Source: Parcubacteria group bacterium M6-OD1-1
GTDB lineage: Bacteria; Patescibacteriota; Minisyncoccia; GWC2-36-17; M10-OD1-4
Assembly: GCA_003056085.1 (NCBI GenBank)
Contig: LSNK01000001.1
Coordinates: forward strand, 88,729-152,728
Direction of reading: 5' to 3'
Length of the DNA stretch: 64,000 bases
Each line of letters begins with the position of its first letter. The stretch's first letter is position 1. The notes under the pieces are model-generated. The model saw nothing but the letters and a program-made list of their open reading frames with translations. It made no database searches and was not told the DNA's origin. This document shows positions 1 through 64,000 of this stretch, piece by piece. The translations under genes were made by a program, and so were the position numbers.

Positions 1-1182
1 TATTTCATCTTTACCTTCATCTTCTTCTTTGTCGGAAGAATTTATCGAAACTTTTCCGGACTCAACATCTTTTAAAAGACCATCAAACAAATCAGAAAGA
101 TTTTTTGTTTCTTTTTTCATCTCATCTAAGGAAGAAGCTTTAAGAAGACCTCCTAAGATATTTTTTATATGAGAAAGTTTTTCTTTTATATGAGAAATAC
201 TTATGGGAGTAAACTGAGGAACAACTTTCCGGCTTCTTGCCTGGAAATCTATCGCTCCCTCTATTTTTCCTAAGTCTCTTTGCAACTCGCTCTTTTTAGA
301 CTCAATCTTAAATAAATCTTTTTCATAAATTTCCAAATCCTCAAAAAATCCGGAAACTTTCTTCTCCTCATCCTCAAGCTTCAAAGATATTTCTTTTTGA
401 GAATTTTGCACATCCAAAAGAAGCTTGTCTAATTCTTCCTTCGTTTTATTTTTTTGGTCAAATTCTTTTTTTAGTGAAAGAAATTTGCTTGTAACAAACT
501 TTTTTTCAAGTTTTACAAGCTCTTCTTCTAATTTTTCTTTTTCTTCAAGTTTTTGAACCTGCTTTTTTAAAAATTTCAGATGAGGAGAAAGCTCTCTTTG
601 GATGCTCTCGGTTTTTTCTAAATTGTTTTTGGTTTGATTTAATTTTAAAATAGATTCATTTTTTTTGATTTGAAATTCACGAAGACCCAAAGCTTCGTCC
701 ACCATTTCTTTTCTTTCTTTTTCTGAGGCATTTAAAATATGGTCGCCCATTCCTTGATTTATTATGGTATAACCCTTAAGTCCGAGTTTTGCTTTTGAAA
801 TAAATTCGGCTAAATCTTTAAGTCTTACTTGAGAGTTGTTGATAAAATACTGATTTTCTCCATCTCTGAAAATTTTTCTTGATATAGAAACTTCTGTAAA
901 ATTTACAGGAAAAATTTTATTTGAATTATCAAAATACAAAGTAGCTTGGGCTATGTTCATTTTTGACTTTGAGCCCGAGCCGGAAAAGATAAGATCTTCG
1001 TTTTTTTTAACCCTTACATTTCGCATGCCCTGCTCTCCCAAAACAAACCTCAAGGCATCAGCTATATTTGACTTTCCACTTCCATTTGGACCGACGATAG
1101 CAGAAATCCCCAATTCAAAATCAAGGATTGTTTTTTGCGCAAAAGACTTAAAGCCTTGTATTTCAAGTTTTTTTAGAAACAT
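1..1182 (-). CDS. smc: Chromosome segregation protein SMC, N-terminal part (3' end lies beyond window start)
   Basis: Minus-strand translation from ATG at 1182 gives MFLKKLEIQGFKSF...IVGPNGSGKSNIADALRFVLGEQ (Walker A) followed by long coiled-coil heptads. The frame stays open to position 1. Confidence 0.85.
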   Translation of the reverse strand, partial: MFLKKLEIQGFKSFAQKTILDFELGISAIVGPNGSGKSNIADALRFVLGEQGMRNVRVKKNEDLIFSGSGSKSKMNIAQATLYFDNSNKIFPVNFTEVSISRKIFRDGENQYFINNSQVRLKDLAEFISKAKLGLKGYTIINQGMGDHILNASEKERKEMVDEALGLREFQIKKNESILKLNQTKNNLEKTESIQRELSPHLKFLKKQVQKLEEKEKLEEELVKLEKKFVTSKFLSLKKEFDQKNKTKEELDKLLLDVQNSQKEISLKLEDEEKKVSGFFEDLEIYEKDLFKIESKKSELQRDLGKIEGAIDFQARSRKVVPQFTPISISHIKEKLSHIKNILGGLLKASSLDEMKKETKNLSDLFDGLLKDVESGKVSINSSDKEEDEGKDEI

Positions 1183-1258
1183 AAATTTAGAATTTAGGAT
1201 ATAGAATTTTGAAGTTAGAATATAATTTTATAGCTTATATTCCATAATTTTGCGTAAT

Positions 1259-1948
1259 TTATTCTTTCCATCCTTTGTTTATGAGAGCGTTTTCCGCCGC
1301 TGACTGCTGAGCTTCCTGTTTTGACACTCCCTCACCTTCACCCACTGCTTCCTCACCCAAATATACTCCAATTTTAAAATGTCTGTCATGGTCCGGACCC
1401 CATTCATTTAGTACTTTATAAACCGGGGTAATACTAACTTTCTCCTGAGCTAATTCTTGAAGTAAGCTTTTTGAATCTTTGTGTAGTTTGTTTTTAATAA
1501 TATCATCAAGTTCCGGCAAGATAAATTTATGAACAAATTCAGAAGCAAATTCATATCCTCTATCTAAATAAATTGCACCTATTATAGCCTCAACAGCATT
1601 TGTTAAAATATATTGCCTTGCTCTCCCGGAGTCTTTTGCTTCACCTTTTGAAAGAAGCAGAAATTCATTTAGTTCCAATCTTGTCCCTATTGTTGCAAGC
1701 ATTTTTGAATTAACTAATGACGCTCTCCAAGAAGTGAGCTCTCCTTCCGGATTTGAATAATTTCTGTAAAGATAATCTGTAACTGCAAGCTCCAAAACAG
1801 CGTCCCCTAAAAATTCAAGACGCTCGTTGTGATCTAAAGAAAAATCCGGATTTTCATTTAAATATGATCTATGAGTTAAAGCCTGCGTTAATAAATCTTT
1901 ATTTTTAAAATTAACACCTAATGTAGACTCTAATTTTTCTAAATTCAT
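1259..1948 (-). CDS. rnc: Ribonuclease III
   Basis: RNase III signature ERLEFLGDAVLELAV, a C-terminal dsRBD-like region, 229 aa. Confidence 0.9.
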   Translation of the reverse strand: MNLEKLESTLGVNFKNKDLLTQALTHRSYLNENPDFSLDHNERLEFLGDAVLELAVTDYLYRNYSNPEGELTSWRASLVNSKMLATIGTRLELNEFLLLSKGEAKDSGRARQYILTNAVEAIIGAIYLDRGYEFASEFVHKFILPELDDIIKNKLHKDSKSLLQELAQEKVSITPVYKVLNEWGPDHDRHFKIGVYLGEEAVGEGEGVSKQEAQQSAAENALINKGWKE

Positions 1949-2009
1949 CTTTTTTAAAAAATCAGAAACAAAAAATTACCAATCCGAAGGGATTAGTAAT
2001 TCTTTGACC

Positions 2010-2444
2010 CTAATCTTTATTTTTATTTTCTAACATATTTTTATATATCGCCCCTAAAACACCATTTATAAATTTTCCTGAAGACTCACCACCAAATGTT
2101 TTTGCAAGCTCTATAGCTTCGTTTATCGCCACTTTTGGAGGAACATTTTCCGGATCGCCGTACAAAAGCTCATAAACACCAATTCTTAAGACATTCCTGT
2201 CAACTACGGTTATTTGGTCAAGAGGCCATTCTGGCGCATATTTTTCTATGGCTGAATTTATATTATCAATATTTTGCAGAACTCCGTCTATTAACTCACG
2301 AATAAAATCAATATCTGACATCCCGGGAGCAAATTCTTTAACATTTTTATCCAAGACACCATCTAAACTTTTGGTTTTATTCCAAAAATCCCACTCATAG
2401 AGTGATTGCATAACTATACTTCTTGAAAGGTGCCTATTTGCCAT
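2010..2444 (-). CDS. nusB: Transcription antitermination factor NusB
   Basis: 144 aa with NusB-like helical fold pattern (SLYEWDF..., ...[15 protein letters not shown]). Confidence 0.8.
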
Positions 2445-2502
2445 TTATTTAGCTTATTAGCTTATTTCAGCCCGCACTTTAGCGGAAACTTTTAGGAGAA
2501 AA

Positions 2503-2745
2503 TTATTTTTCCTCATGTTTATCTTCAATTTCTTTTTTCTTTTGCTTCTTTTCTTTTTTATCTAACTTTGCCATAACATCAATCACTTCTCTTTTGTTGT
2601 AATTGCCGCAATTTTTGCATGTTGTATGAGAAAGTACGGGATCATTGCATTTTGGACAAAAAGACATTGGAATTTTTTTAAGAGCATGATGCGCTCTTCT
2701 TCTATTTGTTCTTGATTTTGTTTGTCTTACTTTTGGTAAAGCCAT
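2503..2745 (-). CDS. rpmF: 50S ribosomal protein L32 with Lys/Glu-rich C-terminal tail
   Basis: N-terminus MALPKVRQTKSRTNRRRAHHALK plus CxxC...CxxC zinc ribbon typical of L32. Unusual KKEKKQKKKEIEDKHEEK tail. Confidence 0.7.
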   Translation of the reverse strand: MALPKVRQTKSRTNRRRAHHALKKIPMSFCPKCNDPVLSHTTCKNCGNYNKREVIDVMAKLDKKEKKQKKKEIEDKHEEK

Positions 2746-2855
2746 ATTTAGCTTCTTAGCTTTTAGCCTCTTAGCTTTTAGCTAAAAATATTAATTTTTA
2801 TTTTCAATATACTACCCTATAAATTTCATTTTGACAAGGCAATCAACTAAAACGA

Positions 2856-3926
2856 TTATGTCCTTGCGCATACAGCATAAACTGTCATGCTTCCTGAATT
2901 CCAATTTGCAGCTGCCGTCCAACCATTTGCACCAAGATTAGGTCTGTTGAATTTCATCCATACATAATTAACATCACCTCCTGCAACCATATTATAACCT
3001 CCAGATATAACTTTATATCCTGATGGACAAACAGCTGTCGCTCCATTGCCGGTAGCTGTAACAACCATCACATTAATCCCAACTGGAGTATCGGAGGTGC
3101 AAACAACTCTTCCGCTTGATGCCCTACACCACTGACCTTCTGTTAAATCTCCAACTAAACCTGTTGGAGCGCTTGCTGTGCAATTTATTTCTGTCCCATT
3201 TGAAGTGCACCACATATTATTTTGGAGAGTTCCGACTTCCGGATCATTCTCCGTTAAAACAGGAGGCGTTGCCTGACAATTTATAGTTGTTCCATTTGAA
3301 GTACACCATCTTCCTCCCTGAAGAGACCCCACAGCCGGATCTACCTCTGAAGGAGGGTCTGTTGTACAATTAACTACTGCTCCGTTTGAAGTGCACCACA
3401 TATTATTTTGAAGAGTTCCGACTTGAGGGTCCTGCTCCTGAGTTAAAAGCTGCTGTCCTTGCGAAAATATTCTTCCATTTGCTCTTATATCTCCATCTAC
3501 GTGAAGTTTCGCCTGAGGAATTATATCTCCAATTGAAATATCCCCGCTGTTTGCTATTTGAAATCTTGTTTGTTCTTGAGGATTTGATGGATTATTTGAA
3601 GTCTGAACATTATATTTTAAAGAATTTCCATCATTAAAAAAATATCCGTACCTTGGACTTGTTTGAGAATTTGAAAAAAATCTTATTCCTGACCTTGAGC
3701 CTTGCGAAACCCCATTATTTAACCAAATATCTCTCCCGATAGTTAATCCTCCTGTTTTTGTTTGGTTTGAATTTGATACATTTATCGGAGCAGGGAGATT
3801 ACTGATTGCCGGAGCCCCGGGAGGACCTATCCATTGAGCTTTTGTTTTTTGGATTATCATTGAACCTAAAAAAGAGAAGAAAACTACCGCTAAAACCATA
3901 GATATTATTTTAAATGGGATTTTCAT
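2856..3926 (-). CDS. Secreted Cys-containing repeat protein; paralog of 27906..29267 (shared N-terminal module)
   Basis: Signal peptide then AQWIGPPGAPAISNLPAPINV...GGLTIG, and a TLQNNMWCTSNG repeat present three times. The N-terminal 80 aa are alignable with the 27906 protein. Confidence 0.5.
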   Translation of the reverse strand: MKIPFKIISMVLAVVFFSFLGSMIIQKTKAQWIGPPGAPAISNLPAPINVSNSNQTKTGGLTIGRDIWLNNGVSQGSRSGIRFFSNSQTSPRYGYFFNDGNSLKYNVQTSNNPSNPQEQTRFQIANSGDISIGDIIPQAKLHVDGDIRANGRIFSQGQQLLTQEQDPQVGTLQNNMWCTSNGAVVNCTTDPPSEVDPAVGSLQGGRWCTSNGTTINCQATPPVLTENDPEVGTLQNNMWCTSNGTEINCTASAPTGLVGDLTEGQWCRASSGRVVCTSDTPVGINVMVVTATGNGATAVCPSGYKVISGGYNMVAGGDVNYVWMKFNRPNLGANGWTAAANWNSGSMTVYAVCART

Positions 3927-4085
3927 AAAATATTTAAATTATTTTTTATAATATATATTTTAACATTTTTTAAAAAATAATAAAACAGCTTCAACACAAA
4001 CCTACATTTAATAACTGATGCTTTTTTATACTGATTATAAAAATATTAAATATCATCAGAAAAAGAATATTTAATATAATAAAAA

Positions 4086-4125
4086 AAAGCAAATCCACTT
4101 AGGGGTTGAACCCCCAAGTGATGTC
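4086..4125 (-). terminator. Rho-independent terminator downstream of rnhB
   Basis: Hairpin cacttagggg/cccccaagtg with a U-run on the minus strand (A8 at 4081-4088 on plus). Confidence 0.5.
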
Positions 4126-4199
4126 TGCTGTGAAAAATCTACTTTTGAAGGCTCTGTTAGAATTAATTGTAAAATTTCTATTTAAAAATAAAAGGGTTT

Positions 4200-4835
4200 T
4201 TAATGCAAGAAAGACTTCCTATGAATTTCACAAGAACCGTACTTTTTTATCATCTCAAAATGAAACTTGGTGCCATACCCTTTATGTTTTTCAAAACCAA
4301 ATTCTGGATATTTTTCGGCGTATTCTTCCATTATTTTGTCTCTTGTTACTTTTGCTATTATAGACGCCGCCGCAATGGAAAATATTTTTGCATCACCTCC
4401 TATTATCGCTTTTTGGCTCACTGAAATATTTGGAATAATCTCTCTTCCATCAACAAGAACAAATACATCTTTTTCACTTTTTAAACCCAAGTCCAAAAAG
4501 GCAATTTTCATAGCAAGTAAAGACGCCTGCAATATATTTATTTTATCTATTGTTTTCTCATCAACAATGCCTATGCCGTATTTTACAATTTTACTTTTTT
4601 TTAATTTTGAAAATATCTCTTCTCTCTTTTTTGGAGTAACTTTTTTTGAATCTTTTATACCTAAATTTAAAAATTCTTCAATGCTTTCTCCTGATTTTTC
4701 TTTAAAAAAACAGGCAGATGCAACCACAGGACCAGCTAAAGGACCTCTGCCAACTTCATCAATACCAACAACACAATTATAGCCGGATCGCCAAATTTCT
4801 CTTTCTTTTTCTAATTTTGGTGATTGTTGTTTCAT
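4200..4835 (-). CDS. rnhB: Ribonuclease HII
   Basis: GIDEVGRGPLAGPVVASAC motif, 211 aa. Confidence 0.9.
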   Translation of the reverse strand: MKQQSPKLEKEREIWRSGYNCVVGIDEVGRGPLAGPVVASACFFKEKSGESIEEFLNLGIKDSKKVTPKKREEIFSKLKKSKIVKYGIGIVDEKTIDKINILQASLLAMKIAFLDLGLKSEKDVFVLVDGREIIPNISVSQKAIIGGDAKIFSIAAASIIAKVTRDKIMEEYAEKYPEFGFEKHKGYGTKFHFEMIKKYGSCEIHRKSFLH

Positions 4836-4884
4836 ATGATAATATTAACACAGCCTATATAAATTTTATAATTTCAAATAGTAT

Positions 4885-7800
4885 ATGTCAGAAGAAAAAA
4901 AATTCGTTCATCTCCACGTTCACTCCCACTACAGCTTGCTTGACGGCATGCCAAAAATAGAGGAGCTCATCAAAAAAACCAAAGAACTTGGTATGGACTC
5001 TATTGCTCTAACCGACCACGGCTACATGTACGGGATAATTGAATTTTACAAAACAGCTAAAAAACATGGAATAAAACCTATTTTAGGAGTTGAAGTATAT
5101 GTGGCTCCAAGAAAAATAACAGATAAAGAAACGGGAATAGATGATAAAAGATTTCATTTGGTGCTTCTTGCAAAAAATAATACAGGATACAAAAATCTTA
5201 TAAAACTGATAACAAAAGCAAATTTAGAAGGTTTTTATTATAAACCGAGAGTAGATAAAGATCTTTTAAAAAAATATTCAAAAGGACTGATAGCTTTGTC
5301 TGCGTGTATGTCCGGTGAAATACCTCGGGCAATATTAACTAAAAACTTTGAGAAGGCGGAAAAAACAATAAAAGAATATAAAGACATATTTGGAGAAAAT
5401 TTTTACTTGGAAATATCTCATCGCCCAAACATTAAAGTATCTGATACGGTAAATAAAAAAATAATTGAATATTCCGAAAAGTTTGATGTGCCTTTAGTGG
5501 CAACTTGCGATGTTCATTATATTGAAAAAGATGATGCAAAAGCCCAAGACACTTTAATGGCGGTTCAAACAGGAGCAAAGCTCGGAGAAGGCGATAGAAT
5601 AACTTTGGCACAGGATGATTTTTCTTTAAAAAGTCCTGAAGAAATATATGAAACGTTCCCCTACCCAAAGGAAGCGCTTAAAAACACGATTAAAATTGCG
5701 AAATCTTGTAATGTTGATATAGAACTTGGAGTAATCCAACTTCCTGACTATGAGGTGCCCAAAAATAGAACAACTGAAAGTTATTTAAAAGAACTTTGTC
5801 TTGGGGGTATTGAAAAAAGATACGGCAAAAATTCCTCAGACGATGTAATAAAGCGTCTTGATTACGAACTTTCTGTTATAAACAAAACCGGCTATGCGGA
5901 ATATTTTTTAATAGTTTCGGATTTTGTTAATTGGGCAAAAGAAAACAAAATAGTCGTCGGACCGGGAAGAGGCTCGGCCGCAGGCTCTATCGTTGCTTAT
6001 CTTTTAAATATCACAAATATAGACCCTTTAAAATATGATTTGCTTTTTGAAAGATTTTTAAATCCTGACAGAGTAAGTATGCCCGATATTGATCTTGATT
6101 TTGCAGACACCAGAAGAGATGAGGTTTTAGATTATGTTGTTGAAAAATATGGGCAAGAACGCGTAGCTCAGATTATCACGTTTGGAACCATGGCTGCTCG
6201 TGCTGCGATAAGAGACACAGGCAGAGCGCTTGGTATAAGTTATGATTTTTGTGATAAATTGGCAAAACTAATTGAATTTGGAACTTCTTTGCAGGATTCT
6301 TTAAATAAAATTCCGGAATTGAAAGAAATATATGAAACCAATGAAGAAGCTAAGGTGCTGCTGGATGCCGCAAAAAAATTAGAAGGGGTAGCAAGGCATG
6401 CGTCAACACACGCCTGCGCTGTTGTGATAGCAAGAAACCCACTTGATGAAATAGTGCCATTGCAATATGCAACAAAGTCTCAAGATGATTCCGGAAATGC
6501 AAAAAAAGATGAGAGAAAACAAATAGTTACACAATATGAGATGCATGCTATTGAAGATTTAGGACTTTTAAAAATGGATTTTTTAGGACTTAAAAATCTC
6601 TCTATTATTGAACGAACTTTAAAAATTATAAAAAGAAGACATAAAATTGAAATAGATATTGATAAAATACCACTGGATGACGAAAAGTCATTTAAATTGT
6701 TTCAAAAGGCAAAAACAACAGGAATATTCCAATTTGAATCTTCGGGAATGAAACGATACTTAAAAGAGTTAAAACCGACTGAACTTGAAGATATTATCGT
6801 TATGGTCGCACTTTATCGCCCAGGTCCTCTTAATTCAGGAATGGTTGATGAATTTATTAATAGAAAGCATGGGAAAAAAGAAATTATCTTTAAACACCCA
6901 ATCATGGAAAATTCCTTAAAAAATACATATGGGGTTATTGTCTACCAAGAACAGGTTATGCAACTTTCCAAAGACATGGCAATGTTTACTGGTGGACAAG
7001 CTGATACATTAAGAAAAGCTATGGGGAAAAAAATTGCTTCTCTTATGACTAAAATGAAAAATGAATTCATTGAAGGATGCATTAAAAATAATCTCAAAGT
7101 AGACTTAGCTAAAACTACTTTTTTAGATATGGAAAAATTTGCTGAATATGGATTCAATAGAAGTCATGCTGCGTGTTACGGACTTGTTGGATATCAAACA
7201 GCATACCTTAAAGCACGCTTCCCAGCAGAATTTATGGCATCCCTTATGACTGCCGACCTAAGAGATATTGAAAGAATCGCATTTTTGGTTGAAGAGGCAA
7301 ACACATTAGGCATAACTATACTTGCTCCAAGTGTAAATGAAAGCTTTAGGGATTTTGCAGTTATTTCAGACAATGAAATAAGATTTGGTTTAGTTGCTAT
7401 TAAAGGCGTAGGAGAAAACATAGCAAAAGCAATAATTGAAGAAAGAGAAACAAATGGAAAATTTAACTCACTTGAAGACTTCTTAATAAGAGTTAATCAC
7501 AAAGACCTAAATAAAAAATCTGTAGAATCCTTAATAAAAGCCGGGGCGCTGGATGAATTTGAGGACAGAAATCTACTCTATGGGAATGCGGTGAAAATTT
7601 TGGAATTTGTAAAAAATAAATCAAAAAAAGATGTAAAAACTCCTCAAATGGGTCTTTTTGATGATGATCCAAAAATTGATATGTCTGCTCTTAGATTAGT
7701 TGCCCCGGAAGAAAATATATCAAAAAAAGATATGCTCGCATGGGAAAAAGAGTTGATTGGACTTTATATTTCCGGCCATCCGCTTGGAGAACACAAAGAA

Positions 7801-8100
7801 CAGTTAGAAAAAGAGACGATAAAAATAGAAGACATAACCGACAACTTAGTTGGAAGAACCGTTAAAGTCGGGGGGATGGTCACCAATATTAAAAAGATAG
7901 TAACAAAAAATGGCGACCCAATGGCATTTGCCCAACTTGAAGACTTTTCTAAAAAAATAGAATTGGTTATCTTCCCAAAGACTCTTGAAAAAACAAAAGA
8001 TTTTTGGCAGGAAGACAAAGCAGCTTTTATATCTGGAAAATTAGATATGAGAAATGGAGAATATCAAATTTTATGCAGCACGGCAAAGGAAATAAAATAA
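4885..8100 (+). CDS. dnaE: DNA polymerase III alpha subunit
   Basis: PHP domain HLHVHSHYSLLDG, a pol III alpha core and a C-terminal OB fold, 1071 aa. Confidence 0.95.
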   Translation: MSEEKKFVHLHVHSHYSLLDGMPKIEELIKKTKELGMDSIALTDHGYMYGIIEFYKTAKKHGIKPILGVEVYVAPRKITDKETGIDDKRFHLVLLAKNNTGYKNLIKLITKANLEGFYYKPRVDKDLLKKYSKGLIALSACMSGEIPRAILTKNFEKAEKTIKEYKDIFGENFYLEISHRPNIKVSDTVNKKIIEYSEKFDVPLVATCDVHYIEKDDAKAQDTLMAVQTGAKLGEGDRITLAQDDFSLKSPEEIYETFPYPKEALKNTIKIAKSCNVDIELGVIQLPDYEVPKNRTTESYLKELCLGGIEKRYGKNSSDDVIKRLDYELSVINKTGYAEYFLIVSDFVNWAKENKIVVGPGRGSAAGSIVAYLLNITNIDPLKYDLLFERFLNPDRVSMPDIDLDFADTRRDEVLDYVVEKYGQERVAQIITFGTMAARAAIRDTGRALGISYDFCDKLAKLIEFGTSLQDSLNKIPELKEIYETNEEAKVLLDAAKKLEGVARHASTHACAVVIARNPLDEIVPLQYATKSQDDSGNAKKDERKQIVTQYEMHAIEDLGLLKMDFLGLKNLSIIERTLKIIKRRHKIEIDIDKIPLDDEKSFKLFQKAKTTGIFQFESSGMKRYLKELKPTELEDIIVMVALYRPGPLNSGMVDEFINRKHGKKEIIFKHPIMENSLKNTYGVIVYQEQVMQLSKDMAMFTGGQADTLRKAMGKKIASLMTKMKNEFIEGCIKNNLKVDLAKTTFLDMEKFAEYGFNRSHAACYGLVGYQTAYLKARFPAEFMASLMTADLRDIERIAFLVEEANTLGITILAPSVNESFRDFAVISDNEIRFGLVAIKGVGENIAKAIIEERETNGKFNSLEDFLIRVNHKDLNKKSVESLIKAGALDEFEDRNLLYGNAVKILEFVKNKSKKDVKTPQMGLFDDDPKIDMSALRLVAPEENISKKDMLAWEKELIGLYISGHPLGEHKEQLEKETIKIEDITDNLVGRTVKVGGMVTNIKKIVTKNGDPMAFAQLEDFSKKIELVIFPKTLEKTKDFWQEDKAAFISGKLDMRNGEYQILCSTAKEIK

Positions 8101-8102
8101 AA

Positions 8103-8138
8103 AATCTCTGACATTAAATGTCAGAGATTTTTTATTTT
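8103..8138. terminator. Bidirectional hairpin terminator between convergent dnaE and gatB
   Basis: aatctctgacatt-aaa-tgtcagagatt followed by a T-run. Confidence 0.6.
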
Positions 8139-8155
8139 GACTACCTTAAATTAAG

Positions 8156-9646
8156 CTACAAAAGAAGCTTCTCTAAAACTTCCTTTGTAACTGCTGGATT
8201 TGCTTTTCCTTTTGTTTTTGCCATAACTTGCCCCAATAAAAATTGTACTGAATTTAAATTTCCATTTTTGTAATCTAATACGGGTTTCGGATTCTTATCT
8301 ATCACCTCTTTTACAATCTTAGATATTTCTTCGGCATCATTTAATTGCAAAAGCCCTTTCTCTTCTATTATATGGTCAGGATCTGCGCCAGTTTCCACCA
8401 TTTGAGCCAAGACGGTTTTTGCAGCGGCTGAGGTAATCTTTTTTTCAAAAATTAACAACATCAACTCTGCAAGATCTTCTTCCGACATTTTCATATCGGA
8501 TATTTTTTTATTCGTTTCTCTTAATATCTTTTTTAAATCTGTGTTTATATAATTAATCGCAAGCTTAATAATTGCTTTTGTTTTTTCAGTATAAATATCT
8601 TCCTTTTTTTCTTTCAAAAGACCCTTTAGTTCCGAAACAACATTCTCAAAATAAAAAGTTGTTTCTTTATTGGTTATTAAAATATCAGCATCTTTTTCTA
8701 AAATTCCAAAAACTGTTTTAAACCTTCCAAGTTTTTGTTTTGGCAATTCCGGCAAAGAGGCTTTTAATGATTCGACATCAATTATATCTTTTGTTGGAAT
8801 TCCCTCTCTTTCACCAAGCTCCATTTGGGGTAAGTCCGGTTCCGGAAAATATCTGTAATCATGCGCACTTTCTTTCAGTCTTTGAGAGTATGTTATTTTT
8901 CTGTTTTCGTCCCAACCTCTTGTTTCTTGTATGACCTTCTCCCCCTTTTCCAAAAGAGCCTCTTGTCTTTTTTCTTCAAATTCTGCAGCATCTCTTACAG
9001 CTCGAAAAGAATTGAGATTTTTTATTTCAACTTTTGTTCCAAATTCTTTATTGTTTTTTTTCTTTAAACTTATATTAACCTCGCAACGCATTTGTCCTTT
9101 TTCCATATTGGCGTCAGAAACACCTAAATATTGAAATATTCTTTGGAGTTCTTCACAAAAAGACTTAGCCTCATCACCGGAAGTCATTTCCGGTTCCGTT
9201 ACGAGTTCCATCAAAGGAGCACTCGCCCTGTTAAAATCAACAAAACTGTAACCGGAAGCCCCATGAATAGACTTTGCGGTGTCTTCTTCCAAGTGAACTC
9301 TTGTTATGTTTATTTTTTTACCCAAAACTTCTAAATGCCCTCCTTCACAAATAGGCAAGTCATATTGGGATATCTGATATCCTTTCGGTATATCCGGATA
9401 AAAATAATTTTTTCTGTCAAACTTTGTATGTTTTGCAATCTTTGAACTCAAAGCATGACCAACCTTAACAACATACTCAACCGCTTTTTTATTTATGGTT
9501 GGAAGGGTTCCGGGATGCCCCAAACAAACCGGACAAATATTAATATTTGGACGGCTTTCCTCAGGGTCGTTTCTAGTACTGCAAAACATTTTTGTTTTGG
9601 TTTTTAGCTGCGCATGGACTTCAAGTCCTATTACTGTTTCATACAT
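8156..9646 (-). CDS. gatB: Asp/Glu-tRNA amidotransferase subunit B
   Basis: N-terminus MYETVIGLEVHAQLKTKTKMFC, a GatB/YqeY C-terminal domain, 496 aa. Confidence 0.9.
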   Translation of the reverse strand: MYETVIGLEVHAQLKTKTKMFCSTRNDPEESRPNINICPVCLGHPGTLPTINKKAVEYVVKVGHALSSKIAKHTKFDRKNYFYPDIPKGYQISQYDLPICEGGHLEVLGKKINITRVHLEEDTAKSIHGASGYSFVDFNRASAPLMELVTEPEMTSGDEAKSFCEELQRIFQYLGVSDANMEKGQMRCEVNISLKKKNNKEFGTKVEIKNLNSFRAVRDAAEFEEKRQEALLEKGEKVIQETRGWDENRKITYSQRLKESAHDYRYFPEPDLPQMELGEREGIPTKDIIDVESLKASLPELPKQKLGRFKTVFGILEKDADILITNKETTFYFENVVSELKGLLKEKKEDIYTEKTKAIIKLAINYINTDLKKILRETNKKISDMKMSEEDLAELMLLIFEKKITSAAAKTVLAQMVETGADPDHIIEEKGLLQLNDAEEISKIVKEVIDKNPKPVLDYKNGNLNSVQFLLGQVMAKTKGKANPAVTKEVLEKLLL

Positions 9647-9655
9647 AAAAATTTG

Positions 9656-10300
9656 TTATTTAAAAAACTTTATTAAAACTTTTTCAAATTCATCAGAAAC
9701 TTCTGACATTGAAGAATTACTGGGAATAAAATACATATTTTCAAATTTATCTTCCATTGCCTTAAAAGCATTCGCAGTTTTTTTTAAGAAATCTTCCTTT
9801 TTTTCAAAATACTCAAGACTTTCCCCGGACTTTCTATTCTTTAATCTCATAAAAGCAATGTCGGCAGGTATATCCATAATAAACATTAAGTCCGGTAAAA
9901 TAAAAGTGTCTCCTAATATATTTTTATGCTCTAACATCAAATCATCAAAATTCAAACCTTGCGCCATCCCATAAGCTAAAGTGGATAAAAAATACCTATC
10001 GCAGATATAAACAGAATTTTCTTTTTTCAAAATAGGTATAATTTCTGACATTAAATGCTCTTTCCTGTCTTTTATAAAAATTTTCTGAAATTCCATTAGA
10101 TCATCCGGAGTAGGCTCTTTCCCCTCTATAATATTTCTTGCTTTAATTCCTGCCTCCTGAGAAGATGGTTCATGCCCCGTATAAACATCATAATTTCTAT
10201 CTTTAAACCAACTTGCAATAAACTTAAGCTGAGTTGATTTACCCGAGCCGTCTATTCCGTCAATAGTTATAAATTTACCGGGATAAGAATTTTTTAACAT
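9656..10300 (-). CDS. tmk: Thymidylate kinase
   Basis: P-loop ITIDGIDGSGKSTQ, a DRY-like motif (ICDRYFLS) and a lid region. Confidence 0.9.
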   Translation of the reverse strand: MLKNSYPGKFITIDGIDGSGKSTQLKFIASWFKDRNYDVYTGHEPSSQEAGIKARNIIEGKEPTPDDLMEFQKIFIKDRKEHLMSEIIPILKKENSVYICDRYFLSTLAYGMAQGLNFDDLMLEHKNILGDTFILPDLMFIMDIPADIAFMRLKNRKSGESLEYFEKKEDFLKKTANAFKAMEDKFENMYFIPSNSSMSEVSDEFEKVLIKFFK

Positions 10301-10452
10301 AGAGTGTATATTATATTTTTCTTAAAACAAACAGCGCTTTTTATAATTGCTATTTCTAATAATATACTTGTTATATTACCTTAATAAAGAAACTTTGTGA
10401 AGAATCTAAAAAACAAAAACAGCCTCAGAAAAAGACTGTTTTTAAAAAATAT

Positions 10453-10878
10453 TTATTCTACGGTAATACCCATTGATCTTGCTGTCCCTTCAACAATACG
10501 AGAAGCCTGATCTACATCGTAAGCATTTAAATCAACCATTTTCTTTTCTGCTATCTCTTTTACCTGATCTTTTGTAACTTTCCCAATCTTTTTTTTATGA
10601 GGTTCACCTGACCCCTTTTCTACACCAGCCGCTTTTTTAAGCAGTTCTGCTGTAGGAGATGTTTTTAATTTAAATTCAAATGTTCTGTCTTCAAAAATTG
10701 TAATCTCAACAGGGACAACCTCTCCCATTTTGTCTTTTGTAGCTTCGTTATACTGTAAACAAAACTGCTGAATATTAAGTCCATGTGGACCAAGCGCTGT
10801 TCCTACGGGAGGCGCCGGATTTGCTTTCCCAGCCTGTATATTTATCTTAACTATTGTTTTTATTGGTTTATCTGCCAT
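10453..10878 (-). CDS. rplK: 50S ribosomal protein L11
   Basis: [30 protein letters not shown] is the canonical L11 sequence. Confidence 0.95.
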
Positions 10879-11010
10879 TTTTTTAGCTTATTAGCTTATT
10901 AGCTTATTTCAACCGGAGGCTGATCCGTCTTTGACGGAAGCTTTTTAGCTTAAAGTTACCTTAATTTATTAAACATTTTTATAAAAAATACATACTTTAT
11001 AAATAAAACT

Positions 11011-11085
11011 TTCAGATTTGAGCGCAGTTCGAGGAAAAATTTGAAAAATGAAGTGAATTGTAGTAAAGCTACAGCGAATAAATTT
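11011..11085. repeat. REP-like intergenic element copy 1 (between nusG and rplK)
   Basis: Module tttgagcgcagttcgagg...aaatgaagtg...tgtagtaaagctacag (hairpin)...cgaataaatt. Shares all modules with the copies at 12.06-12.29 kb, 13.0 kb, 22.3 kb and 56.7 kb. Confidence 0.45.
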
Positions 11086-11124
11086 TTCAGATTTTGACGA
11101 AAAAATGCACCAAATCTGGAAGTT

Positions 11125-11670
11125 TTATATTTTTTTGATTTGAAGGAAGTCCAATTCAACCGGAGTTTCTCTTCCAAACATAGAAACCAAAACTTTTATC
11201 TTTCCTTTCTCTTCGTCTATCTCAGATACTTTACCATCAAAATCCTTAAAAGGTCCGTCTACTATTTTTACCGCATCTGAAGCCGCAAGGTCTATCTTGT
11301 ATTTTGGCTCTTCCACACCCATTCTCTTTTGAAGTTCTTTTATTTCTGAATCTGATAATGGAATTGGAGTTGTACCGGAACCGACAAAACCCGTAACTCT
11401 TGGTGTATTTCTAACCACATACCAAGAAGCATCAGTAACTATCATCTCAACTAAAACATACCCGGGATAAATTCTTTCTTCCACTATATGTCTTTTTCCG
11501 CTCTTCATTTTTATTTTCTTCTCTTTTGGGACAAGAACATTAAAAATCTTATCCTCCATATCCATAGATTCAATTCTCTGTTTTAAGTTCCTTACAACAG
11601 CATCTTCATACCCCGAATAAGTGTGAATAGCATACCATTTTTTGCCTTGTTCTATTGTTTGTTTCGCCAT
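11125..11670 (-). CDS. nusG: Transcription termination/antitermination factor NusG
   Basis: KKWYAIHTYSGYEDAVVRNL NGN domain plus a C-terminal KOW domain. Confidence 0.9.
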   Translation of the reverse strand: MAKQTIEQGKKWYAIHTYSGYEDAVVRNLKQRIESMDMEDKIFNVLVPKEKKIKMKSGKRHIVEERIYPGYVLVEMIVTDASWYVVRNTPRVTGFVGSGTTPIPLSDSEIKELQKRMGVEEPKYKIDLAASDAVKIVDGPFKDFDGKVSEIDEEKGKIKVLVSMFGRETPVELDFLQIKKI

Positions 11671-11705
11671 TTTTAGCTTCTTAACTAATTAGCCTACTTA
11701 ATATA

Positions 11706-11909
11706 TTATAATATAAATTTATTCAGTAAATAAGAAAAAACGAAATCAAGCCCGCCTAAAAAAATAATCATTGCCAGCGAAAAAACAACAACAGCGATAG
11801 TGTAATTAATCGTAACTGATCTTTTGGGCCATGTAACCTTTTTAAGCTCTAATTTAACTTCTTTAAAATAAGTTACTATTGCAAAAAATATTTTTGAAAA
11901 AATATTCAT
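11706..11909 (-). CDS. secE: Preprotein translocase subunit SecE
   Basis: 67 aa with VKLELKKVTWP followed by a single TM helix. Conserved secE-nusG-rplK order. Confidence 0.8.
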   Translation of the reverse strand: MNIFSKIFFAIVTYFKEVKLELKKVTWPKRSVTINYTIAVVVFSLAMIIFLGGLDFVFSYLLNKFIL

Positions 11910-12061
11910 ATAATACAGATAAATAAATTTTAAAAAATTCCTATTTAAAAAAGCCCCTGAGGCTTTTATAATCGGTATGGTATATTATTTTTAATAAATA
12001 GTCAATAAGCAGCTATTTTATCCAAGAGTGGAATGATTAATTTTAAATCACAGTACCATTT

Positions 12062-12290
12062 AAGTGAAATGCAGTCGTATTTATTAAAATAACGAATAAA
12101 TTCTGAATTTTAACAGATAACATCCGCAACAAAACGCCAACCAAGCCGTAAAATACACTAAAATGAAGTTTTGTTGGATTTTCAAAATTGAGTTCAGTTC
12201 GCGGAGTAAGCAAGAAGTGAAACAAGCTGTACTTATTGGTACAGCGAGTTAGCTCCGTAGCTTACGACAAAGAAGTGAACCAATTTTGGA
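12062..12290. repeat. Two tandem copies of the REP-like intergenic element upstream of secE
   Basis: gaaatgcagtcgtatttattaaaataacgaataaatt, then aaattgagttcagttcgcggag...ctgtacttattggtacag...aattttggaaattc. Flanked by the approximate inverted repeat tttcaaaatt/aattttggaaa. Confidence 0.45.
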
Positions 12291-12297
12291 AATTCAA

Positions 12298-12921
12298 TTA
12301 AATGAATAATTCCACTATAGATATTATAGAAAACGCCAATATTGAAACAGCAACTCCTATTAAGGTAAACACTAACACTCTTGTGGCCTTTTTTGCCTGT
12401 TCAGGATCTCCTTTAGATGTCATATATAAAGCCCCTGAATAAAGCCCTGCTGTGACAGAAAGAAGAGCAATAAACCATGCCACCCAGTTTACAAGAGTGA
12501 CTAATGCATCAGTTATATTTGAAGCTGCCGATCGCACACTGCAAATACTGGATACAGCCGTAACACCTTCAGATGTAGAAGGACTTCCGGCAATCTGCAC
12601 AGTCAAAGCAACCAATGCCGGAGCCAATAATAAAACAATTATACCTATGGAAACGGCAACTATAGTCATATTTGCTTTTTTAATACTTTCTGGCTTGCCG
12701 GCTGCCGTTAAATACAAAAAACCTGCCCACAAAATAAACAAGATAGCTATCGGCGGCATTAAAACTGTAGTTAAAAAATTTGTGCCAAGACAAATAACTT
12801 CCGGTATGTTTTGAGCGGAAATAGCATTTGGAATCATTGTTTGTCCAAACACAAATGCAACCGGAGTAAATAAAAATAATGCTAACGGGAAAAATAGATT
12901 TAAAATTTTTAGTTTTCTCAT
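12298..12921 (-). CDS. Membrane protein with internally duplicated two-helix module (TrbC/VirB2-pilin-like)
   Basis: Signal peptide, then two alignable halves (ILWAGFLYLTAAGKPESIKKANMTIVAVSIGIIVLL / LLSVTAGLYSGALYMTSKGDPEQAKKATRVLVFTLIGVAVSIL), each hydrophobic-G-K/D-P-E-hydrophobic. Confidence 0.55.
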   Translation of the reverse strand: MRKLKILNLFFPLALFLFTPVAFVFGQTMIPNAISAQNIPEVICLGTNFLTTVLMPPIAILFILWAGFLYLTAAGKPESIKKANMTIVAVSIGIIVLLLAPALVALTVQIAGSPSTSEGVTAVSSICSVRSAASNITDALVTLVNWVAWFIALLSVTAGLYSGALYMTSKGDPEQAKKATRVLVFTLIGVAVSILAFSIISIVELFI

Positions 12922-13007
12922 TATTTTATTTTAACATAAAACTTAAAAAATCAAAGATAGTCACTTATATCTTACCTAAAGCAGCCCACATCTTATATTA
13001 AATGTTT

Positions 13008-13085
13008 TAATTTTGAATGCAGGTCGCAGTTAAAAAATGAAAGACAAAATGAAGTCGTGTTTATTAGTACGATGAAATGAGTTGT
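13008..13085. repeat. REP-like intergenic element copy (between the VirB2-like gene and gyrB)
   Basis: aattttgaatgcaggtcgcagttaaaaaatgaaag...gaagtcgtgtttattagtacgatgaaatgag. Confidence 0.45.
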
Positions 13086-13122
13086 GATTTTTTTAACAAA
13101 AAATGTGCTAAAAAAAGCTTTG

Positions 13123-15189
13123 CTAAATATCAAGATTTTTTACACTTTTAGCTCGAGACTGAATAAACCTTTTTCTTGAAGAAACATCCGTACCCATTAA
13201 AATATCAAACATTTTGTCAGCCTCTGCAGCGTCTTGAACAGCTACTCTTCCTAAGGATCTGTTTTTTGGATTCATCGTTGTATCCCAAAGTTGATCCGGA
13301 TTCATCTCTCCAAGACCTTTGTATCTTTGAATATTTATACCTGTTATTTTAACTTCTCCCTTTTCATCTAAATTTTCCTCTTTTTTGTCTAATGTTTTAT
13401 TTTCAGTTTTTGAGGATGTCTTTTGTTTTATAAATTTATTTATCAATTTTTCTTTTCCATCTTCTGAATATGCATATTCAACTGATCTTCCTTTTTGAAT
13501 TCTATAAAGAGGCGGCTGCGCAATATAAAGATATCCTTGTTCTATTAATTCAGGAAAATGTCTGAAAAATAATGTCAAAAGCAATGTTCTTATATGAGCG
13601 CCATCAACATCAGCATCTGTCATTATAATGATTCTGTGATATCTTGCCTTTTTTATTTCAAACTCCTCTGCGATAGCTGTTCCCAACGCTATAATAAGAG
13701 CCCTTATTTCTTTTGAAGCCAGCATTTTATCTAATCTTGCTCTCTCTATGTTTAAAATCTTTCCACGCAAAGGCAAAATAGCCTGAAATCTCCTGTCTCT
13801 TCCTTGTTTAGCTGAACCTCCGGCAGAATCTCCCTCAACAATGTAAAGCTCTGACTCCTCGGCATTTTTTGAAGAACAATCAGCAAGTTTTCCCGGTAAA
13901 GTAAGTCCTTCTAAAACCCCTTTTCTTAAAACGGTTTCTCTTGCCGCTTTTGCCGCTTTTCTTGCTTTTTGAGATAAGATGCATCTTTCAATAATTTTTT
14001 TTGCATCTTGCGGATTTTCCTCCAGAAAATAAGATAACGCGGAAGAGATAACAGCATCAGTTGCAGGCCTTGCTTCGGTTGAGCCTAATTTTGCCTTTGT
14101 CTGCCCTTCAAACTGAGGATCTCTTAATTTAACCGATAAAACAACTGTTAATCCTTCACGAACATCTTCCCCGGACAAAGAATCTCCTGAATCTTTTTTA
14201 AAAAAATTATTTTTCTTGGCGTAATCATTTAACACTCTTGTTAATGCGGTTCTGAACCCTGTTAAATGCATGCCGCCCTCCTTAGTGTTAATATTATTGG
14301 CAAAACTCATTTCTTTTCCGGTAATATCAATTATATATTGAAATGACGCCTCAACCTCAACCCCATCATGAGTTTTATCAACATAAAAAATATTATCATG
14401 CAAAGCGTCTTCATTAAAATTCAAATATCTTACCAAAGAAAGGAGTCCGCCTTCAAAATAAAAAGAATAGGAAGGTGTTTGCAAATTTAATTCATTTAAA
14501 TAAAATGCTTTTGAATCATCTATTTTACCTTCATAATTTCTTGCATCTATAATACGTATTCTTAATCCTTTAACAAGGTACGCCTGTTGCCTTAGGTGAT
14601 CCACTATCGTCTGAAAGTTAAATTCCAATTCTGAAAAAATTGAATCATCCGGAATAAAAGAAATTATTGTGCCATTTCGTTTTGACGGACCAATTTTTTT
14701 TGTCTTGCCTTGCGGTTTTCCGATTTTATATTCTTGAATATATTTCCCTCCGTCCCTATGTATCTCTGCACGAAGTGAAGTTGAAAGAGCATTAACTACA
14801 GAAACACCAACTCCATGAAGACCCCCGGAAACCTTATATGAATCCCCGCCAAACTTACCTCCTGCGTGCAAAGTCGTCATAACGGTCTCAAGAGCCGAAA
14901 CTTTTGTTTTTTTATGAATCTCAACAGGAATACCTCGTCCATTATCCACTACCCTTACAACATTATTTGGAAGCAAAGCAACTTCAACTTCATCGGCATA
15001 TCCTCCCATAGCCTCATCTCTTGAATTATCAAAAACCTCCCATATTAAATGATGCAAACCATCAACTCCCGTAGAGCCGATATACATTCCCGGTCTTTTG
15101 CGTACGGGCTCAAGCCCCTCTAAAACATAAATGTCCTCAGCAGAATACTTAGGACCCTTCTTTTTTTGGTTTTCTTTTTCTTTTGTCAT
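13123..15189 (-). CDS. gyrB: DNA gyrase subunit B (or a ParE-type topoisomerase ATPase subunit)
   Basis: GHKL ATPase N-terminus (LEGLEPVRKRPGMYIGST), a TOPRIM domain (EGDSAGGSAKQGRDR) and a C-terminal tail, 688 aa. Confidence 0.85.
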   Translation of the reverse strand: MTKEKENQKKKGPKYSAEDIYVLEGLEPVRKRPGMYIGSTGVDGLHHLIWEVFDNSRDEAMGGYADEVEVALLPNNVVRVVDNGRGIPVEIHKKTKVSALETVMTTLHAGGKFGGDSYKVSGGLHGVGVSVVNALSTSLRAEIHRDGGKYIQEYKIGKPQGKTKKIGPSKRNGTIISFIPDDSIFSELEFNFQTIVDHLRQQAYLVKGLRIRIIDARNYEGKIDDSKAFYLNELNLQTPSYSFYFEGGLLSLVRYLNFNEDALHDNIFYVDKTHDGVEVEASFQYIIDITGKEMSFANNINTKEGGMHLTGFRTALTRVLNDYAKKNNFFKKDSGDSLSGEDVREGLTVVLSVKLRDPQFEGQTKAKLGSTEARPATDAVISSALSYFLEENPQDAKKIIERCILSQKARKAAKAARETVLRKGVLEGLTLPGKLADCSSKNAEESELYIVEGDSAGGSAKQGRDRRFQAILPLRGKILNIERARLDKMLASKEIRALIIALGTAIAEEFEIKKARYHRIIIMTDADVDGAHIRTLLLTLFFRHFPELIEQGYLYIAQPPLYRIQKGRSVEYAYSEDGKEKLINKFIKQKTSSKTENKTLDKKEENLDEKGEVKITGINIQRYKGLGEMNPDQLWDTTMNPKNRSLGRVAVQDAAEADKMFDILMGTDVSSRKRFIQSRAKSVKNLDI

Positions 15190-15349
15190 AATTTCATTTT
15201 ATCACAAATACGAGAAAACGTAAATAATAAAAATAAATACTCGAATTTTAACACCTCTAAAATAAACACCCTTTAGGAATTAAACATCTAAGTGAAAAAC
15301 TTTTACTTGGAAACTATATCTCTATATAATAGAGCCTTCGTTTATATCA

Positions 15350-16093
15350 CTAAAAATCAATCGATAATTTAATTATCAAAACTACTACCATTAAAGCTAC
15401 TAAAATTTTCAACCATTTATCACCAAACTTTAAAGCAACCGATGCGCCAACCCATGACCCAATCATAGAAGTTATAGCTAAGGGTATCGCGATGGAATAA
15501 TTGATATAATCTGTTATTACAAAAATATACACTGCGCCAAAAAGAAAAACAGCAGTTATAAAAACCGCATTAGCTATCCCTTCAAGCAAATCTTTTTTCA
15601 AAAGTAAAACAAACATAAATATTAAAAATGTTGTTACACCGACTGAAAAAAATCCTCCATATATACCCAATATAAAAGAAAGTATGTACGATACAATTAA
15701 ACTATATTTACTTATGGCGCCGGATTGAATAATTCCTTTTGGTTTTATAAAAAGTGTAAATATTAAAGCGCCAAAAAATACAGCTACCAATCTCCTAAGT
15801 ATTTCTATATCTATATTAATAACTAAATTTGAGCCTATAATAGCTCCAATTAAAGCAATGATTGATAGTGGTATAGATAATTTAAAATCTATTTTTTTAC
15901 TTTTCCAAAATCTTACAACAGCAACAACATTAATAAGCCAACCTGAAAGAATATTTGCACCTATTGCTAAAGCTGGTTCAAGTCCTAAAAATAGAAGCGC
16001 TGGAAGAGTTATCATTGCTCCAGCTCCAACCTGTGCACCGACAAATCCCCCAATAAACCCAGATATTAAAATTACTGCCATTTCTAATGTCAT
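15350..16093 (-). CDS. TauE/SafE (DUF81) family membrane transporter
   Basis: 247 aa polytopic protein with Gly-rich helices typical of TauE/SafE. Confidence 0.7.
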   Translation of the reverse strand: MTLEMAVILISGFIGGFVGAQVGAGAMITLPALLFLGLEPALAIGANILSGWLINVVAVVRFWKSKKIDFKLSIPLSIIALIGAIIGSNLVINIDIEILRRLVAVFFGALIFTLFIKPKGIIQSGAISKYSLIVSYILSFILGIYGGFFSVGVTTFLIFMFVLLLKKDLLEGIANAVFITAVFLFGAVYIFVITDYINYSIAIPLAITSMIGSWVGASVALKFGDKWLKILVALMVVVLIIKLSIDF

Positions 16094-16133
16094 GAAATTC
16101 CATCTATGCTAATTATGTCATGTATATATTTAT

Positions 16134-18197
16134 CTAAACTCTCACTTCCCAATTATTTTCAGCTATTGCCTTGAGTATATTTTTCATCAACTCATCAACC
16201 TCTTTATCAGAAAGAGTTTTTTCTTGAGATTGAAATATTAAATGAAAAGCTAAACTTTTTGGAAGTAAAGCATTTGTTTTGTCATCTTCATAAATATCAA
16301 AAAGCTCAACATCAATAAGCAGTTGCCCGCCAACCTCCTCAATTATCCCTTGAACATCGGCTATTTTTGTATTTCTCTCCGTTAAAATCGCAATATCTCT
16401 CGTTACTGCCGGAAACTTGCTGATTGGTCTATAATCATACTCTTCATTTATTATTTGAATAATTTTTTCAAAATCCATTTCAAATGCGGCAACCCTTGTA
16501 TCTATATCCATTTTTTTTAAAATCAAATGACTTATCTCCCCTATGGTTCCTATAGTTTCATTTCCAATATTTATCTTTGCCGCCCTGCCGGAATGCCAGA
16601 ATAAACAATGCGGATGAATTGAACTTTTTTCAAAACTATTGAGCCACATATCTGAAATACCGAGTTTTTGAAAAAAAACATCTAAAATTCCTTTTATTTC
16701 ATAAAACGATTCAGCGCTTTCTTTTTTATTTTTTTTATACGCCAAAACTCCTGCAAGCATTTTCTTTTCCTTTATATCTTTTGTCTTTGACACAGAAAAT
16801 ACTTCCCCCAACTCAAATAGTCTTATGCTTTTTTGATGTTTTAAATTTTCATGCGTATTATTTAAAAGATGAAATAACAAAGATGGTCTTAAGAATTTTT
16901 TATCTTCAGATAATGGATTTAAAAGATTAATTAAACCCGTGTATTTATTATCAAATATTTTTATTTCTTTTTCTCCTATAAAAGAATAATTATAAGCATC
17001 TGAAAATCCTAAACCTACTAAAATATCCCTAACTTTATTAGAATAAAAATAATCGTTATTTCTTTCTGCCGGCCAAAGCTCAGCCTCTATGGGTTTTGCC
17101 TTTATATTTTCATAACCATAAATTCTCGCCACTTCATCAGCTAAATCCTCTTTTAAAGTTATGTCTAACCTTTCAAAAGGAACTTCTGCGATTAAAATAT
17201 CCTTTTTATTTGATTTTGACACTAAAAAATTAAGACGTTTCAAAATTGACAAAATATCTTTATCTGAGATTTCAATACCAATGATATCTCTAATATCTTT
17301 TGTAGAAAAAATTACTTTTGTTTTTTCATATTTTTTATCAGCGGTATCTATAACTCCGGAAACAACGTTACCTCCTGCAACATTCAAAACAACATCAACA
17401 ATAACATCCAAAGATTTTCTACATAAAATTGGAGAGACCTCGTTTTCAAACCTTAAAGAAGACTCTGTTCTCAAGTTCAGTTTTTTTGAGGTTTTTCTTA
17501 TATTTTTTGGTTCAAAATATGCAGATTCCAAAATTATATTTTTTGTACTTTTATCTATTTCGGCTTTTACACCTCCTTTAATACCGACAATGGCAAGAGC
17601 GTCTTTATTGTCACGAATTGTCAAAACTGCATTATCTAAAATATATTTTTCGCCTCCAAGAGTTTTTATTGTCTCTTTATCTTTTGCCTTTGCAATTATA
17701 ATTTTTCCATTCTCAATTTTATCCAAATCAAAAGCATGTAAAGGCTGCCCCATTAAAAGCATAACAAAATTTGCTGCATCAACTACATTATTTATTGAAT
17801 TTTGTCCTAATGCCTCTAATTTATCTTTTAACCACTTAGGTGATGGACCCACCTTAACATTTAAAACAACTCTCGCGGTGTATCTTGGACACAACTTGGC
17901 ATCTTTTACATTAACCGATATATAATCTGATATTTTTAATTTTTTATCCTCCTTAATTTTTGGAAGCTTAAAATTAATTTTTCTTTTAAGCAACGCCTCA
18001 AGTTCTCTTGCAACTCCAATATGAGAAAGACAATCATGAGCCCTATTTGGCAAAATGTCCACATCTAAAATATAATCTTTCCCAAATTTTTCAATTCCTT
18101 CAACTTCAAAAGCATGCATAGTCAAAATATCCGCAACTTTTTCCGGTTTTTCTTTTAAGTCTATGTGTTCTTTTAACCAATTGTAAGATATTTTCAT
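16134..18197 (-). CDS. pheT: Phenylalanine--tRNA ligase beta subunit
   Basis: N-terminus MKISYNWLKEHIDL, B3/B4 and B5 domains, 687 aa. Confidence 0.9.
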   Translation of the reverse strand: MKISYNWLKEHIDLKEKPEKVADILTMHAFEVEGIEKFGKDYILDVDILPNRAHDCLSHIGVARELEALLKRKINFKLPKIKEDKKLKISDYISVNVKDAKLCPRYTARVVLNVKVGPSPKWLKDKLEALGQNSINNVVDAANFVMLLMGQPLHAFDLDKIENGKIIIAKAKDKETIKTLGGEKYILDNAVLTIRDNKDALAIVGIKGGVKAEIDKSTKNIILESAYFEPKNIRKTSKKLNLRTESSLRFENEVSPILCRKSLDVIVDVVLNVAGGNVVSGVIDTADKKYEKTKVIFSTKDIRDIIGIEISDKDILSILKRLNFLVSKSNKKDILIAEVPFERLDITLKEDLADEVARIYGYENIKAKPIEAELWPAERNNDYFYSNKVRDILVGLGFSDAYNYSFIGEKEIKIFDNKYTGLINLLNPLSEDKKFLRPSLLFHLLNNTHENLKHQKSIRLFELGEVFSVSKTKDIKEKKMLAGVLAYKKNKKESAESFYEIKGILDVFFQKLGISDMWLNSFEKSSIHPHCLFWHSGRAAKINIGNETIGTIGEISHLILKKMDIDTRVAAFEMDFEKIIQIINEEYDYRPISKFPAVTRDIAILTERNTKIADVQGIIEEVGGQLLIDVELFDIYEDDKTNALLPKSLAFHLIFQSQEKTLSDKEVDELMKNILKAIAENNWEVRV

Positions 18198-18232
18198 TAA
18201 TTTAGGTTTTAGCTTATTACTAACAAGCTAAC

Positions 18233-19276
18233 TTAAAATTGTTTCAACATTCGCATATCTGTATTATAAAACAGTCTAACATCACCAACTCCATACTTTA
18301 TCATAGCAACCCTTTCTATCCCCATTCCAAAAGCAAAGCCTTTAAACTCTGATGTGTCAATCTTAGCAGAATCAAGGACTTTTGGATGAACCATACCGGC
18401 GCCACCAATCTCTATCCAGCCTGTTTTCTTACACAACGGACACCCTTTGCCCAAACATTTAAAACAAATAACATCCACCTCTACTCCGGGCTCAACAAAC
18501 GGAAAATAACTCGGTCTGAATCTTACTTTTATTTTTTCATTTTCTAAAAGTTTTTTAAAAAATAATTCCAAAACAGACTTTAAATGCACTAAAGACATAT
18601 CTTTTGCAACGACAAGGCACTCTATCTGATAAAACTGCATTTCATGTGTTGCGTCAGTTGCTTCTTTTCTAAAAACTCTTCCCGGACAAACTATTCTAAA
18701 AGGAGGATTATTTTTCTCCATATATCTTACTTGAACGGAAGATGTTTGAGTCCTCATTAAAAACCCCGGTCCAACGGTTTTTGGATCAAGCCAAAAAGTG
18801 TCTTGCATATCACGAGAAGGATGACTTGCCGGAATATTTAACGCATCAAAATTATAAAACTCCGTTTCAACTTCAGGTCCGGAAGCAACTTCAAATCCCA
18901 TAGATTCAAAAATATCTACAGATTTCCTAATAATATGAGTTAACGGGTGAATATGTCCCGAAAAAACTTTTTTCCCCGGAGCAGTTATGTCAATTTTTTC
19001 CTCTTCTTCAAGATTTTTAATATGCTCCATTTTAAGAGATTCTTTTTTGATTTCTATTTCATTTTCAATATAAATTTTAAGCTGGTTGGCAAATTTGCCA
19101 TATTCCTTTTTTTTCTCAATAGACAAACCTTTTATGGATTTTAAAATATCATTTAAAACTCCTGATTTTCTACTGAAATATTTAAGCCTAAAATTCTCAA
19201 TTTCTTCTTGAGTTTTTATACTTTGAAGTTCAGCTTCAACTTCTTTTTTAAGTTTATCAAAATCAATATCTTTCAT
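18233..19276 (-). CDS. pheS: Phenylalanine--tRNA ligase alpha subunit
   Basis: Class II aaRS core (FRPSYFPFVEPGVEVDV, GWIEIGGAGMVHP), 347 aa. Confidence 0.9.
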   Translation of the reverse strand: MKDIDFDKLKKEVEAELQSIKTQEEIENFRLKYFSRKSGVLNDILKSIKGLSIEKKKEYGKFANQLKIYIENEIEIKKESLKMEHIKNLEEEEKIDITAPGKKVFSGHIHPLTHIIRKSVDIFESMGFEVASGPEVETEFYNFDALNIPASHPSRDMQDTFWLDPKTVGPGFLMRTQTSSVQVRYMEKNNPPFRIVCPGRVFRKEATDATHEMQFYQIECLVVAKDMSLVHLKSVLELFFKKLLENEKIKVRFRPSYFPFVEPGVEVDVICFKCLGKGCPLCKKTGWIEIGGAGMVHPKVLDSAKIDTSEFKGFAFGMGIERVAMIKYGVGDVRLFYNTDMRMLKQF

Positions 19277-19337
19277 AAAACTTAGACCAATCTAATATTT
19301 AAATTGCAACAGAAAATATATTATGCAATAAATCCAC

Positions 19338-19703
19338 CTATCTTTTAGAAAAAACGAATTCTAAAAATATTATAAAAACTAACAAAAAAATTACATTTAA
19401 AATAGAAAAATATCCCGCATGCCGCAAAATAATCATACCCACAAACAGCAAAGACAAAAGAACTCCATAGAGAAAAGATTGAAAAAATACTAAACTATCT
19501 GTTTTTTTTAATAAACTTTGCGTTGAAAATCCAATTAAAAAAAATAATCCCGACAAAGAAAAAAACATACTCAGATAAAAAAATACGAACTTAAATATTC
19601 CGGCTTCTTCAGGATTTATTTTAAATAAAATCAAAAATAATATCAAAAAAGATATTATGGTCCCCATTAAAATAATACCAACAATATCTCTTTTAGTTAT
19701 CAT
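19338..19703 (-). CDS. Small polytopic membrane protein, function unknown
   Basis: 121 aa with three to four hydrophobic helices. Confidence 0.45.
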   Translation of the reverse strand: MITKRDIVGIILMGTIISFLILFLILFKINPEEAGIFKFVFFYLSMFFSLSGLFFLIGFSTQSLLKKTDSLVFFQSFLYGVLLSLLFVGMIILRHAGYFSILNVIFLLVFIIFLEFVFSKR

Positions 19704-19810
19704 CTTGAAAAATTAAAGTTGAATTTATTTAGCAATAACCTTATTTTAGAATAATTAAAGCTCAAATGCAAGAAACTTTTTTATATGCTATTTTAGAAAT
19801 TTTATTTAAA

Positions 19811-19842
19811 AATAAGTCTTTAATTAAAATTAAAGACTTATT
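19811..19842 (-). terminator. Hairpin terminator downstream of the tRNA cluster
   Basis: aataagtctttaatt/aattaaagacttatt with flanking A/T runs. Confidence 0.5.
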
Positions 19843-19858
19843 TTTAAATAAAATTTAT

Positions 19859-19890
19859 TGCGAGGCCAACTAGATTTGAACTGGCGATCA
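19859..19890 (-). pseudogene. Duplicated 3' fragment (T-arm plus acceptor) of tRNA-Asp
   Basis: The reverse complement GATCGCCAGTTCAAATCTAGTTGGCCTCGCA matches the 3' 31 nt of the adjacent tRNA-Asp with 4 mismatches. Confidence 0.5.
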
Positions 19891-19915
19891 TTTAACCTAA
19901 AAATAAAACTCTCTG

Positions 19916-19990
19916 CGGGGCCGACCAGATTTGAACTGGCGATCTCCTCCGTGACAGGGAGGCGTCATAACCAAGCTAGACCACGGCCCC
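19916..19990 (-). tRNA. tRNA-Asp (GTC)
   Basis: The reverse complement GGGGCCGTGGTCTAGCTTGGTTATGACGCCTCCCTGTCACGGAGGAGATCGCCAGTTCAAATCTGGTCGGCCCCG folds as a cloverleaf with anticodon GTC. Confidence 0.9.
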
Positions 19991-20012
19991 ATTTAATTTA
20001 AAATCAATTTAG

Positions 20013-20086
20013 TACCAGAGGTGGGATTTGAACCCACGACCCCAGGCTTATGAGTCCTGTGCTCTAACCAACTGAGCTACCCTGGC
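20013..20086 (-). tRNA. tRNA-Met elongator (CAT), or tRNA-Ile2 if lysidinylated
   Basis: The reverse complement GCCAGGGTAGCTCAGTTGGTTAGAGCACAGGACTCATAAGCCTGG...CCCACCTCTGGTA has anticodon CAT and a 1:72 base pair. Confidence 0.85.
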
Positions 20087-20134
20087 AAAAGCCCGACTGG
20101 GGGCAACCTTACTTTGTGTACTATTTTTTACTTG

Positions 20135-20206
20135 TTGCGGGGGTGGGGATCGAACCCACGACCTGCGGCTTATGAGACCGCCGAGGTACCACTCCTCTAC
20201 CCCGCG
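20135..20206 (-). tRNA. Initiator tRNA-fMet (CAT)
   Basis: The reverse complement CGCGGGGTAGAGGAGTGGTACCTCGGCGGTCTCATAAGCCGCAGG...CCCCACCCCCGCAA has the C1xA72 mismatch and three G-C pairs in the anticodon stem, both initiator hallmarks. Confidence 0.9.
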
Positions 20207-20277
20207 ATGTTTTATCTTATCAGCTTATGTTTTACAACTTAAACAAGATACGAGATATTTTAATATAAAAATTGATT

Positions 20278-20829
20278 TTAATCAAGTATCTTCAGTTCGT
20301 GCAGGGCTTTTTCATAATTTTCTATGATTACCTGAGCGTCAGTGTAACTTAAATCATAATTTGAATCATGCGCAATTTTATTTCTCACCTTATGAGACTC
20401 CCAAACCTTATTTATGGATGGCAGTAATTCCTCATTTAAAAGCTTAAGCCTTTCCCCCATATCTTTTCCTTTGCGCAACATTATTTTTAAAAGATCGTCA
20501 AATATCTTATCAGCTTCAATAATAGCGAGTTTATATTCCGCTTCCTGCATAGTTTGCATTCTCTGTTTTATACCTTTCCATCTTATTACAAATTCTCCCT
20601 TATAAGGAGGAGGCGTTTTTCTTGTAAAAGAATCTTTATAAATCTGAAATCTTCCTTGGAGATTATTTATTTTAAAAATAATATAAATGATGTGCAAAAA
20701 TAAAAACACGGAAAAAACAATAAATACGATTTTTAAAATAACTATCAAATTCAAAATTGATTCTGAGTTTAAAAAACCCAAATTATCAACTCCTCCATTT
20801 GTTTTTATTAAAAATTCTGCTGGGCTCAT
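20278..20829 (-). CDS. Membrane-anchored protein with HEPN/HepT-like C-terminal domain
   Basis: N-terminal TM helix, then a C-terminal ...VRNKIAHDSNYDLSYTDAQVIIENYEKALHEL resembling the Rx4-6H HEPN motif of HepT/DUF86. Confidence 0.4.
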   Translation of the reverse strand: MSPAEFLIKTNGGVDNLGFLNSESILNLIVILKIVFIVFSVFLFLHIIYIIFKINNLQGRFQIYKDSFTRKTPPPYKGEFVIRWKGIKQRMQTMQEAEYKLAIIEADKIFDDLLKIMLRKGKDMGERLKLLNEELLPSINKVWESHKVRNKIAHDSNYDLSYTDAQVIIENYEKALHELKILD

Positions 20830-20857
20830 TTTTTAACTTATTAGATAATTAGTTTCA

Positions 20858-22285
20858 TTAGCTTATTAACTTTTCATAATCTTCTCCCGCCTTAAAAAGA
20901 GTCTCTTCACAAAACCATGGGGCTATAAACTGAAGACCCACAGGCATATTATTTATCTTACCGCAAGGAACGGAAATCGCAGGAACTCCCGCTAAATTTA
21001 TCGGTACAGTAAAAATATCTGCAAGATACATCGCAAGGGGATCTTCTGTTTTTTCACCAAACGAAAAAGCTGTCGTAGGAGTTGTCGGAGTTGCTATAAT
21101 ATCAACCTTACTGAAGGCTTTTTTAAAATCTTCTGTTATTTTTGTTCTAACTTGTTGCGCTCTTTTGTAGTAAGCATCGTAATATCCGGCTGACAAAACA
21201 TAAGTCCCGAGCATCATTCTTTTTTTAACTTCCGGCCCGATACCCTCCGCTCTTGAATTTAAATAAACAGATAATAGGTCTTCGCTATCGCTTTTGTGAG
21301 TGGAAAAACCGTATTTAATCCCATCGTATCTTGCCATATTTGAAGATACTTCTGCAGGCATAATAACATAATAAACAGATAGAGCATCCTTGGTATGAGG
21401 AAGATCTATTTCTTCAATCTTAGCTCCAGCATCTTCCATTTTTTTTATCTCATTTTTTATAACATCCTCAACTTTCTTATCCATTCCCTCAATAAAATAC
21501 TCTTTAGGAATACCTATTTTTAAATCCTTTAATCCTTTTTCTTGAAGTTTCTCAGGATACATCACACTCGTTGCATCTTTTTTATCTTTTCCTTTTATAC
21601 TCTCAAACACCACTCTTGCATCATCAACTGTTTTTGTCAGTGGACCTATCTGGTCCAAAGACGACGCCATAGCAATAAGTCCATACCTTGAAACAGCTCC
21701 GTATGTCGGCTTAAGTCCAACCACTCCGCAAAAAGAAGCCGGTTGACGAATAGACCCTCCTGTGTCTGACCCTAATGCAAAAACACATTGGTTTGAAGCG
21801 ACTGCAGCCGCAGAACCCCCGGAAGAACCACCTGGAACTCTGCTTAAATCATTTGGATTTTTTGTTTTAAAAAATGCTGAGTTTTCAGTGGAAGACCCCA
21901 TGGCAAACTCATCCATATTTGTTTTACCCAAAAAAACAGAATCTTGTTTTTTAAGCTTTAAAATAACCGTCGCATCATATGGGGCAACATAATTTTCCAA
22001 AATTTTAGATGATGCTGTTGCCTTTATCCCGTCAATTAAAATATTATCCTTTATGGCTGCCGGAATACCTGAAAGCATTGATATTTCATTGCCGTTTTTT
22101 ATAGCAAGATCAACTTTTTCAGCCTGCTTTTTTGCTTCTGAAAAATCATTGCTCAAAAATGCTTTTATATCTTTGTCTTTGCTTTTTATCTCATCCATAA
22201 AAAAATCTGTCAGCTCAAGCGCCGACATCTCTTTTTTCTTTAATTTTTCATGAATCTCACGAATTGAATTACTTAAAATCTCCAT
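20858..22285 (-). CDS. gatA: Glutamyl-tRNA(Gln) amidotransferase subunit A
   Basis: Amidase signature GGSSGGSAAAVA plus the Ser-cisSer-Lys triad context. Start assigned to MEILSNSIREI at 22285. The 31-codon upstream extension in the ORF track is low-complexity and overlaps the intergenic repeat. Confidence 0.9.
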   Translation of the reverse strand: MEILSNSIREIHEKLKKKEMSALELTDFFMDEIKSKDKDIKAFLSNDFSEAKKQAEKVDLAIKNGNEISMLSGIPAAIKDNILIDGIKATASSKILENYVAPYDATVILKLKKQDSVFLGKTNMDEFAMGSSTENSAFFKTKNPNDLSRVPGGSSGGSAAAVASNQCVFALGSDTGGSIRQPASFCGVVGLKPTYGAVSRYGLIAMASSLDQIGPLTKTVDDARVVFESIKGKDKKDATSVMYPEKLQEKGLKDLKIGIPKEYFIEGMDKKVEDVIKNEIKKMEDAGAKIEEIDLPHTKDALSVYYVIMPAEVSSNMARYDGIKYGFSTHKSDSEDLLSVYLNSRAEGIGPEVKKRMMLGTYVLSAGYYDAYYKRAQQVRTKITEDFKKAFSKVDIIATPTTPTTAFSFGEKTEDPLAMYLADIFTVPINLAGVPAISVPCGKINNMPVGLQFIAPWFCEETLFKAGEDYEKLIS

Positions 22286-22320
22286 AATCTTTTTTAAAAA
22301 TAAAGTTTTCAAAATCAGAC

Positions 22321-22436
22321 ATAAGTTGAAATGAAAGTGAGAAATGTAGTCAGTTGTACTAAATAGTACAACGAACAAGCACCGGAATTTTCAACGAAAA
22401 GATATGTTAATTTTGGAAATTCTACAATATTGATTT
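22321..22436. repeat. REP-like intergenic element copy inside the gatC-gatA intergenic gap
   Basis: gaaatgaaagtgagaaatgtagtcagttgtactaaatagtacaac...aattttcaacg...ttaattttggaaattc. The terminal aattttggaaattc is identical to the end of the 12.2-kb copy. Confidence 0.45.
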
Positions 22437-22711
22437 TACTTTTATATAACCATCCTCATTCTCAGGAGCCGAGTCTATCAGCTTCTTTGCAAGCTCAGCA
22501 TCCTGTTTGTCAGGCTCATCGTCATCTCTAAAAACATTTTCAGAGGAAGAGGCATTAAGTGTCGGCGAAACATCCGAAACATCCACTTTATTTAACTCTT
22601 TTACATAATCCAAAACAGCTGACAAGTCCTTTGACAACTTACCTATTTCATCATCACTTACTTTTAATCTTGCAAGCGATGCAATATGTTTTACTTGATC
22701 TTCATCAATCA

Positions 22712-22712
<1 letters not shown>
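22422..22712 (-). CDS. gatC: Glutamyl-tRNA(Gln) amidotransferase subunit C
   Basis: 96 aa, VKHIASLARLKVSDDEIGKLSKDLSAVLDYV is typical GatC. Confidence 0.85.
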
Positions 22713-25202
<2,490 letters not shown>

Positions 25203-25206
<4 letters not shown>

Positions 25207-25778
25207 AAATTTAATTTTCTTGGAGAAATGGTTGTTTGAAGATATATTTTATCTCCTGTACTTTGCGATGCATTTTTGGACCCCACATTCATTAATATTG
25301 TTATTTTTGGCTGTCTTGCAGGATTATTAATATCAAAATTTAGAAAAATCACATTTGTATTTTGAATAGAAGTTATAGCCTCTGCATTTGCCGTGCTTCC
25401 AAAATTTCCACCAAAATTATCATCAAATTTTATCTGCCCATTATCTAAAACAAATCTCAAAACTTGGCCAATTCTATTTTCGGAATTGCTTATAAAAGAA
25501 ATATCGGAAGAATTATTTAAAACAAAAGAACTGCCCATCCTTATTTCTCTTGAAATAATTTCCATAGCATACCTTGCGCTGTCAGAAACATTTTGAGTAG
25601 CGATAGCTTTTCTTTGTCCTGAAATAGCATTTAAAAACATATTAGTGTTTATCGCTACAACAATTGCAAAAACCGCTATGGAAACCAAGAGCTCAATTAA
25701 AGTAAAACCGCCGTCAGCTTTAAGCTGTAAGTTGTGAACTTTAGACTTTTTATCAACTTTTGATTTTAAATTTTTCAT
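25203..25778 (-). CDS. Prepilin-type minor pilin, GspJ/PilW-like
   Basis: Class III signal GGFTLIELLVSIAVFAIV plus the ARYAMEIISREIRMG motif characteristic of GspJ. Confidence 0.6.
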
Positions 25779-25813
25779 AAAAGTTTTTTGTAAACCATCA
25801 ACTAAAGATTAAC

Positions 25814-26377
25814 TTACTTCCAATTAAATAGATATCCTTTTACAGAGATATCACAATTAACACCGCAGATTACATCCGACTGAACAGTAATACTGTCTAC
25901 GCTCGTTTTTTGCAAAGTTATAGTTCTTGTAAAGTCTGTGTTTGCAACAGAGCCGGCACCAGCTGTGTTATGAACATAATAACCATCAGAAAGTTTTATG
26001 CTGTAACCGGAACTCAAAGAACTGCAATTAACATCAAAAACAGAATCATTATATTGAATACATCCAACTTTTGACTGTCCGGTGCTCAAATCATCTGTAA
26101 TCCCAAAATCCCATACATTTCCATCAATCCAATTTATATCTCTTATGTTTCTTACAAGCTCAATTCCTTCTTGAGCCAACTGGGCGGCTATCAATCTTTT
26201 TTTTACTTCAGGAGCCAATTTGGTGGAGTTAACAATAGCCCCAACAGATGCCGTAACGCCAACCGTAAGAATAGTCACCGCCACTAAAACTTCTATCAAA
26301 GTAAAACCTTTATTAGTTTTTAGATTACAGGTTTTAGGTTTTAGATTTTTATCTATTTTTGATTTTAAATTTTTCAT
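25814..26377 (-). CDS. Prepilin-type minor pilin, GspI/PilV-like
   Basis: KGFTLIEVLVAVTILTVGV then AAQLAQEGIELVRN. The probable start is the internal MKNLKSKIDK at 26377. Leader and upstream 60 nt are near-identical to those of the 25203 gene. Confidence 0.6.
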   Translation of the reverse strand: MKNLKSKIDKNLKPKTCNLKTNKGFTLIEVLVAVTILTVGVTASVGAIVNSTKLAPEVKKRLIAAQLAQEGIELVRNIRDINWIDGNVWDFGITDDLSTGQSKVGCIQYNDSVFDVNCSSLSSGYSIKLSDGYYVHNTAGAGSVANTDFTRTITLQKTSVDSITVQSDVICGVNCDISVKGYLFNWK

Positions 26378-26405
26378 AAAAGTTTTTTGTAAACTAAAAA
26401 TTAAA

Positions 26406-26981
26406 TTACTGTATTTCAATATTGCCAAATTTATTTATTGTTACCGTTCTTGTATCTGTAATATTTTGCGTAATCCTTAAAACTATATTTTGTGGAAAAT
26501 TATTTGCATTGCCGAAAAAATAAGATATCGGCTCCGGAGGAACAAACGTTACTTCTTTATTTACAGTATCAGCAAATTCAATCCCGGACTCCAAAAAAAC
26601 AGGCTGTGGATCTATCTTTGTAGATTGACCGGAAAATCTTGTAACACCAGCATTGCAGTTGCTTCTGTCATCATAATATAAAAAATAAGATGTAGAGCTT
26701 TCAATTTTAATTCCATAAAAACAAACCGGGTTTGTTCCGTATTTTTTAGGAGACAAAGCTAAATTTTGAACCTTTCTTATATCAAAAGCAAACTTTTGAG
26801 TTGATCTTAAAAGCGCCTGTCTGTCATTTCCAACCTTAATATTTGCCACAGTTACCGCAGACATTATTATTATAATTGACATCGCTACAAGAAGCTCAAG
26901 CAAGGTAAAACCTTCATCAGCTTTAAAGAAAGCCTTGAATTTTAAAAATTTTTTAATATTAAACTTTATTTTTTTATTCAT
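26406..26981 (-). CDS. Prepilin-type minor pilin, GspH/FimT-like
   Basis: EGFTLLELLVAMSIIIIMSAVTVANI N-terminus after a long leader, 191 aa. Confidence 0.6.
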   Translation of the reverse strand: MNKKIKFNIKKFLKFKAFFKADEGFTLLELLVAMSIIIIMSAVTVANIKVGNDRQALLRSTQKFAFDIRKVQNLALSPKKYGTNPVCFYGIKIESSTSYFLYYDDRSNCNAGVTRFSGQSTKIDPQPVFLESGIEFADTVNKEVTFVPPEPISYFFGNANNFPQNIVLRITQNITDTRTVTINKFGNIEIQ

Positions 26982-27011
26982 ATCTCTTAAAGCTTGCGCC
27001 TTACTGCTTTT

Positions 27012-27782
27012 TTAATAAGCTAAATTTAAATACCAGCTTAAAATATCCATTCCAAAAAAGTAGGCTGTTAATGTTCCAACAATCAAAAAGGGTCCAAATG
27101 GAATTTCACTTTTAATGTTTTTTTTCTCAAAAGCCATAAGCATCACTCCTACCAAGGCGCCTACTATATAAGCTATAAAAAGTCCAATTAGAATCTTCGG
27201 CCATCCTAAAAAAAATCCCATAAAAACACCGTATTTTACATCCCCCATTCCTATCCATTTGCCGGATGATACAACATAAAGCAGAAGAAAAAAACCTGAA
27301 GCTAAAAAAGCAGCTAAAATATAAAATAAAATTTCAGAAAAACTGTAAAAATATAAACTATAAAAAAAAGAAATCGTTATTAAAGAATAGACCGCTATAT
27401 TTGGTATTATATAATGCTTAAGATCAAAAACAAATATCAAAATTATAAATGACAATACTGTAAATATATAAACAACATCAATTATTCCTTGAAAAGACAG
27501 CCCTGCCCAGATATATAAAAAAGTGCTCAAAAATAAAAATCCTGTTAAAAGTTCAACCAAAGGATACTGAAATGATATCTTGCCGCCGCAAGACCGGCAT
27601 TTTCTTTTTTGAATAAGAAAACTCAAAACAGGTAAAAGTTCGTACCACTTAAGTATGTGTCCGCATAAAGGACATCGTGACCTCTCTTTCACTAAAGAGC
27701 CCCCGACTTCCAAACGATACAAAGCAGCATTTAAAAAACTGCCTATTATAAGTCCAAATAAAAATATAAAAAATCCAATCAT
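27012..27782 (-). CDS. pilD: Prepilin peptidase (A24 family) with N-terminal Zn-ribbon
   Basis: CPLCGH...CRSCGG zinc-binding N-domain, then a polytopic peptidase A24 body with the conserved Asp pair context. Confidence 0.85.
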   Translation of the reverse strand: MIGFFIFLFGLIIGSFLNAALYRLEVGGSLVKERSRCPLCGHILKWYELLPVLSFLIQKRKCRSCGGKISFQYPLVELLTGFLFLSTFLYIWAGLSFQGIIDVVYIFTVLSFIILIFVFDLKHYIIPNIAVYSLITISFFYSLYFYSFSEILFYILAAFLASGFFLLLYVVSSGKWIGMGDVKYGVFMGFFLGWPKILIGLFIAYIVGALVGVMLMAFEKKNIKSEIPFGPFLIVGTLTAYFFGMDILSWYLNLAY

Positions 27783-27905
27783 AGTTAAGCAATAAGTTAG
27801 AAAGTTGAAAGCAAGCTCTCCACTTTCTTATATGATACCAAAATATAAGACAAATAAAAACAAAGACCTTATAAGGTCTTTGTTTTTATAAAATTTTCTC
27901 AAAAA

Positions 27906-29267
27906 TCACCTATACCAAACCTCCCAATTATAATATCCAAAACTTGAAGACAAATCTCTTTCTTCAACATCCAGTCTGGATATAAGACCGCCATTCCAAT
28001 CAACCCCTTCTGTGTAAGTACAGTATCCCGTACCGCCCTGTTGTATCCACTTTCCGGGATAGGAAGGATCATTTGAAGCTCTCCCTGTATCATCGGAACA
28101 AGTTTTCATAAGAGTTCCATTTATAATTAAACTTATCCTATCATTATTTAACCCAAAACTTCCCGATCCACTACTATTAGTGCCGGAAAAACCTATATCT
28201 GGACACTGAAAAGGAAAAGAGCCTTCTAAAAATTCACTTGCCCCCGAAACAACTTCACCTCCAATACAAAAATCGTCCCATTTATTTGAAGCTTTAAATA
28301 CTATTTCAGACACTGTGCCCAAAGGCCAATTAAAAATTTTACCCTCCACTCTTTGCATAATTTCTCCAGAATCCGTTACCCATGTAATTCCGGAGCTTTG
28401 TAAAGTTATTGTCGCCGTTTGAATCCAATCACTTCCCTTGGCAAGAAGAGTCCACCCTCCTGATGATGCCGCGCTGCCAACATCATCAATTTCGCAAACA
28501 ACTGTACCATCTTGATTTACAACCCTTATGGAAGACCCCGCGGCACAAGTTCCTGAAACTCTTGTTTGTATTGAAGCATTATCAACATCAGCGCTTGTTA
28601 AACTTCCGTCAATAACTTCAATTGTCCCGACGGAGTCAGCGCCTAAAGCCGTGCCTGCATTATCAACTCCATCGGCAAAACCTGCCGGTATTCCTGTAAG
28701 TTCAGACCAATCAACACCATCTTTTACATTTGTTTGAACCGTTGGGTCGGTTTCTGCCGCTGTTCCGGTATCATCAACATTATCGGCAAAGCCTGCCGGT
28801 ATTCCTGTGAGCTCAGACCAATCAACCCCGTCTTTTACATTTGCCTGAACCGTTGGATCGGTTTCTGAAGTAAGTCCGCCTATACACCCTGTAGAATCAC
28901 AAATAGTCCCGCTTGCCGTTACATCTCCGTTGTTTCGTATTGTAAGCCTGTTTTCCAATCCGGTTTGAGTTCGTGCTTGAAATGTTAAATTGTCAGCCAA
29001 GTTGGATACTTGCCAATATTGCGTCCCTCCTTCAGAAAAAAACCTTGCGCCTCGTTCAAGCCACAAATTAGAACCTAAAGTAAGACCTCCTTCTTTCCTT
29101 TGATTTTGGGCTCCAACATTTAAAGGAGCAGGGAGATTATTTTGGGGCGGGCTTGCTGTTATTCCCACCCATTGAGCAGATGTCTCTTTTACAATGGCCG
29201 CTCCCAAAAAGCTTAAAAAAACTAAGGCTACTGCCGTAAAAAATATATTTAAAAACTTTTTACCCAT
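27906..29267 (-). CDS. Large secreted repeat protein embedded in the pilus locus (candidate pilus-associated adhesin)
   Basis: Signal peptide, AQWVGITASPPQNNLPAPLNV...GGLTLG N-module shared with the 2856 protein. The ETDPTVQ.NVKDGVDWSELTGIPAGFADxVD repeat occurs twice (tail-fibre-like), then a Cys-containing C-terminal domain. Confidence 0.6.
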   Translation of the reverse strand: MGKKFLNIFFTAVALVFLSFLGAAIVKETSAQWVGITASPPQNNLPAPLNVGAQNQRKEGGLTLGSNLWLERGARFFSEGGTQYWQVSNLADNLTFQARTQTGLENRLTIRNNGDVTASGTICDSTGCIGGLTSETDPTVQANVKDGVDWSELTGIPAGFADNVDDTGTAAETDPTVQTNVKDGVDWSELTGIPAGFADGVDNAGTALGADSVGTIEVIDGSLTSADVDNASIQTRVSGTCAAGSSIRVVNQDGTVVCEIDDVGSAASSGGWTLLAKGSDWIQTATITLQSSGITWVTDSGEIMQRVEGKIFNWPLGTVSEIVFKASNKWDDFCIGGEVVSGASEFLEGSFPFQCPDIGFSGTNSSGSGSFGLNNDRISLIINGTLMKTCSDDTGRASNDPSYPGKWIQQGGTGYCTYTEGVDWNGGLISRLDVEERDLSSSFGYYNWEVWYR

Positions 29268-29270
29268 TGA

Positions 29271-29298
29271 CTTAATTCTTAATTCTTAATTCTTAATT
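29271..29298. repeat. Perfect heptanucleotide tandem repeat (CTTAATT)x4 starting 4 nt upstream of the start codon of the 27906..29267 gene
   Basis: cttaattcttaattcttaattcttaatt read directly from the sequence. On the mRNA strand it is (AAUUAAG)4-UCA-AUG. Confidence 0.9.
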
Positions 29299-29384
29299 TA
29301 TTATATCATACAAATAAACTATAACAAATAAAAAAACAACCCTTTAAAAAGGGCTGTTTTTTTATTTGTCTTATGAAAACAAAA

Positions 29385-29861
29385 TTAATTTTCTACGCAC
29401 GCAGCGGCAGCTATATTTTTTTCTGAACATCCTGTTGAGTCACAAATAAAAGCATAGCTATTCCTTCCTTCAAGATCAGCACCAACGCAGTAAGTACCAT
29501 CATCACCCTCAGCGGTCAGATTTTTATAAACATATGTATTCCCTGTAGGATCTCCCGGCGATGTTGGTAGAAACGTATTAAAAGCAGGAGATCCATCAGC
29601 GGTATTTATACAACGAGTAGCAGCCCATCCATTTCCAGCCGCACAAGCCTCATCTGTATTCACATAACCAAATGTACCTTGTGAATCCGCAAATAAAACC
29701 TGAGCAGTGTTGATAGCCTGCATATCCGCCTGTCTTTTGGCGTCTCTTGCTTTTACTCTTGCACTGTTTAAAGAAACAAGAACAATAGAAGATAATATTC
29801 CGATAATAGCGATAACAACTAAAAGTTCAATCAGTGTAAAACCTTTTTGATTTTTTTTCAT
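29385..29861 (-). CDS. pilA: Type IV major pilin (PilA-like)
   Basis: MKKNQKGFTLIELLVVIAIIGILSSIVLVSL is the classic type IVa prepilin N-terminus. 158 aa with a C-terminal Cys pair. Confidence 0.85.
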   Translation of the reverse strand: MKKNQKGFTLIELLVVIAIIGILSSIVLVSLNSARVKARDAKRQADMQAINTAQVLFADSQGTFGYVNTDEACAAGNGWAATRCINTADGSPAFNTFLPTSPGDPTGNTYVYKNLTAEGDDGTYCVGADLEGRNSYAFICDSTGCSEKNIAAAACVEN

Positions 29862-30157
29862 AATTATATTATTAAATTATTAAGCTCTGTCCTTCAATAT
29901 TTTTGTATCAAATTAGCAGAACTTTTCCATAAGCCCCAAGCTTGTAAAGAATATATTAATATTCTAAGGCTTATAAATTTCTTTTTAGCGATACGACCTT
30001 TTTTTAAGTTTTTAACTATACCCCTTAATTATATTATACAAATACTTTTTGAACAACACTTGCTGTGAATAACTCCTTGTGTTAGGTGGTAGTGATTTAG
30101 AAAATAAGTTTTAGTTTATAGTTGTTAGACGTTATAATTTCCCCCCTATAACCTAAG

Positions 30158-31363
30158 CTACATAGCTGATGTTATATTATACATCGGCATAAGTATAGCA
30201 ACCAAAAGTATACCCACACCTATCCCAAGCACCAAAATAAGAAGCGGTTCTATTATCGTCACCAAATTATCCATAGTATTTTCAACTTCTTTATGATAAA
30301 AATCAGCAACTGTTTTTAACGTACTATCTAATTTTCCCGCTTGCTCTCCTATCGCTATCATCTGACTCACCATAATGGGAATCTCATTGTGTTTTTTAAA
30401 AATAGAGCTTATAGTCCCTCCTTTTTTGACATTATCAATAGTATCTTCGATTATTTTTCTGTAAGTATAGTTGCCGACAACATTGGCAGAAACCTCAAGA
30501 GATTTCACAATGGGCAAACCTCCTTTAATAAGAGTACTTAAGCTGTCGGAAAATCTGGAAAGATAAAACTTGGTAAGTATAGTCCCAAAAATCGGTATTT
30601 TCAATTGAATTGCGCCCCAAATAACCCTCCCCATTCTTGTTGTTATCCAATGCAGAAAACCAACCACACTGCCTATTAACGCAATTAAGATTAACCACCA
30701 ATAACTTTGAAAAATTTCTGAAATTCCAATTACAATCCTTGTAAGTAACGGCAATTCTATATCTGCCTCTGAAAAAACAGATGTCAAATTTGGAATAACC
30801 CATACCATCATAACAAACATAACGCCAACAAGACCAAAAAGAATAAAGGCTGGATATATCATAGCTCCTCTTACTTTCTGAGTTAAATAATATTCTCTTT
30901 CAATGGTATCTGCCAAATAGTCAAAAACTTCTTCCAAGTTTCCGGAAAGTTCTCCGGAATGAACGATACTTATAAAAAAATCAGAGAAAACTTTTTTATG
31001 ACTGGACAGTGACTTGGAAAGAGAATTCCCGGAATTGACACTTTCGGTAATATCCTCCAGAACCTCTTTAAAAGTAACATTTTTAGTTTGGTCAACCATA
31101 GCCTGGAGAGATTCTATTACAGGAACTTTTGCTTGAAATAAGGCCGATATTTGACGAGAAAAAATAACAATTTCTTTTTGGGGAACATGATCAAAAAACT
31201 TAATCCTTTTATTGGTTAAAGAAATTTTAGATGCTTCACGCACGCTCAAAACTATTAAATTATTTCTTTGCAAAGTTTCAACAGCGGCATCTTGAGTTAA
31301 CGCTTCTACTGTTCCTGTTTTTGTTTCACCTTGCTGTGTTTTTGTTTCGTAGTTAAATAACAT
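30158..31363 (-). CDS. pilC: Type IV pilus platform protein PilC (GspF family)
   Basis: Two GspF repeats, three TM helices, 401 aa. Confidence 0.85.
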   Translation of the reverse strand: MLFNYETKTQQGETKTGTVEALTQDAAVETLQRNNLIVLSVREASKISLTNKRIKFFDHVPQKEIVIFSRQISALFQAKVPVIESLQAMVDQTKNVTFKEVLEDITESVNSGNSLSKSLSSHKKVFSDFFISIVHSGELSGNLEEVFDYLADTIEREYYLTQKVRGAMIYPAFILFGLVGVMFVMMVWVIPNLTSVFSEADIELPLLTRIVIGISEIFQSYWWLILIALIGSVVGFLHWITTRMGRVIWGAIQLKIPIFGTILTKFYLSRFSDSLSTLIKGGLPIVKSLEVSANVVGNYTYRKIIEDTIDNVKKGGTISSIFKKHNEIPIMVSQMIAIGEQAGKLDSTLKTVADFYHKEVENTMDNLVTIIEPLLILVLGIGVGILLVAILMPMYNITSAM

Positions 31364-31430
31364 TTGTTCAAGTTATGGTTATTAGATTATAGTTGTTAAG
31401 AACAATAACCTAATTACTACAACCTATCAT

Positions 31431-32498
31431 CTATTTTATGAGCATCCTAAGCTCCGCAGGATTAAGCGAGTGAATTTCAGCGTCTTCCATAGTTATAAGC
31501 CCCTCTTGAACCAATTTAGAAAGTGATTTATTTAAAGAAACCATTCCCATATCCGAAGAAGTTTCTATAACAAGATCAATTTGATGAGCCTTTCCCTCCC
31601 GAATAAGATTTCTAACTGCCGAATTTGCTATTAAAAGCTCATACGCCGCAACTCTGCCTCCACCTATTTTAGGAATAAGTCTTTTTGAAAGAACTCCGAG
31701 CAAAGTTCCTGCAAGCTGAGCCTTTATTTGGTTTTGCTGCGCCGGTGGGAATGAGTCAATTATCCTGTCTATGGTTTGTGCGGCGTTGTTTGTATGCAAA
31801 GTTGAAAATACTAAATGCCCTGTTTCTGACGCTGTAATTGCCGCAGAAATTGTTTCCGGGTCTCTCATTTCGCCAACCATAATGACATCTGGATCCTGAC
31901 GCAAAATAGAACGCAGAGCTCTCGTAAAGCTCTTTGTGTCATTTCCAACCTCTCTTTGATCAACCACTGACTTTACGTCCTTAAATAAATATTCTATGGG
32001 ATCCTCTATTGTAACTATATGATCTTTTCTTTGTTGATTTATCTCGTCAATCATAGCGGCAAGCGTTGTTGATTTTCCTTGCCCCGAAGGTCCAACCACA
32101 AGAAAAAAACCTTGAGAAGTTTTTAAAAGATCATGTATAATTTCCGGATGCATAAGCTCATCTAATGTTTTTATGGTTTCCGGGATAAGTCTTAGGGCTG
32201 CTGCAAATTTACCTCTTTGAAAAAAAACATTGACACGAAACCTTCCTATGCTGTCTACAGTATAGGAAAAATCTATTTCTTTCTCTTCCAGAAATCTTTT
32301 TTTCTGATCTTGACTTAAAATTAAAGACATAAAATCTTCACCTTTTTCTTTTGTTATAACTCCCGCTTCATCAAAGGTGACCAAAGAGCCGTCTATTCTA
32401 AATTGCGGTTTCCTGCCGACTGACAAATGCAGGTCGGAGGCATTTCTTAAAACAACTTCTTGAAGCAATCTTTCAAATTCTTCTTTCAGGTTATTCAT
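31431..32498 (-). CDS. pilT: Twitching-motility retraction ATPase PilT
   Basis: Walker A GPSGQGKSTT, Asp/His boxes and a PilT-type C-terminus, 355 aa. Confidence 0.85.
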   Translation of the reverse strand: MNNLKEEFERLLQEVVLRNASDLHLSVGRKPQFRIDGSLVTFDEAGVITKEKGEDFMSLILSQDQKKRFLEEKEIDFSYTVDSIGRFRVNVFFQRGKFAAALRLIPETIKTLDELMHPEIIHDLLKTSQGFFLVVGPSGQGKSTTLAAMIDEINQQRKDHIVTIEDPIEYLFKDVKSVVDQREVGNDTKSFTRALRSILRQDPDVIMVGEMRDPETISAAITASETGHLVFSTLHTNNAAQTIDRIIDSFPPAQQNQIKAQLAGTLLGVLSKRLIPKIGGGRVAAYELLIANSAVRNLIREGKAHQIDLVIETSSDMGMVSLNKSLSKLVQEGLITMEDAEIHSLNPAELRMLIK

Positions 32499-32514
32499 AA
32501 ATATTTTTTAAAAA

Positions 32515-32904
32515 TTAATTATTAGCGCAAGAACCTAAAATCTCACTTACTTTTTTAACAACTTCTTTTGGTGTGTAATTTGCCTTAATAAGGTAATCTT
32601 TAGCGCCAAGATTCATAGCTTTATCAATCTCCTCTTTTTGACCCAAGTTAGTCAACATCACTACCGGTATATCTTTATATTCATCTACTTTTTTAATGGC
32701 AGCTAATGTTTCCAATCCATCCATTTTTGGCATAACTATATCCAAAAGCACAATGGCCGGCCTTAATCCTTCAGAAAGCATTCTAATTCCGGTTTCTCCA
32801 TCTTCTGCCATAACAGCATCAAACCCTTCAGAATTAAATTTAGTTTGATACATATCGGACAGAAAATTATCATCTTCAATTATTAAAACTTTCTTATTTT
32901 CCAT
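32515..32904 (-). CDS. CheY-like single-domain response regulator (PilG/PilH-like position)
   Basis: VLIIEDD...DIVMPKMDG...K receiver-domain residues, 129 aa, no output domain. Confidence 0.8.
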   Translation of the reverse strand: MENKKVLIIEDDNFLSDMYQTKFNSEGFDAVMAEDGETGIRMLSEGLRPAIVLLDIVMPKMDGLETLAAIKKVDEYKDIPVVMLTNLGQKEEIDKAMNLGAKDYLIKANYTPKEVVKKVSEILGSCANN

Positions 32905-32934
32905 ATTTTTAAAAATTAAAATAAATTATTAAAA

Positions 32935-34650
32935 CTAAACTGTATCCTGCAAAACATCCTCCAATGATATCATGCCTTTTAAAACTTTAATAATGCCGTC
33001 CTGTCTTAATGAAATCATATTCTGTCTTTTTGCTTCTTCATTTATCTTTTCATCAACCTCGCCATTTATTATTATACTTTTTAATTGCGGTGTCATTTCC
33101 AAAACCTCAAATATAACCATTCTTCCAATAGTCCCTTTATGAGCACACTTTGGACATCCTACAGCCTGAAAAATTTTAAATTCCTGTTTTCTAACTTCAT
33201 CCTGCAAAAACTGGGGCATTTCCGATATATTTTTATCAAGTATTTCTTTTGCTCTTCCTTCCGGTTTGTATTCCGCTTTGCAATCATTGCAAAGTTTTTT
33301 GATAAGCCTTTGGGCTATAATAAGATTTAAAGCCGAAGGAAGCAAAAATGATTCAACCCCCATATCTATAAGACGGGAAACAACCCCGATTGCATCATTT
33401 GTATGCAAAGTTGAAAACACTAAATGACCGGTTAACGCAGCATGCACCACTAAAGTTGCTGTCTCTGAATCTCTAACCTCACCAACCATTATAACATTCG
33501 GATCCTGACGCAAGATACTTCTTAAACCGGAAGCAAATGTATAGTCAATTTCAGGCCTTATCTGAGACTGATTAACTCCATTTACATAATATTCCACAGG
33601 ATCCTCCAAGCTTATTATATTAACTTCCTCATTATTTAAAACTCCCAGCATCGACTGTAAAGTCGTTGATTTACCGGAGCCGGTAGGTCCTGTTGTCAGC
33701 ACCATTCCAAAAGGTTTCTTTAAAGACCTCTCAATGACTTCATAAGAATGCCCGAAAAATCCTAATTCCTCCAAAGTTTTAAGACCGGTTGACGGATCCA
33801 AAAGACGAAGCACAACCTTCTCACCTTCAATGGTAGGAAAAGTTGAAACACGAAAATCTATAGGATTTCCGTCTATTCTTATTCTAAATCTTCCGTCTTG
33901 CGGAACTCTTGTTTCATCTATTTTAAGATTTGATAGAATTTTTATTTTAGAAATTATAGCGCTGTGAGTAGCCTTGGGCAAAGTAAGACTGGCATGAAGC
34001 ACACCGTCTATTCTAAATCTTACTCTTGTGTCATCTTCCATAGGCTCGATATGAATATCTGAAGCTTTTCCTTCATAAGCATGCTTGAAGATAACATCAA
34101 TTAATTTATTTATAGGAGCTTCCTCGGATATTTTTTCCGCTTTTTTTGGATCATCTAATTTAATCTCCACTTCTGATGTTTTTTCTTCAATTCCCTCCAA
34201 AGCCTCTTTAACTTTTGTATCTATGGCGGAATATTGCCTAAACAAAAAATTAAATTGAGAATTTGTTATCAAAAATATCTGTGCATTTAAGTTGTTGCTT
34301 GTCAAAATAAATTTAATAGCGTCTGACGCCTTGATATCCTGCGGATTCACCATTCCAACTTCCAAAAGAGATCCCTTTTTTAAGAGCGGGATTATCTTGT
34401 AAGTCCTTGAGACCTCCTCCGGTATTTGGCTTAAAGCATTCCCCGGAATAGAATAATCTTCTCTTACTTTTTTTAAAGGCACTCCGTAAAACTTGCTTTT
34501 TGCATCAAAAACAACATCTTCAGAAAATTTTTCAAGTAAAAATTCTTCTTCAGTTCCTGAAAATTCTGAAAGCTCTTCTTTAAGACTTACAGCCTCTTCT
34601 TTTGAAATTTTATGCGTTGTAAATAATATATCTATTAAAGTTTTTTGCAT
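32935..34650 (-). CDS. pilB: Type IV pilus assembly ATPase PilB (GspE family)
   Basis: N-terminal GspII domain, Walker A GPTGSGKSTTL and a tetra-Cys Zn motif (CNDC...CPKC), 571 aa. Confidence 0.9.
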   Translation of the reverse strand: MQKTLIDILFTTHKISKEEAVSLKEELSEFSGTEEEFLLEKFSEDVVFDAKSKFYGVPLKKVREDYSIPGNALSQIPEEVSRTYKIIPLLKKGSLLEVGMVNPQDIKASDAIKFILTSNNLNAQIFLITNSQFNFLFRQYSAIDTKVKEALEGIEEKTSEVEIKLDDPKKAEKISEEAPINKLIDVIFKHAYEGKASDIHIEPMEDDTRVRFRIDGVLHASLTLPKATHSAIISKIKILSNLKIDETRVPQDGRFRIRIDGNPIDFRVSTFPTIEGEKVVLRLLDPSTGLKTLEELGFFGHSYEVIERSLKKPFGMVLTTGPTGSGKSTTLQSMLGVLNNEEVNIISLEDPVEYYVNGVNQSQIRPEIDYTFASGLRSILRQDPNVIMVGEVRDSETATLVVHAALTGHLVFSTLHTNDAIGVVSRLIDMGVESFLLPSALNLIIAQRLIKKLCNDCKAEYKPEGRAKEILDKNISEMPQFLQDEVRKQEFKIFQAVGCPKCAHKGTIGRMVIFEVLEMTPQLKSIIINGEVDEKINEEAKRQNMISLRQDGIIKVLKGMISLEDVLQDTV

Positions 34651-34659
34651 AATAAAAAA

Positions 34660-35007
34660 TTAAAATGTTGAAATAAATGGATTTTTTCTCCCAGGTTTTA
34701 TAATAATCTCTCCTGACGATTCATATTTTTTAAGATTTGAATAAAAAGGATTATCTAATTCTTTTTTCATTTTGTCTATATCTCTTTTTATCTTATTGAT
34801 AATTACCGCAGAAGACTCCGAAGAAGTAATAATCTCACCTGAAACAAGTTTTGAAACTCCTGCTTGAGGAGGTGCGGGAACGGTTTTAAAAAAAGCATTA
34901 TAAATAAACATAAACCCGACTAAGGACAGAACCACCAAAACAGCCACAAGTAAATTTTGTCTTGTTCTTCCGTCTTTTGGAAATAAATTTTTAATGGAAA
35001 AATTCAT
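34660..35007 (-). CDS. Small single-TM protein in pilM-N-O block (PilP-like position)
   Basis: 115 aa with one TM helix then a soluble domain. Assigned by position only. Confidence 0.4.
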   Translation of the reverse strand: MNFSIKNLFPKDGRTRQNLLVAVLVVLSLVGFMFIYNAFFKTVPAPPQAGVSKLVSGEIITSSESSAVIINKIKRDIDKMKKELDNPFYSNLKKYESSGEIIIKPGRKNPFISTF

Positions 35008-35015
35008 AAATAAAC

Positions 35016-35564
35016 TTACTGATAATACGCGTTTATGCTAACATCAAAATCAAAAATTGGCTCAATCACCACATCTTCTTCAATAACCTGACTGGATCTT
35101 GATATTGAAAATTTTACGATATCCATAAGGTGTTTATTGTTTTTTATATCTTCACTAAAATTTAAAAATGAGTCATAAGAACCGGAAATTTTTAAATTTG
35201 CCAAAATAATATAATATTCTCCCTTTCTAACTGATTTTTTTATAGGAGTTGAAAAACTAACATCTTTTGCAATAAGTCCATTTCTTGAAATAATATAATC
35301 TATTTCAACAAGAAGATCAGCAATGTTTTTTGATTTTGGCAATATATCGTTTATTCTTTGATTGTTTTTTAAAATTGGGGCAAATTCTTTATTTATATTT
35401 CCAACTTCTTTTATAATATATTGATACCCATCAAGCTCTTGTCCTTTTGCAGTAAGACTTGCCGACACTACTCCTACTTCTCTGTATTTAGGTTCAACAA
35501 AAACAACAGTTAAAATAACGGCGATAGTTAAAAAAATTGTTCCGGTTATATACCTTTTGTCCAT
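35016..35564 (-). CDS. PilO-like pilus assembly protein
   Basis: N-terminal TM helix, a coiled segment and a periplasmic domain, 182 aa, immediately after the PilN-like gene. Confidence 0.5.
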   Translation of the reverse strand: MDKRYITGTIFLTIAVILTVVFVEPKYREVGVVSASLTAKGQELDGYQYIIKEVGNINKEFAPILKNNQRINDILPKSKNIADLLVEIDYIISRNGLIAKDVSFSTPIKKSVRKGEYYIILANLKISGSYDSFLNFSEDIKNNKHLMDIVKFSISRSSQVIEEDVVIEPIFDFDVSINAYYQ

Positions 35565-35637
35565 TTTTATAATTTAAAAATTAACTTATCGTTAATCTTC
35601 TTCTTTTTGCTTTTCATCTTTTATTTTATCTTTAAAT

Positions 35638-36162
35638 CTATTTTTTGATATTTAGCAAAACTGAAAATTTAACACCTTTTTCAACTAAAGAGATGTCTGA
35701 TATTTCGTAACTTGATATATCTTTATTTTTAAAATACAAACTCACCTGTTCAGATAGACTTTTTGGATTCAAAGCAACTCCGATTAATTCCACTTTTCCT
35801 CTCATAACATCAAAGTCAGTATTCTCATAATAAACTCTTGGATGAATTGAACTTGAAATGACAGACAAAAGCTTGTTTGGGTCGGCGTGATTTTTTCTTA
35901 AATTTTCAACCACACTAAGTTGACCCTCCACTTCATTAAGTCTTCCTATCTCACTTGAAGTATTTTCTATATTAAGGTTTTTAATGGATTCGGCCACTTG
36001 GTTTAAGTTTTCAGTCAATATTGAATTGTAGAAAAAAAGACCGATATAAGAACCTGCGCTTATTATTAAAAAAATTATTGAGGTCGTTAAAAAAATCCCT
36101 GAAATTTTACTTTCTTTCGCTTCTATTTCAACATCGCTTTGTAATAGAGAAATATCCGGCAT
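35638..36162 (-). CDS. PilN-like pilus assembly protein
   Basis: Short cytoplasmic N-terminus, a TM helix and a periplasmic domain. Follows pilM. Confidence 0.5.
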   Translation of the reverse strand: MPDISLLQSDVEIEAKESKISGIFLTTSIIFLIISAGSYIGLFFYNSILTENLNQVAESIKNLNIENTSSEIGRLNEVEGQLSVVENLRKNHADPNKLLSVISSSIHPRVYYENTDFDVMRGKVELIGVALNPKSLSEQVSLYFKNKDISSYEISDISLVEKGVKFSVLLNIKK

Positions 36163-36320
36163 AGTTAAAAGTTAAAAATTAAAACCTTATGGTAATTATA
36201 CAATAAAAGTTGAAAATAAAAAAATTTATTTATACTTAATAATTGATGAGTTATAGATTGCAGTAATTTATAAAAAATAGCCTATAAACTAACACCCGCC
36301 TCTAATTCTTCAATAACAAA

Positions 36321-37403
36321 TCAGCGCCGCATAGCAAGTCCAACTGCAACAGAAAAAGACGGACCTATATTCTTTAAAGTTTTCTGAAGCTCTTCTGGAT
36401 AAATTAATCCCGAAAATGGATCAGCAACAGATGCTTTAATCTTTAATTTTTCTTCAAAATACTCAGATAGCCCAAGCATATTGGCAGAGCCTCCGCTTAA
36501 AAAAACCTCGCTAATTCTATGATTGCTTTTATTAAAATAAACATTCATAATTCTTTCTGTTTCCGCTAAAACTCCGTCTATCGTACGAAAAACATCTTTA
36601 GCATCTTCTTTTTGCGCCGGTGTCATCTTCAAACCCATGGCTTTTTTCAGCTCTTCGGCTTTTTTATAATCTCCTTGAGTAATTTTTAAAAATGCTTTTG
36701 TTATGGCAACCCCGGAAATATCATAATTATGAGACAGCCTGACAAATCCGTTATCAACTATACAATAATTGGTGGACTTTGACCCTACATCAATTATTAA
36801 AACCGGACTTTTAATGCCCTTGGCTATGGATCTTGCCATTGGAAATGTTTCCATTTCCAATGCCACAAGATCAACGCCGGACAACATTGATATATTGGAA
36901 TATTTACTTTTTACTTCATTTGGTATAGCAACCAAAAGAACTTGAATTTTATTCACCTTAGACCCTTCTTCTTTTTTTTCTCTTTCTATAATAGTTGAAC
37001 TTAAAGAAACCTGATCCATAGGAACCGGTATATATTGTCTTGCTTGAAATTCTATTGCTTTTTTAAGTTCGTTTTTTGAAAGATCAAGCATCTCTATAAC
37101 TGTAGAAAAACTTGAGAAAACAGGCACACTCATAGCGGTTTTTTTTGCTTCTGCCCCTGATTCTTTTATTATTTTTATAATCAAATCCGCGACTTGATCA
37201 TCAAGCACCCTTAAAGAAGCTTCTTCAAACTCACCTGCATCACCTCTTGAAAAAAGATGTATTTCGCCATAAGTATCAAGTTTGTATTTAGAGCCCTTCC
37301 TTGTTAATTGAACTATTTTTATAGAAGATGTCCCTATGTCCACACCCAAAAATGTGTGTTCTCGAAAAAGCTCAAGAAAGTTTATTTTTTGCGTTAATTT
37401 CAT
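36321..37403 (-). CDS. pilM: Type IV pilus assembly protein PilM (actin-like ATPase)
   Basis: LGVDIGTSSIKIVQL phosphate-1 motif of the actin/FtsA fold, 360 aa. Confidence 0.85.
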   Translation of the reverse strand: MKLTQKINFLELFREHTFLGVDIGTSSIKIVQLTRKGSKYKLDTYGEIHLFSRGDAGEFEEASLRVLDDQVADLIIKIIKESGAEAKKTAMSVPVFSSFSTVIEMLDLSKNELKKAIEFQARQYIPVPMDQVSLSSTIIEREKKEEGSKVNKIQVLLVAIPNEVKSKYSNISMLSGVDLVALEMETFPMARSIAKGIKSPVLIIDVGSKSTNYCIVDNGFVRLSHNYDISGVAITKAFLKITQGDYKKAEELKKAMGLKMTPAQKEDAKDVFRTIDGVLAETERIMNVYFNKSNHRISEVFLSGGSANMLGLSEYFEEKLKIKASVADPFSGLIYPEELQKTLKNIGPSFSVAVGLAMRR

Positions 37404-37422
37404 TTTATAATTTTAAAACAAC

Positions 37423-38706
37423 CTATGGTCTTTGCTCTTGAAACTCTGGAATGGGTTTATTAACATTTAGTTCCCCGGAATTTTTTGTTTCAGTGCAAGG
37501 ACCTCCTGTATTATCTCCTGTTATAGAAAGTGATATTATTTTATCTCCTGAACTTAAAAATTGAACCGTCGGGTCAGCTACTGTTGCATCATCAGTCCCT
37601 TGATATATAGAGTCTGCAATATCCCAGAAAAATGTATCACCAAAAGCTGAGGTGCAATCTCTCAAAATATCACCTGTAAAACATTGAGTAACTCCTGTAC
37701 TTGTAAATAATGTATCTAAGTTTGGAACTATAAATACCGGACTCCATGTAAAGTCAACCACAGGACGTCTATTTACTTCAATGAAAAAATCCGGAGAGCC
37801 TGCCATCTCTGTTACCGGAGAATCCTGACTGATGAAATTAGTAACCTTCACATTCCAATTATAACTCTCGCCCCTGATAAGAGTTGTCCCAACATAAGTA
37901 ACAGACTGTGTTTCTCCAGGTAATCTGACTATATTCCCCGTTATTGTCGCAACCGGCAAAATATCACCAATTTTAGTTACAGTTATTTCATAACTTTGCA
38001 TATTATAAAAATTTGAAAGATCGTATGTAAAATTAAAAATAGGAACTCTATTGTCGGTGCAATAAATTATAGATGTCCCTGTCGGAGTAACAGTAGGCGC
38101 CTCCGGCGCTAACCTTGCTTCGTATATTGAAGGTCCTGGAGTTCCATCCGAATCATCGCTAAAACTTATCCAACCGGGCACCACATCACCCCAAGCAAAT
38201 CCATTGAAAGTTCCGTCTCCTGCTGCAGCAACCTGATAATTTGATATTGCACAATTTCCTCCATTTTGACAGGAAAAAGAAATCCAGCCATTCGAAGCCT
38301 CCCCAATACTTGATAAAACTCTCGCCCAACCCAGAAGGTTTCCATTCGGATCTAACCTTGCCGTACAAGATCCGCTCGGACAACCAACTACATCAGCGGC
38401 ATTAAAAGAAATCCACCCAAGATTATCACTCCATGCATATCCCGAAGACTCCCTTGTTGTATGGGAAAACAAAACACCATAATCTGAAGTGGCGCAAACA
38501 CCTTGATTTTGACAACTCATACTTATCCATCCCGTATTTTCAGACCAAATCCAACCCAAAACATCAATTCCCTGACCTGCTGCCAAAGCAGAAGGCTCCT
38601 TGCGGGTTTCAGACCAACTTACAAAAACAAAAACAGCAAGAAAAACCACTAAGCCTGCGGCAAAAAAAATCTCTGCTTTACGCATATTGTGAATAATTTT
38701 TTTCAT
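37423..38706 (-). CDS. Secreted protein with GW(I)SxS repeats, at the head of the pilus locus
   Basis: N-terminal TM/signal, then repeated ...NTGWISMSCQNQGVC / NLGWISFN / SNGWISFSCQNGGNC / VPGWISFSD units. Same repeat type as the 44040 protein. Confidence 0.55.
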   Translation of the reverse strand: MKKIIHNMRKAEIFFAAGLVVFLAVFVFVSWSETRKEPSALAAGQGIDVLGWIWSENTGWISMSCQNQGVCATSDYGVLFSHTTRESSGYAWSDNLGWISFNAADVVGCPSGSCTARLDPNGNLLGWARVLSSIGEASNGWISFSCQNGGNCAISNYQVAAAGDGTFNGFAWGDVVPGWISFSDDSDGTPGPSIYEARLAPEAPTVTPTGTSIIYCTDNRVPIFNFTYDLSNFYNMQSYEITVTKIGDILPVATITGNIVRLPGETQSVTYVGTTLIRGESYNWNVKVTNFISQDSPVTEMAGSPDFFIEVNRRPVVDFTWSPVFIVPNLDTLFTSTGVTQCFTGDILRDCTSAFGDTFFWDIADSIYQGTDDATVADPTVQFLSSGDKIISLSITGDNTGGPCTETKNSGELNVNKPIPEFQEQRP

Positions 38707-38826
38707 TGTTTTAATTATACATTATTTTTCAAAAAAAATAAAAGGAAAATTATCAACTATTGCTCTTTACTTTTTTTCAAAATGTTGTAAAATTATATTA
38801 AGTCAATTTTAGAAGGGAGAAATATC

Positions 38827-39048
38827 GTGAGCGAAAAACCGGCAGATACCGATTTCTATTTTTCTGATCTTGAAGGCTATATGAAAGAGCAGGTGAAAGA
38901 AGCTTTGAGTTCCGTAAATAAAAATGTCGCATCAAAAAAACTCGGCCGTGAACCAACAGATGAAGAGGCTATCAAGCATTGGCTGGCTCATAAAGGCCCT
39001 GAAAACTTTGCAGAGCAGCACCGCTCTAAATTTTTAAAAAAGAAATGA
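38827..39048 (+). CDS. Small hypothetical protein (GTG start)
   Basis: 73 aa, charged. Followed by a strong terminator. Confidence 0.35.
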   Translation: MSEKPADTDFYFSDLEGYMKEQVKEALSSVNKNVASKKLGREPTDEEAIKHWLAHKGPENFAEQHRSKFLKKK

Positions 39049-39065
39049 TATTTCTCTTGAAATTT

Positions 39066-39100
39066 AATCCCGCGTTTAAATAAACGCGGGATTTTCATTG
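39066..39100 (+). terminator. Rho-independent terminator
   Basis: aatcccgcgttta-aa-taaacgcgggatt then ttcattg, a perfect 13-bp stem. Confidence 0.7.
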
Positions 39101-39168
39101 CCAAATTTAACCTTGAAAACATAAATTATAAATGATATAAAGAATGTATTACACAATAAATAAAAATC

Positions 39169-41736
39169 ATGGAAACATTAAATAAAATTTTTGAAAAATT
39201 TACATTGCATGCAAAGAATCTTTTTTTTACAGCAATGTCAGAGATAGAAAATAAAAAATCAAAGCTTATTGCTCCGGAGCATCTTTTGAGTGCAATTTTA
39301 AAAGAAAATGGTTCTTTGGCATATAATCTTTTGATGGTAAATGGAGTTAAACCAAAAAAAACAACTCCAAAAAAATCGGATGCTGATGCTTCTTATTCTC
39401 AAAAAACAAAAAAAAATCAAACAGAAATAAATCAAATAATTCTTTCAAAGTTAGATAATGCATCAAAAGAAATTTTAGTAAAATCAGTAACCGTAGCAGC
39501 ATTTCACGAACATAAATATATAGGATCAGAACATATCCTTTATGCAATTTTAGAAAAAACAGATCTTCTGAAAAAAAATAAAAATTATGAACAGCTGAAA
39601 AAGCAGACTCGTGAAATACTGGGTTCTTCTTCTCAGTTTCAAAATCTTCAAGAAGTTCCGCCAAATATTGCAAAAGGAAATTTTTTAAGCCACACAACCA
39701 CAAAAAAAGAAAATGCACAGCCAAAAAAAGAAATGGAAAAGGAGCTAAAAAATGACGAAAAATTTCCGGCTCTTTCTTTTTTCTGCGAAAATTTAAACAA
39801 AGAATGCAGCACTAAAAAATCAATGCCTGTTTTTGGCAGAGAAAAAGAAATAGAAAGGATATCTCATATTCTTTTAAGAAAACTAAAAAACAATCCTCTT
39901 CTCATTGGAGAGGCGGGAGTTGGGAAAACGGCAATAGTAAAAGGACTTGCTCAAAAAATAGTTAAAAAACAAATTCCCGCAGCGCTTTTAGACAAAAAAA
40001 TATTCTCTTTGGATATGGGGCTTTTAATTGCCGGGACATCATTTAGAGGAGAATTTGAAGCAAGACTTAAAGACATTTTAGAAGAAGCGGAAAACGAAGA
40101 AGTTGTTTTATTCATAGATGAAATACACACAATAGTGGGCGCAGGCTCAGCATCAGGTTCGCTTGATGCCGCAAATATGATAAAACCTGTGCTGTCGTCA
40201 GGAAATATTAAAATAATAGCCGCAACAACACCAAAAGAATACAAACTAACTATCGGAAAAGACACAGCCTTAGCAAGAAGATTTCACCCTGTGATAATAA
40301 AAGAAGAAACTCCAAAAGAAACACTCAGAACAATCTCGGGACTGAAAGAGACATATCAGGAGCACCACAACATAAAAATATCCGATGAAGCGATTGAGCA
40401 TGCTATTTTATATTCAGAAAAATATTTCCCGCAAAGAAAACTGCCCGACAAAGCTTTGGATTTAATAGATGAAGCATCTTCGTATCTAAGCAACACAAAA
40501 ACGGCCTCAAAAGACCAGCAAGAATTATCCGAAATTAAAAAAGAACTTGAAACTGTTATAGACGAAAAAAGAATGGCGGTTTTCAATGAAGATTACAAAA
40601 CTGGAAATGAACTTAAAAAAGTAGAAGGGTTTTTAGAGCAGGAAGCAAAGTTCCTGCAAAAAAGCATAGAAAGAGTGGGCTTCCAAGAACCGAGACTGAC
40701 TCTAACAAAAGAACATATAGAAAAAACTTTATATAAAATTCTAAACTTGCCGAAAACCGAAAAAGAAAATGAGAAAAAAGTTCTGAATCTCAAAAAGCAT
40801 CTGTTGAAAAATATTATCGGTCAAAATGAAATTATAAAAAAAGTTTCAGAAAACATTATAAGAGCGCACGCAAATATAAGAAAAAAACAAAAACCTCTCG
40901 TTTCTTTTGTATTTTTAGGACCGTCAGGAGTTGGAAAAACCGAACTTGCAAAACAAATTGCAAAAGAAGTTTTTGGAAGCTCGTTTGGCTACAATAAAGA
41001 GTTTAATTCTTTTATAAGAATAGATATGTCTGAATTTTCAGAACCTCACAGTACATCAAGACTACTCGGCTCCCCTCCCGGATATGTCGGGTTTGAAGAG
41101 GGTGGTTACTTAACGGAGAAAGTTAAAAATAACCCAAGGTCTCTTATTCTTTTTGATGAAATAGAAAAAGCTCACCCTCAAATATTTAACATATTGCTTC
41201 AAATATTAGATGAGGGGGTTTTAACCGACTCAAATTCTCAAGCGGTTGATTTCAAAAATACCATCATCGTTATGACATCCAACATAGGAACTGAGGAATT
41301 TAACAAAGAAACTTTGGGATTTTTCGGACAAGAGAAAAAAGAAGCAAGGAAACACTTTGAACAGATAAGAGAAAAAACAAAGAAGTCTTTAAAAGAGATT
41401 ATGCGTCCGGAACTTATAAACAGAATAGACAGCATACTTACCTTTTTACCCCTCTCTCCCGAAGCTCTTAAAAAAATAGTTAAAAAGGAGATAAAAGAAT
41501 TTAAAACACAGCTTAAAAAATCCAAAAATATTGATCTTGAAATCTCGGAAGATGTGCTCAAATATTTAACGGAAAAATCCCAAAGCAAAGATGAAGGAGC
41601 AAGACTTGTAAAAAGAATGATTGAGGAAAAAGTTGAGTTTCCTTTGGCTGAAAAAATATTATCAGAAAAAACAAAAGATGGAGATAAGATAAAAATATCC
41701 CTCGGTAAAAACGGGTTAGAAATTTTTGAGAACTAA
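39169..41736 (+). CDS. clpC: Clp/Hsp100 family AAA+ chaperone (ClpC/ClpB-like, two AAA modules)
   Basis: Clp-N repeats, D1 Walker A GEAGVGKTAIVKGLAQKI, D2 Walker A GPSGVGKTELAKQIA, a sensor-2 region and a short middle domain, 855 aa. Confidence 0.85.
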   Translation: METLNKIFEKFTLHAKNLFFTAMSEIENKKSKLIAPEHLLSAILKENGSLAYNLLMVNGVKPKKTTPKKSDADASYSQKTKKNQTEINQIILSKLDNASKEILVKSVTVAAFHEHKYIGSEHILYAILEKTDLLKKNKNYEQLKKQTREILGSSSQFQNLQEVPPNIAKGNFLSHTTTKKENAQPKKEMEKELKNDEKFPALSFFCENLNKECSTKKSMPVFGREKEIERISHILLRKLKNNPLLIGEAGVGKTAIVKGLAQKIVKKQIPAALLDKKIFSLDMGLLIAGTSFRGEFEARLKDILEEAENEEVVLFIDEIHTIVGAGSASGSLDAANMIKPVLSSGNIKIIAATTPKEYKLTIGKDTALARRFHPVIIKEETPKETLRTISGLKETYQEHHNIKISDEAIEHAILYSEKYFPQRKLPDKALDLIDEASSYLSNTKTASKDQQELSEIKKELETVIDEKRMAVFNEDYKTGNELKKVEGFLEQEAKFLQKSIERVGFQEPRLTLTKEHIEKTLYKILNLPKTEKENEKKVLNLKKHLLKNIIGQNEIIKKVSENIIRAHANIRKKQKPLVSFVFLGPSGVGKTELAKQIAKEVFGSSFGYNKEFNSFIRIDMSEFSEPHSTSRLLGSPPGYVGFEEGGYLTEKVKNNPRSLILFDEIEKAHPQIFNILLQILDEGVLTDSNSQAVDFKNTIIVMTSNIGTEEFNKETLGFFGQEKKEARKHFEQIREKTKKSLKEIMRPELINRIDSILTFLPLSPEALKKIVKKEIKEFKTQLKKSKNIDLEISEDVLKYLTEKSQSKDEGARLVKRMIEEKVEFPLAEKILSEKTKDGDKIKISLGKNGLEIFEN

Positions 41737-42415
41737 AAACCGGCAACCCAAAATAAAACTCCTTGCTTTAAAAACAAGGAGTTTTATTTTAGACATATTT
41801 TTCCCTTCTTTTTGTGTTACTTGCAAGAAAGAAGGAGTTTTTTTGTGCAAAGACTGCAAAAAGAGAATAGATATATTTAAAACTCCATCTCACTTCCCCA
41901 AAAAATCAAAATTGGAAATTTTTTACTGCGCAACAAAATACAAACAAGACGAAATAGAAAAATTAATTTACAGCTTTAAATATCAATTTATAAAAGAAAT
42001 TAAAAATGAACTTTGTGAAATTTTAATGGAACATCTTAAAATATCCGGGTTCAAAAAAAACAGCAGCCAAGTTTTAATACCTGTGCCTCTCCACAAAAAA
42101 CGACTAAGATGGCGAGGCTTTAACCAGTCTGAAATTTTAGCAAAAGAAATTTCAGATCATTTTGATATACCAATGATAACAAATGTGCTTTTCAGAAAAA
42201 AATACACAGAACCGCAGACTTTAAAACAAGACAGAAAAGAGAGAATTAAAAATGTTAAAAATGCTTTTTTGTGTAAAAATATTGAAATTATAAAAGACAA
42301 AGAAATAATTTTAATTGATGATGTTTTAACAACAGGCGCCACTTTAAAAGAGTGTGCTAAAATCCTCTCAAAAAATAATATAAAAAAAATAATCGCCATA
42401 ACAATAGCAAAATGA
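41726..42415 (+). CDS. comF: ComF-family protein (phosphoribosyltransferase domain, N-terminal Zn finger)
   Basis: CVTCKKEGVFLCKDCKK Zn ribbon then PRTase motif ILIDDVLTTGATL. The true start probably lies downstream of the annotated overlap with clpC. Confidence 0.75.
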   Translation: MRTKNRQPKIKLLALKTRSFILDIFFPSFCVTCKKEGVFLCKDCKKRIDIFKTPSHFPKKSKLEIFYCATKYKQDEIEKLIYSFKYQFIKEIKNELCEILMEHLKISGFKKNSSQVLIPVPLHKKRLRWRGFNQSEILAKEISDHFDIPMITNVLFRKKYTEPQTLKQDRKERIKNVKNAFLCKNIEIIKDKEIILIDDVLTTGATLKECAKILSKNNIKKIIAITIAK

Positions 42416-42453
42416 CAACTTTGGGGACGACCGTCCCCAAAGTTGTCATTTTG
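42413..42453 (+). terminator. Rho-independent terminator after comF
   Basis: tgacaactttggggacg/accgtccccaaagttgtca then ttttg. Confidence 0.7.
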
Positions 42454-42553
42454 AAATTCTAAAAATTTCTGTATTATAAATACTCAAAGATATTGCAAAC
42501 CGGCAAAAAAAATGATAACTTACTATTTATCAAACAAAATTCCGTTATAAAAC

Positions 42554-42620
42554 GGAGAGGTGGCTGAGCAATCGCCCCGTAAAAAGGCAGCGGTCTTGTT
42601 CCCAATTTATTCAAATCTTT
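42554..42620 (+). pseudogene. 5' tRNA-Ser-like fragment (acceptor plus D-arm) with divergent tail
   Basis: GGAGAGGTGGCTGAGC... identical to the first 16 nt of the intact tRNA-Ser(TGA), then diverges (cgccccgtaaaaaggcagcggtcttg-ttcccaatttattcaaatc). Confidence 0.5.
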
Positions 42621-42678
42621 AATTTGGTGATAAATTGCAATCCCGAAATAGAATTTGTTTGCAATTTGATATTAGAGC

Positions 42679-42800
42679 GGAGAGGTGGCTGAGCGGTTGC
42701 TCCCTGTTTGTCCAAGAGCAGTAGCGATTGGCTAACAAACAGCAGTACAGCGAGGCGAAGCCGAGTCGTAAAGGCGATAGTCTTGCTCCCGATTTGTTCA
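42679..42800 (+). pseudogene. Disrupted tRNA-Ser-like copy carrying a 58-nt hairpin insertion in the D-loop
   Basis: GGAGAGGTGGCTGAGCGGT, then the insert 42698..42755 (tgctccctgtttgtccaagagcagtagcgattggctaacaaacagcagtacagcgagg), then CGAAG-ccgagtcgtaa-AGGCGATAGTCTTG-ctcccgatttgttcaaatc. No anticodon or T arm. Confidence 0.5.
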
Positions 42801-42823
42801 AATCATTAATAATTTATAAAGCG

Positions 42824-42909
42824 GAGAGGTGGCTGAGCGGTCGAAGGCGATAGTCTTGAAAACTATTGTACGTTCACGCGTACCGAGGGTTCGAATCCCT
42901 CCCTCTCCG
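42824..42909 (+). tRNA. tRNA-Ser (TGA), type II with long variable arm
   Basis: GGAGAGGTGGCTGAGCGGTCGAAGGCGATAGTCTTGAAAACTATTGTACGTTCACGCGTACCGAGGGTTCGAATCCCTCCCTCTCCG, anticodon loop CTTGAAA. Confidence 0.85.
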
Positions 42910-42956
42910 CTTTGTACGATATTATGATTTGATTACAAATCGCAGTGCTGTGCAAA

Positions 42957-43010
42957 AACTATTGTACGTTCACGCGTACCGAGGGTTCGAATCCCTCCCT
43001 CTCCGCTCTG
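42957..43010 (+). pseudogene. Direct repeat of the 3' half of tRNA-Ser(TGA) (anticodon-loop to 3' end), att-site-like
   Basis: aaaactattgtacgttcacgcgtaccgagggttcgaatccctccctctccgct is identical to 42856..42909. It generates the artefactual ORF 42866..43090. Confidence 0.6.
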
Positions 43011-43080
43011 GTATTAAATCAAATTTTATTCGGGAAAAACGTTGCTCCGCTTTGCAACGGAAAATTAATTTACCAAAAAA

Positions 43081-43153
43081 GCGCCCATAGCTCAGCTGGT
43101 AGAGCAGTCGCCTCTTAAGCGAACGGTCCCAGGTTCAAGTCCTGGTGGGCGCA
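43081..43153 (+). tRNA. tRNA-Lys (CTT)
   Basis: GCGCCCATAGCTCAGCTGGTAGAGCAGTCGCCTCTTAAGCGAACGGTCCCAGGTTCAAGTCCTGGTGGGCGCA, anticodon loop CTCTTAA, one mismatch in the anticodon stem. Confidence 0.8.
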
Positions 43154-43203
43154 CAAGAAAATCAAAATTATAAAATAAATTAGTTTACAATTTAATCTTA
43201 TAT

Positions 43204-43330
43204 GAAGAGGTGACTGAGTGGCTGCTCCCTGTTTGTCCAAGAGCAGTAGCGATTGGCTAACAAACAGCAGTACAGCGAGGGCTCCCATTTTATTCACGCT
43301 TGCGTGAGTACAAAATGCAGTGCTTTAGCC
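43204..43330 (+). pseudogene. Disrupted duplicate of tRNA-Ser(GCT) 5' part carrying the same 58-nt insertion
   Basis: GAAGAGGTGACTGAGTGG, then the insert 43223..43280 (identical to 42698..42755), then unrelated sequence. The upstream 25 nt (tagtttacaatttaatcttatatg) are duplicated from the intact gene's promoter region. Confidence 0.5.
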
Positions 43331-43399
43331 TTTAGCCCGAGTCGTAAAAGTGACATATATACTTTATAATAAAAGATAGTTTACAATTTAATCTTATAT

Positions 43400-43488
43400 G
43401 GAGAGGTGACTGAGTGGCTGAAAGTGACACCCTGCTAAGGTGTTGTACGGGTTAAACCGTACCGAGGGTTCGAATCCCTCCCTCTCCG
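43400..43488 (+). tRNA. tRNA-Ser (GCT), type II
   Basis: GGAGAGGTGACTGAGTGGCTGAAAGTGACACCCTGCTAAGGTGTTGTACGGGTTAAACCGTACCGAGGGTTCGAATCCCTCCCTCTCCG, anticodon loop CTGCTAA. Confidence 0.85.
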
Positions 43489-43501
43489 CAATAGTAAAAA
43501 G

Positions 43502-43531
43502 GAAGTGCTAATTTATTAGCGCTTCTTTTTT
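43502..43531 (+). terminator. Terminator after tRNA-Ser(GCT)
   Basis: gaagtgctaat-tt-attagcgcttc then tttttt. Confidence 0.55.
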
Positions 43532-44039
43532 ACTTCTGTGAAGTAGGGATTCGAAGAATCCTCCCTGTTTGTTCAAATTTTCACCTAAAAGGTACAGGTA
43601 ATTTAATAACAAAACGCAGTACCTTTAGTGTAAGCCATTCGTTTTTTTATTTTATGATGTCTATTGGATAAAATCCGAACTTATTTTAAACAGAACCCCG
43701 ACTAATCACGTGCCGAGCGCATGGTAACTCTAAACTTTCTCTTACGCTTCTATGAATTGGTAATTCTGTCGGTGTGTTTCCGTCCACCCCTGCTGTGTTG
43801 CGATGAACCAAAACAGAAATTTTTTCAATACATTTTTTTAATTTTTTTCTGTCCTCATCTTTTTCTTTTAATAGAATTTGTGAAGTGCCCTGCGGGTGAA
43901 AAAATTTTTCTGTTTGGGGTTTCCTCTTAACCAGAGAAAAGCGGAAACGTTCTAATCTGAATCGCAAGAAGAACAAAATTCCTTCCCCCATCACACCTAT
44001 GCGCGAGCAATATAAAGGAATTCCCTGAAATTTCAAAAG

Positions 44040-45581
44040 CTATTGACGTTCAAATACCTCTTTTAATTGAGCGCGAGTCTTTGGTCCGACCAAGCCGTAT
44101 CCGGTAGTTTTTTCATCTCCAAAAGAAACAATATCGTGTTTTTTTTGAAACCTTCTTACTGCGTCTTGAGTAAGTTGTCCAAAATATCTAGTCTCATTGC
44201 TCGCTGAGCCGGAGCCTTGATCGGCAAGTTTTGTATCAGGGTCTGAATTGAGCAACTGTTGCAATTCTTTTACATCGTCATTCTGCATTCCAAATCGAAG
44301 AGTTTTAATAAACACAGCCAAAATAGGTTGAGTCGGCGTTTCCAGCTGTTGAATAGAAGGGGTTTCCGTTGGTATTTCTGTGGGTTGTTGTAAAAAAGAA
44401 TTCACAAACGCTCTGGTTGACGGCCCGAAAAAACCAGTGCCTCTTTTTAATCCTATAGGAGCCAAAATTTTCGAGGCGTGCTTTTGCTGGTATATAATGA
44501 GTGCTTTTTTGGTTAAAGGCCCGAAGTATTTGGTTTCGTTGCCCGGAGAACCTGGGCCTTGATTCGCCAAAGGATGCAGTTGGTTTAAGAATTTTTGCAA
44601 AGTTTTGACATTTTCTCCTTTGTCGCCAAAACGCATATTGCGCTTAAAAAGCACTACTGTTGTAAAATGTTCCTGTGGAGGTAATTGAAAAATCTTTTTG
44701 GGAGCATAAATAACACTATCGGAGATAACTTTTGAATACCGTACATATTTGTTAGAAAATTTAACATAGAGTGTTTTTTCTCCATATTTTCCCGATAAGA
44801 TCCATGAGGTTGAAGTAGTGTAATTGATATATATAGCTGGAGAGAAGTTTAAATTATCCGCAATAGCAATTTTTTCAGCATCCGGTCCGCCTTCAAAATT
44901 AAGAATGACAGTAGCGTCATTAGTAATATCTGGAATTATGAAAAATTTAAATCCGTCATCTGGTTCAGTTAGAGGAGGCGGAGTCCAGCCACCACCACCT
45001 CCGCTAATAGGGTCAGTTTCGTCAGTGTCGCTAGCTGACGAGCAGCCGGGATCTGAAGGATAATCAATTAGACCATCGCCGTCATCATCAAGAGAATTAT
45101 TGCAAGCCGCCCGCGCGCTTTGAGGACGCCAATCTGTTTTGACTTTAAAATCAGATGAACCGCAAGAGCTGGCATTGGCGCAATTAAAACTAATTTGGCC
45201 TGTTACAGTGCTTGAAGCGTAGCCGCTGAAATATCCCGAGCTACCAATAGTAACACCGGAAAAATCTACCCAGCCGGTATTTTCTCCCCAAGCTGAGCCG
45301 GACAATATTCCTTCGCCGTTATTGTTAACGCCTGAACCGTCTGGATTAAGGTTGATCCAACCGTAATTGGCGCTCCATGTATATCCGGTCATGCCTGTAT
45401 CAGTAATGGCTACACTGCCGCCGGATACGCCAAAATTTATCCAACCGGCATTTTCCGACCAAGCGTATTTATATGTAGAGTCAATTGTGCCGTTGGTTTC
45501 AGAAGCGAAAGCAAAACTTGGCAATAATAGAATTATAGATGTTACTAAAATAAAAAATAATTTTACGTATTTTAATTTCAT
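44040..45581 (-). CDS. Secreted protein with W-S/G-E-N-x-G-W-I/V-x-F repeats and two C-terminal peptidoglycan-binding-like repeats
   Basis: Signal peptide. Repeats AWSENAGWINFG / TWSANYGWINLN / AWGENTGWVDFS. Acidic DDDGDGLIDYPSDPGCSSASDTDETDP segment. The helical bundle pattern ...GDKGENVKTLQKFLNQ...YFGPLTKKALIIYQQKH (PG_binding_1-like) occurs twice at the C-terminus. Confidence 0.6.
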   Translation of the reverse strand: MKLKYVKLFFILVTSIILLLPSFAFASETNGTIDSTYKYAWSENAGWINFGVSGGSVAITDTGMTGYTWSANYGWINLNPDGSGVNNNGEGILSGSAWGENTGWVDFSGVTIGSSGYFSGYASSTVTGQISFNCANASSCGSSDFKVKTDWRPQSARAACNNSLDDDGDGLIDYPSDPGCSSASDTDETDPISGGGGGWTPPPLTEPDDGFKFFIIPDITNDATVILNFEGGPDAEKIAIADNLNFSPAIYINYTTSTSWILSGKYGEKTLYVKFSNKYVRYSKVISDSVIYAPKKIFQLPPQEHFTTVVLFKRNMRFGDKGENVKTLQKFLNQLHPLANQGPGSPGNETKYFGPLTKKALIIYQQKHASKILAPIGLKRGTGFFGPSTRAFVNSFLQQPTEIPTETPSIQQLETPTQPILAVFIKTLRFGMQNDDVKELQQLLNSDPDTKLADQGSGSASNETRYFGQLTQDAVRRFQKKHDIVSFGDEKTTGYGLVGPKTRAQLKEVFERQ

Positions 45582-45916
45582 AAAATAATTTTACGAAGAA
45601 TTTTTATTTGCCAACCGACCTATTTTTACTTCCATTTCGCAAATAGACAATATTGACAACTTCCACCTTTTTATCACCGTCATATATATAAAGGAACTTT
45701 AACGCATTTTTTCGTAGCTGTTATTAGTGTTCTTATAGAATCAGACACGCCTTTTTGATAGACAGTTTTTAAATATCGCGTTTTAAATTTCTGCCATTGG
45801 TCGTGGGCAACATAACCAACGGAAAATACAGCTCAAACAACAACAATAAAAATTAAAATATTTTTTTAGTTATAATATTTTTTTCAGTCATACTGGTTAA
45901 ATAATTATTTTTCATA

Positions 45917-47887
45917 TTATTTATAATAATCTACCCATCCACCTAATAATGTATATCCAGTTCCAACATGAAGTATTAAATAATTACTAGCGGTTGATTT
46001 TACGACTCTAGCTCTATAAATATCGCTGTAAGAAACATCAGTAATGACTTCTTCTTCAGAATTAGCAATATTTAATACTTGTATAGCACTATTTATGATA
46101 CCTCCATTGGCGCCAATATTAAGAAAATTATATCCGTTAACCCAAGTAGAAGATATATACATCCGATAAACTGCACCATACCTACCACCTTGTTGGTCAG
46201 GACTGTAATATGCAATACCATCTGCAGGAACTACATAAGCACCATCCGAAACCCTCTTTAGTCTTCCAGCAAAGCCACCAGAGCTTATGCCATTTCCGTC
46301 AATTCTTGCTATCACAGCATTGTTTGCATAAATATCAAAAATTCCATCTGAAACCCAATTAAAGCCAGTATCACTATCTCCTATCGCTAAGTCAATAGAA
46401 GGAGAAGCGCTAGTCCCAATACCAACATTTCCAATTGAGGTTATTCTTACTCGCTCAACATTATTCGTATAAAATTCAATTTGTCCGTCAGCCGTACTAA
46501 ACATACCTCCGTCTGTATCACCTGGGGAAGTAAAAGAGTATCCACCACCGTTGGAAGGGGTAGCTCCTTTGGCTCTTATTTGCCCGTTTACTTCTAGCTT
46601 TACATTTGGGGCGCTGTTTCCAATGCCGACATTACCAGTGTCTAAAATAGTAAATATATTAGTGCGAGTATAAGATCCGTCATCAGCATTTACTCTTAAC
46701 CCTACATCTGTTTTTTGCCATTCAGCCCAAGTGGATGTTGCAGAATTTTCTTTTAAATAAATTGCGGCCGCTAAACTGCCAGTAACCATAATTTTGGTAT
46801 CACCACCACTTACTTCTAAAAGCTGAGCAGGAGCGTTAGTCCCAATACCAACTTTTGCATTTAAAATATTTACTTCATCAGTTGTTTGGTCGTCAAATTC
46901 AATTCTTCCGGCAGCTGCGCCCAAACCGAGCCAATCACCTGTTGCTGTTGAATCAGCAAAAGCTGCGCCTGTTGTCATAGACCCTACTTTGGTAATATCT
47001 CCAGATCCTACGCTCGTCCATGCAGGATTGGCACCTGCCCCAAGAGTTTTTAGAAGTTGTCCTGATGTTCCCGGAGATAGATTTACCCAATTAGTTCCAT
47101 TAAAATATATAATGTCTCCTTGACTGGCTGTAATACCAGCAATGTCTGTAAGGTAGGCGTTACCGGCTTGCTTAGCATTCCAAGTAGAGGCCGAAGAAAT
47201 ATATGAATCGCCAATAGCGGTGCCATTCCATACGCCCGTTGCAATTGTACCTAATGTGGTAATATTTGATGTTCCCGCCCAAATTGATAAGGCAGTATTT
47301 TCTACATTGCCAAGACTAAGATTAGTTCTAGCCGCTGCGTAGTTAGCAGAACCAAGCAATGTCTGGATATTTGCGGAAGGCGTAATTCCAGCGTAAGTAG
47401 TTAAGTCAGCGTCATATGCTTGAACATTTGTTCCAATAACCAAACCCAAGTTAGTTCTGGCGGTAGAAGTACTGGCTAAATCTGAAAGATTGTTAGTTGA
47501 AAGAAGATCTCCTCCTCCACTACTAATAGTGCCCCACGCAGGATTAACGCCTGCTCCAAGAGTTTTTAGAAATTGCCCTGACGTCCCTGGAGCTATATTT
47601 ACCCAATTAGTTCCATTAAAATATATAATATCTCCTTGACTGGCTGTAATGCTTGAAATATCTGTGAGATAATCATTTCCATTCTGTGGAGTATTTACTG
47701 TACAGTTAGTGTCTCCTGGAGCGCAAGTTGGAGATAGAGTCTCTCCAAGATTATATGACGATCCTGGTGGAGCAGCCAAGGCAGTGTAAATAAAGGTTGA
47801 GAAAGCAATGATAAAAACACCAAGCAAAAACTTACTGCTTGTTTGCAGGACATTTATAACAGTGAGTAATTTGTGTAAATTTCTCAT
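45917..47887 (-). CDS. Large secreted tail-fibre-like repeat protein
   Basis: Signal/TM N-terminus. A 57-aa unit YLTDI(S/A)(S/G)ITASQGDIIYFNGTNWVN(I/L)(A/S)PGTSGQ(F/L)LKTLGAG(V/A)NPAW is duplicated. Ser/Gly/Thr-rich beta-type sequence, 656 aa. Confidence 0.6.
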   Translation of the reverse strand: MRNLHKLLTVINVLQTSSKFLLGVFIIAFSTFIYTALAAPPGSSYNLGETLSPTCAPGDTNCTVNTPQNGNDYLTDISSITASQGDIIYFNGTNWVNIAPGTSGQFLKTLGAGVNPAWGTISSGGGDLLSTNNLSDLASTSTARTNLGLVIGTNVQAYDADLTTYAGITPSANIQTLLGSANYAAARTNLSLGNVENTALSIWAGTSNITTLGTIATGVWNGTAIGDSYISSASTWNAKQAGNAYLTDIAGITASQGDIIYFNGTNWVNLSPGTSGQLLKTLGAGANPAWTSVGSGDITKVGSMTTGAAFADSTATGDWLGLGAAAGRIEFDDQTTDEVNILNAKVGIGTNAPAQLLEVSGGDTKIMVTGSLAAAIYLKENSATSTWAEWQKTDVGLRVNADDGSYTRTNIFTILDTGNVGIGNSAPNVKLEVNGQIRAKGATPSNGGGYSFTSPGDTDGGMFSTADGQIEFYTNNVERVRITSIGNVGIGTSASPSIDLAIGDSDTGFNWVSDGIFDIYANNAVIARIDGNGISSGGFAGRLKRVSDGAYVVPADGIAYYSPDQQGGRYGAVYRMYISSTWVNGYNFLNIGANGGIINSAIQVLNIANSEEEVITDVSYSDIYRARVVKSTASNYLILHVGTGYTLLGGWVDYYK

Positions 47888-48104
47888 ATAGCTTCTATTT
47901 CTACTAAACTTACTTTTTTATATTAATTCGGTAAAGAAATTAATTAATTTATAATCGCGATTTTTTGACAAAATTGATTTAAGTATATTTTTTTATAATT
48001 CTAATATTTGTATAATACCATATTTTCAATTATAATAATATCTGTCAATATGAAATATTAAATTAACACTTAGGTAGTAGTAATAAATTAAATACTCTAT
48101 CTTA

Positions 48105-48332
48105 ATGTTAGTATTATATTTTAAAGTTATGTCAAGTAATCAAAACTTATCAAAAAATATAAAACGATTAAGGAAAACCAAAGGGCTCTCACAAGAAAAA
48201 TTGGCGAGACTGGCCGATGTCGCCAATAATACCCTTATTAAAATGGAAACAGGGGAAAATAAAAATCCAACACTTAAAACCTTAAAAAAGGTTGCAAACG
48301 CCTTTGGGGTTAGTGTTGATGATTTAATTTAA
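48105..48332 (+). CDS. XRE-family HTH transcriptional regulator
   Basis: LSQEKLARLADVANNTLIKMETGEN is an HTH_3 motif, 75 aa. Confidence 0.8.
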   Translation: MLVLYFKVMSSNQNLSKNIKRLRKTKGLSQEKLARLADVANNTLIKMETGENKNPTLKTLKKVANAFGVSVDDLI

Positions 48333-48355
48333 TTAACTAATTTTATTTAAAAATT

Positions 48356-49357
48356 ATGGAAAATACATCAAAAAAACACATTGTTCTAAAAATTTTATTA
48401 GCATTATTGCCTGCTTTAATCTTTACACAAAATTACGCTTGGATGACGCTTAATTCGTTTACAGGAGTAGCTTTTTTGATTATTTGGGCGTTAATGATTT
48501 GGAGTGTTTGGCAATTCACAGAAAAGAACTATATTATTGAAAGATTTTTTCGCCTAACGGAAATATCTTTCTTTTTACTTCCTTTGTCAGCTATCATTTT
48601 TGCATTTGTTCTTGGCTCTCAAGTAGTTACCTCTACATCAAACGAAATTGAGCAAGCTGGAGCTGCTTTAGGTACGGCAATAGGTGGAACTTTTGCAGTT
48701 ATCTTAGCTTTTATTATTGGGCTTATAGGGGGTATCATCATGCACTTAATAACCAGCAAATATGATAAAAAAGCAGAGGCGTCTGAAGTAAAACAATCAG
48801 AATCTTTATCGAACAAACACGGCGTTATCCTTTCACTCGTTGCCGTGATTACTCTTGCTATTATCATAGGTTCTATTTCAAGTGCTCAACAATCCGCACA
48901 AATTACTAAAGAAAAGGAAGAATTAAGTAATAGCTTACAACAGAGCGGAATAAATCAAACTGATACAACGGAAACAGAACAAATAAAAACAGAAAACAAA
49001 AAAGTCACGATAGAAATTATGAGTAAAAATTTTCATGAGGCAGATTATATGTCAGGCGATTATCAGGATCAAATCACAATGGATTTGAAATTTACCAACA
49101 CTACCGATAAAGAAATAAGAGGAGTTGAGGGCGTGCTTACTTTTTACGATATTTTTGATAATAAAATATCCGCGACAAAAGTAAGTTACGACAAAGGAAT
49201 CCCCGCAAACGAAAGCAAAGTTTGGAAATCTGGAACAAACTATAATCAATTTATGGATGAGGATATAAAGTTGAGAAACACTGAACTAAAAGACTTGAAG
49301 TACAAATGGGAAGTTTCAACGATTATTTACACCGATGGCAGTAAAGAAACATTATAA
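48356..49357 (+). CDS. Membrane protein with C-terminal extracytoplasmic beta-rich domain, partner of the XRE regulator
   Basis: Several N-terminal TM helices, a Gln/Ser linker and a C-terminal about 130-aa domain. Adjacent to the HTH gene, 24-nt gap. Confidence 0.6.
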   Translation: MENTSKKHIVLKILLALLPALIFTQNYAWMTLNSFTGVAFLIIWALMIWSVWQFTEKNYIIERFFRLTEISFFLLPLSAIIFAFVLGSQVVTSTSNEIEQAGAALGTAIGGTFAVILAFIIGLIGGIIMHLITSKYDKKAEASEVKQSESLSNKHGVILSLVAVITLAIIIGSISSAQQSAQITKEKEELSNSLQQSGINQTDTTETEQIKTENKKVTIEIMSKNFHEADYMSGDYQDQITMDLKFTNTTDKEIRGVEGVLTFYDIFDNKISATKVSYDKGIPANESKVWKSGTNYNQFMDEDIKLRNTELKDLKYKWEVSTIIYTDGSKETL

Positions 49358-49366
49358 ATATGGGAA

Positions 49367-49705
49367 TTTTTAACACAATTATTGATAAGCACAAAGCAAC
49401 AAAGCAAAAATCTCTAAATAAAAAAGAATTTAGGGAAGCTCTTTTGCATGCCGTTGATGATGGAAAATTAACTAAAAAAGAAAACAGAACTTGGTTTAAC
49501 CGATGAAGATGTAAAAAGCATGCGTGTAGAGATTTTTACCACCGCTTTTTCGGTCGCAAAAGAAGACAAGCAAGTTACGGAAGAAGAGAAAAAAGAACTG
49601 AAAGAAATCCAAAAATATCTTGGAATTGCAGATGACGAAATACAAACAACAAAAAAAGAGCTTAACCGCTCACGGTTCCAGCACGAGGTTGCTCACAATA
49701 ACTAA
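49367..49705 (+). pseudogene. TerB-like small protein gene split by a frameshift at an A-run
   Basis: ATG 49367 encodes MGIFNTIIDKHKATKQKSLNKKEFREALLHAVDDGKLTKKE... and stops at 49505. The +1 frame continues ...ELGLTDEDVKSMRVEIFTTAFSVAKEDKQVTEEEKKELKEIQKYLGIADDEI to 49705. The junction lies at aaaaaag (49472-49478). Confidence 0.4.
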
Positions 49706-49880
49706 AATACCAGACTTTTATCTGGTATTTTAGTTATTGTAATCGATTGTAATTTTTATACAAAATAAATGCCCTCTACTAATAAACTACTTCATCGCAT
49801 TTCAATAAAACAAAAACTTTGATATAATAATACAAAAAGGTCATCTAATTTATTTATTAATAATTAAATATAAAAATACA

Positions 49881-50264
49881 ATGTTAAAAAATTTATCTAT
49901 TAAAACATCTACACAAGATCTCTTTTTTAGAATCGGACTTTCAAGTTTTTTTCTTATAAATTCATTAACCGCATGGCTTGCGCCCGATGAATTTTTAGAA
50001 CTACTGGGGATGAACTCTCTTGCCTCAGCAATTGCAGACCCTCAATTTTGGGTTTATGTTATAGGAATCAATGACGCTATATTATTTTTATTGATTCTCT
50101 CCGGATATTGGCGCAAAAAAATCGCCATTTGGGCGGGACTTTGGGTAATCGCTGTTATGTATGTAACAATATCTGAAGGTACAATGGAATTTATTGAGCA
50201 TATCGGTATTTTATCTTTTGCTTTTTATTATTACTTTACATTTCAAAAAACTTCTCAAGAATAG
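49881..50264 (+). CDS. Small membrane protein (DoxX-like)
   Basis: 127 aa with four hydrophobic helices. Confidence 0.45.
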   Translation: MLKNLSIKTSTQDLFFRIGLSSFFLINSLTAWLAPDEFLELLGMNSLASAIADPQFWVYVIGINDAILFLLILSGYWRKKIAIWAGLWVIAVMYVTISEGTMEFIEHIGILSFAFYYYFTFQKTSQE

Positions 50265-50290
50265 TAAAGATAATAAAATTATCGAAAAAA

Positions 50291-50334
50291 ATTACTACCT
50301 GTTGCGCAGTCGCGTAATAGGTAGTAATTTTTTA
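50291..50334. terminator. Bidirectional terminator between convergent genes
   Basis: attactacct-gttgcgcagtcgcgtaat-aggtagtaat then tttttt. Confidence 0.6.
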
Positions 50335-50341
50335 GTTTAAA

Positions 50342-50821
50342 TTAAATATTTAAAATTCTAAAAAGCGCTATCCCTAAAGAGACGGATACATTTAAAGATT
50401 CTTTTTCCCCTCTCATTTTGATTTCGGCCACCACATCGCACCTTTTAAGAATTTGTTTTGAAATTCCCTTAACTTCATTGCCAAACAAAAAAGCAATCGG
50501 ATATTTTGGCTTTATTTTTTTGTAATCTAAAGAATCTTCCGACAGCTCAACCCCAACAACAAAGACCCTTTCTTTTTTAAGTTTTTTAATTAAAGAACCC
50601 ACCTGTTTACAGTGTTCCCATTTAACGCTTTTTTCCGCGCCTAAAGCAGACTTGGCAAAATCTTTTCTTTTCCTGCCAAACCTATCAAGTGGTGTTGGAG
50701 TATAACCGCAAAGATATATTTTTGAAATACCGGCAGCATCTGCGGTCCTAAAAATAGCTCCGACATTGTAAACGCTTCTTATATTATGAAGTATTATAAA
50801 AGCTTCTTTTTTATTATTCAT
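50342..50821 (-). CDS. SpoU/TrmH-family RNA 2'-O-methyltransferase (SPOUT fold)
   Basis: IILHNIRSVYNVGAIFRTADAAGI...LFGNEVKGIS...SLNVSVSLGIALFRI are SPOUT motifs, 159 aa. Confidence 0.8.
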   Translation of the reverse strand: MNNKKEAFIILHNIRSVYNVGAIFRTADAAGISKIYLCGYTPTPLDRFGRKRKDFAKSALGAEKSVKWEHCKQVGSLIKKLKKERVFVVGVELSEDSLDYKKIKPKYPIAFLFGNEVKGISKQILKRCDVVAEIKMRGEKESLNVSVSLGIALFRILNI

Positions 50822-50883
50822 CTTTAAAGTATATCAAAATTTAAAGTAAAATAAAAAAGTCATTTTATATACTTTTATTTTAA

Positions 50884-51399
50884 ATGAAAAAAGGATATTA
50901 TAGATATATGAACAAAGAAGAGATTTATTACAAAAAATCAGACGACGAAATAGAATGGTCAGCTTACGAATTTTTGCATCACGAAAAAGACAGGCAATGG
51001 TTTTTGGTGTTTTGGATAATATCCGGCGGTGTTTTTGCAAGTCTTCTGATATTTGGCAATACTTTTGGAGCCGCAACCATGGCTTTGTTTATAATTATTT
51101 TGTATATGTATGCTTTAAAAAAGCCTGAAACAATTCATTGCAAACTTACACAAGAAGGAGTTGTATTCAACGATAGATTATTTCCTTACAACAACATTTC
51201 GTCTTTTTGGATTCTTTACGAACCGCCTGTCAAAGAACTCATTATAATAAGCAAGCATAAACTAATGCCCAAAATATCCATTCCGATAGATGATGCCAAC
51301 CCAACAGAAATAAGAGAAATAATGCTCAATAACGGAGTATTAGAAAAAGAAGAGGAGGAAACTCTTTCTGAAATAATTGCAAGAAAGCTAAGATTCTGA
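50884..51399 (+). CDS. Hypothetical membrane protein
   Basis: 171 aa with two TM helices after an acidic N-terminus. Confidence 0.45.
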   Translation: MKKGYYRYMNKEEIYYKKSDDEIEWSAYEFLHHEKDRQWFLVFWIISGGVFASLLIFGNTFGAATMALFIIILYMYALKKPETIHCKLTQEGVVFNDRLFPYNNISSFWILYEPPVKELIIISKHKLMPKISIPIDDANPTEIREIMLNNGVLEKEEEETLSEIIARKLRF

Positions 51400-51414
51400 T
51401 ATATAAAGATAAAC

Positions 51415-51488
51415 GCTTCCGTAGCTCAACTGGATAGAGTGCTTGGCTTCGAACCAAGAGGTTGGGGGTTCGAGTCCCTCCGGGAGCA
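51415..51488 (+). tRNA. tRNA-Arg (TCG)
   Basis: GCTTCCGTAGCTCAACTGGATAGAGTGCTTGGCTTCGAACCAAGAGGTTGGGGGTTCGAGTCCCTCCGGGAGCA, anticodon loop CTTCGAA. Confidence 0.85.
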
Positions 51489-51618
51489 CAAAAATTTAAT
51501 TGGAAAAATTGAGTATTTAGTTTTAGATTTATTTTGGAATATTAAAAAAGCGCGAGTTATTTAACTCGCGCTTTTTGCATAAAATATATTACGCAAAAGA
51601 TTATATTTTAAGCTGTTA

Positions 51619-51816
51619 TTATGCTTCAAAAATCAGGTATTTTTCACCTTCATACGGATACACAACAGCCTTCCCGCTTCTTTTAGCATCATAATTGCCT
51701 TTTACAACAACCATACCCGAAGAATCGGGAATTTCCAGCTCATTTAGTCCATTCTCTCTGATTTCCAAAATGGCACTTTTTATCTTTTTTTGAAAAGAGT
51801 CTGTAAAAGCAATCAT
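51619..51816 (-). CDS. Small hypothetical protein
   Basis: Probable start MIAFTDSFQKK. The longer ORF-track version (to 51876) overlaps the kinase gene end. Confidence 0.35.
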   Translation of the reverse strand: MIAFTDSFQKKIKSAILEIRENGLNELEIPDSSGMVVVKGNYDAKRSGKAVVYPYEGEKYLIFEA

Positions 51817-51862
51817 AATACTCACCTTGTTTTTTAATAATATAATTATGTAAACATATACA

Positions 51863-52501
51863 TTAAATATTGTCAATGTATTTTTTCAATTTTCTTTTGG
51901 TTATTTTTAAAAACTCAAAGTCGTCGGTAAAATAAGTTACTTTGCTTTTGATGTCATCAAATTCTCTGTATGGGTCTTCATCACCAAAATACATTTTTTT
52001 CCCATTTCCAAAATCAATTACAAAAGGTTCACCGTTTTTACCCACCATAATATTTCTATCTTGAGCATCTCTATGAAAGATATCTTCTTTATGCATCTTA
52101 GTGAAAAAATTCTCCAAACTGCTGAAAAATAAATCAATGTTAAAATTTTCCGGAAGATTCTCCCTTCCTTCTATAACATCGCTTAAACTGACAGCATCTA
52201 ACCTTTCCATAACAAGCGCATGCACGTTATCTCCCGATTGTGTTTTAGCTTTTATTGAATAATACGGATTCGGAACTCTAACAACATCATCTATCTCTCT
52301 TAAACTATCCAAAAGTTTCGCTTCTTCATCTACCTTGCTAAACTCATTTCCTTTATAATAGTCACCTTCTATATCCTTAATAATCTTATAGCAAATTTCC
52401 GGATTTGTTTCACTGAAGCTGACTTCCGCTGTCCTTCCCTCTCCTAATCTATTTTTTTGGGTTCCTAAAATTTCAAAAAATTTATGAATGTATTTCTTTT
52501 T
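51863..52501 (-). CDS. Atypical small protein kinase (RIO/Kdo-kinase-like) lacking an in-frame canonical start
   Basis: The frame is open from 52501. It encodes the Gly loop LGEGRTAEV, a catalytic loop IFHRDAQDRNIMV and DFG (VIDFG). The first ATG/GTG/TTG is only at 52312, after the Gly loop. The upstream HTH ORF is in the +1 frame across an A7 run (52497-52503). Confidence 0.5.
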   Translation of the reverse strand, partial: KKKYIHKFFEILGTQKNRLGEGRTAEVSFSETNPEICYKIIKDIEGDYYKGNEFSKVDEEAKLLDSLREIDDVVRVPNPYYSIKAKTQSGDNVHALVMERLDAVSLSDVIEGRENLPENFNIDLFFSSLENFFTKMHKEDIFHRDAQDRNIMVGKNGEPFVIDFGNGKKMYFGDEDPYREFDDIKSKVTYFTDDFEFLKITKRKLKKYIDNI

Positions 52502-52736
52502 TTATCAAAGAATTATTTTCAATGATTCTTTGGTTAATTTTAGAGCTTCTTCTTTTTTCTTTAGATAGTCTATGTGCTGCAGCTCCTTTGTAGACATCCT
52601 TGCCATTTCTTTTAACTTCTCTTAATATCGTTGTTCTGTGAAAATCTAACTCTTTTCCTATTTCCGCGTATGTACGTCCTTGTTTTAACATCAAAGCTAT
52701 ACAAACACGATCATCTCGTTTAAGATGTTTATGCAT
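52482..52736 (-). CDS. IS30-family transposase-like N-terminal HTH domain only (standalone HTH protein, or possibly fused to the downstream kinase by a frameshift)
   Basis: RDDRVCIALMLKQGRTYAEIGKELDFHRTTILREVKRNGKDVYKGAAAHRLSKEKRR matches the IS30 HTH_38 pattern (L..GxSxxxIAxxLGRxxSTIxRExxRN...Y.A..A). No DDE domain follows. Confidence 0.5.
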   Translation of the reverse strand: MHKHLKRDDRVCIALMLKQGRTYAEIGKELDFHRTTILREVKRNGKDVYKGAAAHRLSKEKRRSSKINQRIIENNSLIKKEIHS

Positions 52737-52902
52737 ACTCGTGGTATTTAATTAGTTGATTACAAACTATTTATACCACGAGTTTTGCTTTGGTGCATTT
52801 CAGGTGTTAATTCAGCATCTGCTCTTGACAAAAAGCGTAAAAAGTTATTTAATTTAACAAATATGCTGGCACTTTACAATCAAATTATTTCAGGAGAATA
52901 TT

Positions 52903-53487
52903 ATGGACGGCGATTTCTTTTTTACTTTATTTATAACCTCAGTGGTTATAAATTTGATTTTTATAATAAAAATGGCAATGATGCATAAAAAACTACACAC
53001 CAACCCTCTGACCGGACTGCCAAACAAAGAAGGCTTTGAACGAGCAAGAAAAAACAAAGAAGAAAACAAAGGATCCATACTTTATTTGGACCTGGATAAT
53101 TTCAAAAAAATCAATGACGAATACGGCCACTCTGTTGGAGATGAAGTCATCAAACTATTTGGCAATTTCTTAAAACGTCAAATAAGAAGCACCGACGAAC
53201 TCCGCAGACTTAACGGCAAAAAAAATAATATCGCGCATTTTCATGGAGACGAATTTGTTATATTTCTTGACGGAGCTTCATTTTCTGAAGCAAAAAAAGT
53301 CAAAAAAAAGATTATATCAAATTTAAAAAATGAAGAATTTCTCATTGAAGAAGCTGACGGAAATATTAGCATTAGTGTTAATACAACCATTGGCATTGCT
53401 CTTTTTGAAGAGTCTTACGAAAAGACCATACAGCAAGCAGACGTAAAAATGCTTGAAGCAAAAAAAGAAAAAGGCGTAACAAGATAA
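52903..53487 (+). CDS. Membrane-anchored GGDEF-domain protein with degenerate active site (HGDEF)
   Basis: N-terminal TM helix. GGDEF fold motifs LDLDNFKKINDEYGH...RSTDELRRLNG...AHFHGDEFVIFL. The first Gly of GG(D/E)EF is replaced by His. Confidence 0.75.
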   Translation: MDGDFFFTLFITSVVINLIFIIKMAMMHKKLHTNPLTGLPNKEGFERARKNKEENKGSILYLDLDNFKKINDEYGHSVGDEVIKLFGNFLKRQIRSTDELRRLNGKKNNIAHFHGDEFVIFLDGASFSEAKKVKKKIISNLKNEEFLIEEADGNISISVNTTIGIALFEESYEKTIQQADVKMLEAKKEKGVTR

Positions 53488-53591
53488 TTTTATCCCCCTT
53501 ATTAAATTTGATAAGAGGGATTTTTTCTTGCAAAAACTGCTTATTTTCTATATTCTTAGTTTAAATGTTAAATAAATAAAAAATTAAATTT

Positions 53592-54191
53592 ATGTTGGTT
53601 ATTGATATGGAGGCTACGGGGTTAGACGCCCGCAAAAATTCAATATTAAGCATTGGCGCAGTTGATTTTGATAATTCAAGAAGGCAATTTTATGAAGAAT
53701 GCCGAGTTTTTGAAGGCGCTGAGATTGACCCTGAGGCACTGGCGGTAAACGGATTTACAAGAGAAGAATGCCTTGATAAAAGAAAGAAAACACTAAGAGA
53801 AGTTATGATTCTTTTTAAAGAATGGATTGACGAATCTGAAGGAGACAAGATACTCGCCGGACAAAATGCCTACTATGATAGAGAAATTTTAAATGAATCT
53901 TTTAAAAGATCTGCCATAGATTTTCAATTTCATTTCAGAATAATAGAGATGCACTCTATAGCGTATTTTGATTTTATAAAGAAAGGTTTGACCCCGCCCC
54001 ACAAAGAAGAAATTTCCGCTTTAGGCTTGGACAAAATATTAAATTATGTCGGACTGCCGGATGAACCAAAACCTCACAACGCGCTGACAGGAGCAAAGGT
54101 GGAAGCTGAAGCGCTATCAAGAATATTTTATGGTAAAAATCTTTTGGAGGATTTTAAAGAATATAAAGTACCTGAAATATTTTTAAAATAA
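53592..54191 (+). CDS. DEDDh-family 3'-5' exonuclease (DnaQ/oligoribonuclease-like)
   Basis: Exo I motif VIDMEATGLD, Exo II YYDREIL and Exo III H...A, 199 aa. Confidence 0.75.
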   Translation: MLVIDMEATGLDARKNSILSIGAVDFDNSRRQFYEECRVFEGAEIDPEALAVNGFTREECLDKRKKTLREVMILFKEWIDESEGDKILAGQNAYYDREILNESFKRSAIDFQFHFRIIEMHSIAYFDFIKKGLTPPHKEEISALGLDKILNYVGLPDEPKPHNALTGAKVEAEALSRIFYGKNLLEDFKEYKVPEIFLK

Positions 54192-54240
54192 AAAGATCCG
54201 GCATTATGCCAAGACCTTTTATTGAGTTTATTGCCTTTTA

Positions 54241-54444
54241 TTAATCAAATCCTTCCGGTAATTGCCGTTCAGAAATTGTCTCCCATATATTATTTTTCTT
54301 ATTAACAACAGGAACTATATTTATTTTGGGATTTTCCCATTCTCTTATAGACATCTTCAAAAGTCTATATCCTAAAAATATTAATGTTATTGATAGATAA
54401 CCACCCACCAAAAAAACAATAATTTTTAAGATTTCCAAGCTCAT
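54241..54444 (-). CDS. Small membrane protein
   Basis: 67 aa with one TM helix. Confidence 0.35.
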   Translation of the reverse strand: MSLEILKIIVFLVGGYLSITLIFLGYRLLKMSIREWENPKINIVPVVNKKNNIWETISERQLPEGFD

Positions 54445-54524
54445 AGCATGTTCTCCTTGTTTTTAAACTTATTTAATAGAGTATAATACAAAAATACACA
54501 AGTCAATTATGCTAAAATTAATCT

Positions 54525-56648
54525 ATGAAATCAATTGATATTTGCGACCCGATAGAAAACCTAAGGGGTGTAAACTCAAAAATAACAAAGCAGTTGGAGC
54601 ATCTTGGTATAGAAACTGTCCGGGACTTGCTTTTGTATTTTCCAAGACGCTACGACGACTTTTCTGTCACTACCAAAATAAAAGACATTACGATAGGAGA
54701 AAAATATACTATATCAGGCACTGTGCTTTCTATTGAAAACAACAGAGCTTTCAGGTCCAGAATGGCGATAACAAGCGCGCAAATAAGCGACGGAGACAGA
54801 ACCATAAAAGCTATCTGGTACAATCAGCCGTTTTTAATAAGAAACATACACAAAGATCAAAAAATAAACATTTCCGGAAAAGTCGGATACCAGCAAAAAA
54901 GTTTAATTATGCAAAATCCGGCTTATGAAGTTTTGAATTTAAACTCAGAAACCACACATACGGGAAGACTCGTCCCGATATATAAAGAAACGCGAGGACT
55001 AACATCAAGATGGCTAAGATCTCTTGTTAAAAATGCGCTTACTTGTTCCGACCAAATAGAGGACATTTTGCCCGAAGACATAAAAAAGAAAAGAAGCTTA
55101 ATAAGCACTCAAAGCTCCGTAAAACAAATCCATTTTCCTAAAAACAGAAAGGAGCAGCAAGAAGCAAAAAGAAGGATATCTTTTGACGAACTTTTTTTGA
55201 TACAGCTTGTAATATTAAATTCCAAAAAACAACTTGAATCTGTCGGCGCACCGAAAATAATTCCCGACATCAAACTTACAAAAACAATATTAAGCTCTCT
55301 TCCTTTTAAACTTACGGACGCGCAAAAAAAAGCCTTGTGGCAGGTATTGAAGGATATGGAAAAAGGAGTTCCGATGAACAGACTCGTTGAGGGGGACGTT
55401 GGTTCAGGAAAAACTTTAGTTGCGCTTTTGTCTGCCGCAAGTACGGCAAAAAGCGGTTGGCAAACAGCTTTTATGGCGCCAACGGAAATTTTAGCTTCCC
55501 AGCATTTTACAGAAACTATAAAAGTCTTAACTGACGCCAACTTAAACATTGCGCTTTTAACAGCATCGGAAAGCACAGCGTACGAACCTGAACTTAAAGA
55601 AATATATTCTCCTAAAAAAAACGATCTTATTAAGATGATAAATAACGGGAAAATAGATATAGTCTTGGGAACGCATTCTCTAATACAGGATAAAGTAAAA
55701 TTTAAAAAACTCGGACTGGTGATATTGGACGAACAACACAGGTTTGGAGTTAAACAGCGCGCCACACTGCTCAAAGACCAAGATTTCACTCCTCATCTTT
55801 TAAGTATGACCGCAACTCCCATACCAAGGACACTTGCAATGACAGCATACGGCGACTTGGATATTTCTTTAATAGATCAAATGCCAAAAAATAGAAAAAA
55901 AGTGATTACAAAAACGGCTTCGGGGAAAGAAAGAAAAAAAGAATACGACTTCATAGAAAAAGAAGTTAAAAAAGGACGACAGGTTTTTGTTATTTGTCCG
56001 AAAATAGAAAATAAAAATCAAGATGACGTAGAGCTCACGGAAAGACAACTTAAATCTCTTAAAATAAAAGCGGTAAAAGAAGAATATGAAAAACTTTCTG
56101 AAAAAATATTCCCTCACCTTAAAGTTGCTATGCTTCACGGGAAAATGAAACCGAAAGAAAAAGACCAGATAATGAAAGATTTCAAAGATAAAAAATATGA
56201 TATATTAGTTTCAACATCAGTAATTGAGGTTGGGGTGGATGTTCAAAATGCAACTATTATGATGATAGAGGGTGCCGATAGGTTTGGGCTTTCTCAACTT
56301 CATCAATTTCGCGGCAGAGTTGGCAGAGGAGAACACCAGTCTTACTGCTTTTTATTTTCCGATTCAGAATCGGAAAATTCAAGAATAAGACTTAAAATAA
56401 TGGAAACATGTTCTGACGGATTTAAGCTGGCGGAATACGACTTAAAAATGCGAGGACCGGGAGATTTTTTAGGAAAAAATCAATCCGGTATTCCGGATGT
56501 TGCAATGGAAGCATTGATAAATCCATTTTTAATTTCAGAAGCGCAAGAAGAAGCAAAAAAAATAATAGAAAAAGACCCAACTCTCAAAAAACATCCAAAA
56601 ATTTTAAAAAGAATATCCAAAATGACGGAAGAAATACATTTTGAATAA
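54525..56648 (+). CDS. recG: ATP-dependent DNA helicase RecG
   Basis: Wedge/OB N-domain, helicase motifs GDVGSGKT...DEQHRFGV...VSTSVIEVGVDV...QFRGRVGRG, 707 aa. Confidence 0.9.
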   Translation: MKSIDICDPIENLRGVNSKITKQLEHLGIETVRDLLLYFPRRYDDFSVTTKIKDITIGEKYTISGTVLSIENNRAFRSRMAITSAQISDGDRTIKAIWYNQPFLIRNIHKDQKINISGKVGYQQKSLIMQNPAYEVLNLNSETTHTGRLVPIYKETRGLTSRWLRSLVKNALTCSDQIEDILPEDIKKKRSLISTQSSVKQIHFPKNRKEQQEAKRRISFDELFLIQLVILNSKKQLESVGAPKIIPDIKLTKTILSSLPFKLTDAQKKALWQVLKDMEKGVPMNRLVEGDVGSGKTLVALLSAASTAKSGWQTAFMAPTEILASQHFTETIKVLTDANLNIALLTASESTAYEPELKEIYSPKKNDLIKMINNGKIDIVLGTHSLIQDKVKFKKLGLVILDEQHRFGVKQRATLLKDQDFTPHLLSMTATPIPRTLAMTAYGDLDISLIDQMPKNRKKVITKTASGKERKKEYDFIEKEVKKGRQVFVICPKIENKNQDDVELTERQLKSLKIKAVKEEYEKLSEKIFPHLKVAMLHGKMKPKEKDQIMKDFKDKKYDILVSTSVIEVGVDVQNATIMMIEGADRFGLSQLHQFRGRVGRGEHQSYCFLFSDSESENSRIRLKIMETCSDGFKLAEYDLKMRGPGDFLGKNQSGIPDVAMEALINPFLISEAQEEAKKIIEKDPTLKKHPKILKRISKMTEEIHFE

Positions 56649-56675
56649 AAAATATAACACTTAAAAATCAAAAAA

Positions 56676-56716
56676 TAACAACCTTTTTGACGACCGTCAA
56701 AAAGGTTGTTATTTTT
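56676..56716. terminator. Bidirectional terminator between recG and the GT2 gene
   Basis: aacaacctttttgacg/accgtcaaaaaggttgtt then attttttt. Confidence 0.65.
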
Positions 56717-56744
56717 TATAAATTCCATTTGAGATACCAAACTT

Positions 56745-56790
56745 CAAAAATTGAGTGCAGGTTGCAGCTAAAATTTTGAAGTTTTATCTC
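56745..56790. repeat. REP-like element copy (hairpin form)
   Basis: cttcaaaaattgagtgcaggttgcagctaaaattttgaagtttt. The ttgagtgcaggttgcag core lies in the loop of a ttcaaaatt/aattttgaa stem. Confidence 0.45.
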
Positions 56791-58322
56791 CCTTTTGGAG
56801 TCACCCAAAAACCCATATACTTTCCGAGCATCAACCTTGTCTGCGCTTCAAGCCCTGGAAAAGATCCAAAAACAATTATAGTGACAAACAAAAGCGGCCA
56901 TTGAAGTATCATTATAAGATATTTAAATCTTCCGTATTCCGGCGGTTTTGGAGGAAGTATCATCATGGTTAAAATTACTGAAGTTATTATACCAAGCATA
57001 GCAAGCATCATTATGGACTTTGTTATTTCAGGCAAGTTATAAGCTAAAAGAAGTTGATTAAACGCCTCCCCGCCAAGATAAAGCGGCAACCACCCCAAAA
57101 GAAAAATTATAAGTGCGTTAGTAGCCCAAGAATGAAAACCCTCTATAATTGTCCAAGAATAATGCCACTTTTTTTTGAATGATATTTTTTTGTTTTTTAA
57201 AAAACCAAACAAAAAATACGGCACATTTTCCACTCCGTAACCCCAACGCCTTTGTTGTTTATATTGGTTTATCATCGTATGCCAAAACTTTGGAGCGACA
57301 TTTGCGTCCATAGAAACAGGATAATACATCGGCACAACAGAATAGTCCCCGTCATATCTTAAAAAGCATTGCCAAAATATTCTTGAATCCTCAGAGACCA
57401 TATTTACCTGCCAAAAATCAACGTCTACAAGAGCTTGAAACGGCATTGAGTGCGAAGAAAAAGTTGTCATTCTTTCCGGTCTTTCCTGCTGAAGAGTGTG
57501 CCAAAAAGTAGCGGAAAAAGATATAACTCTTGCGATGGCCGGCGCCTGCCAAATGTTGTTTATATAAAAAGGAACGGGTTGGTAACTCGCTCTTTGTGGG
57601 TTTTTTGTTGAAAGATAAACATACATAAGCCTTGAAAAATATTCTTTCCACAAAACAGTATCAATATCCAAAGCGGAAACGACTATTTTATCATACGGCA
57701 AGTTCTCCTTGTCTATTATTTCTTCTTTTACTTTTTTCCCCGCAAAAGCGATGTTTGACCCCTTGCCGGCTATTTCACCCTCAATGTTCCCGGGGTGTTT
57801 TGTTATTAAAAACCTGAAAAACTTATCGCCAAACTTTTTTTTGATTTCTTCCGCCAACTTTTCTGCACGCTCTCCCACCCTTTCTTCTATTGCAAACACA
57901 ATTATCATTTTATCTTTAGGATAATTTATATCTAAAATTGACTGCATAGTCGGCTCAACTATATCCATTCCTTCATCGTAAACCGGAAGCACTATCAAAT
58001 TATAAAAATCCTCCCATCCCTTTTTTTCCTTTCTTAATCTTTCCATCCAGTTTATTTTTATATTTTTTCTTGTTTCCTTAAATCCAACTTTAAGATGAAA
58101 AGATAAAAATATGGTTTTTAGCAGCCAGTAAACATCAAAGGCTATAATAAAAAATGCTATAAAAACCGGAGAAGACCAAGATAGAAAAACAACCAATATT
58201 AAGGTCGTCCACGATAAAAAACCTGGAAATATTTCAAAAATCCGATAAATCAGCCTTTCTTTTTTATCTTTAAGATCGTTTGCTTTTGAAAGCTTCAAAT
58301 AATACCTATCGCTGTCATTCAT
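56784..58322 (-). CDS. Membrane-embedded processive family-2 glycosyltransferase (cellulose/chitin/hyaluronan-synthase-like)
   Basis: N-terminal TM pair, a GT-A domain, the Q(Q/R)xRW motif (QYKQQRRWGYG) and a C-terminal TM bundle, 512 aa. Confidence 0.7.
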   Translation of the reverse strand: MNDSDRYYLKLSKANDLKDKKERLIYRIFEIFPGFLSWTTLILVVFLSWSSPVFIAFFIIAFDVYWLLKTIFLSFHLKVGFKETRKNIKINWMERLRKEKKGWEDFYNLIVLPVYDEGMDIVEPTMQSILDINYPKDKMIIVFAIEERVGERAEKLAEEIKKKFGDKFFRFLITKHPGNIEGEIAGKGSNIAFAGKKVKEEIIDKENLPYDKIVVSALDIDTVLWKEYFSRLMYVYLSTKNPQRASYQPVPFYINNIWQAPAIARVISFSATFWHTLQQERPERMTTFSSHSMPFQALVDVDFWQVNMVSEDSRIFWQCFLRYDGDYSVVPMYYPVSMDANVAPKFWHTMINQYKQQRRWGYGVENVPYFLFGFLKNKKISFKKKWHYSWTIIEGFHSWATNALIIFLLGWLPLYLGGEAFNQLLLAYNLPEITKSIMMLAMLGIITSVILTMMILPPKPPEYGRFKYLIMILQWPLLFVTIIVFGSFPGLEAQTRLMLGKYMGFWVTPKGR

Positions 58323-58499
58323 ATTAATGGCCTGCTTATAATCTTCAATATTAAAAATATTTTACAAATTAAACATTAGAAATTCTAATGTTTAATTTTC
58401 GCAATGAGATCATAAGTAGGTTCTTATATCCTATATTAAAAATACAAAATAAAAAACATTGACTTTTCACCAAAAATAGTTTATATTAAAATAAGTTTT

Positions 58500-59153
58500 T
58501 TGACAATGAGGATATTTGATATGCAAAACTGGCAATTTATTTGGCATAGGATACTTGTCGGACTTTCTTTGAGAAAAGAAATATATCCGGTAAGTAACGA
58601 AATTCTAACTTTTCCAAACAGCATTACCGCTTTTGGCTTTCTGTCTCTTTTTTTATATCAAGCAAATTATCTTTACGGTTTTTTGCATAACAATACCGGT
58701 TTTTTCCCTGGACACATTGCGCTAACACTTCTTGTTGTCGCAATAATAAGCGATGCTTTGGATGGATTTTTTGCAAGGACGCTCGGAGCCTGCTCTCATA
58801 TTGGAGAAATACTTGATCCCGCAAGAGACAGATACCTCGCTTTTGTAATACTGCTTCAAATGGCAACGGTAGAAAAAACCTCTTTTGTTATTTTTGTGGT
58901 GGGTTCAATCATTTTAATTGAAACCTCCACAGCTATTCAAAATTGGAAATACTCCATAGCAGTCAATGGAGTAGGTAAACTAAGGATGGGAATTCATATG
59001 TTTTGCAGTTTGATATTCGTCATCCAAACTTACCAAATTTGGACATCAATCAATATAATAAGCACCGAAACTCTTGTTGTGATAATGCTTTTGGCGACAG
59101 TAATGTCGTCATTCAAATATGTATCACTGGCATCCTTGCCAAACAGCAAGTAG
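58500..59153 (+). CDS. CDP-alcohol phosphatidyltransferase family protein (PgsA-like)
   Basis: The DALDGFFARTLGACSHIGEILDPARDR region matches the family signature DGx2ARx8Gx3Dx3D, 217 aa. Confidence 0.75.
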   Translation: MTMRIFDMQNWQFIWHRILVGLSLRKEIYPVSNEILTFPNSITAFGFLSLFLYQANYLYGFLHNNTGFFPGHIALTLLVVAIISDALDGFFARTLGACSHIGEILDPARDRYLAFVILLQMATVEKTSFVIFVVGSIILIETSTAIQNWKYSIAVNGVGKLRMGIHMFCSLIFVIQTYQIWTSINIISTETLVVIMLLATVMSSFKYVSLASLPNSK

Positions 59154-59387
59154 AACATTGTTCCAAACAAAAAGACTCCCTTATCAACATCTGGGGAGTT
59201 TTTTCTTGTAAAAAACACTTAAAATGCTATTATTATAACAATATGAAATTAAAAACAAAAGGCATTTAAATTTTTGGATGTAATTTGCGGAAAAATCAAG
59301 GAGCAAAATGAGTCGTACTCAAAAGTACGACGAATGAGCACCTCAGATTTTAACAAAGAAGTACGTCAAAAATAAAATACCCACGAT

Positions 59388-60140
59388 ATGAAATTAAAAA
59401 CAAATCTGCACTTTCACACAGCAGACGACCCAAATCACGAAATTGAATATTCTTTTTATCAAGCGATAGACAAAACATCGGCGCTTGGTTTTTCTGTTTT
59501 GGCTCTTACCTGCCACAACTACTTTGCTTGGTCAAAAAAATATGCGGAATATGCGGAAGAAAAAGGCGTTTTGTTAATCCCCGGGATTGAGATCGGCATA
59601 GACAGAGGAAAAGTTTCAAAAGAAGGAAGACATCTTATAATTTTGGGATGCGATAAAGATGTAGAAAAAATCCAAACATTTGACGATGTAAGAAAATACA
59701 AAAAAGAACATCCTGAAATTTTTATTCTTGCTCCCCACCCATTTTTTTACGGAAGCTTCAGTTTAAAAGATGCTCTTGAAAAAAATATTGATATAATAGA
59801 TGCCATAGAACAATCCTGGTTTTACTCAAAGTGGTTTAATAAAAACAAAGAAGCAGAAAAAATGGCGAAAAAATACAACCTGCCTTATATATCAACATCA
59901 GATACTCACTTTTTTAATTTTATAGACAGACATTACGCCACAATAACAACAAAAGAACAAACGCAAGAAGCAGTTTTTGAATCAATGAGAAAAAAACAAT
60001 TTAAAAACACAACAAGTCCTCAAAACTTCTTGCTTGATTTAATGATAATACAAGGAATATTCACCATCTCAGATAACATAAAACGATTTGCCAAAAAATT
60101 CTCTAAAAAACCTGCTGCCAATCTTGATTTTTCCGAATAA
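59388..60140 (+). CDS. PHP-domain metal-dependent phosphoesterase
   Basis: N-terminus MKLKTNLHFHTADDPNHE... and internal His/Asp ligand spacing of the PHP fold, 250 aa. Confidence 0.7.
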   Translation: MKLKTNLHFHTADDPNHEIEYSFYQAIDKTSALGFSVLALTCHNYFAWSKKYAEYAEEKGVLLIPGIEIGIDRGKVSKEGRHLIILGCDKDVEKIQTFDDVRKYKKEHPEIFILAPHPFFYGSFSLKDALEKNIDIIDAIEQSWFYSKWFNKNKEAEKMAKKYNLPYISTSDTHFFNFIDRHYATITTKEQTQEAVFESMRKKQFKNTTSPQNFLLDLMIIQGIFTISDNIKRFAKKFSKKPAANLDFSE

Positions 60141-60216
60141 ATAATGTAATATTCATCCAATGATAAATCCGACTACGGTCGGGTTTTGATATTAAAAGAC
60201 CAAAAAACTTAAAAAT

Positions 60217-60288
60217 GGCCTCATCGTCTAACGGTTAGGACACCAGCTTTTCAAGCTGGCGATCGGGGTTCGATTCCCCGTGGGGCTA
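60217..60288 (+). tRNA. tRNA-Glu (TTC)
   Basis: GGCCTCATCGTCTAACGGTTAGGACACCAGCTTTTCAAGCTGGCGATCGGGGTTCGATTCCCCGTGGGGCTA, anticodon loop TTTTCAA. Confidence 0.85.
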
Positions 60289-60298
60289 CAATTAAAAC

Positions 60299-60340
60299 AA
60301 AAACCTCCTTACTCACGAAGGGGGTTTTTGTTTTGGTTCG
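60299..60340 (+). terminator. Terminator after tRNA-Glu
   Basis: aaacctcctt-actcacg-aagggggttt then ttgttttgg. Confidence 0.55.
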
Positions 60341-60414
60341 TATTTTCTGAATAACTCAACGGGTTGAGGTATTCAATTTACTCCGTTATTCTCTATTAAG
60401 TGGTATAGCATACT

Positions 60415-60445
60415 ATCCAAATTTTGGATATTGATTTTTTGGATA
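60415..60445 (+). promoter_or_regulatory. Candidate operator for the XRE regulator: 15-bp palindrome plus a repeated half-site
   Basis: atccaaattttggat (perfect palindrome, 60415..60429), then ttgattttttggata (TTTGGATA again), 15-30 nt upstream of the XRE start codon. Confidence 0.5.
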
Positions 60446-60459
60446 GACAATGATAGCAT

Positions 60460-60681
60460 ATGAACAAATCAATCCATACAAAAGAATACGCCAAATTTGT
60501 AGAAAAATTAAAGCAAGCTCGTATTGAAGCTGACTTTACACAAGTACAAGTTGCCAAAAAACTAAAACGTCCCCAATCACATGTTTCAAATATTGAAACA
60601 GGACAACAAAGAGTTGATGTCATTGAATTGAAAAGATTCGCAAAATTGTACAAAAAAAATATTAATTATTTTATTAAATAA
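60460..60681 (+). CDS. XRE-family HTH transcriptional regulator
   Basis: FTQVQVAKKLKRPQSHVSNIETGQQRVDV is an HTH_3 motif, 73 aa. The stop abuts the next gene. Confidence 0.8.
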   Translation: MNKSIHTKEYAKFVEKLKQARIEADFTQVQVAKKLKRPQSHVSNIETGQQRVDVIELKRFAKLYKKNINYFIK

Positions 60682-60683
60682 AT

Positions 60684-61283
60684 ATGGGATTTTTTAATTT
60701 TTCAAAATACAACAATGCAGAAAAAGAACTCCTAGATTTATATAGCACCGAGTTCGAAAACATAGGAATTCCAGAACCATCTAAAATGGCGGGAAATTTG
60801 TTAGATGAAGCAATCAAAGAATCTAAAAAAATTAATCTTCCCGTTAATGCTGGAGATTCACTTTTAGATAAAGAAAAAAATAATGAAAGCACCCACAATC
60901 TTTTAGAAAAAAAGAGACGGGAGGGTGTGCGTGATGAAGATATTAGATGGTGGTGGAATTCGAGCGACCTAGAACGAATGATGATGTTAAAAGTTGATGA
61001 GTTTCACCGATTAGCTTTACATATAAAATGTCGGGAAGATGGTTTGTCGGCTGAACAGTCAGCTAATCAAGTTAGAAAATTTCATCCTATTTATGGAAAC
61101 CCAGAAGAAACAACTCATACTGATGGGGATGATGGACCACTACCCGAAGAACTAAAAAATAGAATTAATATTTATATAGAAAGAAAACCACAAACAGACC
61201 CTGAAAAATATAAAGATGAAATTGAACAATCAACTACATTTAATGCTTTAATACGAAAAGAACTTAAAAAGAATAACCTTTAA
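60684..61283 (+). CDS. Hypothetical protein (island gene 1)
   Basis: 199 aa, no recognisable motif. Co-oriented with the XRE gene, 2-nt spacer. Confidence 0.5.
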   Translation: MGFFNFSKYNNAEKELLDLYSTEFENIGIPEPSKMAGNLLDEAIKESKKINLPVNAGDSLLDKEKNNESTHNLLEKKRREGVRDEDIRWWWNSSDLERMMMLKVDEFHRLALHIKCREDGLSAEQSANQVRKFHPIYGNPEETTHTDGDDGPLPEELKNRINIYIERKPQTDPEKYKDEIEQSTTFNALIRKELKKNNL

Positions 61284-61321
61284 AAAAATTATCTACGATA
61301 AAATTAAAATATGGAAATGAT

Positions 61322-61546
61322 ATGCATATAGAATATTATAAAAAATTTAGAATAAATATACATAAACCTGAGCCAAGAGATAATAATTGGTTAATAGAGT
61401 GGGATTTAATGATTTCTGTTAAAAATGGTTGGGATCCTTATTCTGATGATAAATTTATTGAAGAAATACCAAATTCATATCCAGAAGATAATTGTCTTAC
61501 TATTGTTTTAAATAGAGTTAAGAAATATATAGATAAAAATTTATAA
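61322..61546 (+). CDS. Hypothetical small protein (island gene 2)
   Basis: 74 aa. Confidence 0.4.
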   Translation: MHIEYYKKFRINIHKPEPRDNNWLIEWDLMISVKNGWDPYSDDKFIEEIPNSYPEDNCLTIVLNRVKKYIDKNL

Positions 61547-61549
61547 AAT

Positions 61550-61981
61550 ATGTATTTAAAATGTAACATATGCGGTAAAAATAGTGTATTTATTTTTCCA
61601 TGGCTTGCTGGGGATAATAATTGTAATAAATGCTCTAAACAGTTTGAGTATAGAAGAAAAAATGGCTTGTGTTTAATGTGTGGTAGTTCTGAGAAAGTAT
61701 TTTTCTCTGGAAAATGTGATAAGTGTCACAAGCTGCAACAACCTAACGAATTTAAGCCAGAAAAAAATATTGGAAAAGATGTGAAAGTGCTTAATAAGCT
61801 TAAAAATAAACCAGCTTCTCATTCACTTATTTTTTGGCTTATTGGATTTTTTGTAATTGTTATTTTCTACAAACCAATTTTCTTTATTATTCAATACCTT
61901 CTTTGGTTTTTTCTAGTAATTCTATCTGAATTAATATGTTTAATCTCCTTAGGAAATCTACTATGCAAATACACAATATAA
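61550..61981 (+). CDS. Double zinc-ribbon protein with C-terminal TM helices (island gene 3)
   Basis: CNICGK...CNKCSK and CLMCGS...CDKCH, then two hydrophobic helices. Confidence 0.5.
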   Translation: MYLKCNICGKNSVFIFPWLAGDNNCNKCSKQFEYRRKNGLCLMCGSSEKVFFSGKCDKCHKLQQPNEFKPEKNIGKDVKVLNKLKNKPASHSLIFWLIGFFVIVIFYKPIFFIIQYLLWFFLVILSELICLISLGNLLCKYTI

Positions 61982-62005
61982 CCAATATTAAATCACATAA
62001 AGAAT

Positions 62006-62539
62006 ATGATTTATCTTGTAGGTGTAGATCATAGAATTCAACATGATGGGATTGAATCAGCTAATCTAAATCAAAGAAAAAAATTTATTGATTATTTAGT
62101 TTCTACTTTTAAAGAGCTTAATATATCTATTGTAGCTGAAGAATTTAATGAAGACTCTCTTGAATATTCTTATGCAAAAAATAGCACAGCTAAACTTGCA
62201 GTACAAAAAAATGATATAAAACATATTTACTGTGATCCCAACATCAAAGAACGAAAAGAAATAAAAATTCCTTCTGAGGACAAAATATGTAAAGATTTAG
62301 GAATTAAATTCATTAGGAATAATAGTGAAGATGAGGCTCGGATTATACAAGAAAAAAGAAAATACTACATTATACGAGAAAATTTTTGGCTTGATAAATT
62401 ATCTGATTCTTTACATAAAGAAATATTAATTATCATCGGAACAGATCATATAAAAAGTTTTAAGAAATTACTTAATTCAAAAAATATTCCTTGCACCATT
62501 CTAAATAACAATTGGTGTTTTGAAAATTTGTTAACATAA
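62006..62539 (+). CDS. Hypothetical protein (island gene 4), convergent with the RT gene
   Basis: 177 aa, N-terminus MIYLVGVDHRIQ, a later ILIIIGTDH. No confident family assignment. Confidence 0.5.
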   Translation: MIYLVGVDHRIQHDGIESANLNQRKKFIDYLVSTFKELNISIVAEEFNEDSLEYSYAKNSTAKLAVQKNDIKHIYCDPNIKERKEIKIPSEDKICKDLGIKFIRNNSEDEARIIQEKRKYYIIRENFWLDKLSDSLHKEILIIIGTDHIKSFKKLLNSKNIPCTILNNNWCFENLLT

Positions 62540-62563
62540 CACAATAACTTGTGTTATGTTAAC
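62530..62563. terminator. Perfect 15-bp stem hairpin shared by the convergent 62006 and RT genes
   Basis: gttaacataacacaa-taac-ttgtgttatgttaac then ttttctc. Overlaps both stop codons. Confidence 0.6.
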
Positions 62564-63515
62564 TTTTCTCCACATATTTTTTATACTTCATTAGAGCTAT
62601 ACGCTTTTTTTTAGCACCTCTTATTTCAATTGGGGATAAACCTTTTTTTAATTGATTTTTGATTTTATCTATCTTCGATCTAGTCTTTTTACCAACTGAC
62701 ACCTTATTTCTATACATAATTAACCCCAAATGCTCAATTCCTTCCTCATGAGAGCATATAAATTTCTTTTCTTGATTTAAAGGTAAGTCATTACTTAATA
62801 ACAACTCTTCTATTTCCTCAGAGATAACTTTCATATCCTCTTTGGAAACCCTGCTTACTGTTATTCCTATATCATCAACGTAAATAGCAAGTCGCGAATC
62901 TTTTCCTTTTAAGCGTTTTTTTACTAATCTATCTATTCTTATAAAAACATCTAAATTACACCAAACAGCCAATCTTGATGAAGTGGCAAATCCACGAGCT
63001 ATAGTTTTTTTGGAAGATCCATTTCCTTTTGGACCAATTGGAACACAGCATACATCAGAAAGAATTTTAGAAGCTCTATAATCACAACCGCACTCACTCT
63101 TAAAAAAATGATAAACTTTTTCTTTTGTTACATTTTCAAAAAAAGTTTTTATATCTAACTTTAATATTGTCCTTTTTCTTTTTTCACCGAGTAAATGTTC
63201 CGCAGCTTTTTTATGATTTAATCCACCAATACCACCAAAAATAAAGTGGGGTAACATTTTGTCATGAGGAGCAAGAATACTTTTATTTATTTTATCTAAT
63301 AGTTTGCCTAGATTAGTACTTTTTGCATTGCGTACATATTTATTTTTATCAGGCTTTGAGTGTTTTTTATTATCTTTCCAATATTGGTCAAAATTACTTA
63401 TTACACCATTTATTAAATTTAAAGATTCTTCTTTGGAAAAATATTTATTACTCAAATGCTTTGCTAATTCATTTTTACTCCTAATAAAAAGTTTTGGATA
63501 TCTTCTATTTTGCAT
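62559..63515 (-). CDS. Compact reverse transcriptase (retron-like or defense-associated RT)
   Basis: RT motifs in order: PHFIFGGIGGLNHKKAAEHL (motif 1, nAkkH-like), ILKLDIKTFFENV (motif 2), VPIGPKGNGSS...FATSSRLAVWCNL (motifs 3/4), IYVDDIGI (motif 5, catalytic YxDD), LPLNQEKKFIC (motif 6), HLGLIMY (motif 7). 318 aa with no fused extra domain. Confidence 0.75.
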   Translation of the reverse strand: MQNRRYPKLFIRSKNELAKHLSNKYFSKEESLNLINGVISNFDQYWKDNKKHSKPDKNKYVRNAKSTNLGKLLDKINKSILAPHDKMLPHFIFGGIGGLNHKKAAEHLLGEKRKRTILKLDIKTFFENVTKEKVYHFFKSECGCDYRASKILSDVCCVPIGPKGNGSSKKTIARGFATSSRLAVWCNLDVFIRIDRLVKKRLKGKDSRLAIYVDDIGITVSRVSKEDMKVISEEIEELLLSNDLPLNQEKKFICSHEEGIEHLGLIMYRNKVSVGKKTRSKIDKIKNQLKKGLSPIEIRGAKKKRIALMKYKKYVEKS

Positions 63516-63828
63516 ATTTCTTTAAAAACTTTGCTTTATCTTGTATTAGATAATTTTGCATTTTTTCACCAAATTCTATAAATTTTCTTTCTATTGTAGA
63601 ACTTTTATCTATTTGTTTTTCATTACCAAAAAGAAATGGAGTGATAGACGAAGGATGAACATTTAAAATTTTAGATAACTTTAAAAGAAATTTCTTAGAC
63701 ACTTCTTTTTGACCAGTTTCTATCATAGCAATAAGAACAGTAGACACATCTAATGCCTTGGCAAATTCAGACTGGGTAAGTCCAGCTTCATCTCTTATTT
63801 TTCTTATTAGATTTGGAAAAGAATACAT
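63505..63828 (-). CDS. XRE-family HTH protein translationally coupled to the RT
   Basis: LTQSEFAKALDVSTVLIAMIETGQKEVSKKFLLKLSKILNV is an HTH_3 motif, 107 aa. Its 3' end overlaps the RT start by 11 nt. Confidence 0.75.
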   Translation of the reverse strand: MYSFPNLIRKIRDEAGLTQSEFAKALDVSTVLIAMIETGQKEVSKKFLLKLSKILNVHPSSITPFLFGNEKQIDKSSTIERKFIEFGEKMQNYLIQDKAKFLKKYAK

Positions 63829-63837
63829 ATAAGAAGA

Positions 63838-63984
63838 CTATAGGGCGACTACCTCAAAAAATCTATGAGTATACGAATAATTTTTAAAATCATCCATAAA
63901 AATCTTAGAATTTTCATTTTCAGTAACCGCCCTATGATACGGGAGACACAATTCATATACAAAAACTAAAGTATTTTTATTCAT
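63838..63984 (-). CDS. Very small ORF upstream of the HTH-RT pair (possibly non-coding)
   Basis: 48 codons (MNKNTLVFVYELCLPYHRAVTENENSKIFMDDFKNYSYTHRFFEVVAL). The same DNA contains inverted repeats, so it may instead be a structured RNA. Confidence 0.25.
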   Translation of the reverse strand: MNKNTLVFVYELCLPYHRAVTENENSKIFMDDFKNYSYTHRFFEVVAL

Positions 63985-64000
63985 AAAGTTATTTCTTTCC

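Follow-up and report, generated by a model that had tools for sequence, protein, structure and literature searches.

A putative Type VI retron of a divergent patescibacterial lineage, with a candidate toxin nested out of frame in its structured RNA

Type VI is the least understood retron type, and most of its catalogued members are without a recognised toxin or RNA. In the classification of Mestre et al. (2020), as relayed in bioRxiv 10.64898/2026.04.27.721009, the type is defined by a reverse transcriptase (RT) together with a small Cro/C1-type HTH protein overlapping the RT start, the RTs constituting RT-clade 3 and the HTH proteins cluster cl2_1. Mechanisms have been described for Retron-Vpa2 in 2025 (bioRxiv 10.1101/2025.10.22.683967) and for Retron-Sen3 in 2026 (bioRxiv 10.64898/2026.04.27.721009), and these two preprints of 2025-26 describe two different modes of Type VI control. 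The canonical order is SP-HTH-RT, with the SP situated within a structured transcript, its ribosome-binding site sequestered, and long-range inverted repeats present. In Vpa2, 7-nt direct repeats have been proposed to mediate msDNA-dependent derepression (bioRxiv 10.1101/2025.10.22.683967). Only some of the catalogued Type VI loci have the SP, a small accessory protein with a hydrophobic C-terminal helix, and about three quarters of those encoding an HTH have been reported without one. Six Type VI retrons, including one from the CPR, have been tested heterologously and yielded no detectable RT-DNA. The CPR member, a Type VI retron of Candidatus Levybacteria, had thus already been catalogued and tested, with no RT-DNA seen by PAGE.

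The locus considered here lies near one end of the window, the whole 64,000-nt stretch of patescibacterial DNA that was analysed. The RT gene (62559..63515, reverse strand, 318 aa; ORF list, Pfam and PADLOC) and the HTH gene (63505..63828, reverse strand, 107 aa, XRE/Cro-C1) share positions 63505-63515, an 11-nt overlap in which the RT ATG lies over the HTH stop. The ORF list agrees, in these positions and in the overlap, with an initial annotation of the same DNA, and the overlap supports the HTH-RT translational coupling proposed there. That neither the HTH nor the RT gene begins with an SD is no proof of coupling by itself, because genes in this genome are generally without one; its long ORFs have no SD. 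A third cistron was overlooked in that annotation, namely a small-ORF region directly upstream of the HTH gene. It contains ORF-A (63838..63984, reverse strand, 48 aa), which is called by gene callers, and ORF-B (63849..63917, reverse strand, 22 aa, translated in silico as MKILRFLWMILKIIRILIDFLR), which lies in the +1 frame within ORF-A. No public names exist for the three proteins of the locus. A 15-bp hairpin (62530..62563), between the RT stop and a convergent 177-aa gene, is terminator-like on the RT strand (terminator scan, L001 3625-3658). L001 is a related locus, 100% identical to the window over 3812 nt, from which the sequence past position 64000 (the promoter and the 5' three quarters of the RNA) was taken.

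The explanation that we favour overall, with a probability of roughly 0.8, sees in the locus a divergent branch of Type VI retrons that is widespread in the Patescibacteria (CPR), with ORF-B as its candidate toxin and abortive infection as its presumed outcome. The RT-HTH pair is in itself not a new kind of system: an HTH overlapping the RT start defines Type VI retrons, and the earlier statement that this partner could not be assigned to a described family was wrong. Forty-seven related loci, nearly all from Patescibacteria, share one self-contained module in the order promoter with operator, ~510-nt structured RNA, small ORF, HTH and RT. The nearby tRNA-Glu (60217-60289) and the four convergent ORFs of no known function (60684-62539) were correctly placed by the initial annotation. 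In the 46 other loci the convergent genes never adjoin the RT, nor does any flanking gene family recur, and on this lack of conservation they were ruled out as an effector or as part of the system. An att-like repeat of the tRNA-Glu 3' end was likewise absent within 2.2 kb beyond the retron. The search for an effector beyond position 64000, which had also been suggested, was not rewarded; the candidate lies inside the window, at 63838..63984, and no conserved flanking gene is found further on.

The RT matches Pfam RVT_1 over residues 65-266 (2.7e-13) and carries its catalytic YVDD at residues 212-215; D121, Y212, D214, D215, K250 and G264 are invariant in the RT alignment of 37 homologues. The initial annotation described a retron-like or defence-associated RT with a partner protein and free of maturase, endonuclease or other fused domains. 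Pfam and a compact AF2 model (pLDDT 94.2) agree with the latter description, and the former is borne out by the best-matching models, RT_VI and HTH_VI. In PADLOC, RT_VI (1.2e-29, 101.5 bits) is followed by RT_IV (80.7 bits), and it is also the best model for four other members of the clade. The profile search that had been recommended thus ranks RT_VI above the DRT/UG/Abi models, and by profile the RT would belong with the Type VI RTs, at a score far under that of canonical members (about 100 bits to RT_VI, vs 250-350 for proteobacterial or Levybacteria members). NCBIfam and PDB sequence searches returned generic or sub-threshold retron matches only.

This distance is evident in other respects. 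The RT is 21-24% identical to Type VI reference RTs and contains clade-specific insertions. Of the nAxxH-like segment claimed earlier, AxxH is kept while N is replaced by K; the resulting KAAEH can be set opposite NAxxH by hand only, by shifting the Type VI reference alignment A3 by one residue. HLG stands opposite the retron (V/I)TG motif. AxxH and the G of the second motif are conserved across the clade; N and VT are not. There are 396 RT homologues at E<=1e-5, those with names being Patescibacteria, and the clade amounts to about 60-80 clusters at 50% identity, or hundreds of sequences. In a set of 1.84 billion representatives, the full-length sequences closest to the clade without belonging to it are bona fide RT_VI proteins (249 and 189 bits).

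The degenerate NAxxH and VTG motifs would also suit a non-retron defence RT (DRT/UG or Abi) with an HTH regulator, producing no msDNA from a dedicated msr-msd RNA. Weaker PADLOC matches to Drt3a (51 bits), RT_UG17 (47 bits) and RT_UG26 (39 bits), an NCBIfam Drt3a match below the model cutoff (5e-13), and the failure to see RT-DNA for most Type VI retrons tested point the same way. We nevertheless regard this as quite improbable. RT_VI is ahead of every such model by at least 50 bits, both here and across the clade, and the closest sequences beyond the clade are Type VI RTs as well. In a Foldseek search of the PDB, the top 12 matches to the RT model are retron RTs (Ec86, Eco8, Eco2, I-A, Eco7; TM 0.61-0.72), the predicted fold being closest to these solved structures, with DRT9, DRT2 and Abi-P2 ranking lower. 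The RT has neither fused domains nor partner genes of that kind, the HTH is matched best by a Type VI-specific model, and the upstream RNA has 5' stem-loops and covarying, retron-like long-range inverted repeats.

An RT belonging to a diversity-generating retroelement (DGR) or a group II intron is, in our estimation, a negligible prospect. CPR genomes are rich in DGRs (PMC11661182, PMC8144416), and the RT weakly matches the group II RT/maturase model TIGR04416, at 37 bits vs a cutoff of 300. However, searches for TR/VR-like repeats in L001 and throughout the 64-kb window were negative, no Avd-like or target gene accompanies the RT, and DGR was rejected. The group II intron was rejected on the lack of a ribozyme or Rfam intron match and on the protein itself, a 318-aa RT without X/maturase or endonuclease domains. 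RTs of both kinds rank below retron RTs in the fold search. Lack of an RVT match, a group II intron and a DGR were the outcomes that the initial annotation had named as contrary to its view; all were checked, and none applies.

The HTH protein matches Pfam HTH_3 (2.1e-14), and HTH_VI is its best PADLOC model (4.7e-14, 50.4 bits). It shares 35% identity with its counterpart in Shewanella phage MuM16-1, which carries a canonical Type VI retron. Of the 44 related loci with upstream sequence, 42 have the HTH immediately ahead of the RT and overlapping it. The HTH protein is presumed to serve as a repressor and as the antitoxin partner of the RT.

The promoter, TTGCCA-17-TATACT in L001, overlaps the palindrome TTATAC-N5-GTATAT, and a pattern match finds the palindrome TATAC-N5-GTATA between the -35 and -10 elements in 38/44 loci. 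A DnaA-box-like site, TGTGGATAA, is also found in the promoter. Downstream, the window contains the 3' ~163 nt (63838..64000, reverse strand) of a ~510-nt 'hybrid' RNA (L001 ~1838-2350) with a fold z-score of -5.83. Its 5' part lies beyond position 64000, where the promoter with its operator, SL-a, SL-b, a variable region and H1 are located. Permissive Rfam searches of the window end and L001 gave a tRNA and sub-threshold noise only, leaving the RNA without a family; a CRISPR-DR47 match at 63904-63940 was sub-threshold and was dismissed as spurious.

Five helices of this RNA covary. The 3' arm of H2, GTCTCCCG (63940..63947, reverse strand), pairs with CGGGAGAC, part of the H1 hairpin loop some 150 nt further upstream and past the window end (L001 2091-2098); 97% of cells (97.1%) are paired, and all 8/8 pairs show compensatory changes on both sides. 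H2 covariation was assessed in a structure-blind MAFFT alignment of 39 loci, with a duplex search as further evidence. For the helices in general, the observed covariation score was reached by 0/500 shuffles, with slid controls far lower. H3 joins its 5' arm, ATAGGGCGGTTAC (63923..63935, reverse strand), which contains an SD-like element before the ORF-B ATG, to its 3' arm, GTAGTCGCCCTAT (63840..63852, reverse strand), which covers the stop codon of ORF-B and extends as far as that of ORF-A. Here 76% of cells are paired, with both-side changes in 12/12 contiguous pairs (alignment A2), and AAGGGGCGAT/ATCGCCCCTT, ACGAGCCGGTTA/TAATCGGCTCGT and ACAAGTTGGTAG/CTACCAACTTGT are examples of covarying arm pairs. 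H4 is a covarying a1/a2-like duplex, in which an a2-like inverted repeat, TATATGAATTG (63949..63959, reverse strand), pairs with CAATTCATATA near the RNA 5' end, also past the window end (L001 1861-1871). It is paired in 88% of cells (87.9%; slid controls 25-44%) and shows both-side changes in 7/8 pairs. For H1 these values are 81% and 10/11, and for SL-a 91% and 4/6. Folding de novo with RNAalifold recovered H2 and the core of H3. As judged from these alignments, the structured RNA over the SP region, the long-range repeats and the buried ribosome-binding region of Type VI retrons all appear to have counterparts here. The central variable region is weakly structured, and its mean z of -1.55 lends weak support to a clear msd stem-loop, which was set aside as a candidate. 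Retron msDNA is primed from the 2'-OH of a conserved guanosine beside the a1/a2 duplex; neither this guanosine nor the template is identifiable in the RNA sequence.

With the exception of the degenerate L047, all loci whose sequence covers this stretch have a small-ORF region immediately ahead of the HTH. Among the 46 loci having the region, ORF-B is intact with an ATG in 41; L029 has a GTG behind AGGAGG, and the ORF-B of L008 has an in-frame TGA. The distinct peptides are 19-31 aa long, with a mean hydropathy of +1.23 and net charges of +1 to +5. ORF-B bears a coding signature, with codon-position entropies of 1.54/1.06/1.74, an amino-acid identity of 31% and conservative substitutions. The anti-SD match upstream averages -6.7 kcal/mol vs a background of -1.4, and Saccharibacteria loci have a perfect GGAGG there. 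In the present organism, this 'SD' may be just a helix arm, because the genes of its genome are generally without SDs. The peptide resembles the SP C-termini of Shewanella, Pasteurella and Yersinia phage Type VI retrons, and the hydrophobic helix characteristic of SPs thus seems, from sequence, to be provided by ORF-B in the +1 frame and not by the annotated ORF. We therefore regard ORF-B, by analogy, as an amphipathic, hydrophobic 22-aa candidate toxin, the putative counterpart of the SP hydrophobic C-terminal helix.

Across loci, ORF-A starts and stops at conserved positions and its frame stays open, but its amino-acid sequence is not conserved. A frame-A ATG is found 52-99 nt upstream of the ORF-B ATG in 37/37 loci, an enrichment of about 20-fold over the other frames (0.07 ATG per locus each). 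Frame A is always open up to a stop within the H3 3' arm, and the median distance from this stop to the HTH ATG is 10 nt. ORF-A is probably a leader cistron, whose translation would unfold the structure and deliver ribosomes first to the HTH and next to the RT. It is also what gene callers report, and at 47-61 aa across loci it fits the length of published SPs (48-79 aa). The locus could accordingly be a Type VI retron with the 48-aa ORF-A as its effector, ORF-B remaining untranslated and the frame-B pattern arising as a by-product of RNA structure or composition. The invariant ATG and open frame, an SD of its own in several lineages (e.g., AAGGAGG in L013 and L020), and the RNA structural selection to which published SP coding regions are also subject would agree with this, yet we find it unlikely. 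The distal half of ORF-A shows the reverse of a coding pattern, with codon position 3 a nearly invariant T and position 1 the most variable, an amino-acid identity of 14% and radical substitutions. Wherever frame B has T at codon position 2, frame A cannot have stops and its openness is automatic, and an invariant T at a 3-nt period is not expected from RNA structure. Its only conserved 'motifs', LPYxxA and VVAL*, fall precisely on the arms of H2 and H3. Finally, known SPs depend on a hydrophobic C-terminal helix, which is missing from ORF-A and present in ORF-B. A programmed +1 frameshift fusing ORF-A to ORF-B was rejected as the principal explanation: nearly all loci retain the frame-B ATG, the stretch between H3 and this ATG has no slippery site that is conserved, and in many loci a frame-B stop is located just upstream.

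A divergent Type VI retron of this kind might operate as follows. The palindromic operator in the single promoter would presumably be bound by the system's own XRE HTH, and transcription would yield the ~510-nt structured RNA with the HTH and RT cistrons behind it. The RNA 5' domain, with its conserved stem-loops and variable region, is presumed to be the RT-binding and template part, which H4 and H2 would tie to the small-ORF region over long range. H3 would enclose the 22-codon ORF-B and bury the sequence just upstream of its start codon, while translation of ORF-A would run through H2, H3 and ORF-B, stopping ~10 nt short of the HTH. If Retron-Vpa2 and Retron-Sen3 are taken as models, a complex of RT, HTH and RNA would keep the toxin silent, either translationally (via H3) or post-translationally (via the HTH). 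Phage infection might then alter reverse transcription, ssDNA accumulation or the state of the HTH, leading to synthesis or release of the peptide and to growth arrest of the infected cell. We infer the reverse transcription itself, with its msDNA and priming site, as well as the toxicity of ORF-B, the roles of the HTH and ORF-A, the trigger and, solely from Vpa2 and Sen3, the anti-phage function by abortive infection.

In the hok/mok/sok mRNAs of type I toxin-antitoxin systems, the ORF of a small hydrophobic toxin shares its sequence, in another frame, with a leader ORF whose translation is thought to govern expression, and 5'-3' long-range pairing keeps the mRNA translationally inert. We tentatively suggest, at somewhat less than even odds, that the toxin here is the nested cationic, hydrophobic peptide of 19-31 residues and that ORF-A couples HTH and RT expression to RNA folding in a comparable switch. 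The resemblance of the nested leader and toxin ORFs and long-range fold-back pairing to hok/mok mRNAs would also be expected of a peptide toxin with an HTH antitoxin, in which the RT is an accessory or degenerate passenger that does not reverse transcribe. The HTH-SP pair of Retron-Sen3 is in fact a toxin-antitoxin module independent of RT and ncRNA, and a catalytically dead Vpa2 RT is not toxic. Against this, at least 37 diverged homologues show no variation in the catalytic residues or in any of the RT motifs, and the RT is kept in every locus, its start overlapping or abutting the HTH stop, which speaks for selection on an enzymatic function. Conservation of the RNA 5' domain, moreover, goes well beyond the needs of translational control of a toxin. 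We therefore hold such a toxin-antitoxin system with an idle RT to be highly improbable, and retain the divergent Type VI retron as our reading.

The comparative signal of this CPR branch is unusually clean, comprising a promoter with operator, a five-helix RNA and a frame-resolved toxin candidate, and the clade offers testable predictions on how the RNA, leader ORF and minimal peptide toxin are wired together. It also provides a warning that automatic annotation chooses the wrong frame at this locus. If the nested-toxin reading is true, Type VI catalogues mis-annotate the effector in this lineage, and some of the Type VI loci reported without an SP may hide similar unannotated mini-ORFs. The system would then represent a translational switch of the hok/mok type built into a reverse-transcribed RNA, and the DnaA-box-like site in its promoter would add a possible link to replication state. 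More broadly, a retron-type defence system would be recorded in ultra-small, host-dependent bacteria with a poorly known phage-defence repertoire, hosts to which RecBCD-based triggering may not apply.

Comparison with known systems places these features in perspective. The likeness to hok/mok/sok, in the nested leader and toxin ORFs and the long-range pairing, is one of analogy and not homology: the sequences are not similar, no antisense RNA came to light at this locus, and the present module is a retron operon with an RT and an HTH. The Candidatus Levybacteria Type VI retron (Mestre-729; L052) shares a CPR host and the HTH-RT pair. Unlike our locus, it is a canonical Type VI member (RT_VI 254.6 bits, HTH_VI 85 bits, NAKNH and TTG motifs), and the two RTs are 28.7% identical. 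A link to it was rejected, L052 belonging to a different, canonical branch; by sequence comparison, the present clade is a separate and more divergent one.

The Retron-Sen3/cl2075 lineage (Garcia-Rodriguez et al. [quoted passage not shown] The Sen3 SP, however, is a single-frame protein of 79 aa, and its hosts are Proteobacteria with RecBCD, the Sen3 trigger pathway, whereas the host here belongs to the CPR. H3 covaries strongly in our clade, which the IR1-IR2 stem of cl2075 did not.

The architecture of the locus matches that of three phage-borne canonical Type VI retrons fetched for comparison. Retron-Vpa2 (Zhang et al. 2025, bioRxiv 10.1101/2025.10.22.683967) differs in its 55-aa toxin, where the present candidate has 19-31 aa and lies out of frame inside a second conserved ORF, and the RT here is remote from it, at about 100 bits to RT_VI. 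Direct repeats of 7 nt like those of Vpa2 are absent between the 5' leader and the H1 loop, where the longest common substrings average 4.79 vs 4.79 after shuffling. In other respects the two are alike: both have a small toxin ORF, an XRE HTH and a compact RT in the same order, with the toxin ORF in a ~470-510-nt structured transcript ('hyRNA') that has a 5' structured domain. In both, inverted repeats link the coding part to this domain over long range and the ribosome-binding region of the toxin is buried in a helix, and the hydrophobic helix that is essential to the Vpa2 toxin would have its counterpart in ORF-B.

The locus is a genuine, well-conserved system of a known kind, a divergent CPR variant of the Type VI retron, with an unusual nested ORF for a candidate toxin and a model of its RNA that has exceptionally good support. 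The reverse transcriptase (RT; 62559..63515, reverse strand, 318 aa; Pfam RVT_1, 2.7e-13 over residues 65-266) and its helix-turn-helix partner (HTH; 63505..63828, reverse strand, 107 aa; HTH_3, 2.1e-14) overlap by 11 nt, and the initial annotation had both ORFs, their sizes and the overlap exactly right. The RVT_1 match disposes of one refutation named there, a product with no RT domain hit. Pfam found no further domain in either protein, in keeping with the description of a YVDD enzyme without fusions; the motif occupies residues 212-215, and catalytic positions are invariant among 37 homologues.

The same annotation could assign this pairing to no described family. The profile-HMM search it proposed was run with PADLOC and placed RT_VI first for the RT (1.2e-29, 101.5 bits; RT_IV followed at 80.7 bits) and HTH_VI first for the partner (4.7e-14). 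It is this pair of models that defines Type VI retrons, described (Mestre et al. 2020, as summarised in bioRxiv 10.64898/2026.04.27.721009) as an RT with a Cro/C1-type HTH whose gene precedes or overlaps that of the RT; model match and published architecture together thus overturn the statement that no described family fits. A CPR Type VI retron has, moreover, already been catalogued and tested, that of Candidatus Levybacteria (Mestre-729), for which PAGE showed no RT-DNA. Structure prediction, likewise proposed, gave a confident AlphaFold2 model from the 37 homologues (pLDDT 94.2, pTM 0.89). Its best 12 Foldseek matches in the PDB were all retron RTs (Ec86, Eco8, Eco2, I-A, Eco7; TM 0.61-0.72), with group II, DRT9, DRT2, DGR and Abi-P2 RTs ranked below; NCBIfam and PDB sequences yielded weak retron matches only. 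Two alternatives named in the annotation were rejected. A group II intron is contradicted by the lack of any ribozyme or other Rfam match and of any extra domain in the RT, and a DGR by the lack of a TR/VR repeat in the 64-kb window or in L001. This 6-kb contig matches the window at 100% identity along 3812 nt and provides sequence past 64000.

The distance from canonical members is considerable. As references we fetched the phage-borne loci of Shewanella MuM16-1, Pasteurella Pmp14 and Yersinia 56.17, together with the Levybacteria locus. The phage-borne RTs score 294-346 bits against RT_VI and their HTH proteins (two scanned) about 120 bits against HTH_VI; the Levybacteria values are 254.6 and 85 bits, and those of the window RT's clade 74-106 bits and, for the window protein only, 50.4 bits. 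Despite these low scores, RT_VI was the top model for every clade RT scanned. The window RT shares 21-24% of its residues with the phage-borne RTs and, in a local match of 164 residues, 28.7% with that of Levybacteria; it has clade-specific insertions, KAAEH in place of the retron NAxxH, and HLG in place of VTG. Searched exhaustively with HMMER, 1.84 billion representatives yielded 58 clusters at E<=1e-30 and 84 when the limit was E<=1e-10, beyond which the signal merges with other RTs. The nearest full-length matches outside the clade were bona fide RT_VI proteins, and 49 of 50 remote matches hit RT_VI. On these profile comparisons we regard the clade as a divergent branch joined to Type VI.

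A word-index search recovered 396 RT homologues at E<=1e-5, and scanning a single genome for each species gave 47 related loci, nearly all in Patescibacteria MAGs. Of the 44 loci whose sequence extends upstream, 42 have an HTH homologue directly 5' of the RT, mostly overlapping its start. Two loci (L004 2851-3927, L014 2923-3984) have no separately detectable HTH ORF and an RT ORF 26-50 codons longer upstream, which may reflect fusion, frameshift or assembly error. The tRNA-Glu (60217-60289) and the four convergent ORFs without family match are present near the RT as first described. These four genes adjoin the RT in none of the other related loci, and no flanking gene family other than the HTH recurs among them, which argues that the module is self-contained and the four genes neighbours only. 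GC content is 28.0% from the tRNA to the window end (60290-64000) vs 33.8% in the remaining window, consistent with accessory DNA; the 2.2 kb available past the window end hold no att-like copy of the tRNA 3' end. At the opposite end of the low-GC stretch, adjoining the tRNA, is a second small XRE HTH gene (60460-60681, forward strand, 73 aa), which probably has nothing to do with the retron; another locus (L017) carries a close homologue some 2 kb upstream of its retron. Interspersed intergenic repeats of 40-50 nt flank an alpha/beta-hydrolase gene just past the retron (L001 207-260, 437-486, 1505-1554 and 1551-1605), with copies also at window 42598-43279 (~42.6-43.3 kb).

The initial annotation had suggested inspecting the island beyond position 64000 for an effector gene. 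No flanking gene was found to recur, and the candidate effector lies inside the window, in a third cistron that had been missed. Every locus with sequence immediately 5' of the HTH, the degenerate L047 excepted, has a small ORF there, here the 48-aa ORF-A reported by gene callers (63838..63984, reverse strand). Nested in its +1 frame is ORF-B (63849..63917, reverse strand; conceptual translation MKILRFLWMILKIIRILIDFLR), with the consensus M-K/R-x-x-L-R-I-L-R-I-I-L-Q-I-V-R-I-I-x-D-L-L across loci. When the final 17 codons are compared among 40 distinct loci, frame B shows 31% amino acid identity, a mean BLOSUM62 of substitutions of -0.46 and codon-position entropies of 1.54/1.06/1.74; frame A shows 14%, -1.16 and the reverse of a coding pattern, and frame C contains 94 stops. 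ORF-B starts with ATG in 41 of 46 loci with the region and with GTG after a perfect AGGAGG in one more. Anti-SD matching upstream averages -6.7 kcal/mol vs a background of -1.4, and Saccharibacteria loci carry a perfect GGAGG. One Paceibacterota MAG (L008, ~2620-2660) has an in-frame TGA mid-ORF; the copy could have decayed, the stop could be recoded, or the sequence could be in error.

Small proteins (SPs) occur in about a quarter of HTH-encoding Type VI loci, in the order SP-HTH-RT (bioRxiv 10.64898/2026.04.27.721009). Those of the three phage-borne retrons are single-frame, 48-54 aa long and polar and basic at the N-terminus, whereas the distinct ORF-B peptides are nested, 19-31 aa long, hydrophobic and cationic. 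The SP C-terminal helix (e.g. ...LKAILKWAFRIFKFILNWFLFD) has the same character as ORF-B, and this hydrophobic helix is essential for toxicity in published Type VI work; ORF-B is therefore our best candidate for the effector of the CPR lineage.

ORF-A is a real feature too, although its amino acid sequence is not conserved. Across its distal half, variability peaks at codon position 1 and position 3 is a near-invariant T, the wrong way round for coding; since T at the second position of frame B bars a frame-A stop, openness there is automatic. Nevertheless, in 37/37 loci the ORF-B ATG is preceded at 52-99 nt by an ATG in frame A (0.07 ATG per locus in each other frame), and frame A is open in all cases up to a stop within a downstream helix arm. 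Several lineages have a good SD before this ATG. From the ORF-A stop to the HTH ATG the median distance is 10 nt, and the HTH stop mostly overlaps the RT ATG. HTH and RT starts lack an SD, a weak point for this organism because 30 window ORFs of at least 200 aa also lack SD complementarity (mean +0.9 kcal/mol, none <= -4); it seems to initiate translation without SD, against which the G-rich element upstream of ORF-B stands out. We read ORF-A as a leader cistron, selected for the act of translation and the place of its stop, not for its product. Fusion of the two ORFs by +1 frameshifting is unlikely given the conserved frame-B ATG, frame-B stops upstream and the lack of a conserved slippery site.

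The region 5' of the HTH encodes a structured RNA of about 510 nt (fold z -5.83 vs shuffles over ~460 nt), for which Rfam has no match in the window end or L001. Window coordinates equal 66188 - x, where x is the L001 position. Its promoter (L001 -35 TTGCCA 1802-1807, -10 TATACT 1825-1830) overlaps a palindrome, TTATAC-N5-GTATA(A/T), between the two boxes (1812-1828; TTATAC-N5-GTATAT here). The palindrome is conserved throughout the CPR clade, with the pattern TATAC-N5-GTATA recurring at equivalent positions in 38 of 44 loci, and it is likely the operator of the system's own XRE HTH. Directly upstream of the -35 at fixed distance, past the window end, is the 9-mer TGTGGATAA (L001 1786-1794), whose reverse complement is the DnaA-box consensus TTATCCACA. 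This 9-mer is present in 10 of 34 distinct loci (L001, L003, L006, L008, L009, L016, L019, L022, L030, L031; ~0.01 per locus expected), with one-mismatch variants in several others, and may tie expression to DnaA or replication state.

Two 5' stem-loops, SL-a and SL-b, are followed by a weakly structured central variable region (44-180 nt; mean z -1.55). H4 pairs CAATTCATATA (L001 1861-1871) with TATATGAATTG (2229-2239, window 63949-63959) as an a1/a2-like repeat; H1 is a hairpin (arms L001 2070-2081 and 2115-2126), from whose loop CGGGAGAC (2091-2098) pairs with GTCTCCCG (window 63940-63947) to form H2. H3 joins ATAGGGCGGTTAC (63923-63935), which closely precedes the ORF-B ATG, to GTAGTCGCCCTAT (63840-63852), which spans both ORF stop codons. 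The conserved ORF-A "protein motifs" LPYxxA and VVAL-stop coincide exactly with H2 and H3 arms. On structure-blind MAFFT alignments, paired cells and pairs with both-side changes were 81% and 10/11 for H1, 97% and 8/8 for H2, 76% and 12/12 for H3, 88% and 7/8 for H4, and 91% and 4/6 for SL-a. Covariation scores were 0.544 and 0.433; shuffles gave 0.255 and 0.209, with 0/500 scoring as high, and slid controls gave 0.03-0.20. RNAalifold recovered H2 and H3 independently. No priming guanosine or template was identified in this RNA.

What the analysis itself shows is which parts there are, how far they are conserved and how the RNA pairs; how they might act is suggested by two characterized retrons. 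In Retron-Vpa2 (Zhang et al. 2025, bioRxiv 10.1101/2025.10.22.683967), RT and HTH are complexed with a structured transcript holding the SP ORF (hyRNA), and SP translation is derepressed when phage causes msDNA to accumulate. Retron-Sen3 (Garcia-Rodriguez et al. 2026) makes both ssDNA and SP constitutively; there the HTH neutralises SP, and inhibition of RecBCD is the trigger. By analogy, the HTH would autoregulate through the operator and restrain the system, RT, HTH and RNA would assemble into a complex, and H3 would hold the toxin start region. Infection would then change reverse transcription, ssDNA accumulation or HTH state, so that the peptide is produced or freed and the cell arrests. 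We further propose that ORF-A translation unzips H2 and H3 and supplies ribosomes first to the HTH cistron, then to that of the RT.

The RNA follows the overall logic of the published hyRNA and extended transcript. Direct repeats of the Vpa2 type were looked for in the related loci and not found. In the Levybacteria retron, the "ncRNA" in which an experimental census detected no RT-DNA overlaps a 34-aa ORF with a hydrophobic core (MSQDVLKLRFAFSGAGILISIVASKVTTLLLQKK; L052 6582-6686, reverse strand), with another ORF, of 65 aa, between it and the HTH. Presumed Type VI ncRNAs may more generally contain small hydrophobic ORFs. For the proposed role of ORF-A, the closest analogy is hok/mok.
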